This document shows positions 1 to 64,000 of a stretch of DNA of 64,000 nt, piece after piece (position 1 is the first letter of the stretch; every line of letters starts with the position of its first letter). The DNA is taken from positions 18,786,001 through 18,850,000 of the forward strand of contig CM106586.1 of assembly GCA_048013815.1 (NCBI GenBank). The letters are read 5' to 3'. The stretch comes from Setoptus koraiensis. Taxonomy: Eukaryota > Animalia > Arthropoda. A program made the position numbers and the translations under genes. A model generated the notes under the pieces. It was not told where the DNA came from. It worked only from the letters and a program-made list of their open reading frames with translations, and did not search any database.

Positions 1-158
1 TAATTTTGGCCTCTCTAGATAGATTCAGTGCCAGTGGTACAATGCTGCCTATTGCACTTTGGATACCTAAAACAAGAATAGTTATGCAACAAATAAACAC
101 GACAATGTTGAGGTTACATACAGTTTAAGTATATTCTGGCCACTCAGATGCCACTTAC

Positions 159-1461
159 CCTTTTTCATTCTTTTCTCCATTTTACTCCAAATTTCAATAA
201 CTTCCTCTTCTGGCTTGAACGAGGAATATACTTCATTTATTTTAGTCATGTTGATTGAATTGTAGTCGAAGGCAGGCACCGATTTCACTGGTTCTATTTG
301 GGGCTCTGCACGATCACTAACACTTGGCACGGTGGTGGTATCAGATGGGTCGGTCTGCTGATCAGATGCAGCCGATGTGTCGATACGCCGGGGCAGCAAA
401 TCAGCAGCCGATAGAGTGCTTGCCGGATCACCGGATGAGCTGCTGTTTGAGGGGCTGCTGAGATCGTCGCTGTCGTTTTCATTGTCGTCGGGCTCTTTGG
501 TCGAGCCGATTAGTTCGTCCTCGCCAAGAACGGAGTCTGTTGTTGATGTCAACGAAGAATCGTCGCCTGCAGATGGATCTGGCAGGCTGCTGCTGCTGCT
601 GCTAGATGTTGCGTCACTATTAGTTGCCGAAGCGGCGGTGGTGCTAGTGTGCACTTGTCTCTTGTGCCGTCTTGTTCGCTGATAGGTATGCCGCTGTTGG
701 TTCTCGTATTCTTCTTCCGGTTCGTCTGGCAGCAACTCAATGGTGACGGCCCCGCTGCGATTTGAATCGTCGGCATGCTGCGATCGTTGCTGCAAGCGAC
801 CGTTTATTTGTCTGCCATGCGAGCGTTGTCCAACATTGTGATCTGTCTCTATTTTGTCTATGTCATCCTGTTTGGGCGAGTTCCTCTCATCAATGGGCAG
901 ATTGCATAGGCTATCGTCGTAGTCATGGTCTGGCGTGCGATCGTCGCCTACTCTAAGTCTCGATTGAAAATCTCGTCCCTCGCTGACAGACGAAACCTTT
1001 TTCATTGTTGGCTTGCTACGCACCGACTGCCTTGACTGGCCATCATTGTTGTCTCGATAAAAGTCTCGCTGGCCTGCCGATAAATGGCCCTCATCTCGCT
1101 GGCCCTCATATTCTATCTTGACGAAATGTTCTGTGGGTCGCTTGTCGACAGTGCGCGCTCGTTGATAGTTGTCATCGTCATTGGAAACACTAACGCGTGC
1201 TCCAATTTCTAGATCTGACACGGGCGGTGCCGAGTGTGACTTATGTTGTCGTGTATTTTTTCTCACTATCTCACTGACTTGTCGCTGATAGTTATCATCG
1301 TGATCATTGTAGTGCTCTAGTTGATATTGCTGTCGTTGTTGTTGCTGATGGTCTGATTGTTGTCGATTGTAAATGAGGCCGGCTTGCGCGATCATTGCGC
1401 TTAGGCACAATAGGCCCACAAACACTATTAGAGACGGACAGAAAGATTTGATTGAATTCAT
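159..1461 (-). CDS. First coding exon of a secreted or membrane protein that continues off the left edge; tentatively nose-resistant-to-fluoxetine-6-like (NRF/acyltransferase-3)
   Basis: ATG at 1461 (the ORF-track start at 1494 is TTG) gives a signal-peptide-like MNSIKSFCPSLIVFVGLLCLSAMIAQA. It is followed by ~400 aa of Q/D/R-rich then S/T/D-rich low complexity with RTRRHKR. The exon ends in an ordered segment INMTKINEVYSSFKPEEEVIEIWSKMEKRMKKG at a strong donor G|GTAAGT (intron starts 158). The family call rests only on my recollection of the helix preceding NRF domains in chelicerate proteins. Confidence 0.45.
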
Positions 1462-2154
1462 TGTGACAATTTTCACTTTGTCATGTGTTGCCAATAAGAT
1501 TACTGTGTGTGTATATGAGTATTATGTAAGATAGGTGTTGCGTTAATTAACTATTTATGTTGGTGTCGCATACGATTTGTCGATGCGTTTTGTGTTGTAT
1601 GCAGTGTGATCAGTGTGATGCAAATATATATATATATATATGCGTTCACATATAATATAAAATTTTATTATACGCTTCAGGAATGCGATTCAATTAGAAT
1701 GTGTCGATATGTGTTGCTGCTGCTGCCGCCGCCGCCAACGAACTAACTCATGCGAAATGAATATTGGCAATGAATTCTTTTATTTATATGATTGCTATGC
1801 TGTTGCATAAGACGTTGCGCGGGTCGCGGGTTGTTTGTTCGCTTGATATGCAGACGCTATGGTAACTATGGCAACAACTCTTTTGCCGGGAATATTTGTG
1901 ATGCGCCAAAAAAGTGCAAAACTTCATAAGGCGAATTATAATACAGTACATTGGACATTAGATGAAGTATTGATTAGCGCACACAGATACAGAAGAAAAC
2001 CAACCCAAACATAAACATAGCCGGCAACGAACAACAACAACAACAGCAGCAGCAACAACAACAAAAAAGCAACAACAACAACAACAACAGCAGCAACAAC
2101 AAGTGCCAAGTTCAATCCATCGTGAAGCATCTCGGAAGGAGGAAGGGGGATAGC

Positions 2155-2275
2155 GACTCTCTATTAGAGACTCTCTATCATAGACTCTCTATCGGAGACT
2201 CTCTACCGGAGACTCTCTATCGGAGACTCTCTACCGGAGACTCTCTATTGGAGACTCTCTATTGGAGAGTCTATG
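2155..2275. repeat. Minisatellite, ~14-nt unit GAGACTCTCTATCG, about 8 copies
   Basis: Directly visible tandem array ggagactctcta(t/c)(c/t). Confidence 0.9.
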
Positions 2276-3820
2276 AGGGAGAGAGATGCAACAAGTTGCG
2301 TGTGATACAGTTGAGACACTAATAATACATCAATGCTAATAACGCTTCTCACTGGCTACATCGGGCTGCTCGTTCTCAATAGGCAACAGCAACAGGTGAG
2401 TCAAGCTCGTACCAGTGCTAACAGTGCCAGTGGCGGTTACGTAAAGTGATTTTCCTCTTGTGGTTGCTTGCTTTTTTCTCTTCTTCTTCTTCTTCTTCTC
2501 GCACTGCGAGCACTTGTCGTGCTGATTAAACGCATCAACTTGCCTTCGCTCTGCCCCCTCCCCCCGCCGTCACCTCTCACGTAGATGCTTGTTGATTTAA
2601 AGGATAATGTGAATAGAAAATAGATTTTTTCTCGGCTGCTCTCCTAAGCTCATTGAGCTATTCACATATTCACATTTGTGCCGACTTGCGCGCCAATTCT
2701 CTCCGCCATTCTCCGCCATTCATCGCCATTCATCGAAATACCGGTACTAGTCGGTTTGCATTTGTCTACTAGTCAGCCAGCCTGCAGTGTGCACGTCAAT
2801 AATTGATAGCTATTCATTTTCAATCAGCTATCTATTATTGTGATCAAACGTGATTGTCGTCATCGCGTGGTGCATTCATTTGTGTATCATCTCTCTTAAT
2901 GTCGATGTGCCATATGATCATACAATGCATCATGAAGTTGTGCTGTAACTGTTGTTGTTGTTGTTGCTGCTGCTGCTGCTGTTACGCGATCAACAACAGG
3001 TTGTTGTAATCCGTTGTTCAGCGCCGACGGAACCTTTTGTCTACTGACTCGACTCTTTTTGTTACGTGCTACACGGTGGCTATTACGGCGCAATTTTCAG
3101 CAAAAAATTTGTTTATTTTGTGCTGAAAAAAGTGCTGAAACAAACTCACTGACACACTCACTGGTTGGCATGCCAACGGCCCAATCGATGGGCAAAATAT
3201 GAAACGGAAACAATTGATCTCAACATCGCATTCCACTGCAGCTGCAATCGATTTTGATTGCAATCAACACATTCGCTACATTACCTGATTAATAGCTGTT
3301 AATAGTTGTGACGATAATTGACAATAATGCCAGATAATCGTCACTTACACCTAACTGCTCATTGTAGCGACTAATTGCATCGACAAGTTGAACATCTTGC
3401 AGACCTAATGTCTAATGCAAATGCACACAATGCACCATTACTTGGCTTGCTTAGTCATAATGACGTTTTGAAGGTCAACTAAAACACAATAATACCCATT
3501 GTCTAACACACTATGCGCCAATGATAATTTGCCATGCAATCTATTCGACAATCTAGCTATCTTGTGCAAAAAGCGATGCCGAGCAAAAGTTTACTCGCTT
3601 GTGGCTGCAAGACACTTTATCTTGTCAAAAATATTTTATTTCTGGCGCAATCGCGATGAAATGCGTCTCTTTATCCCCTGTCAACCTGTGTCGACCGTTT
3701 GCTGAGCAAAGCTCAACAATCGCTGGTTAATTTAATCGCCGCTTTTAAAACATCCGTCTCTATTTAGATGTAAACTGGCGCTATTTATTGGCGTCGCATC
3801 AATTGATGCGACAATTACAT

Positions 3821-3875
3821 ACAAGCCACCAACAAGCCACCAACAAGCCACCAACAAGCCACCAACAAGCCACCA
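3821..3875. repeat. Minisatellite, 11-nt unit ACAAGCCACCA x5
   Basis: Directly visible tandem array. Confidence 0.9.
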
Positions 3876-6495
3876 GACAACAGCAAATAACCAGTTATCA
3901 TTATAACAACAACGTCTTGCCAATTTATACGATCACCATTGACAAAGTGAACTAACAAATGTGTGCTTGCTTGCTTGCATCATTCACACTATGTAACTGC
4001 TGTTGGTGGTGAGTTTCGCTGGCAACACTAGCTAGACATTTAGCGACAAGCGAATTACCTGTTGATAAGATGACATTATTGCATCATCGCGTCATCACAT
4101 ACACTTAAGCGTGCTTAATGCTGCTTGGCGTGCCACAGGGTTCGCACTGCAATCAACAGTCTTGATGTCTTACGTGACCACTTGACGTGACATGGGCTAA
4201 AAATTAAGAATTAAGTCTCTAAATGATGACAAGCGCATGCTGCTAGTTCATAGCTAGTGCATTGGGGTGCCCCCTGATTGATGAGATCTACCCCGATGTA
4301 TTCAATTCTACCCATTCCGTTCCAGGTGCCCATCTCATGAGGCGCTGAGACTGCTGTTCAATCAAATTTCGGCCACAGAGCAAGTGACAGACAGATTGAA
4401 ACAACACACAGTAAGAGAGCCAATTATATTCGCTCGTGCAATTTTCTATAAATCGCGCGACAGAAAATACTACTGACTATAATACTAAATTCTAGTAATA
4501 CTGTAATACTAAATCTAGTGATTACCGTTTTTCACCCTTCATTCATTCACCCTGATCACATCACATGCAGACACAAGCGTGATTCATGTGTAGACACCCG
4601 TTTCTTGAGTGAAAATTCGCCTGTTGTGGTCTACTTTCAGAAGGAGTTTTTTTCTCTGGGTGATCTTCCTCAAAAAGTTTTTTTTTTTTTTCAGAAGGAT
4701 GTTTTTTCTCTAAAAGGATGAATGCGGTTTCTCGTTAGCTCTAGAACGTGACGAAACGATCAGAGCCTGCGAGGAGGTTTCACGTACGCACCAAGTGTAG
4801 AGGATGTTGTCTACTTGGCTGAACACTCACCTTAGATGGTCAAATTTGTCTGAAACCAGCAGAAAGAAAAAATCAAAGAGCGCACCAGTGCAAAGGTCCC
4901 TATCATCGATTCTTCCAGAAATGCTTGTGCCCTGGAAGAATTTTCCGCATTTTTCTCACATCGGCCCGAGATCAGCCCAGCCTCCACTCGATTGAAGATT
5001 ATGTGACTTATGAAAAAATTTGGTACCACTTCCACCTCTGACACTCTCAGCTACTCTTTGTCTGTGATTGGGGTTGGGTACGAAAGACCGAAAATTCAAA
5101 TCTCGAACACCTTCTCCGGGCAACTGACATAGATAAAAGAATTATACACTACTACAGTGTCATTTGTTTCTTTTTTAATCTCGAATCTACCACTGGCTTG
5201 CAACATTCACATTTCGTGGAGCAAGCGCGTTCTGCACGCAATGATTATCTGAAATTACAAGTGACAATTTTTGTTTCTTTAGAGTTACCTTGACTAATTG
5301 GGCAATATTTTTCTTTCTAACCCTACCTATGGCTGTATTAGTTCCAAAGAAAAAGCCTGTCTCCTTGCGATATATCCTCTGACTATTTTTTGTCAATAAA
5401 TGTTCATTACGTGACGGTGTTAAATCATTTAGTTTAGTGAATGTCAATGCAACTTTTTTGAAGTGAAACCATTGCACCATCTAACTTGGTAATGTAATGA
5501 TGATGGTGTTGTAACAAGAGAATAGATGCCATCATTAATAGGGCTGCAACAAGCACAATAAATCGCTCATCGGGCCCAATTCCCATGAACTACAATAATC
5601 GACGCTCATTCCAGGTATGGTCCACATGAAACCAGTGCAGACGTTATTCACGTTTATGCTAATTCTTTCCACAAGCAACAGCAACAACAACCAGTCGATA
5701 AATTGTAAACTATTATACTAGCTTGTACTCAAAGAAAGTCAATAAACAGCAGTCAGGTGAATAGATTACGAGAGACGTAAAGTTGAGCCCGCGACATTGA
5801 TGTGAAAGAAGGCACAAAAAGCCGCTCAAATTTACGTCATGTTTTATTTCTGTAATCATCAAAATAGTTTGTTTATTTGTTTGTTTGTTTGTGATTGATT
5901 GGTTATAACTTATAACCAACAAATATTCTAATATATATATACATGCGAGTGTTGAGATGAGCTACCTGTTGCGCCGATCACCGGCTCTATCAATTTTAAC
6001 TTCAATTCACTTTTAACTCAAACAATGAAAATTCCCGATACATAAACATAATTTACGTAATCAATCAGCGGCTCCTCATCTGACATATAAGAAGTAAACA
6101 CACTTAATTATGAGCTTAATATCAATTCACGTAATATTAATTTATGTGATTGCGCTAATCGAATATCACTCACTTCTGCTCATTCTTCTCAACTTGTTGG
6201 AATCGTTTTTCTAGTTACTTGTATAGTAGTTATGATAATTTAAATAATCTGCTCTTTTGATTATCCTCCTGATTCCTATCCGAAATATCATTCCAGATCA
6301 TTCCAGTCAAGTGATACCTGGCCAATATTGTTCTCGGGTGGCTGTCGGGATAGTGAAACAATTTTAAACAACTAGTAGCAAAAACTTGTTCATGAGATGG
6401 TGATAGCCGAAGAATTCCTCTTCTTCCAGCCATCATGATACTAGAAACTTTCTTTGGCTTTCTGGCTTAGATTGGCTATATCATTAAGTATGCCA

Positions 6496-7116
6496 TTATT
6501 TGCAATATTGTTTGATTTTTCTCCAGTAGAACTGTGCCGCGAAATGCTTCACTATTTCTCTCATAACAAAGCCCTCATCTTTTTGGAATACAACCGATTG
6601 GTTAGGATTATCATCATCTCTGAGTAGACACATTCTGTCTTGCCTCAAGAATTTTATTTGCCTATCAATCAAATCGATTTCCTCGATAATATTATCTCTA
6701 GTAAGCAGCAAATTTTCTCTGTGACGATTGAATGACGATGGTCTATCCGGACTGCTATTTTTCCGCGGTGGTTCATTTTTCTGCCTTGACGCGTCTTTGT
6801 CGAATTGTAGCAGCCTGGCAAGAGTCTCGTGCCTCCGATTTATCAGATTTTTCGCTACCAGCCGAACAGGTGTTCGGCACAATTTAAACCAGTTAGTGAA
6901 TTCATCGAATATGTTTCCCTCATATAAAGATTGATCCTCTTGATAGTTATTAAACTCGTCATCATTATAATGTTCTGTTTGTTGTTCGAGGGCTAAATCA
7001 ATTGTGGCCATTGAAAAGTGGCTTGTCAGTATCAATGTCAGCTGATATACTGTGAGCATGTAACAACAATTATGCTGATGCCGGCCCCAATCAGAAATTA
7101 TCCTCACCGATTTCAT
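6496..7116 (-). CDS. Orphan 206-aa ORF, possibly secreted
   Basis: True ATG in a caccaaaATG context, 206 non-repetitive codons in AT-rich DNA, an N-terminal hydrophobic stretch (CCYMLTVYQLTLILTSHFSMAT) and a helical/charged C-terminal half. No family recognised. Confidence 0.45.
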   Translation of the reverse strand: MKSVRIISDWGRHQHNCCYMLTVYQLTLILTSHFSMATIDLALEQQTEHYNDDEFNNYQEDQSLYEGNIFDEFTNWFKLCRTPVRLVAKNLINRRHETLARLLQFDKDASRQKNEPPRKNSSPDRPSSFNRHRENLLLTRDNIIEEIDLIDRQIKFLRQDRMCLLRDDDNPNQSVVFQKDEGFVMREIVKHFAAQFYWRKIKQYCK

Positions 7117-10100
7117 TTTGGTGTTGCTGCTCTGCGCCGTATAGACATTATTTAGATTGCTTTACGAAGAGCCAAATAATGTTGCCAAATAATTAGGCAT
7201 AACTCTGTACCTTATTGGTGCTCTAAATTTTCATCATGTGCCGATATCTGTCAGATTGTCAGCTAAATGAGGCTCATTTTTTCGTTCATCAGCCTCTGTC
7301 TAGACAGGTTTTCTGTGTGTTGATTAGATAGAGACGTGGATCTTGATGCGCATCATAATGACGAAATATCAAGCGGAAAAGGCAAAAACACTTGCATCCA
7401 GAAACACGAGGCATCTGGATTCGCTGCAGAAGAGCTACAATAAAGTGATGATGAATTGATAGAGGCAGGGGGCGATGACAGCCATCATCAATAATCGGCA
7501 CTCGAGAGTCGATCATTAATGATCAATAGTGATGCATATGGCAACATCAATTGTAGTCGCATTATTAATGAATGGCAATCGAAACAACGATCATAATCAA
7601 TCATGATCAGACACCTCTGATTACTAATATACCAATCATTGTCACGCCACAGTGTGAACGTTTGACGTCAACGGCGATACAATGTTGCCCGAGGCAGTTC
7701 TTACATGCAATCTATTGTTTATTCTCTCACTGGCAATTATTTTGGATAATGTGATTGAACAAACCCGCTGGCATATCATACCGCATAAATATATCGGTCG
7801 CAGTATATTCAGGTCTCGAGTGATGGCTGGATTAGGCTTTTCGCTCACAATATACATGTCGACATCTGATTAGAGCGGAAAGCGATAACAGAAAACAAAT
7901 TATCCAACGCGGCCAAACAATTGCCAATCGTGAGGTGACAGTCCGACACCCGACAAGTATTTTCACACACTCATTTGGAAAACTCTTGCCGAGTTGTGGC
8001 TGATAAACTGTTGGTCGCGCTGGCAACAACATTACCTGATAGGCGATTTTTGCAGCCGATTAATTGGCCAGAAATAATATGTCAAATCTGATATGAGGAG
8101 GCAAAGAAAAGTTCACTCGTTCGAGTTGAGATGTTGATAACCTCACAGTAGAGCTGACCTACGAACAATCTGAACTCTGTAATGTAAACATCGCATATGA
8201 TGATATCATCGTTGTCATTAATGTATTAACCCTTAATAGGCTGAGAAAGAGACTCAGGAATTTCGGACCATCTCCTCTGGTCGTTTTATGTTGAGCATCC
8301 TCATTTGAGAAAATAAATTCATCCAAACATCATCATTGTAATTTTGCTTTTTATTAATGCTATATTGTATTTTGCGCTCTTTCTGCATCATTTCACGCTA
8401 GTTGAAAAAGGAAAATTGCGCCACTTGAGTAGAAAATTCTGAATTCACAAAATCACAATGCGAAATCTTTGTGAGAATGCCACTGCAAATTCACTACCGG
8501 TCTCGACGGATCGCCTTTGTTGATGATGCCAAATAGAGTTGAGTTATTACAGTACTGTAGTTTATTATCAGAATCAGAAGTGAATCATCAAAAACGTTTC
8601 ATGATCATTGTTGTTGTTGCTGCTATCCTCTGCTATCTGTGACCCCATCATCTATCACCAGTAAAACTTGCTGGAGAAGCCAAAGAAAAATGTTAGAAGT
8701 TAAAATTACGTTTTGCACTCAAGAAAATGAGTATTCAAAGTGACGATCAGCACGAATTCGTGTTCAAACTACAATTGCGCTGGCGAAGCATCCCGCGAAA
8801 ACATGCTGCATCGACAGCAAAAAAAAAACAACTTCCCGGCGATGGATTGCTTATAAATCAGACGAGTTTTGATTGTGGTGTTGGATGTCGGTTTCAATGG
8901 TGGTTTGCGTCAGAAAAATTGAACGCAGCCGATGTAGCATCACTTTCGGCTTGTTATCTCCCTGTTAGCCCAATGATTGACGATTGTGTCATCGTTCAGC
9001 AAACGTGTCGAGCGAAGATGGGAGAGAGAAAGAGAGAGGGGGAGAAAAAGTAAAGTAGTATCACGCAACCTAATTACGTGATGAGTTATATCATCTGGTT
9101 GCGCTGCCAACTATTATGATAGATGCTACCTTGATTGCAAAGCAATCATTCTCTTTGTCCTTGGCGTGGGCTAGGCGAAGCTCGGCCGAATTCAATGGAG
9201 TCGATTTTGATATTGCGAAGATCATTTGTTTGTAGCGCGTCGTTGTTGGCGGTTGTTGTTGCTGCTGCTGAAAAGACCGACTCGCGAGCGTTTTCGGTCT
9301 GGCGCGGGGGAGAGTTGCCAACACACACTACATTACAGGTATCAATAGACATACATCTTTTATTGCCGATGAGCCGCGATTGAGCCCGAGCAAAAGTTCA
9401 ACGTATTGGAGAAAACAACGTGTCCATTAGTGAAAATGCCGCAGGCGAAATGCGTCTGGCGTGTCGCACAAGCGAAAAATTTGCATCGAGGCTCCTCAAA
9501 TCGGCTGCGTGGAAGCGTGTTATTTTTTGGTCGCTGTTTTCGTCGTTAAAATTATTCAAATTGCCATAATTGACGCCGTGGACTGCGTGGCGCAATTATT
9601 GTCAATTCAAGAATGTTTTTTCTGTCAGACAAAAATAGCGGCTAACGTCAGAAACTGATTGGCTTCTCATTGCGCTGCCTACCTCTGTATAATGCAGACT
9701 GTATTTTGTTGCGGAAATTGAAAGATTGTTTCGCAGCGAACACGAGCACAATTATGGTCGCAGTCAATCGGCGCCAAAACGTCGCAAGTCGGTATTGGTT
9801 TGCACTTGGTTTGTAGTAATCAAAACTCGCCAGGTTGCATCCATGTTCACGTGCCGTCAACACATCATAAATCGCAACCACATCAACCTTTAACCTATGC
9901 AAATAGGCGCTGTCCTTTGTATATTAATTTAGATACAATCTGTCAGAGTTTGTTGGGCACTTGCACAGGTGAGACAGGCACCACAAGCGAACGCAATCGT
10001 GTTTACATATCTCGTTGGCTTGTCAGCACTTGTTGAGTGGGCATAGCATGGATTAGTGGTGTGGCCTTCGTTGTTGAATAGTGCACAAAAGAACGCCGTG

Positions 10101-10388
10101 TCTCACTATTATATAACCATCGAAAATGTGGAAACATAAGCAACCTTGTCGATGCAAACTCACACTCGAATAAGTATTCCAACTGAAGTCTGCAGATAAC
10201 CAATATAATAATATGACGAGCCGGTCTGGCGAAATTAATCACTGTAGTTAAATATTTGCTCGCCCGACTCGTTATCGCTCATTCCAGCTCCATCCAGCCA
10301 ATCACCTGATCGTCTTTTTATCCGTCTCTCTGTCATGTATCTCGATCTTAATGAATGCGCATTAAACAGACACACATTGTTGGCCTCC

Positions 10389-10442
10389 GATCGTCAGATT
10401 CTGATCAGCAGAGTCTGATCGTCAGATTCTGATCAGCAGAGT
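10389..10442. repeat. Tandem duplication of a 28-nt unit GATCGTCAGATTCTGATCAGCAGAGTCT
   Basis: Two adjacent copies; the second lacks the last 2 nt. Confidence 0.85.
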
Positions 10443-11079
10443 GTGCGAATCAGCGGAGCCTGATCTCCAGAGTCTCATCTCCAGAGTCTCATGTAAGCAG
10501 TTTCAGCCGATGCTCGAGACACTTGATTGTCTTGTGCACGAGATATTCGCATTTCTTCCTCTCGTTTTGCCTCTCATTTGCACACTATGTTTATCTCTAT
10601 TTACGCTGTTGTGTCTCCTATAATCACCCGACTAGTATCACCAGACCTGTTGTTACGTGAACAGTTTGCACAATACAGTATAGTTATTGGTAATGATGAT
10701 AATTATAATGATGTGAGTGTGTGTGTGTGAGCATCAAATTAATTAGCGACTCTTGTCTTGGTTTCGCAGTAGCGTGCAGCTTGCATTATGTTATAATACA
10801 AATGTATATATGTACAAATGTGCATACGACCCGCGCATTGTGTCATACAAATTATACAAACTTGCATAATCGTACAAGATACTTGTTGAGTTATTATGAT
10901 TGAGTTTTCTCTTTCACTATAGCTCACTACAGCTAATTTTTGTACATGTTTAATGATGTTGTTACAGTGAGCATATGAAACAGTGCCACTGTAAGCAGTG
11001 CCTGTCTCTGCCAAATCACCGTCTGTCTGCCAACAGGTTGACATACAATGGTTTAATGAATAAATCACGTACGCACATC

Positions 11080-11112
<33 letters not shown>

Positions 11113-11831
11113 GCATTATTTTACGTTATCATGTAATAATACTCAATTGCTATGGGACTTTACAGTGGTAAAAATAGCCTGGTGAATGGGTTCAGCATGT
11201 CATGCGCGCCAGCATCAGCGTCGAGAATTTTTTCACGAAAACATTTTTTCACAACGAATTGACCGACCAATTGAAAGTATTCTCCTGTGACGCTTTCCCA
11301 TTGCCAGACACATGCTACTTTGTGGGCCACTCATGATAAACTTTGTCAGATAAAGAGATCGCCCGATCGCCTAGACAGCACAGAGCAGCGAAAGTGAGCC
11401 AAGAGGCACATTTACAAGTTAGTTGTTACAAGTTGTTGTTAGTGACCAAGGTGTTGTTGTTGAGAGGCGAAACTTTTAATTAGCACCAATATTTTTATGT
11501 TTATGCTCGTTGTGACACTATGTGATGCGCTAATGACATCAACGTGTCACTTTGGCTAAGCCTCTCACACTTCAGGCCTAGCTTGCCTAGGTCAAAGTGA
11601 CAGAAACAAGATTGTTGCTCAATGCACAACATGTTTTCGTCTAGATGCTGTTTGTGGTTGTTGTTTGTTGTTTGTGTCGCCACTGATGACATTATAATGT
11701 ATTCTGGATGCACGTCCCTCGACATCCGACACTCGCATTCGGCTGCTGGGCGGCTTCTCAATTCTCAATTCTCAACCCTCAATTCTCAATTGGTAGCACA
11801 GTCATCCAATTAGAGTTATCCGTCCCACTTG

Positions 11832-11870
11832 CGCCATCTAGCCGCCATCTAGCCGCCATCTAGCCGCCAT
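11832..11870. repeat. 11-nt unit CGCCATCTAGC x3 plus a partial copy
   Basis: Directly visible; each unit carries the AGATGGCG core on the minus strand. Confidence 0.85.
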
Positions 11871-14800
11871 ATTACAATGCCAGTGCAAACACTAACAAGC
11901 CCATAGGAGGCGACATAAATGTTGTACATTGCACATTTGTCTTGCCAATGATTCTCATTATGATATCAACCGTGATATGATTATAATTAATGCAACATAC
12001 CTGCCTCAGCTTTGTTGCGTCTATTCTACAGTCTAGACACATTATCTCATTTAATGATCTAAATCGTTAGTTTTCTACACAGACAATCATCATCAGAATG
12101 AATCATTTGTGCCCAACTATCATGTTGAGCATCTCGCAAGTTCAACAAGCTATTTAGTTGCCTGATAAATCCTGTTTTCTTAACAGCATCGCTACTGGCC
12201 AAGGAGAGTTTCTTTGGGTGTTATTAATATGCATGTAATCATTACATTGAAATGCATGTATAATGTGTACATGTATCGTAAAATCACTGAACAGCAGCAA
12301 TTGTTGACTGCCTTCTAGTTTTGTTTGAGCCCTATTTGGTGGCAATATTGTCAATTTTGTCAAACTATTCCACCATTTATATTTGACAAACTATGCATTC
12401 GCTACGACCATAATCGTTCGTGTATCGAGACAGGAAGACTACGTTTTTATTTCGACACATTCTTAATGAGGCTGTTAAATAGATGAGACAAATGGTGAGA
12501 CAACGAGCAAATCGCAGCTCATTGATGGTTGCAACTGTTTATTTGTAAGCGAGTCATCTTAGGTAGCGATGAACATGCTCATTGTACGCTCATTGGTCCG
12601 AAACATTGGAACCATTCTCATCGGATAGTCTTAACATGTTTAAAAGTCTATAATGACCACTGGTCATACACTCATCTACATCCTCTTCATGGCCGTGCTT
12701 AGGCTCCACCGATGTATGAGCCGACATCGCTCAAAGTGATCTGTGGCAATTAATGATTAAATGTGACACGTGAAATGATAATCCCATGGCTGACAATTAT
12801 GCCTAAAATCAAGCACATGATAACATGTGTCAATACAATACAGTGTTGGGCAACAAACGGTCGAGGTCATCACCGAGTGATATCACTAATTGTTTTCAGT
12901 TCGCCCCAACTTGCTTTTGAGCTATTTCAAGTCGAATAAGCCGAATAACACATTGAATTGTGAACGAAAGATCCCCTCCTAGGTTACATCATATTTGAGC
13001 ATGTATGATGCAACAATCTACGAGACTGTTACAGTATTACTATTATTGTTACTATCAAATCGGCGCGTATCACCACTCACCGTCACACGAGAGTAGTGTA
13101 AAGGTGGCTGATGCCGTACAAGTGCAGTTTTGATTGAGAAACTTATAAATGATTTCCAAATCTAAGCGAGAGGCCTCATCTTGTTGCCAATTATCAATTA
13201 GAACCACTATTCGGGGCCCCTTGAACGTAAGAGTTGGCATTAACCTGTTAACGTGTTGTTTTGTTTGCACACTTGTCATCAGTCTACAGGATCATATGAC
13301 GGCATTGTATAGCACTGATACTATTCATATTCATTATTTATACTATTCACCTTTTTCATGAATAATGACGAATAAACACAACTGTTACAAGCTCGGCAAT
13401 ATCCGTGTAAAGCTTGTATCCCACAACAGCAGCATCAGCAGTCTCACCATAATCAAATTATCTGATCGCGTCGCTGTGAGCGAGAGGCACTACTGCTCAA
13501 AAAGCGGCTAATAAGATAGAGCTGGATATGCAAACAGATTCAACGAGAAACTGGCTTGTTGTTGATTCTTTAGACTACAGTTATCAACAATTCTACCAGA
13601 CGCTAGAATGACACGCTATTCTATACACGTTCGAACTGTTGAATTGATTCAGCATTATATGATTAATGAAATTTCGTAATAATAACAACAAAGCACACAC
13701 TCTTATCATGCATCACTATCTAGCTCGTAATATGTCGATCGTTTGTCTAAACAGAGCTGGCCATGACGGCGAACGGCAAACAAACGAGCTCGATAGAAAG
13801 TAAAGAAAACAAAATTTGGGTGCGACGAACGACTGGATCACCTAAAGTCGAAGAAAGTCGGCGCTTCCTAGTGGCCGCCGAGTCAAGTTTATTGACATGG
13901 CGCGATAAAATGGCAACGATCGACGCGACCAAAAGAGCATCACTGTTATTAGATAATAAAAGATCAGTCATTCTCACTTGTTGGCCAACAATAAAATGCA
14001 TATTCATTCGGTGCGTTGATATTTATAATTTTTCACTACAGTCCCGATTCTTGAAAAGTCAACTCACCTGACAGATTGGGACGCATCTCGAAGGGATCTC
14101 GGAATGGAATCTTACGATCTTGAATTGAGGGATCAATCGGCAGCGAAGGCGGCGAATTACGACAGTGACTGTGATTGTTGTCGGATCTATATGATTCAGC
14201 TGCAATTCAAGGTCAATTCGCACAGCCGTGACTTATATCGCGAGCACGAATCAATGGCGCAATCGTTTGGGTTGCCTTCTCATTCTGGCTCAAGTAGACA
14301 GTGTAAAGTTATACTGAACTTTGTTTGTTTGTTATCTAGATTTTGTGGACATTTTTTCCAGCGGACGCGTCATCTTTTTATTATCTGTTGGTGGCTACAG
14401 AGAGATGGTTTGTGCAAACATATTCGCACATAACGACGAATGAGCGCGAAACAGCGTAAACTTGGTCTTGGCATCCATTCGAGCATTCACATGTTCATCA
14501 TATTTCAGATTGCGATTGACTGCCGGATCGCCTTGGTGTGCGATATGGATAGATCATCACGAGTGTCGGAGAATCTCTTCTCTGGACGTTAGCATAGTCT
14601 GTGCAGAGTGAAGAGTCGCGCACGCCAATACGCTCAAAGTCTGTCAGACGATTTATTGACGATTTACGGCACACGGATATTGAAATCGTGGCTTCGATCT
14701 GTCGCATCGTGGTCGTGCCAATGTCACCGACACCAATCCATCTATTGCGACACAACTTGGCGGTTGGATTTTTGTTCGTGCCGGCATCCGCCCCGAATGA

Positions 14801-15098
14801 GCTGCAAAAATAGAAAAATGGAAATCTCTTGGTCATGTTCCGACAGTGTACAGCTCACAAGCTTCGTTTGCACGGATATAACGCGAAAGAACGCTTCGGC
14901 GAAAGAACTTTCCAGCGAGTTGAATTTGCCGCTCAGCTCTGTGCTGGGGGCCGGCATGAGTTTTTCCCGCTGTCCAAATGTTTATTCACGCGATTCTACA
15001 TTGTATATATTTTCCGGGAAAATATCGTCGGAGGCCATATTTGGCGACAAAAATCGCATGTTTGGACATTAGGATAAATTAAAGAAAAAACAATAACC

Positions 15099-16568
15099 AT
15101 GAATAATCAAACTGTGACCCTGTTCTTCCTGCTCATATTAATGGCCATACTATGGATGGACACTTGTTTATATTTTCAAATTCAGAGCACGCAACCGTCG
15201 TTGCAGGATTCCGATGGCGCAATCGGCAACAACAGCACAAACGATAACAATGGAAACGAGTTTGTCGTTACTTCCAACAGTGACGGGCATAAACAACAAT
15301 ATACTCTTGATAAGAACAAAATGACCGATATGTTCTCGTTTGCCTTCCATGGACTGTCGATAAAACTAATGATGACCGACCCCATCGACAACTACATATT
15401 TGCGCCACTTGCCGAGGGTTTCATAGAGTGGACACAATTCAATAGATTCTTCTATTTTATATCGCCCAATATGATTAGTTACGCCGGAGTGGTGAGTGCC
15501 GTTGTTGGCGCTAAACTAGTATCTCAAGACAATCCTACCATGCACAAATTGTCAGTATTATTGTTTCAATTGCGTACATTTTTAGATGCCCTAGACGGTC
15601 TGGTTGCAAGATCACGATTGCACATACACAAACATTTGTCATTGCAGCACACCTCGGGTTATGTAATAGATGGCGTTTGTGACGGAATTGGCTTTGTTGC
15701 CTATGTGATTGGTTGTTATATTTTTTTAAGGAGACATTTCCAAAACACTTATCGTTCACATCGATTATCAGATTCAAGCAGAAGTTTGACGTTTGCTAAC
15801 AACAACAATGACGACAACAACACTAATGATATTAAAATGCAACAACGCAACTATTCCTCCTATATACCGTTAACAGTTAATGATGAAGACGAACAACAGC
15901 AACATCACCAATTAGTTAGTGACTTAGATGAGTTACTCGTCAACAGCGAAACTAACGGCAGCCCATCAAATCAAAGGAAACAACAGCAGCATATATCCTC
16001 TTCCGGTGGCCATGACGACAATGATGCGATAAATCTGGACGCACGTCTAGATGGTAAATTGCGAAAAAATAACAAGAGATTTAATTATCTACACATACGC
16101 CATAATTATCTTCCTAGTAGATTTTCCATAACGAAAAAATTCAAAAATGGTTCATTGCTGTCTATTGACAAATACATACCAAACGGATTGAAGCGACGTA
16201 CAACAAGAAAAATTTTTACAGTTCTAGTCTATTTCTTGTTACAAATAGCAATATGCTCAATATTTTGGAATAGATATATAATATTCTATAGGCAATTGTT
16301 AGAATCTAATTCTACAACACAACGGATGGCCTCACTCAAGAACACCATATTGAGATCTAATCTCATGTGGATTATTATTTGGTTTTGGCGATTCACCAAT
16401 GGTCACTCGATGATGCACATGTTAACTATTGCAATATTTTTTGGTAAATTGTGGAAATTCCTAGACTTCATAAAATACATCGGCTTCTTGGAAATATTCT
16501 TACTCGCTGGCATCACGGAATTACATGCCCATGACACTCAATCATTTCTAGCCGTTATGGATGATTAG
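15099..16568 (+). CDS. Cpes: Ceramide phosphoethanolamine synthase (CDP-alcohol phosphotransferase family), single exon, 489 aa
   Basis: CDP-alcohol phosphotransferase motif DALDGLVAR...GYVIDGVCD, plus MMTDPIDNYIF, ISPNMIS and WNRYI...LLE segments and several TM helices typical of arthropod CPES. Confidence 0.9.
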   Translation: MNNQTVTLFFLLILMAILWMDTCLYFQIQSTQPSLQDSDGAIGNNSTNDNNGNEFVVTSNSDGHKQQYTLDKNKMTDMFSFAFHGLSIKLMMTDPIDNYIFAPLAEGFIEWTQFNRFFYFISPNMISYAGVVSAVVGAKLVSQDNPTMHKLSVLLFQLRTFLDALDGLVARSRLHIHKHLSLQHTSGYVIDGVCDGIGFVAYVIGCYIFLRRHFQNTYRSHRLSDSSRSLTFANNNNDDNNTNDIKMQQRNYSSYIPLTVNDEDEQQQHHQLVSDLDELLVNSETNGSPSNQRKQQQHISSSGGHDDNDAINLDARLDGKLRKNNKRFNYLHIRHNYLPSRFSITKKFKNGSLLSIDKYIPNGLKRRTTRKIFTVLVYFLLQIAICSIFWNRYIIFYRQLLESNSTTQRMASLKNTILRSNLMWIIIWFWRFTNGHSMMHMLTIAIFFGKLWKFLDFIKYIGFLEIFLLAGITELHAHDTQSFLAVMDD

Positions 16569-17544
16569 CCCTTATACTGCTTACAGCCAGCAGTAACCAC
16601 TGTTCAAATCAATCCTGAGCCAGTAAAGTCCAGTAAGTTTAATGATTGAAACTCAATTCCAATAATCATCACACATTAAATGTCATGATATAATTAGACT
16701 GTCAAGATTTAAAGGTTTGACTGGAGGCCCAATTGATGGACACACTTCCTAACAGTAACCAATATTCGATTGTGACTCGACATCAGGCCTCGTTTTTTTT
16801 TGATTCTATATTTTATAAGTTTGTATATTTCTTTTTGTCATGATAATAATGGTTAATGAGATATCAATTCAAAGTCTGTGATAGTTCGAAAAAATAAATT
16901 AACTATCTAACATTTGTTTGTGCCTTTGAAACAAGTTCAACACGTTCACAATTCAAATCACATTACTAATAACAACGCAACTTTCACATACTCAGGGAAG
17001 TCTCTCCAGAGTAATGACAGAAGATAATAGAATTCATTCATCATAGATGTAGATATACCTCAGGCAACTCACACAAGTACGATACCAGCGAACGTAGCTA
17101 GGTGGGAATGCATCTTTCATATTCCGGGTCCAGCATCTCTAAACTTCGTTTGATTTGCGTCTAGTATAATATAATTAATCCATCCTATAGTCTCTATAAA
17201 CTCTCCAGTGTACCGAGAACAAGAATACGCTAGTCGCTCTAACCAAAGTCCGACTTTTAAAGTCGGCGATGGTTGAATTTAGCGCCCAGATTATCCCGCC
17301 GCTGAGCATGCGCAATTCCGAGTTCATGGCGGTTTAAAAACGTTATGAAAAGTTTGTCAACACAAACAAACGGTCCTCACACTTTACGAAACGCCATCTT
17401 GTTGCAACACCTCATTTGCATTTGATACATTGAAAAAAAAAAAAATAGCGAAAACATACCCCATATCTCAATCAATAATCACCATTATTCAGACCATTTT
17501 GATTATACTATTTTTAATTGAAAGCCAACAGGCCCGCCAGTCAC

Positions 17545-18228
17545 ATGTCAACACCGTCATTCGAGACGGCGTACGGGGATTCCGATGCCGATACAACACC
17601 CACAAACAGCCAACAACCACAACAATACGACGATGGTCAATTGAGGCACGCCCAAACGGGCAAAAAATTCACTTTAGCCGACTTTGAGATAGGTCGACCA
17701 TTGGGCAAGGGCAAATTTGGTAACGTTTATTTGGCTAGGACAAAGGAGGAGCAATATATCGTAGCATTGAAGGTTCTCTCGAAGAATCAGCTCATCAGGA
17801 ACAATGTTCAGCATCAATTGAGACGAGAGATCGAGATACAATCGCATCTTGAGCATGAGAACATATTGAAGATGTTTGGTTACTTTTACGACGACACACG
17901 CATCTATCTTGTATTGGAGTACGCGCCGCGTGGTGAATTGTACAAGAAGCTGAGGGACCAGAAACGCTTCGATGAACCACTGGCGGCCACCTACGTCACC
18001 CAATGTATAGAGGCATTAATTATTTGTCATTCCATGAATGTCATACATCGTGATATTAAGCCAGAGAATATTCTGTTGGGATTCCGTGGCGAAATCAAAA
18101 TAGCCGACTTTGGCTGGTCAGTTCATGCGCCATCGTCGCGTCGAACAACAATGTGCGGAACATTAGATTATTTGCCACCCGAAATGGTGCAAAGGAAGGC
18201 CTACGACAAGAACGTCGATCTCTGGTGC
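17545..18228 (+). CDS. Aurora kinase, 5' part; the C-terminus lies in the assembly gap
   Basis: First ATG at 17545. Motifs: [81 protein letters not shown]. The short N-terminus and DLWC lean towards Aurora B, while SSRRTT is Aurora A-like, so the subtype is left open. No intron in the sequenced part. Confidence 0.95.
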
Positions 18229-18728
18229 NNNNNNNNNNNNNNNNNNNNNNNNNNNNNNNNNNNNNNNNNNNNNNNNNNNNNNNNNNNNNNNNNNNNNNNN
18301 NNNNNNNNNNNNNNNNNNNNNNNNNNNNNNNNNNNNNNNNNNNNNNNNNNNNNNNNNNNNNNNNNNNNNNNNNNNNNNNNNNNNNNNNNNNNNNNNNNNN
18401 NNNNNNNNNNNNNNNNNNNNNNNNNNNNNNNNNNNNNNNNNNNNNNNNNNNNNNNNNNNNNNNNNNNNNNNNNNNNNNNNNNNNNNNNNNNNNNNNNNNN
18501 NNNNNNNNNNNNNNNNNNNNNNNNNNNNNNNNNNNNNNNNNNNNNNNNNNNNNNNNNNNNNNNNNNNNNNNNNNNNNNNNNNNNNNNNNNNNNNNNNNNN
18601 NNNNNNNNNNNNNNNNNNNNNNNNNNNNNNNNNNNNNNNNNNNNNNNNNNNNNNNNNNNNNNNNNNNNNNNNNNNNNNNNNNNNNNNNNNNNNNNNNNNN
18701 NNNNNNNNNNNNNNNNNNNNNNNNNNNN
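18229..18728. other. Assembly gap, 500 N
   Basis: Run of exactly 500 N, a round number that may be a placeholder. Confidence 0.99.
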
Positions 18729-19517
18729 CAATATGTGACAGGTCCTTGGCGTAGTATTCGTTGATCTCTTCAGGCGGTGGTCTCTTCATAAACATAGCCT
18801 TGTATTCTTTTTTGGTCTAAGTTGGTATCAAGGTATCATCATTGACGGACAGTTGAATAGATCAATATCAGTTAGTGATTACGCTAGTGGTGCTAGTGTT
18901 TATGTCACCGCCGTCCTATCAACGATTGCACTTACCCAATCGGAGAATTGATTTATGCCCTCCTCATGGGTGCACAATCCCAGCCGATATTGTATTTTGT
19001 TTTTGAATACTTGCACACATTTGCTTATAAATAACGATCGTCTCAATGAGCTCTCTATAGTAGTGTAAAACTTATTGTATCTCTTCAAAAACCATTCAAA
19101 ACTAAACCAATAAGGTAGCGGTGTGTCATCCTGATGACTGTTAGGTTGTTGATGGCTATTAGAGACTCCAATCTCCATAGCGTGCGCCGCCTGTATCAGA
19201 GGACCTATGGTCAGGGATAAATCGGATGGCGCTGATATTGAGCAAATTATCATAATTAGTAGAACTACTAATGCCACTGAATGGCTAATATAAACGTTGA
19301 AATTAAAGCTTGAAATCAATTTCCTAGAGCTAATAAAATTATGCGATCCATTATTAACATTATTAGTAATACTCCTAATTTTATAATTGCCTATTCTCAA
19401 TTGACTACTATCATCGCTAACGACGATGGCTTGTCTGAAGTTTGTGCGAGTTTGCACAAACAACGGATGACCTTGTTGGTTGTCATTATCACATTTATTG
19501 TTTATATTACGTGGCAT
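18729..19517 (-). CDS. Papain-family (C1A) cysteine protease propeptide / I29 inhibitor-domain gene, cathepsin L-like; exons 19517-18936 and 18816-gap
   Basis: FEWFLKRYNKFY..E...RRSLF (degenerate ERFNIN) and GINQFSDW end at a GTAAGT donor. A 119-nt intron with a CACTAAC branch site and TTAG acceptor joins in frame to TKKEYKAMFMKRPPPEEINEYYAKDLSHI, giving the GxNxFxD-x-T-xx-E signature. A hydrophobic segment VALVVLLIMIICSISA lies upstream. Confidence 0.75.
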
Positions 19518-20629
19518 GTTTGTTGTTGTTTGTTTATTGGTTCCCTAGCTTACTTGCTAATTGTTTATTTAGACTCAAAGCCAGCGTCTCCTTAACTACT
19601 GCTTTTCGCTTTATAGTTTATCTTTTGGAGACCTCTAATACACTCAAAAGCAAAATAAAGAAACAGAAGTCACAAAGAGAAGAGAGAAGCCACACAAACC
19701 AAACAGCTTTATGTAAGATATCTATAGGGAACCTGTTGTCACGATAGTTGTCATTTGACAAGTGAGCTAACAAAACAGGTGCGTACAGGTACATTCATGT
19801 CTGCACTATCATCTATTTATATATCTCAGTTTTTTTTGCATGTATATCAATCCTCAAACATGTAAGTCACATTCTTGTAGTTCGTTACGTGAGTTGGTTC
19901 ACTATGGCAATGCGACTTTGTCCCACTGTTACAGTCTGCGGCAATCGTGCAAAGTGCGTGCTGTCTATATTTAGATCAATCCCATTCGTCTAGTTCATGA
20001 ACTTCATCGGCTAATGCACTTTCATATGATAACAAATCAATGTTTCTGTGATACATTTTACCACCATTGGTTTACCGGTTGTCGTAACAATTTTCTGAAA
20101 AAGTATTACTTCAACACCTTATCCGTCGATGTGCTTACGGGCCCTTGCGAGTTAGTATATAACGTGTTTTACACTCGCAATCTTTCCATCTAGTGTATAG
20201 GGACTTCTAACACATAAAGACAACATCGGGCATGAAGTGCCGTATTGGGGCCTCTCTAAGTGAGTCGACCTGATACCCCCATGGCTTTTTCATGGAATGA
20301 GGGTCGCCGCACTAGTTCCAATGAAGAGATTGAGACACTCTAGAGAATTTATTACTTGTAGTCTAGATTTTATTTCAAGATCACTCCCATTACATAAAAG
20401 TTTGTTCAGAATGATTCATTATTTATTCGACACCAGACATTTACATTTGCAGTATATCTGTTGACTAATGACGTCCATATTGGGTGACATGATTATAACA
20501 TGACATGATAATAAAATCTCACCGTGCTAGATCGGAAATAAGTAGTAGTAAGATTCTAAGAAACTACACTGTCTAAATTATAAACATGGTATATATATAT
20601 ATAATATATGACAGGATGATTCTATACTA

Positions 20630-22308
20630 TTATGTTATGTTTGTAGCAGGTTTCGGCAATGATGACGATGATGATGGCGATGACGAGGATGAAGTCGATG
20701 GTGCTGGATGTTGTTGATGTGATGCTTGATGATGAACTTCCTCTAAATCTCTACGTGAGCCCAATGGAGTCATGTGGGCAACTATAGAGGCCGATACAGA
20801 TCGATCAGTTTCAGCGTCAACATAGAAAGCTGATCTACTACCTGGCGAAGATGATCTTATTGAACCATGATCGCTTATGCCACTATTTATGCTACCTGTG
20901 TTTGTTTCATTGTGTAATCGTCGCGTCGATTGATGCGGATGGTTATAATCATGAGATCGAGAAGTCCTTTGATCACGCAGTAATGGTGTTGACTCGTTTG
21001 CGTTATAGCTGACAGTATTGCCGCCTTCGTTTTCTGACTCTGTGTCGCTTACGTCGCTCATACCTGGTACTCGTACTTTTCCCTTGCACACAGGACATAT
21101 CCGACGATTTTTTGTAAGCCATGGATCTATGCAGCGGATATGATAAGCTGTAATGTTAAGGTGAAAGACGTATGTTGATTAGAACTAAGCCCTAACTGAT
21201 CTAGAAAGATGCTAAAGTTAAACCATGATGAAATATGAACTTACCGTGTCCACATGGCAGAATTCTAAGCTTCTCTCCTTCAACATAATCGTCTAAGCAA
21301 ATTGCGCATGTATCGAAATAGTCTCCTTTTGTGAATTTGGTGGTAAGTAATTGCTTTAATTGTTTGCTAGTGAGACGGTGACGTTGTATCCTTCTTCGGT
21401 CTCTTATACACTTAACTATCTGATAGATCTGGTGTCGTGGGTAAACCGTTAACATTGATGACGGAACGAAGTTGCAGTCAAGTTTTGTTTCACAATATTA
21501 GATTAAATATTCGATTTTTTACAAGTTTACTTACAAGGAAGGCAACCATCAAAAATAGACATACAAGGATGACTATGGCAAATGGCAAGAGGTAGGCGTC
21601 CAATGGGAAGCGTGTACTGATCGACAAAATCAAGAATAAAGTATTAGCAAACCGATTGTATAGATTTGAATAAATAACCAATGTGTGCAATATTACGATT
21701 CTCACCTTGGAAGGATGACGGCCGTAAAACCTTTATCATAAAGGTAATTACTCTTTATGGATTCTCCATCCATATAAGATATCAATAAAGTAGGAACATG
21801 AGCTTCATATTGTAAACTTTGGCCCGGAAAATAGACAGACATCTTATTTGGATCAACGGTGTATACAATAACTCCTTTAAAACCTGCCTTGACTGCATTT
21901 TTCACTTTAGTCTCAAATGTACACGGGTATCTTTTTGCCAGCAAGAACCAATTTTCGTTGTCTGACCAGCTAGGCGCATTTTTAACGTCTGTGCAAGCGT
22001 CCTCTGGTTCTGAAAGAACAATTTTACCCTGTAGACAAATTAAAGGATGATAATGATGAGAAATCATATTCTAACACCGAGATGATAGATTATAATGAGA
22101 GATTATGAAATCGTCAACTCACCGGTATTCCATCGGGAGGTACAGAACCGAACGCCAACTGTTCAGTGTCAATGAACGCTGCCGTTCTATTATCTGATGC
22201 GATTATCTCAATATATCCATTTGTGAAAGTGATATAATTGACTAGGGTGGCCACGGACCAATATAAGCCAAAATAAAATAAATTTTTACTGTCGGCTATC
22301 TTATACAT
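20630..22308 (-). CDS. RNF13: PA-TM-RING E3 ubiquitin ligase RNF13/RNF167 (godzilla) orthologue; exons 22308-22123, 22028-21706, 21616-21535, 21419-21245, 21147-20630; ~427 aa
   Basis: Signal peptide, PA domain (SEPEDAC...FETKVKNAVKAGFKGVIVY), TM helix (YLLPFAIVILVCLFLMVAFL) and RING-H2 [42 protein letters not shown]. All four introns are GT-AG with consistent phases. An alternative acceptor at 21428 is possible. Confidence 0.92.
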
Positions 22309-23685
22309 CTAATAATCGAATATAATATTGATAATAGACAAGAAGAATATAATGAGATTTTACTAATGTGTCCCCCTATCTGTTGGCTCGTGGTTGTTTG
22401 TTTTTTGACTATCTTACACATATAGCAACCATGTTCCGATGTATTGAAAATTGCTGATTATTATTTCATTTAATATGTAAAAAATATTGTGAATCTTGCA
22501 ATTACGCTCAGGAGAATGCGGACATCTTGACGGCAAAGAACTGCATCCTCAGAGGATTGTTTAAGGATAATTATTCCACTAATAGTAATATTAATTATAA
22601 TACAAATATTGGTATTGTATCATCATGTTGTTGTTGTTGTTGTTGTTGTTATTATTATTAAAGCTTACACAGCACACACAGTGCGCTGTGTGTGCTGGCA
22701 AAGCGCACGGTGCAAACTCGCATAGGAGATACAGAGACCAGCATTGGTAGTGTAAAATGCTGTGTGCGCTTTTTCGAATTTGAGACATTCAGTGCGAGAA
22801 AATTCCATCAGGGGCGCTGGCGTGCTCGAAATGCACAGCGAGACCTGCAGTGGTCTAGTAAAAATTCCATTCTTTCATTTATTCATCAGCAGGTTCGTGC
22901 TGCCCTCGTGATGACCAGCTGACTATACTCATAATTAACCCCTGCTCGCCTACTGTGCAGTTGCATGAGTCACTATCAATGATGAAATAGACGCCGAGGC
23001 AAGATATTTTGCGTCGATACTATCGACTCGACAGACAGTCAGTGAGCAAAGTTGTGTCTCATACTATCAAGGTCTCATACTCTACTATGAGGTGAGTGAA
23101 TATATGGGTGTGAAAGATGTATGAAACTTGCGGAGACTTGTGTGAAGATTCGCCAAAAATGATTAGAGAGAGAGAGAGAGGGAGACGAAGACGTTACAGA
23201 GGAAAGTGAAGAGGCGCCGCCCTGGTGGAATTCTTTCGCATCAAGAGGATCAGTATTGAGAAAAGCGCACCCCGTACATCGAATGGGATCGACAGCTCAA
23301 ACATTTCGTTTTGTTGTTGGTGCTGATGCACCTGTTAACGAATCTTCCCTCAGCGAAGAATTCTTCTTGAGAACACTCATAGGTATTTGATTGCTCCAGA
23401 TTGACACCAATCGATGAGAGCCTAACTTAATCGACTATACAATACCTGTTGAATTGAATGTTTTGACAAACTATTAATCACGCCACAGAGAATGCCCCAC
23501 TAATCACAGAGACACACTCTGCACACTGTTCAACTGCGAGTTGTGGAAGAACTGCACAGTGTGCAATCACGGTTGTTTACATCTGACGATAAATTGTCCA
23601 CATGATCGAATTTCACAAGAAGAATTACAATTTTACAACAATTACACAGATGTAGTTTAATTTTTCAGCAATTAAAAGTAGTATT

Positions 23686-24458
<773 letters not shown>

Positions 24459-24808
24459 CCTTTCAATATTGAGCGGTTATCACATTCGAAAGGGGACACT
24501 TAGATGATTAGTTGCAGCTTCTGGAACAGAACTACAGGAATAATTGATGGATCTGTTTAATTTATTTTATAAACGAACGAGAAAAATAATTATGATAATA
24601 AAATCCCAATGCGCAGCTACTTATTTGACGAATCTACGACTAGATCCTTGTCACCTGACACCTGTCAGAGCGTTTATTGATCGTCGTTACGCCCTAGGCG
24701 GTTACGAACGCCGAAGCCTTATGCGTTTGGATGCCAGAGATTTCAATCTATTTTAAGAGACTGCTGAGTGTATGCTGAGGAATTCGTGCAGACGCTATAC
24801 GATATGAG

Positions 24809-25003
24809 ACCGCTCAGAACCGGAAGCTCCCCCCTTTCCAGGTCCGAAAACCATCGAAGACGATCATCTAGGTGAAGAAAGGTTCACCGAGCATCACGCT
24901 CAGGGGAGCTCCGCGTAACTCATCACCGCGGGTGCTGTGTGATCTGAATTGTATTCAGGCACACTGATCAAACTATAGAAATGATCCCTAAAAGTATGAT
25001 CTT
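24809..25003 (-). ncRNA. U3: U3 snoRNA, ~195 nt
   Basis: The minus strand begins AAGATCATACTTTTAGGGATCATTTCTATAGT (box A' TACTT, box A GGATCATTTCTATAG). It then carries box C' GTGATGA, box B GAGCGTGA, hairpin GGTGAA/TTCACC, box C GATGATCG and box D CTGA, with a terminal CCGC/GCGG stem and the stem CGGAGCTCCCC/GGGGAGCTTCCG. Confidence 0.92.
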
Positions 25004-25035
25004 AATCTAACTTAGGATCGGCGATTCGCCATATA

Positions 25036-25066
25036 CTGAACCGGGTATAGAGCGGAGAACTGTCTG
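25036..25066 (-). promoter_or_regulatory. Putative snRNA-type proximal sequence element for U3
   Basis: CAGTTCTCCGCTCTATACCCG lies about -60 to -40 from the U3 5' end, where PSE elements are expected; it only loosely resembles the insect PSEA. Confidence 0.25.
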
Positions 25067-26187
25067 CCGTGAGCATGAAAAGTGTCACGGACGATGAAGA
25101 TTAGTTTTATATCCACCAGACATGAATAAAAAAGAATCTTCTATCGTGAAAGTTTAATAATTTCCATGTCAATGTCATGAAAGATCAAATCATGCAATAT
25201 TATTTTGGATTAGACATGGCAAGTTTATAAGAGAGCTGGAAGAGTTTTTGGCAAGCGTTTTGATTCAGGCTAGAGCGGGTATTTCGAAAACGCCGTCGCC
25301 ACAAAGTCTGTCACAAGAAGTTTGTGCGGTCTATGTCGTTTCATCGTGCCGTGTGAGAAATAGTATGAACCAGTTGCTCGCTGGCTTGAATGTGGGATTT
25401 GGTGCCCCAGATATTATCTGGCAGATAAGTGCTAATTGAACAGTCTCGAGAAGTGCCCCATTTAGAAATGAGACCAAGAACTTGCAACCATGCTTAGAGT
25501 TTCTGGTTCTCTGGAATGAACACCTCAGACAGCCCTGTCTCAACCATCGAAAGTCATTGTGCAACTAGATTGAAGTATTTGTACGTTTTTACACCTGTGC
25601 TGTGTTATCATAACGATTTATTAGTACGGTATTGCAGTTGCTTCAAATAATTTGTTTAAATATATGCATATATCAATAGTGATGAGCTAAATAAAGTCAT
25701 TTCAACCTGTTATCTTGCTAGCAGTTTCTTCCATCATAACTAATCAATCAATTATGGTTATGCCACACGTGTCTGTAAGCCTGTTCCAAATTGTTTTCGT
25801 TTTGTTTGTGTAGATACTATCCGAGGATACCATCGGCGACGTAAGTAGACGACGAAGAATACGTACGAAGTATACGTTGAATTGGTAGTTTGTTTTGCAT
25901 TTGCCTGGCCATTCGATGACCCGTTCGAGCTGTGTGCGTCATCTCATGCGGCCATCCGGCGATCCCAAGCTCCTTGTCCAAGCCCCTCGAGGGTGATACA
26001 TTGCCGAATGCACATGAATTTGCCAAAATATTGGACCTCGACGATGAGTCGATCATATCTACCGGCGACCAGTGAATACCCAGCCGCAACCGTTGAATTG
26101 CCACAATTGCACAGTGCGACCATTGGCCAATAATATTGTACCATTGGTCAACGGGCCCAAAATGGCTGTTGCTTGCTGTTTGGAAAA

Positions 26188-27015
26188 TTAACACATAAAA
26201 GGGGGGCGCAATTTCATTTCTCCGCTCAGGCACTGAAACTCCGTGCCGGCCCAATAATCCGTCTCTTCCGAATCGATAATCACCTGCGATGCATTAATTG
26301 AATCGCAATAATCATCAGTGGTGGTTCTATCGGTCACTCGATCATTGTCACTGTTATCACTGTTGATAAGATCGCCAGATTCAAGCTTCGTTTTCTTTAG
26401 TTGCCCGTCGTCAGTATAATCAACAGCAGCATCAGCTGCGATAGAGTTGTGCTCGATAGTAGTTTTCGACGACGACGATCTCGACAATTGCTCATCAAAA
26501 TCCTGCTCATCCTGCTTGTTAGTGAGCTTACACACGGCGCGCTCCGGATGTTGACGCTTCCTCGACGATCTGCTGTTAGTCTTTCTGTTGGTGGCTTCGT
26601 CGGAGGAGCCTCTTGGCGTGTCAAGTGGATCAGTGTGGTCGTTGATAGGTGAAAATAGTTGATTAGAGGCTAGATCTGGCGCAGTTGCCTGTCGGTTGTG
26701 CTGCTGCTGCTGTTTGCCAGCGGCAGCTAGATTTTCTGCATGTTCGAAGGCAGCCCTCATTTGAAGTTCGATAGCGTTGTGCTTGTTGTTGTTTCTTGTT
26801 AAATCGTTGGCAATGTTGTCAATATCCGCTGAGTCTGACGCCCCAACAAGAGACTGGTGATTTGAATAGTCAATAGAGAGATTTTTGCCACATTGAGGGG
26901 ACCCTGTTGGCTTGCCAATGTCACTTCTATCATCGTCATCAGCGTCCAGGTCATCGTTGCGATAATCGGTGTCGTCGTCGTCGCAGTCTCGATCTTCTCG
27001 TTCGTCGTCGTCTTC

Positions 27016-27052
<37 letters not shown>

Positions 27053-30000
27053 CTCATCATCAATTGAGGCTGCTGGTGCTGCCGGTGTTTTTTAGATTGC
27101 TGGTTTATAAACATTGATTGAGAATTTTTCTCTTGGTCGCCATCGCACAATCCCTGCAAATAACGACGCTGCTGCTGCTGATGGTCAACGTAGCTCTGGT
27201 CAACTTTCAATAGTCCGCCAGACAATGGATGATGATTGGATTGGTAAGAGGGAAATAGTGAATTTGAGACTGGCAGCAGCTGCTGTTGTTGCTGGTTGTT
27301 GTTGTGGTGGTGCTGTTGTTGTTGCTGGTGATGCTGGCTCATGAGATGTGCTGCCGCCGAGGCTGCTTTAAATGGTATGGGTATGTCCAAATCTAAATTA
27401 TCGTCATAGTTAGACGAGTCATTGATAGACGACATTGGGGAGCCGGGCTCGCTGCTGCCCAGAGGCGGGTTGATGCGTTTCTCTTTTTGGCGTCTATTAC
27501 AAAACCATACTCTCACTACTTCTTTTTCCATGCACAAATTATCCGCCAGCATGGTGATATCCTCGCTAGTTGGTTTAGGATTGGCAATAAAGGCCTTCTC
27601 TAACGCCACTCTAACAGTTGTCTCAATAGAGGTTCGTTTCTTTCGCCGTCTGCCTGCAATGGCCTCGGGCGTATGATGATGCAAATGACTTGGGTGTAAC
27701 GGGTGATTGTTGTGATGGGCCCCAACTAGCGACGATGAACCGCTTGAGCCTGACATTAGCGATGAGCTTAATTGATTCAGACAGCCAGATTGTTGTGCTT
27801 GGTGCGACGACGACAATTGATTCAGCGCCATTTGGCCAGCCGGGCCGCCGGCACCAACTTTGCCGCCATTGTTTGCGCCGTTGCTATTGGGGCCGTTGTT
27901 GTTGGCCTGGCAATTGTTGTTGGCTGGGCAATTGTTGTTGTTGGCGTTGTTGTTGGTGTTGGTCACTATGGAGTTGTCGGCGTCTTGGAGCCAGCGCTGC
28001 AGCAACGGCTTCAATTTGCACATGTTCTTGAAGCTCAAATTGAGCGCCTCAAATCTCGATATGGTGGTCTGGCTGAAGTCGTTGCCGTACAGCTTGCCCA
28101 TGGCCAGTCCCACATCGCCCTGGGTGAAGCCTGGCGAGCGCATAATTGAACAAAATGGAACACAATTAGACAAATGCAAGTATAACTAATTACAGATACT
28201 AATCATTATCAATATTACTAATCATCACTTATAATATTACTCACCCAGCTTGATGCGGCGCTGCTTGAACGTCTTGGCAAACTGTTCGAGTTCCTCCAGA
28301 TCCGTCGAATCGTCCAAATTGACACAATTGCTCGCGCTAGTTGGTGTGCCGGTGACGGTGCGTTGCAGTTGTTGCTGATGCTGTTGTTGTTGGTAGTGGT
28401 GCTGATGTTTTTGTTGTTGACTCATGGCGCATAAATCGGCGGCGTTGGTGTTGCTGTTGGAACGCGTTGTTGTGAGATCAGGTGAGGACCGCTGCTCCTG
28501 TCCAGCTAATGTCAGCGCAGAGTCTGCGTTGTCTGCGCTGCTCTTGATGGAAATGGACGAATTGCATCGTTGTTGTTGCTGTTGGTTTTCTTGGTGCCTC
28601 TGTTGTTGGTCTTGGTGCTTTTGTTGTTGTCTGCCGTTATTGCCACTGTTGTCTTGCTGCTGCTGCTGCTGCTGCTGTCTGTAGTCCGAGTCGCTGGCCT
28701 GTTGCTGGCTCCTCATGCTGGCCCTGTGCAATTGTTTGTGGTTTTGTTTGTGTTGTTGTTGTTGATGGTTGTTGCCGGTGTTGTGCTGTTGTTGGCTGAA
28801 ATTTGTGGGCGATTGTTGGCTGTCGTTGGCAGCCTGTTGTTTGTGGTGCTGCTGTTGCTGTTGCTGTTGTGTCACATTTGACGAGTGACTGAACGTGTTG
28901 AATAACGCGTGCTGCTGCTGTTGTTGCTGATGATCGGTGGCCAAATTCAGTGTCTCTGTCTGTTGTAGGTGCTTGCTCATAGACGACAAATTGACGTCCG
29001 AGCCGCTGGCCGACAACGGCGATCCGTTCGCAACTTGTGACGCAATTGTGGTGGGCGTCGTGGCGCCCGTGGACACGCCGGCTGCGGCAGCAGCGGCGGC
29101 GGCCGCCGCCGCCACGGCCTGATGACCGAGGCCCAGGCCGAGGGTCGCCAAAAGGGCCGGATTAATGAGCAAGGGGGGCACCTGAATGCCGGCTTGCTGC
29201 TGCTGCGACGTTGGCGACAATTGCTGTGCCGCTTGCGGTTGTTGCTGTAGTTGTTGTAGGTGTTCCTGTTGTTGTTGTTGTTGTTGTTGTTGTTGACTTG
29301 CCAGTAGCTGCAGGGCCGGATTGGTGGCTTGCTGTAATTGTTGCTGCAGCATAACTTTGAACTGACTGTTGAGCAATTGATCGAAATTGTGCTGCTGCTG
29401 CAACGAACTCAACAATAGGTTGCCCATATTATTATTACTAACTCGATTTGGCTGCTGCTGCTGCCGGCCACCGGAAGTGTCGTCGTGCTGCTGTGGGTTG
29501 GTGTGATTATGTAATTGGTGGCTACTCAACAAATGACTGTTCTGAGCTGTCTGGGCTGTGGGGCTCGTGATGAGAGCGTTGCCTGCCATCAGGTGGCTCA
29601 GTTGCTGGCCGTTGGCTTGTTTCTTCTGTTGTTGTTGTTGTTGCTGCTGCTGCTGCTGCTGTTGTTGTTGTTGCTGAGCTAAACTGTGCAAACTTTGCTG
29701 CAGCAGACTCTGCTGAAGAAATTGCTGTACGTGCGCAGCAACAAGCGTTCGTCGATTTCGTTTATCCGTCCGTGCAGTTTGTTTGCAATTGTCGATTGTC
29801 GATTGTCAATTGTCAATTGCCAATTGTCAATTGTTTGTCAATGAGAATGCGAACGGGCGAATGGGCAAATACACAAAATGGAAACGAGAGCATGAGTTAG
29901 TCTACTGACAACAAACATCGACAATGTGACAACCAGCCAGCCCGGCATACTTGTCACTAGGCGGTCAGCGAGCGACGAGTGCATGCGAACAATTGATCAG

Positions 30001-31515
30001 AAATTTATAAATAGAGCTCCGTGTATCCGTGTGTATCAATGTGTTTGGGTACACGAGCACGATCGACGACTTGTGCTGCATCAGCGTCTTGCTGGGCGCC
30101 AATTGTCTACCGATTGTATCGCAACGGGGGCGCCAATGTTACGTTGGCGCCCATAGATACGCTCAACAATCGACAAACTCACTCGACTCGAGTGACTCGA
30201 GTATATTTGTGAGTATGTTTCAATTTGCTAATTGTTTTAGTTGCCGTTGTTGGCGAGCAGTCGCCCGCTCGAATCGCGCAATAATGTAACGCAATACGTT
30301 TACACTTTCACTGCTCACTCTAATGCGGTGACATGATTTAAAATTCAAAATTGTTGTTGTTCATAGTTGCCAGTCACGATCGCTTGTCGCATTATCGCTC
30401 GTAGCTTACGGATAAACACATAGCGATACTTGTCGTTGGCAGATTCCAACACTATTTATAGCAGCGTACCGTATGTACCCGACGAGCTCTTTAAGTGCTG
30501 ACATTTAAACGCGATCCCCCTCGCGATGCAGTGTAAAGTTTCAACTTTACTGTTTTCATTTCCACGGATATCCACACTTATCCACAGATATCCACAGAAA
30601 TCCACAGAAATCCACGGATATCCACAGAAATCAACGGATATCCACAGAAATCAACGGATATCCACAGAAATCAACGGATATCCACAGAAATCCACGGATA
30701 TCCACGAATAGCCACAGATATCCACGAATATGTGGAAGTAAACATAATTACAGGCGACTGCCGATAACAACAACACGGTATCGGTACATCACTCTCATGA
30801 TGTATTACGTGTAATGTGCAATGCGACGAATTTGTCCACTATGCGACGCATATATCGACAAATTCGAGCTTGCACTCACTCGCCGACAGATGGGGCCACT
30901 TACCTGGAATTGATTTGTGGTCACTTGCTGTTGCTGCTGTTGAGCCACTTGATGTTGTCGCTGTTGGGCCTGCTGCACTTGCATGTTGGCCTGTAAAAAT
31001 TGCATTTGCTGACTAGAGGCAAACCACTGGTGACGATGTGTTAATTAACATACATCGAGCGCATCAATTAAGAATTAATTAAGAGGGCAAAAGAGAAATT
31101 AATTAAGTAATTAGTTGATTAGAGATCAATCAGTGTTGCAGTGTTGCCAACAATAGCCAACGCTTGAATCTAACAGCGCGGGGTCACTCACCTGTGCCAA
31201 CTGGCTCAAACTGAGACCGTTCGAGGCGGCCGCCGACAACAGTTGCGTAATGGCCATCGCCGATTGTTGCTGATTGTTGTTGTTGCTGTTTGCAACTTGT
31301 TGTTGTGACGCGTTCCCGTTATTCACGTATTGCACTGATTGTTGTTGTTGTTGTTGTTGTTGTTGCTGTTGTTGTTGCTGTTTGCCCGTTGCTGCCGGCG
31401 TGGCCACTTGACTAGTTGCTAGCTGCGGCGAGCATACAGGTGAGTTAACGGGTGAACAGGTATCAACAGGTACTAGTAGTTGGTGTTTGGGTGTGCAAAT
31501 GGTTGACTGCTGCGG

Positions 31516-31553
<38 letters not shown>

Positions 31554-31740
31554 GCTGTTGTTGTTGCTGTTGTTGTTGTTGTTGACTGGCCGCTGGTGGG
31601 TGCTGTTCGGCGCCCGACGACGAGCTGGCCTCACTTTGATTAGGCGAAAACTCTTCATTTAGCCTGCACGTTGGCGATGACGTAACATTGGCCTGATTAT
31701 TTGGGGCCGGAGTGGGCGTAGTTCGCATAACCATGTTCAT
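26188..31740 (-). CDS. nub: POU class II homeodomain transcription factor (nubbin/pdm, Oct1-like); exons 31740-31192, 30990-30904, 29724-28245, 28130-26188; ~1352 aa; further 5' exons possible
   Basis: POU-specific domain [20 protein letters not shown]|[47 protein letters not shown], split by a phase-1 intron 28131-28244. The homeodomain is [21 protein letters not shown]...[22 protein letters not shown]. The linker end [15 protein letters not shown] resembles Drosophila pdm [14 protein letters not shown]. Splice phases are consistent; the N-terminal exons are less certain than the domains. Confidence 0.9.
30561..30730. repeat. Intronic minisatellite, 10/20-nt unit GGATATCCACAGAAATC(C/A)AC
   Basis: Directly visible degenerate tandem array within nub intron 2. 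Confidence 0.9.
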
Positions 31741-33635
31741 GTTTTGTTTGTGACTATGTGACACTGTTGTGTGACTATATTCTACTGTGTGACTATGCGC
31801 TGTGCTGAGGCCCGATTTTTGGAAAATTTGTGCTGAGGCGCGCGCGCGTTTCCGGTTGCACAGCTCGCGCTCGACTAGCTCGGTGGTTGACTGTGTGACT
31901 GGTTAATAAGTTGCTGATATCAATTTGTTTGTGACTTGGCGAGTGAATTTCACTTGGGCCGGCTCAATCGAGTTGTTGTGGCGGTTGCATTGAGATTGCT
32001 GCTCTCAATGGTTTGCTTATTTGCTTACACTAATGACTAGTCATGCAAAGTTATTATTAATTGGAACTTTGTTGTTGTTTGTTGTTATTGTTGTAACAAT
32101 GATTTGCGTTTCGTTGCGTAACAATGGCGGCCCAGCGTTGATGAGACGTGCGCATGGTGTGTTAATAAACCGCTATATGAATTGTGTGAATAATGTGATT
32201 GTGTTGCAAATGGCTCTTGTTGGCCGTATCATCATGGTTGTTATCTCAATTATCTCAACAATAGTCGATGTGGCTGTTAAATTGAATTGATATTTACGCG
32301 CGCGCTCTCATCGTCACTGCTAGCTCTATTGGCAGCAGCAGCAGCACGATTACGATTATTACGATTATTATTATTATTATCACTATTATGTGATTTATGT
32401 CTACTAATTAATGTGGTGACTTGGTTGTTTGCTCAATCAACGCTCGCTCGCTGCCTATCTGCGTATCTCTGCGATCACCAGGTAAAGAGCGAGCTAGCGA
32501 GAGAGAGAGAGACGTAAAATACAAATAGCTTGCAATACCAATAAAAATGTGTAGCACTCGTTAGCTTGCAAACAGTGCATTCCGCACACATACATGGATA
32601 AATAAATAAATAAATAAATGTATGTAGCTCGAGAGCGAGCGAGATGTGTTTATTATTAATTAATAATGCACCTGTACTGCTAATGATGATTATGTTGAAT
32701 TATGTCGAATGCGCTAGCTCGCCGACGGGTCGTCTTTCTATTTGCTTAATTGATATCATTAGCTGATTATATTAAACGAGCGAGGCTTCATTAAACTTTT
32801 TGATGGCTGATGGCTTAAAGTTTACGCTAGCGTATTTTGAATAGATGATGATAATAATATCGACAGTGCCGCTCGTAATATAAATATAAATAATAATACG
32901 ACGACGATTTGCGAGTTGCCCGCCGATGATATAACTATTAATGCTGCTGATAACTAATCGCACACGCACACTTACTGTATTGCAACAATATTATTATATA
33001 TTATGTATTATATATTAGTTATATTTATATTTGATTTGTTAGATGTTGTTAGACAAGCGCACAAACATTAGATTAGATTACAATATTAAATGATTTAATT
33101 CGCCCGGCAGTCAACACATTAGCTGTTGCGCAATAATGCCACTCGTAATTGTAATAATGCTACTTGTTATATTCCTGTATTCTCTCATCATACTACTTGT
33201 CGGATTCGTTGTGTAATTCGTTGTGATAATGGTGGCAACAGCGGCAACGGCGGCAACGGCAGTATTTGCAGTTGCAATGACGCGATCATCTAATGAGATA
33301 TTAATCATGACTTTAGATGCCGAGCTAGCCGACAAAACTTTGCTTTTGTACTGGCGTGCTGATCTCAATCTAGATGTGGTGGCATCATGGTTTTGCGCAC
33401 TGTGTGTCACTGTTGTCACTGTCCAGCTCGCTCTTAACTTGTCTCTTAACAGCTCGCCGAGAGGGGGCCCCCGTTTTGCTGTTCACTATTTTACCGTTGC
33501 GTTCGAATTGGCGCCGCTTGCGTTCGAATTGGCGAATTCGCTGCTTATTATCATGTCGTCGTTGTTTGCACACACACGCTGTTTGTATACGCACGGCAGC
33601 GACGCAAACGGGCTCCAAAAAACCACTGTCCGCCG

Positions 33636-33693
33636 CTTCTTTTCGAAAATTCTCTGCTGCGCATGCCCACAGCGGAGAATTTTCGAAAAGAAG
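33636..33693 (+). ncRNA. Candidate pre-miRNA-like hairpin (24-bp stem, 10-nt loop)
   Basis: CTTCTTTTCGAAAATTCTCTGCTG-cgcatgccca-CAGCGGAGAATTTTCGAAAAGAAG. The single non-Watson-Crick position is a U:G wobble on the + strand. No known miRNA recognised. Confidence 0.35.
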
Positions 33694-34884
33694 GCCCACT
33701 CCGGCAGGACGGCCCTCGTTTCGAAGCCCCGTTCGCAAACTGCCCCTGCCAGCAGCGTCCTGCGAGCGCTGCCCGAAGCAGCTTAGATGCATTGGCGCGT
33801 CGATAATGCATTTGGCAGGACGGGCGCATGAGACAATTAACTGCGGATTGTTGCAGATGCTGTCATGTTATTATGCAAGCCCATACTGCTTGTGCATTGT
33901 TGTGTGCTATATGGGTATGGTATCATGATGCCAATGATTTGTTTGCCCATCAATGATGATAGAAATGTCAGCCAAATGATTTAGCATTAAATAGCGACGG
34001 AGCCATTGTGATTATATCATTGTGTGTGTGTGTGATTAGCCAACAGTGTCATTGTTAACTAACTAAAATTTATTGTCATTATTATGGTCGCGACACACGA
34101 CTAACAGCAGCCACAACAACGACAACAACGCATGCGACAACGACAACAACGCATGCGACAACAACAACACCGACAACGGCCACAATGATCACAATGACAT
34201 ACTGTTGCTGTTGTTGTTTCGTTTATTATTATTATCATGGTGATGTTGATACATATCTCATCATCATTAGTCAGATCAATTAATTAATCATCTATGCGTG
34301 AGTATTTTCGCCCGCCGCCTGCCGACTGGCGCTGCCGCTGGCTGCAAAATTCTTGTTGTTGTCTCTCCAATGAACACACTCGCTGCCGTTGCATAATCAT
34401 CATAATTGGCCACACATTGAACACACAACAAAGGCAAACTTTTTTTTTCTCTTCTTTTTTTTCATTGAGAACCTTCGCCGCCGATAATAATGATAATTAA
34501 TAAACAATCGACAATATGCAACGGCACACACAACACTGGCAACAGTGTGACTAGTCGCCGTTCTCTTTACTGCTCTGTCGATCTGTTTGGCGTAGTCGGC
34601 CAAGTGGCACAAAATAGCTAATAATGAAACCCAATGAATAGCGATAAAATGTCGCCATGACCAGGTGAGCTGACGCAATCTATATATATATCGATATATA
34701 TATATATAAATATTGCGCCATCTATTTTTAACTTTTTGTATCAGACACACTTGTTGTATCACTTTGCAGGGCGCCGTCACGTGTCTGGCCAGCGTCACTG
34801 TAATGCCCGATGTGGCTGTAGCTCAATTCGCATGCCCTCACTGGGCCGACATAATTATGTAATATAGAGCTCGCCTATAAGCCC

Positions 34885-35770
34885 ATTTGCATATGCGCAC
34901 TCGAGCACGAATATGCAAATCGGCACGCATATGCAAATCGGCACGCATATGCGCGCATAATCGTTGCGATGCAAAACAGTGCGCGAACGCCTATATGTGC
35001 CACGGGCAATCATGGCGATTGATAGAGGAGTATCGACACGAAACAAGGAAGGCGCCCACAATACAGGCGGCCCACTACGTGCCAATTTACGCTGTGCGAT
35101 ATGCAAATAGGTGCACGCAGCACGTGCTCAGTGGCACGTGAATTAGCGTCCAATGTAAAGCGTCTATAATAAAATGCGCCATGTCCGCTGCATTTGCATC
35201 TGTGCCGTGCCCACAACTGCTGGTGCCGTGTGCCATAGGTGATATGCCTATATTGCGTCATTGATTGACACGCGCACAGTGTCGCAGTGTTGCAGTTTGA
35301 AACAGTGACGCGCCGATGTTTTTTAGTCGTTGTTGCTGTTGTTGTCGTTGCTGTTGTCGTTGTTGTTGTCGTTGTTGTTGTCGTTGTTGTTGTTGCTATC
35401 AAGTGTCACATGCGCCGTCTGTGCGGCACGAGTGTTGCAGTCGGCACACGAACGCTGTCATCTTATCTCGTCCGGTGTGGTGCCGTTGTCGTGCTCATTA
35501 TTTGCCCTTATCTCTGTTTTGTCTCAGTCTATTTCGAGTCGGGCACAATTGATTTGGTGCCAATGTCCAGCGACTGAGACGACGTTGAAAACTTGAGAGA
35601 AGTTGCGTTGGCTGTGTCCATCATCAAACGCAACTTCTCGCAGTGTGTTTGGTCGGTGATGGGCGCAAAATCGTTTCGCTATTCGCTATTCGCGTTTCTC
35701 TTTTCTCAGCCGTCACACAAGTTGACGGATACGACGCGACAATGTTGACAATGCGAATGCAAATGCAAAT
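34885..35770. promoter_or_regulatory. Octamer (ATGCAAAT) site cluster, candidate POU autoregulatory enhancer
   Basis: Perfect octamers at 34885(-), 34913, 34931, 35101, 35192(-), 35757 and 35763, located 3-4 kb upstream of the nub ATG. Confidence 0.55.
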
Positions 35771-38274
35771 GGCTCACCGTGGCTCAAAAATAGAAAGTAA
35801 ACAACGAAAACAACACTGTTGCAAGTTGCAACACATTGGCCAAAGTTACATCGACAGCTAGCGCAGCGCCGGCATTGCATTGAATTTGAATACTGACCAA
35901 AATGGCACAGTTCGCACCGGAAGCGAGCGGGCGCTTCCTTCTTGGGCGTGCGTCGGGGCCGCCGCTCACCTGAGCGGCTTCTCTATTATTTTCTTGTTCT
36001 TGCTTTCACTTGGCACCTCTCACTAACTGTTTCACTAACTGTACGCTAGCTGTTATTTGCCGTGGCGGCCAGTTTTATAAGTTTCTCTCGCTCTCGCTCG
36101 TGTCTGCCATTTTATGCCGAGAAAACTTATTATTGCTCATGTCGTTGGCCGGATTATATATTGCGCAATATATATATTATTGCGAGCAGCTACTTGTTTG
36201 CGGCGCTCACTGTGACTCGCCTACTTGTGTCCGTTGTGCAATAACCTCGCTGCAACAAGCAAGATTGCGCAACAAGAATCCTGGAGAACGGGAGAAAATT
36301 TTCAGTGCGCACATTTGCTGAACCTCCGCCAAACTTCACTGTTCTGCGCCCAGTTGCGGGCCCCAATCGCGGGCCCCAGTTGCACGGCCCATGCAGGGGA
36401 TTTGCGCGTGTGCCAGTCTCATTAGCGGCTGACACGAGCAAATAAATCATATGATCAGTGGTCAATGATGCTGAAGTTGGTGGTGATTAGTGATTAATAT
36501 TAATATTAATATGAGCCGCTAGCTTATACATGTGCGCCCAAAACTCGCTTGTTGTGCCGCTCGGGGCCGCTCTGTGCGCAACTCTCAAAACTGGCCCCCA
36601 AACGCACAAAGCATGCGCGCCATTACATCCCGTGCACATCCCGTGCACGTCTCGTGCACATCTCGGGCCGCATTGCCGGGCCGCTCCGTTGACCGTTGTG
36701 TGCTCGCCAGCGGGCCCGGCCCGCCGCCAGAAGTCGCTAATTTAAATAAAACACTGCCCACGGCCCCTATTAAGTGTGCCCCGCTCACTGTGCGCCCCCC
36801 CCAATTGCCGGCGTCGTCCGGGGCCCGCTACTTATTATTATTGTTATCATTGTTGTTTCTCAATCATTCTCACAGCGATGTTAGGGGTCGCGGGCGCCCC
36901 TCTTTTATACAAAATTGAGTGCCTCTGTCCGCCGGAGCGCCCGTCTCTCTCGGCCTCTCTACGGCTCGCTGAGAAAGAACGTGCCACGATGCAAAAAAGT
37001 GGCTTAGCCACCGCGGCGCTCGTGGCGCTTATGCGCACCACACCAATCAATGATTGATGCGCTCCCATTAGCTTGTTGTTGTTGTTGCTGTTGTTGTTGT
37101 TGCTGCAGTTGGCCACTTGGAAGCACGCGCAAAAATGGCCGGCCATTCTCATTTTCATTTGGGCCCTCTTTTGGCGACTGTTATCGCGCTAGTTCTGGCC
37201 AGTTCTCGCGCTCTTTATCGCCGGTTGCGTTCGAAGGGGCCGCCAGCTCACGGTCGGTTATGATGATAACGTGCTCATCATCACACATAAAGCACACGCA
37301 CACGCTCTTACAGCTCGTGCATCTTGTGTCGCCGCGTTGCGCAACCTTTCACAAGATTTCTTGGGGCCCTCATCACCATTTCTCTCGCTCGCGTTTTCTC
37401 TTGATCGCTGGCGCCGCCAGCGGCCAAGAATGATTTAATAATGTGCAAAATGTATATACGCACTATATTGGCGTGTTTGAAATTGCCAACTTGCAGCGCC
37501 GGCCAACTATGCTAACTAGCGACATGTCGCGCAACATCGGCACAGCTCGCGTCTTGATGGGCGCACACGCACAGCATAATGGCACAATGGTATAAATGGC
37601 ACAAAATGCAACTGGCCATATCGCACGGCACGGCCGTGCGATCCAGTCGGAACACAGTGGGCCCCGTAGTGCGGCCTGACATTTCTGCTGTGCCGCTGTC
37701 TATCGTGGCTCGACCTGATGATTTAATTATGATGATCTGTCAACAATTGCTCGTTAGCCGAGGCGCTCAATTAGACCGGAGCCGACCAATATTGACCGGC
37801 AGCACCTATGTCGGCTGTTGTTGTTGTCGTTGTCGTCGTCGTCGTCGTCGTCGTCGTTGTTGTTGTTGCTGTCGTTGTTGTCGTCGTTGTTGCTGCTGCT
37901 GCCGTTGTTGTCGTTGTTGCTGTTGCTGCCGTTGTTATCGTTGGCGCTGCAAGAAAACAAACACGACGACGACGAGACCACGAGACGACTAATCATGGTC
38001 GTTAGTGGTAACTGGCGAGAAAAAGTAAACAGTATACGTGCTGCCACGTACTCCCTGTCTCTCGCATTTTGCCCTGCTCTGTCTCGCATTTTCTGGTGGC
38101 TCCCTCTCGCAGTTTCTCGTGGCTCTCTGGGCGCACAATTCGCGCTATTTGGACAATGGACGATCGCGCACAGATAGCCGGCAACGCCAACGAGAACGTG
38201 CCCGAGAGCATGCCAAAGCACTTTGTTTCGGGGCACGCCGGCGCCCCTTCAGATTTCGCCGCTGGTCGGTGCGC

Positions 38275-38345
38275 AAAACGTTGGCCCCAGCGAAAAACGT
38301 TGGCCCCTGCGGAAAACGTTGGCCCCCGCGGAAAATGCTGGCCCA
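38275..38345. repeat. ~19-nt tandem repeat AAAACGTTGGCCCC(N)5, 3-4 copies
   Basis: Directly visible. Confidence 0.8.
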
Positions 38346-38651
38346 GCGAGCAGCTTTGAATAGGCCGGCCTAGCCAGGCGACGGGGGCCAGTTTGAATGC
38401 TGGCTTATCTCGTCTCGGTGCATACCCATATAGACACGACAGCATGTTATTAGTTTTCTAACTGGCGCACGGGGGCCGGCCCGACAATGAGCATTGGCAT
38501 GATATTGAAAATAATCAATTTAAAATGTTGGCCTCGCTGATGAGGCCCGCGACAGTGTCGGCCATCATCGTTGCGACGGCCTATACGCCACTCGTGGCCA
38601 AAATATATACACGTGTAATATATATACAAGTGCCTTGTCTTGCCGGGGTCC

Positions 38652-38744
38652 GTCTCATTTGGTCGCATTGGATCTCGTTTGGTCTCATTCAGTCTCATTT
38701 GGTCTCGTTTGGTCTCATTCAGTCTCATTTGGTCTCGTTTGGTC
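38652..38744. repeat. 10-nt unit GTCTCATTTG with 30-nt higher-order repeat
   Basis: Directly visible. Confidence 0.85.
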
Positions 38745-41700
38745 AGCGATGTCTCGCTGACATGCTGGCCGAAATTGTATATAGGGTCGAATTAGCGCAC
38801 TGTGTGTGTGTGTGTCACAATGTTGTTGCATTACCGCTATATTAGCGAGCAACCGGACAGCCGACAACTGGAATCAAGTCGCATAGTGATATACGCACAC
38901 TTGATGACTCGAGTTTAGAATCGCGCAAGCCAATAGCGCCACATAGTAGCCGGATAGCAGTAACTAACATGCAATAATAACGCGCGAATAAAATGCAATC
39001 GCTCGTCAGCGGCATTACATAACCTTGTTATGCTATTATATAACAAGTGTGTGTGTGTGTACCAAACGAATTGTTACTCCGTGTGGCCGACTAACAAACT
39101 AACAACATTGCGTCATCGTGCTCAATGGTCGTGGCGACATTACGCAAGCGAGCACGACGATGATTATATCGGCACGTAACATGGAATATATTATTTAAAA
39201 TTAATTTAATATCGCCGCCACTCTCACTCGGAATAATAAATAGCCAATCATCGCGCGCGAGTCGACACTCACATTTATATCAGCCTTCATACCAGCTTTT
39301 TCACCAGCTTTTTCACCAGCTTTTTTACCCGCTTTTTTACCAGCTTTTATACCAGAGGCAGCGCCTACAAATAGCGCGGGCCTCTGGATTTAAATTGACG
39401 CCACTCGGCGGCCATTCCTATAAGTCGCGACTCGCTAGCAAGCCGCGAGCTGGCCAACTCATTATATAGGCGACTAGGCGTCGTTGTGAGTCAGCAGCCT
39501 ACGCTGCGACGATGGTCAGTTTAAAGGATATTCCGCTCGGCCTGGCGATGCTCCCATTTGGCGTTGCCCTGAAATGTCCCTCAAACCGAAATGTCGCTCG
39601 GCCTGCTTCGGTTGTGCGGCGGCGCTTGTTGGCGCCCTGAGCGGGGCCCAATTTGAATTGACAGCACTCAATCGGTCAAGATTTGAATAGGCTGGCGTCG
39701 CGCGTGCCAGCGTGTTTGCTGTGGGGCGCCCATCGGACAATTCGAGCGGCTCGTAATGATTTGAAATTCAATTGGCGCCAACGACGACGAAATGAAAGGC
39801 TCGTTTTGGGTTTGGGCTTTGGGCTCCCAAGTTTTGGGGTTTTGGGCTGTGGGTGAGTTATTGCATATCACAACACACTCGACCAGTTGTCACCAATTGG
39901 CGGCATATTTAATAGGCCAGCTTGCCCACTAAGAGAGCCCATTATCGGGCACTGGCCGCCGGCCAAGTAGACTCCCGGGGCAAGTGGCCAGGCCCGAGAC
40001 AACGATGGCTTTGTCCACAATGGGGCGCGCAACGCAATGGGGCCCGCGGATTGCGTCACGTGGATAGATAACGGCAAATAACGGCCAATTGAATATGCTG
40101 CAGCTTGATACCGTTAGCGGGGCTGCGACTGGCGGCCAGCAGCGGAGATTAACATGAAGTGAAAGTCGAGAGAGAGAGAGAGAGCGAGAGCGAGTTAAAA
40201 GTCACACTATTGACGCTCGATAATCACCTATTATTGTCAGTGTTATTTGAATAAAAGTGCTGCCACTATTTGTCTGTTGTTTATGTGCTCCTTGTCGGGC
40301 CGCTGCGGCCAGCGCCAAACCGGTGGTTGCATAACATTGGCGCCTCACACGAATACAGTTAGAGTTGATCATAGCGCGAGGGTCCCCGTAGTGCCACTAT
40401 GAGGCGAAAAAAGAAATAATAAAAACGAAGCAAGTAGCAAAAAACAGTTACCGCACCAACCAAAACACAGTGTGTGCAAACAACAACGACAATAAAATCA
40501 AATCACTAAATCTAAGATGGCGCTGACCAATCAGCGAGTCAGCTGACCGGCTGGCCGATGAGGGCTGACCGAATGAGAAATGCAAGAGGATTAGGCCATT
40601 AGCACGTGTAGCGCCGACGTGCATATAACGTGCGGGGCGACGGGTTTTTTTAAAATTGTCAATTGGCGCCGCATTGACTTACGTAACATTATAATGGTCA
40701 GCGTGCACATACTGCGCGTATATCGCGATATGTCGCTTACATACGCTGGCCGGTGTATGTAGCGGCGTGTGGCGCATTATGGCATTATAACGTATTATAA
40801 TGGCCGTAATGCTGGCCAGCGCGCAATTCGCCAGAGATGCACAATGTTTACGATCACGGCACAATTGGCAGTAACGCGCCAGCGGTGTATGTAATGTGCA
40901 GCACATTATATAATATATAATATTAAATTATTTTGATAGTTTTGGCGTTGATGACAAAAACTTCGCTTTGCTCTGCCGCTCGCGTTGCGTAACAGCCTGG
41001 CCTCGTTTGCTGGCGGCCACTGCCGACCTGACCGGCGATTTGACCAATGATTTGGCCATGAGCTGGCGATGAGCTGAGCGCGCCGCTGACACCGACGATG
41101 GCCCCAACAATCGCCGCCGACCGGCAGGCAGGTGAGCCCCATCTGTTGTGGCTGCCGGTGTGTCCTGCGGCGCTGTTGCAGTTGACCGCGGGCGCCGCAT
41201 TGGACGGTCGGCGCGCCGTCCAACAGTGTCCAACGATGCCCGACAGTGTCCATTGATGCCCGACAGTGTCCATCGATGTCTAATAATGTCTAATAATGTA
41301 ACGATTGTGCAAACAACAGCCCCGCTCTCGCACAGCCCGTATGCAAATGCGCGCCAAACGCGCGCGCAGCACACAGCTTGCGGCAGCACGTACCGAGCAC
41401 GTGACGTGATTTGTCCATCTGACACAGTGGCAACTGAGGCGACAGTGGCAACAGTTGACAGTTGCTCACGGTCGCACGGCTCACACGCGCTGTTGGCGCG
41501 GTGCGGCACAGGTTCTGGCCCACATTCGCCGGCCAACTAGCGGCCGGCACCGGAACAACCTGGCGACCAGTTGATATTTAACGTCGACATGCCGACGGCG
41601 CCAAACCAATGACGCAATGAACTCTCACCGCAACTGTCCAACTGTCTTGTGCCGCGTGCCCAGTTGCGCCAAACGAAATTGTGCCAAACTCCGGCAGCCA

Positions 41701-42640
41701 AAGTGCGGGCCAAAGTGGTTGCGCAACTGTCGCCGTCGTCGTCGTGGCCGCCGCACACAACCAAACACAACGACCGGTGACACCGCCTCCTGTCAATTGT
41801 GCGCACTTCCTCTCGCCAGGTGAACGCTTCCTCTGGGCAATTGTTGTTGTTTGTTGTTGTTGTTGCTGCTGTTGTTGTTGCTGTTGGCACTTTCTCGAGC
41901 GACAGTTGACAGTTGTTGTTGTTGCCAAGTTGTTGCAAAATCACCGCATACTGCGCAGTGATTTTGTGCGTTCGGTGGCACAAACCGAACAGCCGCCTGT
42001 CCGGTTCGCTGCGGCACTGGCGCCGCACCGTCAAGACCGCGCCAGTCGGTCGACAGTTGCGGCAACTGTCAACCGACTGTCAACTCTGTGTCACAAACCG
42101 GCGCCGATCGACTCTGTCCGGCTTGCTCGATGGCTCGTGTCCCGTCAAGCCGACAGCGGCCACTCGGCAGCCCGACAGCGGCCACTCGACAGCGGCCACT
42201 CGACAGCGGCAGCCCGGCAGCGGCAGCCCGACAGCGAGTGCACAAAGTCTTATGTGACATTGATAAAAATGAGCAGAATAATCAGAGTAAAAATTGGGCC
42301 CGATTTAAATTGTGACCACAATTTTCACAAATGTATCAGCTGACAATTTGTGACAATTGTGAGCGGATGCCACAATATCAACAGCGTCCGCCCGCACACC
42401 AACCTGTAGCATCGCCTGGCGGCGCTAAGCCGAAGCACAGTTATTGCGTAACACTTGTGCCATTGTATTATTATCATCACTGGTCAGTGACACGCTCAAA
42501 GCTGGGGCTGTGGGGTGTGGCCCCCTGGCGGCCGAACTTGTTGCCCGATTGGTGGACTTACTTACTGGCTTGAGACTTGAACAAACAGCTCAATTTATTC
42601 TCATCCGTCATGTGCGACGCTCGCCCAGTGGTCAGTTTGC

Positions 42641-42744
42641 TTGACCAGTGGCCAGTTTGCCTGACCAGCGGCGAGTTTGCCTGACCAGCGGCCAGTTTGC
42701 CTGACCAGCGGCCAGTCCGCTTGACCAGTGGCCAGTCTGCCTGA
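42641..42744. repeat. 20-nt minisatellite TGACCAG(C/T)GGCCAGTTTGCC x5
   Basis: Directly visible. Confidence 0.9.
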
Positions 42745-45700
42745 GCGTAGCGCACGGTCGGGCACATTGGCATTGGATATTCAGATGTATTTAGATGTTC
42801 GGATATTCGCATGGGGGCCAGTTGGTGGCGCCCACGGACAGAGAGAGAGAGAGAGAGCGATCTAAAAATAGAGAGGATCAGGCAAAGTAGTGCCATTGGC
42901 TAATCTGGTTTAAGCAATCTGTCATGATGAGCAAACAGCGGAAGCGGCGCGAGCCAACAAAATGCAAAAAAGCACGCGCGCTCTTTTGCATCACATAATC
43001 GAATCTATGGTTTGCGGCCATCGGTGGCGACAATAATTCTTTGTTCTTTGCTTCTTTTGTGCTCGCTGGTCACTGGTCACTCGCTGGTCACTGGTCACTC
43101 ACTGGTCACAGTGTTTTTTGTTGCCTTGAATCGGCGCGACTCCCCCGCAATTTAGCGCTTCTATTTTTGCGTGTGACTTGGCCCCATAAGTTGGCTAATG
43201 GACACACGAGCCAAATGACAACTGGTGGCCGAATCGCCGCATAGCAAATAAGCAAAACAGGCAACATAAGCAGCAACATGAGTGAAATAAGCGACACAAG
43301 CAAAGTAAGCAAAATAGCCGAAATGACAGAAATGGCCGGAGTAAGAGCAGCGAAGGGTGAGGAGCGCGGTCACAAGTTGGCGCCGGTGAGAGCGAAGTTG
43401 CTCAAAAGAAGCGAAAAGAAACTCTAAAAAAGCCAGCCTCACACCGGCCACTGGCCACTGGATTTGCGCCAACAATCAAATCGGACGCCCACGCGCGCGT
43501 GCTGGCGCCCCAATTCATCATTTTGGCCAACTCGCCAACTGTTTGTTTCTGGCAACGCTTTTGGCCGTTGTTGCAATGGCCACTGTTTGCCGCTGGCAAT
43601 TATGCAAACGATTATGTGTGTCCGGCGCCAACGTGTCCAACGTGGCGATACGCCAATATTATATTACGTGAAATTGGCAATAATGGCCAAGAGTTAGTTA
43701 CATAATATATTGTTGTCGCTGGTCGCGATAGGTGCGCGCTGTCGCGCGTTTTCTCTCAAATCAATCACTGACCCGGGGCCGTGTCGGGCGGCCCGTGTAG
43801 CCGCGTCATAAATAACCGCTGCGGCCGCCATGAATGCGCCGACTGCCGGACTGATTGCGGGCCGGCCAGTGGCCCGAATTGCAAATTCGGAAGCCGGCGC
43901 TTCGAATTTCGGCCAGCGTCGTCGAGTGGCGTCGCGCCGCGCCGCGTAATCCAAGCCGCTCCGATTATCGCGGCATTATGTCGAAATGCGCGCCACCGGA
44001 CATTTGATACAGCTTTGAATGATAGTTTTTTGGCCGTCTTCGGCAGGCCAAAAACGACACTCGGACACCGACACCGACAACCGGGCGCGTGACGCAACAA
44101 TTCGGCCAGTCGAGCCGGCTGGCCCCGGCAATGGGCCAGTGCGACGCACTGAAAACCACAACAACAAACACACGAAACGCCGAAAGTCAAGCCGACGGCC
44201 GGCCCAAGGAGGCGCAAGTCGACCAGAATGACCACTGGTCATCTTGACTGGCCAACTGCCGGCTATCAGCTGTCGCCGTTGTGTCAGCTGTTGCGTTGTG
44301 CCCGTGTGACGTCTCTATGATCGCTATGTCGTAGCTGCTCACGAGTCAGTTTGCTCGCTTGCACCCATATCGCACCAGTCGAAATTGTCCGCCGGAATTG
44401 CTTGCGCAAGCGGACGGACGCAGAATTGCGAGTTGTGCGAGGAGCGGACTGGCGCAGAATTTCGAGAACTGACGCCTGATCGATATCAATGATTTCTCAT
44501 TATTTCTGATTATGTTGATGATCGAGTCGCCGGCGACGACGCCGCGTGCCGTTCGCGCGCCTCACTACGCGCGTGCACGTCGCCAGGCGGCAACATTCTC
44601 GCAATCCCGTTCATTTACATATGGCCAGTACTGGCCACTGGTCGCCACCGGCCGCCACTGGTCAGCGCTGGTCAGCGCTGGTCAGCACTGGTCAGCACTG
44701 GGCACCGGCTGGTCACCGACCGGGTCACTGAGACCGGGCGGCGCCCAACGGTCGCCGGGCAAATCGCAAAATGCAAAGTGAAATGCAAAGTGAAACGCAA
44801 AAGAAACTGGGTCACCTCCGTGGCTCGGCCGGCCGCTCCGCTTGTTTCGGGCCGCAGCTGTTTGCGGGCGCCGCTGCTTCGGGCCGCTGCGGCCAAGTGC
44901 CGGCTCGCGCGACCGTAATCATTGCCCGACAGGGGCGCTATCTCAACTCATTATATTATATCTGAATTGGTCGCGATTGGGCCGCGCCGCCGTTAGAGCT
45001 CATTATCGCTCGCTGGCGCTCATTTATATCTGATCTCGTTTATATCCGCTGTTTACGTCCACTGGCGTTTATATCCGTTTCTCGGATGTAACAGCGCACA
45101 AGTGCATAAACAAGTGCCCCAAATGGCCTATATGCACTTGTTTGGGCACTTGTTTAAGCGGCCAGAAATGTTGTTGTCGTTGTTGTTGTTGTTGTCGCTG
45201 TTGTTGCCGCTGTCGTTGTTGTCGCTGTTGTCGCTGTTGTCGTTGTTGTTGTTGTTGTCGCTGGTTGTTGTTGTCGTTGTTGTTGCGCAACGTCAACAAT
45301 GCCGAACCGTGTAAACAGTGGTCGCTTTGCATACAAACTCATTACAATTTAACAATGCAAGTAATCATGCACGGCCATCTCATATGAGGCCTGTGCCCGG
45401 CAACGAGCCAACTGTTGTTAATGTGCACCACACACACGCACAACTACACTGTGTAGTCTACACAAACTGCCGCACAAAACGGCACAAAATTACATAAGCG
45501 GCGCATGCTAATTTTGTGCACAGGGGCGCCTATATTTATTTACTGGTGGCCTCTGTGCACCGTTCCCTCCATGTGCGCCATGTGGGCAAATAAAAAGCAC
45601 AGTTACGCTTGCTGCACTTGTCTAACTAGCGGCGCTTACGTAACCAACTGACTGCGTAGCGCGAGTTTAATCTGACAGCGGCTGCCGGCGGCCCGATGTC

Positions 45701-46722
45701 GCCATTTATATAAGCGGCGCTCGCGTAGCAAATGAACGCGCCAACGCCACTAGCGACAACATAAAAATTTCGAGCGATGCATTAGGTTGCGTTTTAGAGA
45801 GTCGCCGCTGGTGCTGCTGCTGGCCTTGCTATTGCCAGAAGAGATGACATTTGCGAGTTGCACGCGCTGCCATCGGTGACAGTGGCAAGTCAAGTGGGTA
45901 CGCGCCACTCGAGATGAGATGTAAATTGAGCCCGCTCGAGTCGCAAAAGTCGCTATGCTCGCTCGCCTAAGTACGCCAGCGCGCGATAATAGATAGGGGC
46001 GCTGATTAGATTTGTTGTTGGTGGCGCTGCCGGCCGTCCGGCTATCTGGCTATCGTATATCTCGCATATATATATATACGCAACAACCAGATATACGTAT
46101 ATGTGTGTGTGTTTGTCGCACCTAATCTCATCTCATTTCTTGCATGATCCCTCATTGGACGGCGCTGCGAATGTGTGCGAAAGTAGTTGCGCAAACGGCT
46201 GCTAGGGCGCACTTGGCAGCACTGGCAAGTGCGAGTGTGCGATGCCCATTGGTCGGACTGGCCCAACACAGTGTATCGTACCATCAATGGATGAATATGC
46301 CTGCTCGGCCTGTCCACTAGGTGGCCGGTGAAGTGATGCATAATGAGAGACGCAGATTGTTGTCAGTGCAGTGTCAGTCGAACGCCCACAACACGGAGCC
46401 ACTTGCTAGCACGAGAGACACGGAGATGCAATAATTTAAATAACGGTCAGCGGCACAAACAACAACGCGGACGGATGCCAAGGATTACGTAATCATTCAG
46501 AGCTAGTTGTGCGTGTCGTGTCGCGTTCGCAACTGAAACACGACAGCAACAGCAGCGGCAGCACAACAACAACAACAACAACGACAACAACAGCAACAAC
46601 CGTAACAACTCACACCAGCGCCACTGTGCAACTGCATATAGGCTTTCTATGTCCGCAGGCCTGATTATGCAATCGGTGCGATCGTCGTCGTTGTCGCTGC
46701 CGATGTTGTTGTTGCTGTTGTT

Positions 46723-46753
<31 letters not shown>

Positions 46754-48649
46754 TAGTTGTTGTCGCTGTTGTTGTTGTAGTTGTTGTTTCTGCTGCTGCT
46801 GCTGTTGCGTCACGAACACGCTGGTAATACAATCAGTGCTACTGGCCCCCGCTAATGCCTCGCTCGTCCGATTTACATGATATGATTTGAGCTGGCCTGC
46901 ATTAAAAGGACCGATTCAAGCATGTAAATCGCTGGCCCGTCTCCCATCAATTTGCGCGCGTGCTCCTCATCTCGGCCTCTTTCTTCTCCCATCCGCTCGC
47001 CTGCTCGCTTCCTTGGCCCGCAACAACAGCAACAATACGCGCACCGGCCCCCATTATTGAAACGAGCTTGGCCAAGCGGCTCAAACCGGATGGCCTATAT
47101 GGGTTGTTTTATTTTGATTTTGTTTTATTCCATTTGGCGCTTTTATCCGCGCTGCCGCTGCCACTGAACCGAACGGAACCGATCGGGGCCGGTCGGGGCC
47201 GGTCGGGGCCGGTCGGAGCCGATCGCTGGTCGGCCCGACGACGCCAAAGGGCCACTAGCGCAACCCGACGGCCACCCGACGGCCGCCCAACGGAACCAAA
47301 AAGAGGCGCACGACCACTGACCGATTGAGCGATTGAATTTAAATTAGGCAAATCGCGCACACACAACAACTGAGCGTCTCAGCAGCGAGAAATCATCAAA
47401 TCGAATTGCCTATATAAATTTATATATATATCCATCGCCAGTGGGCAGCTCCATCCAAATACAACACTCGTTGGCCCCAATTATGTATTGTATATATTAT
47501 AGGGCCAGTGGCGGGCTGGTCGTTGGCAGCACTTGACTGGGCCTATTATTACTATTATTATCATTGCTATCATCATCACCAGCGCCACTATTGATGTTAT
47601 CGAGACGCGCCAGTCACTGATGATTATGACTGATGTCCAACTGACTCGCTCTTACATAATATTTGCCAAATTGCGCGCCTATATCTGTGTTGTGCCAGCC
47701 ACATATTTGCCAAAATTCAATCCATCTCCGCGCACACAAACATTCAGTATGCCGATATCTTATTATATCGAGATATATAGATATCTATAGATAATAATAA
47801 TGCGCAATATATGCAGGCGCCCGCATCTATGCTGATAAGCGCCCCTGGTGGACATTGATTATGTAACATGGCCGGCGTGCACTGCCGCCCATGAATGACT
47901 AATGCTTGTTTACTTATATCTGGTTATAAGTCTAACCGGGCCGCCACGAGCCCCATTGGCAACCCGATGACAACGCTCAGTGCGCCAAATACAAATTGCC
48001 CAAATTTTGTCGGGCCCCAATGCACCCACCAACTGTACCTTTAGTAGTTTAGCTCGGGGCACATTGGCGTGCGGGGCATTCTCAGCTAGTGCGAACATAT
48101 ATAATGTTATGTTGTTGCCGTTTTGTCCGTGATAGGTGGCCAGTGGTGGTCAAATAATGAAAATAATCAGCCAGTCAGCTAGAAGAACTCAGCTGGCTCA
48201 GCGAGGCTAATTAACAATCAGGCTACCTCTCGCTCTCTATTGACAGCTTGCGTGAGCCTCCTCATTAGCACCTATAACGCGGCCCGATTGTTTGCGCAAA
48301 TCATTTGCTCATTCAGACATTTGTTTATTCGTCCACAGTTGGTGGGGTCGAGTGGGGCCCCTGGCGGCAGCGAGCGGTCGCTAGCTCCGGCCAACAGTCG
48401 CTAGTAACCACTGTGCCACTATTCGTTGTAGGCTGCAATCTGGCCAGCGCTGGAGTGACACTGATTTGATTGCGCAGTGTGCAGTGCCTGTGCCAAAAGG
48501 ATGTTGTGCCATGTGTTATGCAAACTGTGCAAGCTGGGGCCCGCATTACGCATTACGCAATCAGCGAGCTGGGGGCGCTCGCGTTGTGCGAGAATCAGAT
48601 TTGTTCGAGAGCTTTTGATGGCTGTTGTGCGGCCTCGAAAGTGCCATCA

Positions 48650-48735
48650 TTTTCAGCATTTTCCACATTTTCCACATTTTCAACATCTTCAACATTTTCA
48701 ACATTTTCAACATTTTCCACATTTGCCGCATTTTC
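48650..48735. repeat. 9-nt minisatellite TTTTC(C/A)ACA
   Basis: Directly visible. Confidence 0.85.
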
Positions 48736-49151
48736 CTCATTTTGCGCACAAAATGCCGCTGTTGGCCTGAATTTTTCGCTCTCCGAAGCCGTCGGGCGTA
48801 AACTGGACGCAGAAGCGGCTGCAAACTCAAAAACTAAACGTCTCAATGGTTTGAGTGGCCAATATTGATTTGAATGTCGCCTGCAACGAGCCGCTGACCG
48901 GTCACTGGTCGCCGTGGCCGGGCCCCAATTTAAATGTGCACCCAAGCGCCATGCTCGGCGATATGCGTTGACGTACGACGTTGACAATAACGTCGGATAG
49001 AATGACAATAGAATGGACACTATAACCGTTATAGATTTGAGTGGCACGAGTCTGGCGAGCACATATCGCGCGAATGGCGCAAATCGCGTGCCGAGAGCGG
49101 ACACAAAGTGCTCGTTAGAGAGCAGATTCTTTGCGCATTCTTTGCAGATTC

Positions 49152-49212
49152 TCGCTAGATTCTCTGCTGCGGATTCTCTGCTGCGGATTCTCTGCTGCGG
49201 ATTCTCTGTAGA
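49152..49212. repeat. 14-nt minisatellite GATTCTCTGCTGCG
   Basis: Three exact copies with degenerate flanking copies. Confidence 0.8.
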
Positions 49213-50180
49213 TTCTGTGCGGATCGTTGTAGATTTCTCAGCGGAATATTCACAAATAAAACACACACACACACAACAATGCTTCATAAAGTCGCTATTT
49301 TAAAAAAGAGACGCTTGCAACGAAACGCGACACGACCGGCCGACGCAAATAATGCGAGCGCGGGGTCGTGTGAATTCGCCCGTCTTGCACCCAGAATCTA
49401 TCATTATGTGAACGCCGTTATCTTGTTACGTCATTATTCGCAATGGCGCAAGTTGGGCTCGATTATTGCAGGCTATCATTATTATTTCTATGCCATTAAC
49501 TTGTAGTATTGTAGATAATAATTGACACTGCAGACAAACTTGGCGCCCGAAACTCGCTTTGCGTGTGCGTTTAAAATTTGCCCCGAAAAACAACTGCGCA
49601 CACTTTTGCTTGTCGGCTATTTTTTTTGGGGCGAATTCCCCAAAACGAAACAAACGGATGCCACGAGAAGCCCCGATTTCGGAACGAGCCAGCCATTGGC
49701 GAGACAAGTTGGCCGCCATTGGCGAGACAACTTGGCTAGCGGTACTCTGAGCGTCGGAGTCTGACGGCATCGCGAAGCATGCAAATCTCGGCTCGGCGGC
49801 GAAAAGTTCACGCCAACTCGCGAACGACATTATAGACATTGAGCGGCGACGCAATAATCGTATATCATGCGCATCACAGTGGTGATATATGTCCGTGTAT
49901 ATATGCGTACATGTGCAAGGGGGAGCTGGCCAGTGCGCCAGTGGAGATATAGGAAATGGGCGCAAAGTGGACAAACAGATTCAAATTGTGACAAATGGGA
50001 ACCGGAGCTGGTGGCGGCTCGAGCGCGCCCATGACAGCATAAGTAAATACAGGCCAGTTCTGGAAATAGCACGCCAGTTGTCCGACAAATATGCACCAAT
50101 TGAATAATCAAGCAGGCGAGCGAATAATAATGATGAATGATTGCATATCATTGTTGTTGTTGGCCCATCCGGCATGCGCC

Positions 50181-50280
50181 AACAGCCGACAACAGCCGCC
50201 AACAACCGCCAACAACCGCCAACAACCGCCAACAACCGCCAACAACCGCCAACAACCGCCAACAACCGCCAACAACCGAC
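50181..50280. repeat. 10-nt minisatellite AACAACCGCC x10
   Basis: Directly visible. Confidence 0.92.
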
Positions 50281-53200
50281 AACAACGGCGACAACGACAA
50301 CACACACACACACACACACACACAGCGACGGCAGCAAGCAGCAAACACGAGCGCGTATCAAATGTGCGCGCTGCCATCAAATGACCACTGATGACGTAAT
50401 CGATGATTGAATATGATTAATATGCTATCAGCGACAACCGACACGACAACAGCAACATCCATCATAATCATGAATATACATTAGGAGGTCACTTGCGGCA
50501 GCTTACCTTGCCTGGTACGTGCAGCAGGCAACCAACGTTTGGCTTGCGCTGCGCTGTGCACAACAAATTTGCACGTGCTACCATGTAATGCACTTTACAT
50601 CTAAATAAAACATTGTAAGAAATGAAACACGGCGCACCGCTGTGCATAACGCGCTGTGTAAATGTGCAAACAAGTGGCACAGCAGCAACAACAACAACAA
50701 TTTGTGCCCGGCATCTGGCACTTCCTGTTCTAATTCTGGCCGTCGCGTGCTGTGCTAGCGCCGTCAGCTTCTATTTCAAGCCAGTGACTTGGTTTCTTTT
50801 GAGACAATCTCTTTCACAGAGCGTCTTTTTGAATCGTCTCGGGATGGCAGCCAAACGGGACTCATTTCGCAACAAAGGAGGCCCCTTTCGTGATGTGCCA
50901 GCGGCTATCGGCGGTACTAGCGAGCGGCTCGCAGCAGTTGATGGCGGCACGAGAGCAGGCATTAGATTGCGAGCAATCGGTCAAGTAGGCGCGCCATGTT
51001 TTGAGCGCAGTGCGCCGGCGTCGCTCAATAAATTTGTTTCGGCCCCCTGGCTCGACTCGATGTAAACTGAACCCAATGATCGATGATATTTAAAACGACG
51101 ACGATGATGAAGACGCCGGCGACGACGACGACGACAACGACAACACGCGTACACACGCGTACACTTGCGACACTCAGCGCCAGAGGCGGACGCGCCAGGC
51201 CACCGGAAGTGAGATAAAAGCGCCGCTGCTGGCCAGTGGCTATTTGCGTCCGGCACATACATGGCTGCATATGTAACTGACCGTATATAACTCGTCGTAT
51301 ATATACATACGACTGCATGCACGGCCCTCGTAATGGCTGCACATGTGGATATTGCGCCCTATTCATGTATGGATGTGGCGAGACTATTTAAAGATATATC
51401 TGTGCCTATTTGGCATTCACTGGTCGCTCGTGCGCTTATTACGTAATACGTCGCCGTTGCGTCACACTCGGGACATCGCGACGCCGGCCATCGAGACGTT
51501 GTGGGCCCCATTAATACATATATAGATATATATATATATGTGCGACAAGATAGCGGCCTGTGTCGGCATACATTAGGCAGTGAGCATTAGCTGTGAGTGA
51601 CCAATTCAAGTCAAGTCCGGCTGTGCGAAAAGCCGTTTGCGGGCCGGCTCAAATAGCTCGATATAAAGCGGCTGTGCGGATTCATCGGGTCTGTCTGGCG
51701 CACTCATTGACGTGTCTAGACACTTGGAGGACACATTGTCTGGTTGCGCGTGATTTGGGGCGCACCTAGGGGCTTATTTAAAGACGCGGCGCCGGAGACA
51801 ACGTGCGAAAGAGGGCGCAAAAGAATGTCGGCCGCTGGGCGCCTTCGAAGCGCGACAAGGCAACTGCCAGAAGTGAGCCGGAGCAAAGCAAATAAACGGG
51901 GCCAAGCACAATTGGGGCTCGCGTCACGCCAACGGTCAAGCCATGGGCCCGAAAATGAACAAAAAAAAAAGAAAACGATAATAAATAAAAGAAAATAGAA
52001 AGATCGATTTTGAATTTAAAGTAGGCATGAAATGTGCGTGTCGGCGTGTCGCGCCTCACATTATAGTAATGGGCGCCATATCTAGTTTTGTCCGCGTTCT
52101 GGCGCGGCTGTGTCCGCAGCGCCAGCCAGCGATGTGTCCACTGTGATTGTCAACATTAAACGGTGATACAATTACCAATTGCAATGAGATACATTCATTG
52201 GCACTATTTGGGCCGCGTTTGTTGACACAAGAATAATGGTAATTTTAAAATCATTAATAGTATCACTTTTCACACGCGGCCCGGATGAGGAGCGCGGCCG
52301 GGCAAAGTGTTGCTACAGCGCGCATGAATGCGATTCTCTCGCCTCTCTGCGTCACTCTGGGCCACCGGCCCAATTTGGAGCCCCTCGCCACTGGCCCAAT
52401 CTGGGGCCCCTCGCAAAACTGCGACTTTCGGGCCTACCGAGCCCCAAAACTCGGCGGTCCCAACGATCCGGTTTCACTGGCTCTCTTCGAGCTTGCAGAC
52501 TCATCATTGCACGCAGCGCCACACCAAATGTTGCACATCACATGATCATATTGCCCCGTATTGACGCCCTATTATCTGCTGAGGCCGTTCAATGTGTTCG
52601 GCTGTTCACTGTCGCGCTCACGGCGACGAGCAATCACCGAGAGGGCGCAAGTTTGCATAAGAGTGGCATCGCTTTAATTCAATCTCACTCATTCTTATCC
52701 AACCTGATCTGATCGTGCCAATCTGATATCCGCCCGATCCGGTCCGTGGCCGGCGTCGCTAGGTGGGACAAGTAGCGGATTGTTGAATGGCGCGCATGAA
52801 CAGGCTCGGGCCGAGCCGCGCGGACGAGCATTCGAAAAGCGCGCGCTCGTTAGCGGGGCCCCCGCGGCCCGGCGAAGATGGATTGGTTGCAGCGAAGAGT
52901 TGAGTGGCTCCACTTGAGTCGCACTCTTCACTGCAGTTGTTGCGGCAGTTGTTGCGGCAGTTGTAGTTGCAGTTCAATTGAACAGCGCGCGTTATGTAAC
53001 AACAACAACAACAACAACAACAGCAACTCGTTATGCAACTGACTTGCGACAATCACAACACACTGTTGTTGGTGACGCAAGTCTGTGGGCGCGCCCTCAA
53101 TAGGCAATTTGTCAGTGTTGTGACAGTGCGAGTGTTGGTAGAGTTACCGTTATAGTTTCATGTTGTGCAGTTATAAAGTTGTGCAGTTGTAAGGTTGCAC

Positions 53201-56200
53201 AGTTATAAAGTTGCACAGTGATTAGGGTGACATTGACAGTGAATAGCGGTGCAAGCAAAACAGATTACATGACAATGGGGGCGCCGTTTGTCAGTGCGCG
53301 TCATTTGCATATCGACTGCATGGCGCGCCACTGTCAGTGCTTAGCGGTTGAACGTGTTAACTGTTAAGTGATGATAGTATTACAGCCTGTTAATATTGTG
53401 ACGCGCTTGCGTAACCCGTGCGCGTGCTACGTGTTACGTGCGTTTCACGTGCTGCTGCGTGGTGGGCCGCTGCAGTGCGCGTGCAATAGGCGCTGTGATA
53501 GGCGCCGTAATAGGCGCTGTAATACGCGCCGAGTGCGAGTCAAGTTGTGTGAGCAATTGCAAAAAAGTAAACACCGCAAGTCGGGGGCCACTTATTTGCA
53601 TAATACCCCCACTCAATGCTCAATTTGTGCTCGCGTGCTGGCCGCAATCCGATCATGCTCACTGGCTGACAACGGCCAGTTGTTGGCGGTTGTTGGTCGC
53701 TCAGTGACAGCTCAACGACAACCCCGCGCCAAACACACCTAATCATGCATATGATCGCACACACACACACACACTGTGCATTCTGTGCATTCTGTGCATA
53801 TTGTGCATACGATTACGTAACACACGTAATCGCGGTGCGCGTGTTGCCACCATCAGCTCACCGATTATGCAACTTGTTATGCAACTTGCAAATTGACTGG
53901 ACTGACGCCACGCCCACACCTATAACTGTCAACGTGTGAGCGCACTCGATAACATTGTCCGTGTTACATCACCACGTGCCTTTCTGTTTCTTCCTGTTAG
54001 CACGTGTTTTTGGGACAATATCGAAACGCAATGTTGGGCACAAATTTGACAATTTCGGGACAATTCTCTCTCTCTCTCTCAATTGCAGAACGATTGCGAG
54101 TGAAAACGCGCGGCGCAAAAAACAATCCGTCCCTCCCTCGCCATTTATCAGAGCGTATGATTGCGCAATGTGCACCATCTATGGCCTGAGCTGTTTATGC
54201 AAAACGTCAACTTGAACTGTCCGCCGGAAGTGGATGCCGGTCTCGACGGGCACGTCAGCTGCTTATGAATTTGGCTGAATTTGCAGTGTTTTCATTTTTC
54301 ACAATGCTCGCCAATGTCGCCGCCACCGACAATAATTTGTCGCTGCTGTCGCCGGTCTCACCACTGTCACTGGTATCTGTCCATCTGCCGACAGAGTGGC
54401 CGGTATCGCACCACTTTGGCCACTGGCCGCGCCCCGGACTGGCCGCGCCCCGGCCGCTCACCACGGGCGAGCGGCCGGTCGGGCCGCCAATGACGCAATC
54501 AGTCTGCGAATTGAGTGTATCATTCCGATTGAGTGACACGCACACACTGGCCAGAGATGTTATGCCCTATTAATGCGAGGTTTGTCCGGTGTGCGGCGCG
54601 ACCATTATTACCATTATTGGCTGTACGGCTCGGACGGTTTTGCCGCGGCGGCGGCCGCGGCAATTTACTGTTGGCATCGGATACTTTTAATGGGCGCCAG
54701 TTGCGAGAGCTTTGCAACGGCGGCGCTGCGGGCCAGTGTCAGCGAAGAGATTGGCAGTTTTTTAGTTAGTTTGGTTACTGTTGGTGCAGAATGTTGGCAC
54801 GGGTCGTGCATGTGTGTACATATTCAAATCAACGTGAGTTACGTGAGCGTGAGTAGTAAGTAAGTAATGTCACTAAAATAATAACAATGACACTGACAGA
54901 CGCGCGCGCGCGCGCGCTCCTTTTGACCACTGCACGCACTTTATCACGTGCTGGCTGTGTGACAACTGGCGGCGCTGCCACCGACGATGCATGATGATGA
55001 TTGTCGAATGGAACTGGGCCGAAATGGACGCTCGCTTCCGAGGAGCCGAGCGGCGAGCCGCAGCCCACGGACAACGCACAGGCCGGGGGGAGCCAGAGAA
55101 TTGTGCGTACGCTGTCGAAACAAACAACTTTCGCTCTAAAAAACAAATACATCCCTCATTGGCGCACTCGGGTTTTTGCACACTTACGCCATGATAGGGC
55201 GCACGCATATGGCACACAGTGGCCACACTGAAACCGGCACAAAACTAACAACAGTTGGCACACAATTCATTCACAAAATTCACAAAAAACTAATGCCCGC
55301 TCCGTTGTTTCTGTGACGCAACACGACGCAATGCAACGCGATATAAAGCGATATAACGAGCCGGCCCGGCTAATATGTGAGCCGGCCCGGCGAATGTGTG
55401 AGCCGGCCGAAGCCGCGACAACGCAGTCGGCACGGCAAGAATTAGAGTGAGTAGCGGCTCTCACTCGGTGCGATTGCAACCAAGTGAAAGAGTGTTGAAA
55501 TTGGCCGAATTACAATTGCCATTCCGATTGCGACTCGCCGCCGGCCGCTCAAAATAATGGCCGCCCGACGGAACGGTGGCCCGGTGAAATGTCGCCGCTG
55601 CCCAATGCGGTTTCAGCTGACTCTCCGGTTAACGACGCCACCTACAGTGCACTTACGACAGTTGTTAGCCCGTACCCAGCAGTGACGCATTACCCGCCCG
55701 GCCGCCAGTCTCGCGCCTCCGCTGCCCGCTCTCAACTCGTGCCCATTGCGGGGCGTGCTGCCCGTTGCGGAGCGCGGCCGCCGACCAACCGGTGAGCAGC
55801 CGGTGGCAAACCGGTGACCAGAGCCATTCCATCAATGTCCCGATGGCTGCATACGTTCTGGGCCTCTCTTCCTGTTCCGGTTTCGGCACGCTCGGCGCAC
55901 AACGCCGCTGTGCTGCACGGGCGCAGACCGCGTGTTGAGCACGGTGCACAGCAATACTGTGACAGTGTGCGCAATGGGCGCCCCAAAGACCGGGGCAAAC
56001 AAGCGGCCAAACAGCGGCCAAACAGCGCCCGAACAGCGCCAGATAAGAGGCGCTGATGACGCAATCTGGCCGCTCTGTGCACTTTAGCATTGTACTGCGC
56101 GGGCACGCACAAATCAGTACAGTGGCGACAACAATGGACAGCGGCCACTGACCAGCGCTGCTGACCATCGCTGGCGACAATTACACGCCAGCAGCGTGTC

Positions 56201-56996
56201 ACTGTTGGCGGCTGGCCAAATGAATATGTGTAATGTATGGATATTACATAACGGCAATCGATATTATCATCATTATGTGCGTGTGACACACGACAACTGT
56301 GTGTGTGTGCGTCGAAAAATAAATAATGGTTCAAATGTTGAAAATACTACTCACGAGGCGCACATAATCACGGACACTAAATGAATGATGACTCGGCCGA
56401 TAGTGGTCGCTGCTCGCTGCTGTTATCATTAACGGACTTACCGTAGCAGTGAATGACAAAAGTGACAGTGGCAGTGAAAAAATGGGGGGCCAAAGGTTAG
56501 CGAAAAATGCGCCCACTATTACATAACTACAACATGCAATGCATTCAGTCATTGGGGCGCATTACGTAAGCACGTGAACGTGAACGAGTTCAGTCAGTGC
56601 AGTCAGTGCAGTTGGTTCCGTTGGTTCAGTTGGTTCAGTTGGTTCAGTTGGTTCAGTTAGTTTAGTTGGTTGGCCGCTAGTTGTCGGGGGACACAGGCAA
56701 GCGTGCACACGAACTCAATAAACGGATAAACGGACGGCAAAAACAAAAATTGTATAACGAGATTGTATAACAAGCAATCTGTGCCGGCCGACAGAGATGA
56801 AGCTCATTAGGCTGGGGGCGCCTTATGATGGCGAGCACGCAATAGTTGCCATTGTCCAACTAATTATCTGTCAAAAGAGCCACTAATCTCCGCCAGGGGC
56901 AGCCCGGCGCACTCTTGCATGGCCTCGCCCCTACCAGCCAGCGCCGATACTTTTATTTGGACAACAATTATCGGCCGCACTGGCTCCGTGGAGACC

Positions 56997-57112
56997 AGTC
57001 TGGCAAGTCTGGCTAGTCTGGCAAGTCTGGCAAGTCTGGCAAGTCTGGTTAGTCTGGTCAGTCTGGTCAGTCTGGTTAGTCCGGCCAGTCCGGCCAGTCT
57101 GGCCAGTCTGGC
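56997..57112. repeat. 9-nt minisatellite AGTCTGG(C/T)(A/C/T)
   Basis: Directly visible, about 12 copies. Confidence 0.88.
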
Positions 57113-58554
57113 CACAACGGCACAGGCGCGCCAGTCCGGCACAGCAAACGCGAAACAGTCTAAAGCGAACAGTCTGCACAGTGGGCCAACAATCTCCGGC
57201 GAGCGGCCCCTCATTACGTGTGCCGTTATTTAATTACCTGGCCAGTTAGTTAGATGGCGGCGGCGTAACGGGCAGCGCAAACAAAGCCAGTTTCTATTTG
57301 GCTGTTTGCCGTTTGATATTTGCTGTTTGCTCATTGCTGTTTGCTGTTTGCGCAAAAGATTGCGTTTGCAAAGATTTGTCGCAAAAGGGTGCAAACACGT
57401 AACAGCACGCACAATGGCGCCTCTGGTGTCCGTTTGAGAGAGGCAGATATTGTTTAATTTTGCACACCAAGACACACGAATAAACAGCCGTTGGCTCATT
57501 TTCTGAGACACGGATCACCAAATACAGTGGGCAACATCATAGGGCGACTCTCACAAGGTCGCCTAACGGCTAGTTAACGCGCAAATACACCATTGAACAT
57601 GCACCAAACACCCATAATGTGCCTTACCTGTTGGTGCAAAACAAATAACCGACAATCGCCGAGTCAGCGATGTCGCCCCCGCCTGTTGGCCTATAAGCGC
57701 GCATCTCGGTTATCGCGTCGAACGGGGGTTTTTCAGAGAAACTTTCTTTCCATGCGCGCATGTTGCGGTTTTAGCTTGAATATTCTCTGTATATCGCGTC
57801 GCCTCCAAAGAAACGGCCAAACAGAGATGTAGCAATATAGAGAATATTTGGAGAATATCCAGACAGCATCCTGAGAACAGCTCGAGAACACCCTGAGAAC
57901 AGCTCGAGAATGTACGGGCAAAAGCGACCTGTGCGCGGCTTTGGCCGGGCTCAGTTTGGCAACAATTTTTTCAACAAAGTTTCATAAACTCGCCTCGATG
58001 TAAACCAGCCGATGACCGCCCCCATTGGCACTGGGCCCCCAACCAGCCAACAGCGACAGCAGCAAATGTTAAAGTTCACATGCTGACAGAATATTACACT
58101 ATTTTTCAATGTTGCCCCCTCCTGAGCTTATCTGCTGCTTACATTGTGTGTGTGACGCCTTATCTTGATGTTCGCATCTCGGCGCCCTCCCCCCGCCATT
58201 CAAATCTGGCGCTTTGTTCTTGCTGGCCCCCGGCCAGCGGGCAGCGCTTTTTAGGTTAGGGGTTTAGGGTAAACATTTTTAGTAAACATTTTTAGTCAAC
58301 AATACTCCCGCCAGGCCCACTAAGCTCGCCTGACCGTCTCGAATCATTTCTTTCAAAACGCCAGGCGCCCCAAAACGGGGCCAGCGAAGGGGCGTCGCAT
58401 CCGATCATGTCCAGTGTATCGTATAATCGTAATCGTCGTCGTCGCGCCGCTTGCTTATCGCGCGGCCAGCCGACGCACAGGCAAGAGGCAAAGATAAAAT
58501 AAATTAACAATGATAATATATCACAAAGAGCGAGCTTACTTGTTTCTATTCTGC

Positions 58555-58596
58555 CGTCGTTGTTGCCGTTGTTGTTGTTGCCGTTGTTGTTGCTGT

Positions 58597-58649
<53 letters not shown>

Positions 58650-58652
58650 TTG
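58555..58652. repeat. GTT/GCT microsatellite; representative of similar tracts at ~35330, 37075, 37820, 41840, 45170, 46700, 63050 and 63660
   Basis: Directly visible; these tracts explain the poly-Q/C/L/V/T ORFs in the ORF track. Confidence 0.9.
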
Positions 58653-60167
58653 CTGTTGTGCTGTCCAGTGGCTGCACACCGACGGCAACTGCAGGAATTT
58701 AAAATATATAATGGATGTGCCACCGTTAGTCTACTGCCAGTCGGCTGCAAACTGCACAACGAGCCCCAAAGAGAAATAACTTTTTAGGCAATAAATTTGA
58801 AATCATCTAGCATCGAACTCGTGCGCCAATGGCCTGTCTGTAATCCCTGTAAAAAGTGGCCCACCAGGCACATTTTGGGGCGCCCGAACGGGCCCAAACT
58901 GGCAGGCATTGTGAGCGTAACAACAACAATAGTGAGCGAGCAAAGAACAGAGCAAAGAATTTGCTACAGTGGCAAAAAAAGGGGCCCCCGTTTTTCCTTG
59001 ACTGGCCCCAAAACAACACGCAGCCGGATTATTTAATTCTTGTAAAGCTCATTAACTAATGATAAGTAGCACGACACTCGCCGGGCAACGGCGCGCACTC
59101 TCTCGATATGCGGCGCGCCGTTGCCCGTTGTTGCTCGCCGGAAGCCAGTGGCCAGTGGCCAGCACAGCGGCCGAACGGTTGGCCGCAGCCGGCCACTGGT
59201 CAAGCTGGTCAAGCTGGCCACTGTCCGGCGCAGTTGTTCGGCCGGGACCGGGGGGTGGGGAGCAAAACCAAACGAGCCCCTGAAAGCAAAACGTTGTCCG
59301 TTAGTGTCGCGGCCGCTTAATCTAGAGTGGGCGCGCACAGGCTTAAAATACGCGATTTATCACGTGCTGGCGTGCTGGTTGCGTTGTTGTGTGCACGTTG
59401 TGCAGCGTTGTTGTGTGCTCGCGCCGCTTCGGTCAGCCATTGAGGGGTCACCCAATGGGCCCCCGAAAGCATTAGTGTGGGAGCGCGACAGGCTGGCTGG
59501 CTGGCTGGCCGGCCGACTGGCTGGCAACGTCGCAAAGGAGATCATAATAACCAAAAGTGACATAAGCTCATTTGTCTTGATTAAACAGACCTGTACCTAT
59601 TCTCCATTTTGCTGGCTGGGCCCCTCCAAGACGCCGCCTGTTCGGGCCTCACTCTCGCGCGTGTACGAGCAGCGAGCCAACTGAAAATATTTTCACTTTA
59701 AACCGGCCCCAAATATTCAAGCCTATATAATAAATGGGGCCCCATTGACAGCGACACTGGCCTTTGGCCACCACTAGTGGCCCGCTAGCACTTCCATTAG
59801 TAGTGCGCCACCTATGTATATCTATTATATTTATATTTATATATATTTATGAGTCACAAATTCAATTCCTTTAAAACGTCTGGCCGGCGTAATCTCGTAA
59901 AGCCCGTGCGTAGACGCCAACGCTATAGGCGCCAAGAGTATAGTGACGCTATTATAGGCACGCGCAGCGCACACAATTTGCATGTGCACGCATCAGCGCG
60001 CACTTATGCAAATGTGCGGCGCGCAACTTGCCTCGCACTTGCCTATACAAATATGCACACTGGCACAATGTCTATCGCTGTGTGCAGCGGTGCATCGAGC
60101 ATGCGCACCGATTAAAAATGGGGCCCAGAATCTGGGGCCCAGATTGAATATATTCCCGATATATGCC

Positions 60168-60220
60168 CGATATATGCCCGATATATACCCAATATATACC
60201 CAATATATACCCAATATATA
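60168..60220. repeat. 11-nt minisatellite (G/A)ATATAT(G/A)CCC
   Basis: Directly visible. Confidence 0.8.
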
Positions 60221-62051
60221 CTCGCAATGGCCATGTATAAAAATATATAGATATTGTGTATATTTGTTTGTCCATGTATTTGTCGATATTACGCAACTGT
60301 TTACAGGCACAAGAGAGCGCAAGTGGCACAGTTGGGCAGTTAATTATGGGAGCCAATAGGCCCATTTCCTATCATCACTCATAGAGACTGATTGTGAGCA
60401 AACAGATAGCCGGACTAAACGACGATGCAATTGAACACTTAGGCAATTTATCTGCCCGTTTATCGTTTATTTCGCTTGCGATAGTCGGCGGTGCAGTGCT
60501 GCGCCGTTGGGTCAACAACGCCAATGGCACACAAGCGGCCCCAAATGAAGAGTGGGGCCAATTATTATAATCATCATGAGTTAATACCCAGGGAAATGGA
60601 GGCATTAATACATTCACACACACACACACGCACAATGGCTGGCACATAATAGAAAAGAGAAAAGCCAATATAAATATTTATCTCCATCTCAGGAGTCATT
60701 ATGCGATTATGTGATTATGATTGCTGTTTCTTTCCGACGCGCCGTTTCCGACGTTGCGACTCGCACTCCGGCCCGCACTGCCTCTAACTGCGACTCACTA
60801 GACACACACACACACACACCGTCGGCTAAGCCCGACGGGCGTAGAGCAGTGATAAATCCAGTCGAGGCGCCCGCCGTCACACTCAGGCCACTGGTCACTC
60901 GACTGGTGGCGCCCCCTCGGCTCGCTTTGGATGGGCGCCGATAGGGCGCTTTGATAGGGCGAATCGAGACTGTTTATGCAGTGCAAAGGCACTCACAATG
61001 GCGTGTGTGTGTGGGTATTTTTTAGCTTAATTTGGGGCCCCTTTATTCAGGCGCTGCGCACGACAGGCGCGACACAGTTGACGGCGCCATACGAGCCATT
61101 GGCGACGCTGGCCGGCTGGCAGCGAGTGAGTTTAATTAACTTGTCGCTCAAAGTGAAAAGATGTTACTCATGGCCCCAATATATAGATATTATGTAATAT
61201 ACTAGTGGATAGATATTGAGAGTTTATCAATTAATTTAATCTAAATTACGCCAACGACAAGAGTGACACATGGCGCGTTGGCCGGCGGCTCGCAAGGTGC
61301 GCTTCTGGCCAACGAGCTCGTTTCTTCTTTCTTGGGGTTCGCAGCTCGCAGCTCGCAGCTCGCAGTTCGCAGTTCGCAGCTTTGAGCCACGAGCCAAACT
61401 GGCGAGTTGGCCCCTTGGCAAGTACGCTCTGGCCTAGGGGCGCCCCTATCGACTTGCATGATCTATGATATATAAATGCATTTTGTGTATACCTCTCGGG
61501 TGTGCGCGCGCGTATCCGTTTCCTTGAGCGAAGGCACACGCACACGCACGCACTCACACATATCACTCTTGTCACTATTAAATCACTTTCTTTTCCTTGG
61601 ACGTTGGTCGACACGATTCTTGGCAACTGATTCAGAGCAACTTTGTCTCTTCTTTCTGCACTATACACAATCTATGGCCTTCTATAACTTGGCTGGCGGG
61701 CCCCAAAGAACACGTTGCACAACATTGACGTGCTGGCACGAGACAGGCCGAGCAACCAAGAAAGACGGCTCAAAGATGTAGAGATTACGTCATAAGCGGA
61801 CGGGGTTGGTGAGTGAGTGACTAGATTAACATTGATCATCAGCAAGATGAGATGGTGATCAGGCCAGATGAGTTGCTCAGTTGAGTGTGCCGGCCCGCCG
61901 GCCAACAGCAGCAACAACAGCGGCAACAACAACAACAACAGCGCCGGCAGCAGCAACAACCGAGCCATCGCGAACAATATATCCGACCCGAGTGTATATC
62001 TGCGAGCATGCATCTGCTTGCACATATCTGCGGGCATATATCTGCGAGGCG

Positions 62052-62125
62052 CCCGAGAATATATATATGGCGAGAATATATATATCGCGAGAATATATAT
62101 ATGGCGAGAATATATATATGGCGAG
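62052..62125. repeat. 17-18-nt minisatellite GGCGAGAATATATATAT
   Basis: Directly visible, 3-4 copies. Confidence 0.8.
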
Positions 62126-63053
62126 GATAGTTGTATCACGGCCGGTATGTATGCATTATATGCCATATAGGAATGAGCGCATATGGCCCCAGTTGAGTTA
62201 CGTCATATAGGAGCGGGGGCAATATTCACAAACAAGTGTGTTATGTCATAGATGTGATAGTGATAGCGAAAGCAAAAGTTGCCGCCAGAGCATGTGTGAC
62301 AACAACATCAAAAGTAAATTAAATGAATTCACTATCGGACACCTTTCATCTAACTGCTGGCGCTGCCACCGACCGACCAGCGCGCACACACACTGTCAAT
62401 ATGGGGCCCCGCAGCCGGCAGCCGGCAGCCAACAGCCAGCCAGGGGCCCCAAATCGGATGTGTGTTTGTGTCCAGTGCCCCGGGCGATATCTGGCCAAAT
62501 TGAGTCTTATCTTTGCTGGTCACTCTTACTCATGTACATATGTAGACTAACACCACATCGCTGGCTGGCTGGCTGGCTGGCTGGCACCACCATGGCACCA
62601 TATCTGGCACCATCGTCATCGTAACTAGTCATGTAATGCGCGCCTAAACAGCGCCTAAACAGGGCCCAAATCACACCGACCAAGAGCGCACAATTGATCA
62701 TGAACTCAAAAACTAGCCCAATCTGGCAGCTCACAGCTACAGCCACCAATATACACTCAATCTGCACCCGGAAATGGGTATTTTCAGGCGCAGGCGCCAT
62801 CTGGCGACCAGGTCCACGAAGCACCGTTTGTTAGGTATAAATATGTATAAATATAGGACTGCTCAACTATGTTGCACTGCGCTGGCCGGCCACCCGAACC
62901 GGCCAATGCCACTGCGTCTGGCCAGCAATATCACTGACCGCCTCATAATCTAAATACATAATAATAATAATTTATTGTATTATTGCAATGTCGTCTTTTG
63001 TTGTTCGTTTGTTCCACTTTTTCGCTTCCTTCTCGCCCATAGATTAAACACTT

Positions 63054-63100
<47 letters not shown>

Positions 63101-64000
63101 GCTGCTGCCGCTGGGCCAGAATACGTGAGTGAGGCCGCGGCGAGCGGATAATTCCTCGGAATAAGGCAGCTAGAAAAAGTGGCATCGATCGTGGTAATAT
63201 GATATGAGCGCAATGATAAATAATATTCCCCCATCATCTTAATATTAATAATGTAATATCACTATTATCACGGGTGGCTGGCGTATTGTATACATTATTA
63301 TATTCACATCATGTCGTGCCTTGTCTCGCCCATCTCCATCTCAAACGGGCCCCACCGACGAAGCCAAGCGAAATGCTTTCACCTGTCCTTTCGATCATGT
63401 CACGCGGTGCGCGTGCCGGCCTCCGTCTGGCTGCCGTCTCGTGTGGGTATTTGTGTCTGTTGTTGTTATTTGCAGTTGCTGTTGTTGTTGTTGTCGCTGC
63501 TGTCGGTGTAGCAACAACACCACCTACGCCGTGCGGGCTACGCGTACCGCGCGAGAGTAAACGTATAAACAAGCGCGACTCTGGCCGGAATAAATAAATC
63601 TGATCCCTCTTAGGCCACTCCAATATTTAATTCATTCAGGTAGCGCTGGAATGTGGGCGCAATTTGTTGTTGCCGTTGTTGCTGCTGTCGCTGTTGTTGC
63701 TGTTGTCGCTGTTGTTGCTGTTGCTGTTGTTGCTGCTGTCGCTGTTGTCGCTGTTGTCGCTGTTGTCGCTGTTGTTGCTGTTGTTGCTGTTGTTGGTGGT
63801 GGTGGCGGCGCATAATGATCCGGGGACGACGACGATGAATAGTCAAAGACAAATTCGGCCGGCGCTAACTGGAGTCGCCACCATTAGCATTGAGTTGTCT
63901 GTTCCCAGAATTGGTCGGCCATTAATCATTACCGGCGGGGCCAAGCTGCTCAGGTGAAGCTGCCAGTGGTGCCAGTGGTGCCCGTGGTGCCCGTGGTGGC

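What the first reader, a model, noticed from the sequence alone, without database searches (positions are those of the whole stretch)
34885..35770. Seven perfect octamer sites in 0.9 kb upstream of the POU2 gene: candidate autoregulatory enhancer
Seen: ATGCAAAT or its reverse complement occurs at 34885, 34913, 34931, 35101, 35192, 35757 and 35763. Five fall within ~315 bp, some in a GCATATGCAAAT context that overlaps the core of the MORE palindrome (ATGCATATGCAT). By eye I find only about a dozen others scattered over the remaining 63 kb. Established: class II POU proteins (Oct1/Oct2, Nub/Pdm) bind the octamer, and MORE elements bind POU dimers. Inference: nubbin binds its own upstream enhancer in a feedback loop, partly built by an 18-nt tandem duplication (ATATGCAAATCGGCACGC). 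I am not aware of such an element being described in chelicerates.
Basis: partly seen in the sequence, partly recalled or inferred. Interest (0 to 1): 0.7.

Follow-up and report, generated by a model that had tools for sequence, protein, structure and literature searches.

The report
Octamer cluster upstream of mite POU2 gene
The densest cluster of POU-factor binding sites (ATGCAAAT) in this small mite genome lies 3-4 kb in front of a POU2/nubbin-type gene, so a feedback element is likely, but it arose largely by local duplication, is absent from other mites examined, and binding is untested.

Summary
Seven exact octamers lie at the stated coordinates, five of them within 315 bp. Local shuffles expect 0.15 and never gave more than 3.

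The genome-wide rate is 0.145 per kb, close to the dinucleotide expectation. Listing all octamer triples in the 48.8-Mb genome makes this the densest cluster: 7 in 900 bp against 5 for the runner-up.

It lies 3.1-4.0 kb 5' of the first ATG of a minus-strand class II POU gene. That gene's POU-specific domain is identical to human Oct-1 over the aligned stretch.

Qualifications:
- The seven sites are only 3-5 independent events: a 22+22-nt palindrome, an 18-nt tandem repeat and an AATGCA microsatellite.
- The gene is one of three tandem POU2 paralogues with identical DNA-binding domains, so self- and cross-regulation cannot be separated. Only this paralogue has the cluster.
- Six other mite nubbin loci show no such cluster, and no close relative was available.
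- No RNA evidence was obtainable, so enhancer and promoter-proximal readings both remain open.

The core also holds three MORE cores (GCATATGC) and three CACGTG E-boxes.

Verdict: probably a lineage-specific POU-responsive regulatory module, and a new member of a known kind. Binding and function are inferred, not shown.

The parts
34885..34892 (-). Exact octamer 1, the left arm of the palindrome. With its flank it reads GCATATGCAAAT on the minus strand.
34913..34920 (+). Exact octamer 2, the right arm of the palindrome and first copy of the 18-nt tandem unit.
34931..34938 (+). Exact octamer 3, second copy of the 18-nt tandem unit, in a GCATATGCAAAT context.
35101..35108 (+). Exact octamer 4. 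Its flanks are loosely related to the repeat unit. Two CACGTG E-boxes follow within 40 nt.
   Evidence: (D5, D12, I17)
35192..35199 (-). Exact octamer 5, a singleton with unrelated flanks.
35757..35770 (+). Exact octamers 6 and 7, overlapping by two bases inside an (AATGCA)3.7 microsatellite at 35750-35771. They count as one mutational event.
34881..34924 (.). Palindrome of 22+22 nt, 82% complementary, centred on CTCGAG, with an octamer in each arm facing outward.
   Evidence: I1. Folds as a hairpin in single-stranded DNA, z -3.2 and -4.2.
34905..34952 (+). Tandem array with an 18-nt period, 2.7 copies, 96% matches. The third, partial copy keeps the GCATATGC core but not the octamer.
   Evidence: (D3, D4)
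34889..34952 (.). Three copies of the MORE core palindrome GCATATGC, at 34889-34896, 34927-34934 and 34945-34952. Each has two inverted ATGC subsites at MORE spacing, but the flanks differ from the exact MORE by 2-4 bases.
   Evidence: 3 here, 0 in the other 153 kb; 525 genome-wide
34778..35140 (.). Three CACGTG E-boxes at 34778, 35121 and 35135, co-enriched with the octamers in the 0.5-kb core.
   Evidence: 3 observed, 0.09 expected from the 154-kb locus
35329..35395 (+). (GTT)n microsatellite between the two groups of octamers. This is the only part of the region that recurs elsewhere in the genome.
34860..34867 (-). TATA-like CTATATTA on the gene's strand, about 20 nt 3' of octamer 1. It is a candidate promoter-proximal arrangement and is unverified.
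   Evidence: read directly; inference only
59976..60013 (.). Second outward-facing inverted octamer pair with a 22-nt GCGCAC-rich spacer, about 28 kb 5' of the gene.
   Evidence: only 23 such pairs in the genome, 2 of them in this intergenic region
31126..31740 (-). First recognisable coding segment of POU2 paralogue A. The first in-frame ATG is at 31740, in the context caaaacATGa, preceded by AGTCACAC repeats at about 31750-31900. The 3' boundary is only the end of the open frame; the splice donor was not mapped.
26188..29691 (-). Remaining coding segments of POU2 paralogue A: a Q-rich segment ending in the start of the POU-specific domain (open frame 29691-28237), a short intron of about 100 nt, then the rest of POU-S, a linker of about 100 aa, the homeodomain and a C-terminal tail (to 26188).

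Best explanation
The stretch 34.78-35.77 kb is a lineage-specific cluster of high-affinity POU sites that acts as a cis-regulatory module for the adjacent class II POU gene (paralogue A). Its 0.5-kb core holds five exact octamers, three MORE-type GCATATGC cores and three CACGTG E-boxes. An outlying double octamer lies 560 bp further 5'.

The module was built by amplifying one composite unit of roughly GCGCATATGCAAAT: first an inverted duplication (the palindrome), then an 18-nt tandem duplication. At least two independent octamers and a microsatellite-borne pair were added.

The proteins most likely to occupy it are the three POU2 paralogues A, B and C, whose DNA-binding domains are identical in protein sequence. 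That would give A positive or negative feedback from itself and cross-talk from B and C. A bHLH factor at the E-boxes could supply context.

Shown: the sites, their density, their genome-wide rank, their position relative to the gene, and the identity of the DNA-contacting domain to Oct-1. Inferred: binding, the target gene, the sign of regulation, and whether the module is an upstream enhancer or a promoter-proximal element.
For: - Density: 7 sites against 0.15 expected locally, with a maximum of 3 in 2000 shuffles.
- Background: the genome-wide rate of 0.145 per kb is close to the dinucleotide expectation, so there is no general octamer bias to explain it.
- Rank: among all triples of octamers in any orientation with gaps <=400 nt (85 matches), this locus is the only one in all four lists. 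The fetched rivals have at most 5 sites per 900 bp.
- Location: the top cluster of a 48.8-Mb genome falls within 4 kb of one of three class II POU genes. The 30 kb lying within 10 kb 5' of those genes is 0.06% of the genome.
- Unbiased ranking: ATGCAAAT is the most repeated 8-mer in the 1-kb stretch. It ranks 43 of 19,303 in the A-B intergenic region (23 observed, 4.1 Markov-expected) and still 129th without the cluster. In the left flank it ranks 1648th.
- Locus level: 47 octamers in 154 kb against 21.3 +/- 4.4 in block-wise shuffles, maximum 33. Two of the genome's 23 outward inverted pairs lie in A's upstream region.
- Co-enrichment: GCATATGC and CACGTG are enriched with the octamers, as expected of a composite module.
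- Not a repeat: the region is single-copy apart from the (GTT)n microsatellite.
- Protein: POU-S is identical to Oct-1 and the homeodomain recognition helix is identical.
- Precedents: Drosophila Nub binds ATGCAAAT and acts through a cluster of six Oct sites in the CecA1 promoter, and nub-RD overexpression lowers nub-RB (PMC5851638). Oct-1 autoregulates through two octa-sites (Pankratova 2006, cited in PMC6057458).
Against: - Four or five of the seven sites come from local duplication or microsatellite slippage. With only 3-4 independent origins the local excess is much less extreme. About 28 loci in the genome carry three same-strand octamers.
- No comparable cluster lies 5' of paralogues B or C.
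- None lies within 8-10 kb 5' of nubbin in Fragariocoptes, Halotydeus, Dermatophagoides, Panonychus, Blomia or Dinothrombium. Fragariocoptes, the nearest named relative found, has no octamer at all in 21 kb.
- Upstream DNA cannot be aligned between species.
- The twofold locus-level enrichment is shared by another factor-like word: TTACGTAA has 20 sites against 10.3 by the genome rate. It may partly reflect noncoding versus coding DNA in a compact genome.
- There is no transcript, accessibility or binding evidence.
Confidence: 0.5

Rival explanations
1. Neutral by-product of local sequence turnover. A single chance octamer in a palindrome- and slippage-prone stretch was copied by inverted and tandem duplication, and an AATGCA microsatellite happens to spell two more. 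The cluster has no regulatory role, and its position next to a POU gene is coincidence.
For: - The palindrome, the 18-nt tandem array and the microsatellite account for 5 of the 7 sites.
- Other tandem-repeat-borne clusters of 3-5 octamers exist elsewhere, and one is simply polyubiquitin coding sequence.
- There is no conservation in six mites or at the paralogues.
Against: - The densest cluster in 48.8 Mb would have to land by chance in the 0.06% of the genome just 5' of a class II POU gene.
- Two further singleton octamers with unrelated flanks (35101, 35192) lie within 300 bp.
- Octamers are also about twofold enriched across the rest of the locus, where they are not duplicates.
- E-boxes are co-enriched.
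Confidence: 0.25
2. A functional POU-site module that is not autoregulatory. It is read by another POU class (the genome has at least four further POU loci) or only by paralogues B and C, or it acts on a gene other than A.
For: - Several POU classes bind the octamer (established knowledge).
- One search finds further POU-domain loci at C1:11.79 Mb, C2:22.72 Mb, C1:5.18 Mb (a pair) and C1:2.07 Mb.
- B and C have the same DNA-binding domain as A.
- A's 5' intergenic region runs up to the 3' end of B.
Against: - A is the nearest gene and the only one whose 5' end faces the cluster.
- The ten largest ORFs in 32-64 kb have no credible Pfam domain.
- Exact ATGCAAAT is the optimum for class II factors (established knowledge).
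- Nothing here excludes this reading. It overlaps with the best explanation wherever B and C contribute.
Confidence: 0.15
3. The five-site core is the proximal promoter of paralogue A rather than a distal enhancer. Transcription would start near 34.83 kb, about 30 nt 3' of a TATA-like CTATATTA that follows octamer 1. This is the octamer-TATA arrangement of immunoglobulin and histone H2B promoters (from my own knowledge, not checked in a paper here), and the leader would be about 3 kb long or spliced.
For: - On the gene's strand the order is octamer, about 20 nt, then a TATA-like box.
- The known arthropod Oct-site cluster, in CecA1, is promoter-proximal at -336 to -150 (PMC5851638).
Against: - AGTCACAC repeats resembling arthropod core-promoter Motif 1 lie directly 5' of the ATG at 31740, which suggests a start near 31.8-31.9 kb instead.
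- The TATA-like box is weak, and TATA-like words also occur on the plus strand.
- No transcript data are available.
Confidence: 0.2

Closest known systems
Oct-1 (POU2F1) autoregulation through two octamer sites in its alternative promoter (Pankratova et al. 2006, Biochimie; cited as ref. 55 in PMC6057458)
   Same: A class II POU gene carries consensus octamers for its own product in its 5' regulatory DNA. The DNA-binding domain here is essentially that of Oct-1.
   Different: Here there are seven exact sites rather than two, built by palindromic and tandem duplication. Three paralogues share the DNA-binding domain. The position relative to the transcription start is unknown, and there is no binding or reporter evidence.
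Oct-site cluster of the Drosophila CecA1 promoter, read by Nubbin isoforms (PMC5851638)
   Same: A homotypic cluster of about six Oct or Oct-like sites within about 200-300 bp, acted on by the arthropod POU2 orthologue.
   Different: The target there is an immune effector gene, not the POU gene itself, and that cluster mixes consensus and degenerate sites. Here all seven are exact, and only four one-mismatch variants occur in 34.4-36.3 kb.
Autoregulatory enhancers of other POU classes: Pit-1 (Rhodes et al. 1993, cited in PMC9953854) and Brn3a (Trieu et al. 2003, cited in PMC3792956). Also unc-86, drifter/vvl and Oct4, from my own knowledge and not checked here.
   Same: Multiple sites for the encoded POU factor lie kilobases 5' of its own gene and give feedback or dosage compensation.
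   Different: Those elements are conserved among related species and experimentally validated, and they use class-specific site variants. This cluster is lineage-specific and untested.
MORE (ATGCATATGCAT) POU-dimer element. Tomilin et al. 2000 and Remenyi et al. 2001, from my own knowledge.
   Same: The central GCATATGC palindrome, with two inverted ATGC POU-S subsites at MORE spacing, occurs three times. Two of them are fused to a full octamer, much as in the VH-promoter heptamer/octamer (ATGAATATGCAAAT), which 34907-34920 matches with one mismatch.
   Different: There is no exact MORE. The 12-mers differ from it by 2-4 bases at the outer positions. Dimer binding is untested.

Membership tests
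Class II POU (Oct-1/Oct-2/Nubbin) gene: the neighbouring gene | Bipartite POU-specific domain plus POU homeodomain | tested here: met
   Pfam Pou 87.6 bits and Homeodomain 64.7 bits, with the start of Pou on the preceding exon.
Class II POU (Oct-1/Oct-2/Nubbin) gene: the neighbouring gene | Closest to class II rather than classes I, III, V or VI | tested here: met
   PDB ranking: Oct-1, Oct-2 and POU2F3 at 190-202 bits, class III at 168, class V at 138, Pit-1 at 118, class VI at 79. The best named database hits are nubbin/POU2F proteins.
Class II POU (Oct-1/Oct-2/Nubbin) gene: the neighbouring gene | Octamer-contacting residues conserved | tested here: met
   POU-S is identical to 1OCT over the aligned stretch, and the recognition helix [15 protein letters not shown] is identical. 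Binding itself was not tested.
POU autoregulatory element | Consensus sites for the encoded factor in the gene's own regulatory DNA, above background | tested here: met
   7 exact octamers 3.1-4.0 kb 5' of the ATG. This is the densest cluster in the genome.
POU autoregulatory element | The factor occupies the sites in vitro or in vivo | not testable with these tools
   Needs EMSA, ChIP or CUT&RUN.
POU autoregulatory element | The gene's expression, or a reporter, depends on the sites and on the factor itself | not testable with these tools
   Needs reporter and knock-down experiments. Three paralogues with identical DNA-binding domains complicate assignment.
POU autoregulatory element | Conservation of the sites in related species or paralogues | tested here: not met
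   No cluster at six other mite nubbin loci or 5' of paralogues B and C. Those species are too distant for noncoding alignment and no close relative was found, so this argues for a lineage-specific element rather than against function.
MORE POU-dimer site | 12-bp palindrome ATGCATATGCAT | tested here: not met
   No exact MORE. The best matches in the module have 2 mismatches. Only the 8-bp core GCATATGC is present, three times.
Transposon or dispersed repeat | Multiple copies in the genome | tested here: not met
   Only the (GTT)n part of 34800-35800 matches elsewhere in the genome.
Structured RNA gene | Match to a curated RNA family | tested here: not met
   Rfam at gathering thresholds finds only a U3 snoRNA at 24809-25003 and nothing in the cluster.

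The most novel reading that the evidence does not exclude
After an old triplication of POU2, one paralogue (A, which also has an unusually long linker of about 100 aa between its POU subdomains) acquired a private high-gain input. This happened by palindromic and tandem amplification of a composite MORE/octamer unit, which created the strongest POU-site cluster in the genome. Because all three paralogues keep identical DNA-binding domains, the module would sense the total POU2 dose and feed it into A alone. That would be a newly evolved paralogue-summing feedback or dosage-compensation switch, caught at an early, non-conserved stage of enhancer birth.
Probability: 0.15. Interest if true: 0.6.

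Novelty: new member of a known kind. Interest (0 to 1): 0.38.

Why it matters
POU factors that regulate their own genes are well known (Oct-1, Pit-1, Brn3a). A mite example would extend the principle rather than overturn it.

Three things make this case useful:
- It is clean. Seven perfect sites form the top-ranked cluster in a very small genome, next to a gene whose DNA-binding domain is essentially that of Oct-1.
- Its mode of origin can be read directly from the sequence: inverted plus tandem duplication of one composite site.
- It is specific to one of three paralogues that share a DNA-binding domain.

It is therefore a tractable case for studying how homotypic site clusters and feedback loops arise after gene duplication. 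It also gives a defined 90-bp fragment for testing monomer versus MORE-type dimer binding by a long-linker POU protein.

Tried and rejected
- Transposon or repeat origin: rejected. Only the (GTT)n microsatellite recurs in the genome.
- General octamer or TGCA bias: rejected. The genome rate is 0.145 per kb against 0.133 per kb from window shuffles.
- A 121-bp, 82% match between A's and B's far-upstream DNA (46684-46801 against locus position 102847): examined as a possible conserved element or shared 5' exon. Rejected as a CAG/CAA microsatellite with dozens of genomic copies.
- Noncoding alignment with Fragariocoptes setiger: only POU and homeodomain coding DNA aligns.
- Search for close relatives with the fast-evolving C-terminal tail: no hit, possibly because low-complexity words swamped the candidates.
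- Octamer content around the other POU genes of this genome: not done.
- One rival locus (C2:10298-10347, four octamers in 50 bp) was missed through my own coordinate slip. It appears only in the same-strand lists, so it cannot reach seven sites.
- Rfam: nothing in the cluster.
- Pfam on the ten largest ORFs of 32-64 kb: nothing credible.
- Drosophila pdm-locus enhancer papers (PMC4574355, PMC6175444): neither mentions octamers or autoregulation of nub/pdm2.
- Gene model: examined exon by exon by reference.

Full report
**Observation.** One search finds ATGCAAAT or its complement at 34885(-), 34913(+), 34931(+), 35101(+), 35192(-), 35757(+) and 35763(+). Five sites fall within 315 bp. The window total of 19 compares with 8.1 +/- 2.8 in dinucleotide-preserving shuffles. 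Shuffling 34885-35770 alone gives 0.15 sites on average and never more than 3 in 2000 trials. In 200 whole-window shuffles no 900-bp span held more than 3. The genome holds 7,065 octamers in 48.76 Mb, or 0.145 per kb. That is close to the 0.133 per kb expected from dinucleotide content, so a general TGCA or octamer bias does not explain the cluster.

**Anatomy and origin.** The seven sites are not seven independent events.
- Positions 34881-34924 form a 22+22-nt palindrome, 82% complementary, centred on CTCGAG. Each arm carries one outward-facing octamer (I1).
- Positions 34905-34952 are an 18-nt tandem array of 2.7 copies.
- The site at 35101 has loosely related flanks.
- Sites 35757 and 35763 overlap inside an (AATGCA)3.7 microsatellite.
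- Only 35192 and, arguably, 35101 are clear singletons.

The number of independent origins is therefore 3-5.

The repeated unit is a composite. The MORE core palindrome GCATATGC occurs three times within 64 bp (34889, 34927, 34945). It occurs nowhere else in the 154-kb locus and only 525 times in the genome. No exact MORE is present; the best 12-mers have two mismatches. The 0.5-kb core also holds three CACGTG E-boxes against 0.09 expected. In an unbiased count, ATGCAAAT is the most repeated 8-mer in 34800-35800, tied only with a microsatellite word. The region is single-copy apart from a (GTT)n microsatellite at 35329-35395. Rfam finds nothing there.

**Gene context.** The POU gene runs on the minus strand. 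Its open segments are 31764-31126 (first in-frame ATG at 31740), 29691-28237 and 28179-26188. Pfam finds Pou and Homeodomain. Against solved structures, the POU-specific domain is identical to human Oct-1 over the aligned stretch, and the homeodomain recognition helix is identical too. Class II chains score above classes III, V, I and VI. The cluster therefore lies 3.1-4.0 kb 5' of the first ATG of a class II POU gene that should bind the octamer. That last step is an inference from sequence identity.

I examined the gene model exon by exon, by reference. I neither built nor searched a joined protein.

The nearest named relative of the protein is nubbin of the eriophyoid mite Fragariocoptes setiger. 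The genome is 48.8 Mb in two contigs of about 24 Mb each. I take the organism to be an eriophyoid-like mite, but this is not proven.

**Three paralogues.** A whole-genome Pfam search found three class II POU genes in tandem on the minus strand, at C2:18.814 (this one, A), 18.874 (B) and 18.900 Mb (C).
- B and C are a 5.4-kb duplicate pair at 88% identity.
- All three encode identical POU-specific and homeodomain protein sequences, although the DNA is only 84-86% identical. This points to strong purifying selection and identical DNA specificity.
- 'Autoregulation' therefore cannot be separated from cross-regulation among the paralogues.
- No dense cluster lies 5' of B or C.
- A's upstream DNA shows no similarity to theirs. 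One 121-bp match proved to be a CAG/CAA microsatellite.
- The ten largest ORFs in 32-64 kb have no credible Pfam domain. This fits a regulatory desert of about 50 kb between A and B, which is large for so compact a genome.

**Genome-wide rank.** I listed every triple of octamers with both gaps <=400 nt.

| Orientation classes | Matches |
|---|---|
| Same strand | 31, at about 28 loci |
| Three mixed-orientation classes | 19, 16 and 19 |
| Total | 85 |

Any cluster of seven sites in 900 bp must contain such a triple. This locus is the only one present in all four lists. I fetched 27 of the same-strand loci and counted both strands.

| Locus | Octamers in the best 900 bp |
|---|---|
| This cluster | 7 |
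| Runner-up (a tandem 24-mer) | 5 |
| All other fetched loci | 4 or fewer |

One rival is simply polyubiquitin coding sequence, where ATGCAAAT encodes Met-Gln-Ile. The mixed-orientation rivals work out from their coordinates to about four sites each.

The densest exact-octamer cluster in the genome therefore sits just 5' of one of three POU2 genes. The 30 kb lying within 10 kb 5' of those genes is about 0.06% of the genome. This is the strongest argument that the association is not a coincidence.

The tool notes that its counts are lower bounds. One rival (C2:10298) was not fetched because of my own coordinate slip. It appears only in the same-strand lists, with four sites.

**Locus-level enrichment.**
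- The 154 kb spanning A, B and C holds 47 octamers against 21.3 +/- 4.4 in block-wise shuffles, maximum 33.
- The A-B intergenic region holds 23 against 7.7 by the genome rate, and 16 against 7.5 without the cluster.
- Against a third-order Markov background, ATGCAAAT ranks 43rd of 19,303 8-mers there. It ranks 129th without the cluster and only 1648th in the left flank.
- Only 23 outward-facing inverted pairs with 10-40-nt spacers exist in the genome, and two of them lie in A's upstream region.

One caveat applies. TTACGTAA is also about twofold enriched over its genome rate in this locus. Part of the effect may be a general property of regulatory noncoding DNA in a gene-dense genome.

**Comparative evidence.** The Fragariocoptes contig has 8.1 kb of DNA 5' of its nubbin gene and no octamer at all in 21 kb, against 3.4 expected. 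Only coding DNA aligns with the window. Nubbin loci of Halotydeus, Dermatophagoides, Panonychus, Blomia and Dinothrombium, each with 9-10 kb of upstream DNA, carry octamers at shuffle expectation, with at most two in any 900 bp. A search with the fast-evolving C-terminal tail found no closer relative. The cluster is therefore lineage-specific as far as can be seen. The test that matters, in sister species, could not be run.

**Mechanism.** The best-supported reading (about 0.5) is a POU-responsive cis-regulatory module for paralogue A. It would be occupied by the POU2 proteins A, B and/or C, possibly as dimers on the GCATATGC-containing units and together with a bHLH factor at the E-boxes. The result would be feedback on A. 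The sign of the loop is unknown.

Whether the module is a distal enhancer or the proximal promoter is open.
- AGTCACAC repeats resembling arthropod core-promoter Motif 1 precede the ATG at 31740.
- A TATA-like CTATATTA follows octamer 1 by about 20 nt on the gene's strand.

Transcript evidence could not be obtained. I did not pursue it by other means, and no places were reported as human-like.

The rivals are:
- neutral duplication debris (0.25);
- a module read by other POU classes or serving another gene (0.15);
- the promoter-proximal variant (0.2), which overlaps with the best explanation.

**Comparison with known systems.**
- Oct-1 autoregulates through two octa-sites in an alternative promoter (Pankratova 2006, cited in PMC6057458).
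- Drosophila Nub binds the canonical octamer and acts through a cluster of six Oct sites at -336 to -150 of CecA1. Overexpressing nub-RD lowers nub-RB 2.4-fold (PMC5851638).
- Pit-1 and Brn3a have validated autoregulatory enhancers (references within PMC9953854 and PMC3792956).
- Two detailed dissections of the Drosophila nub/pdm2 enhancers do not mention octamers.
- A search for nubbin cis-regulation in chelicerates found nothing relevant.

If functional, this is a new member of a known kind. It is notable for the perfection and number of its sites, its visible origin by duplication, and its restriction to one of three paralogues.

Noticed in passing
window 26188-31764 (A); G000:C2:18871000-18877000 (B; loci L023, L014); G000:C2:18897500-18903000 (C; loci L025-L026, L013): Three class II POU genes lie in tandem on the minus strand. 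Their POU-specific and homeodomain protein sequences are identical, although the DNA is only 84-86% identical. B and C are a 5.4-kb duplicate pair at 88% identity, with an inverted fragment of about 280+145 bp just 5' of B.
   Followed up: partly
window 24809-25003 (-): A U3 snoRNA gene (Rfam RF00012, 106 bits, full length) lies about 1.2 kb 3' of the POU gene's stop codon.
   Followed up: no
window 32001-64000 and loci L021-L029: Other factor-site-like 8-mers are strongly over-represented in the POU2 locus against a Markov background: TTACGTAA/GTTACGTA (PAR-bZIP-type palindrome, 20 against 0.7, though 10.3 by the genome rate), CAGGTAG/CAGGTGA (Zelda- or Snail-like) and TGGTCAGT. This suggests a dense regulatory landscape.
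   Followed up: partly
window 59976-60013: A second outward-facing inverted octamer pair with a GCGCAC-rich 22-nt spacer, one of only 23 such pairs in the genome. Several of the others are also extended palindromes with the octamers at their outer ends.
   Followed up: partly
window 31750-31900 (-): Four or five AGTCACAC/AGTCACAA words and two CTCAGCAC words lie directly 5' of the first ATG of the POU gene. They resemble arthropod core-promoter Motif 1 and Inr-like elements and may mark the transcription start.
   Followed up: no
window 17769-18728 and L029 9541-10000: A 500-N assembly gap at 18229-18728 is flanked by 460 bp that recur, inverted and at 99.8% identity, about 135 kb away at the far end of the POU2 locus. 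This may be a repeat or an assembly feature.
   Followed up: no
window 35738-35770: Two ACAATG (Sox-core-like) words lie directly 5' of the double octamer. Their orientation differs from the canonical Sox-Oct composite.
   Followed up: no
G000:C1:14206017-14206480 (L039): An evenly spaced octamer triple with a 228-bp period is polyubiquitin coding sequence (ATGCAAATC encodes Met-Gln-Ile). This shows that some octamer clusters are coding by-products.
   Followed up: yes
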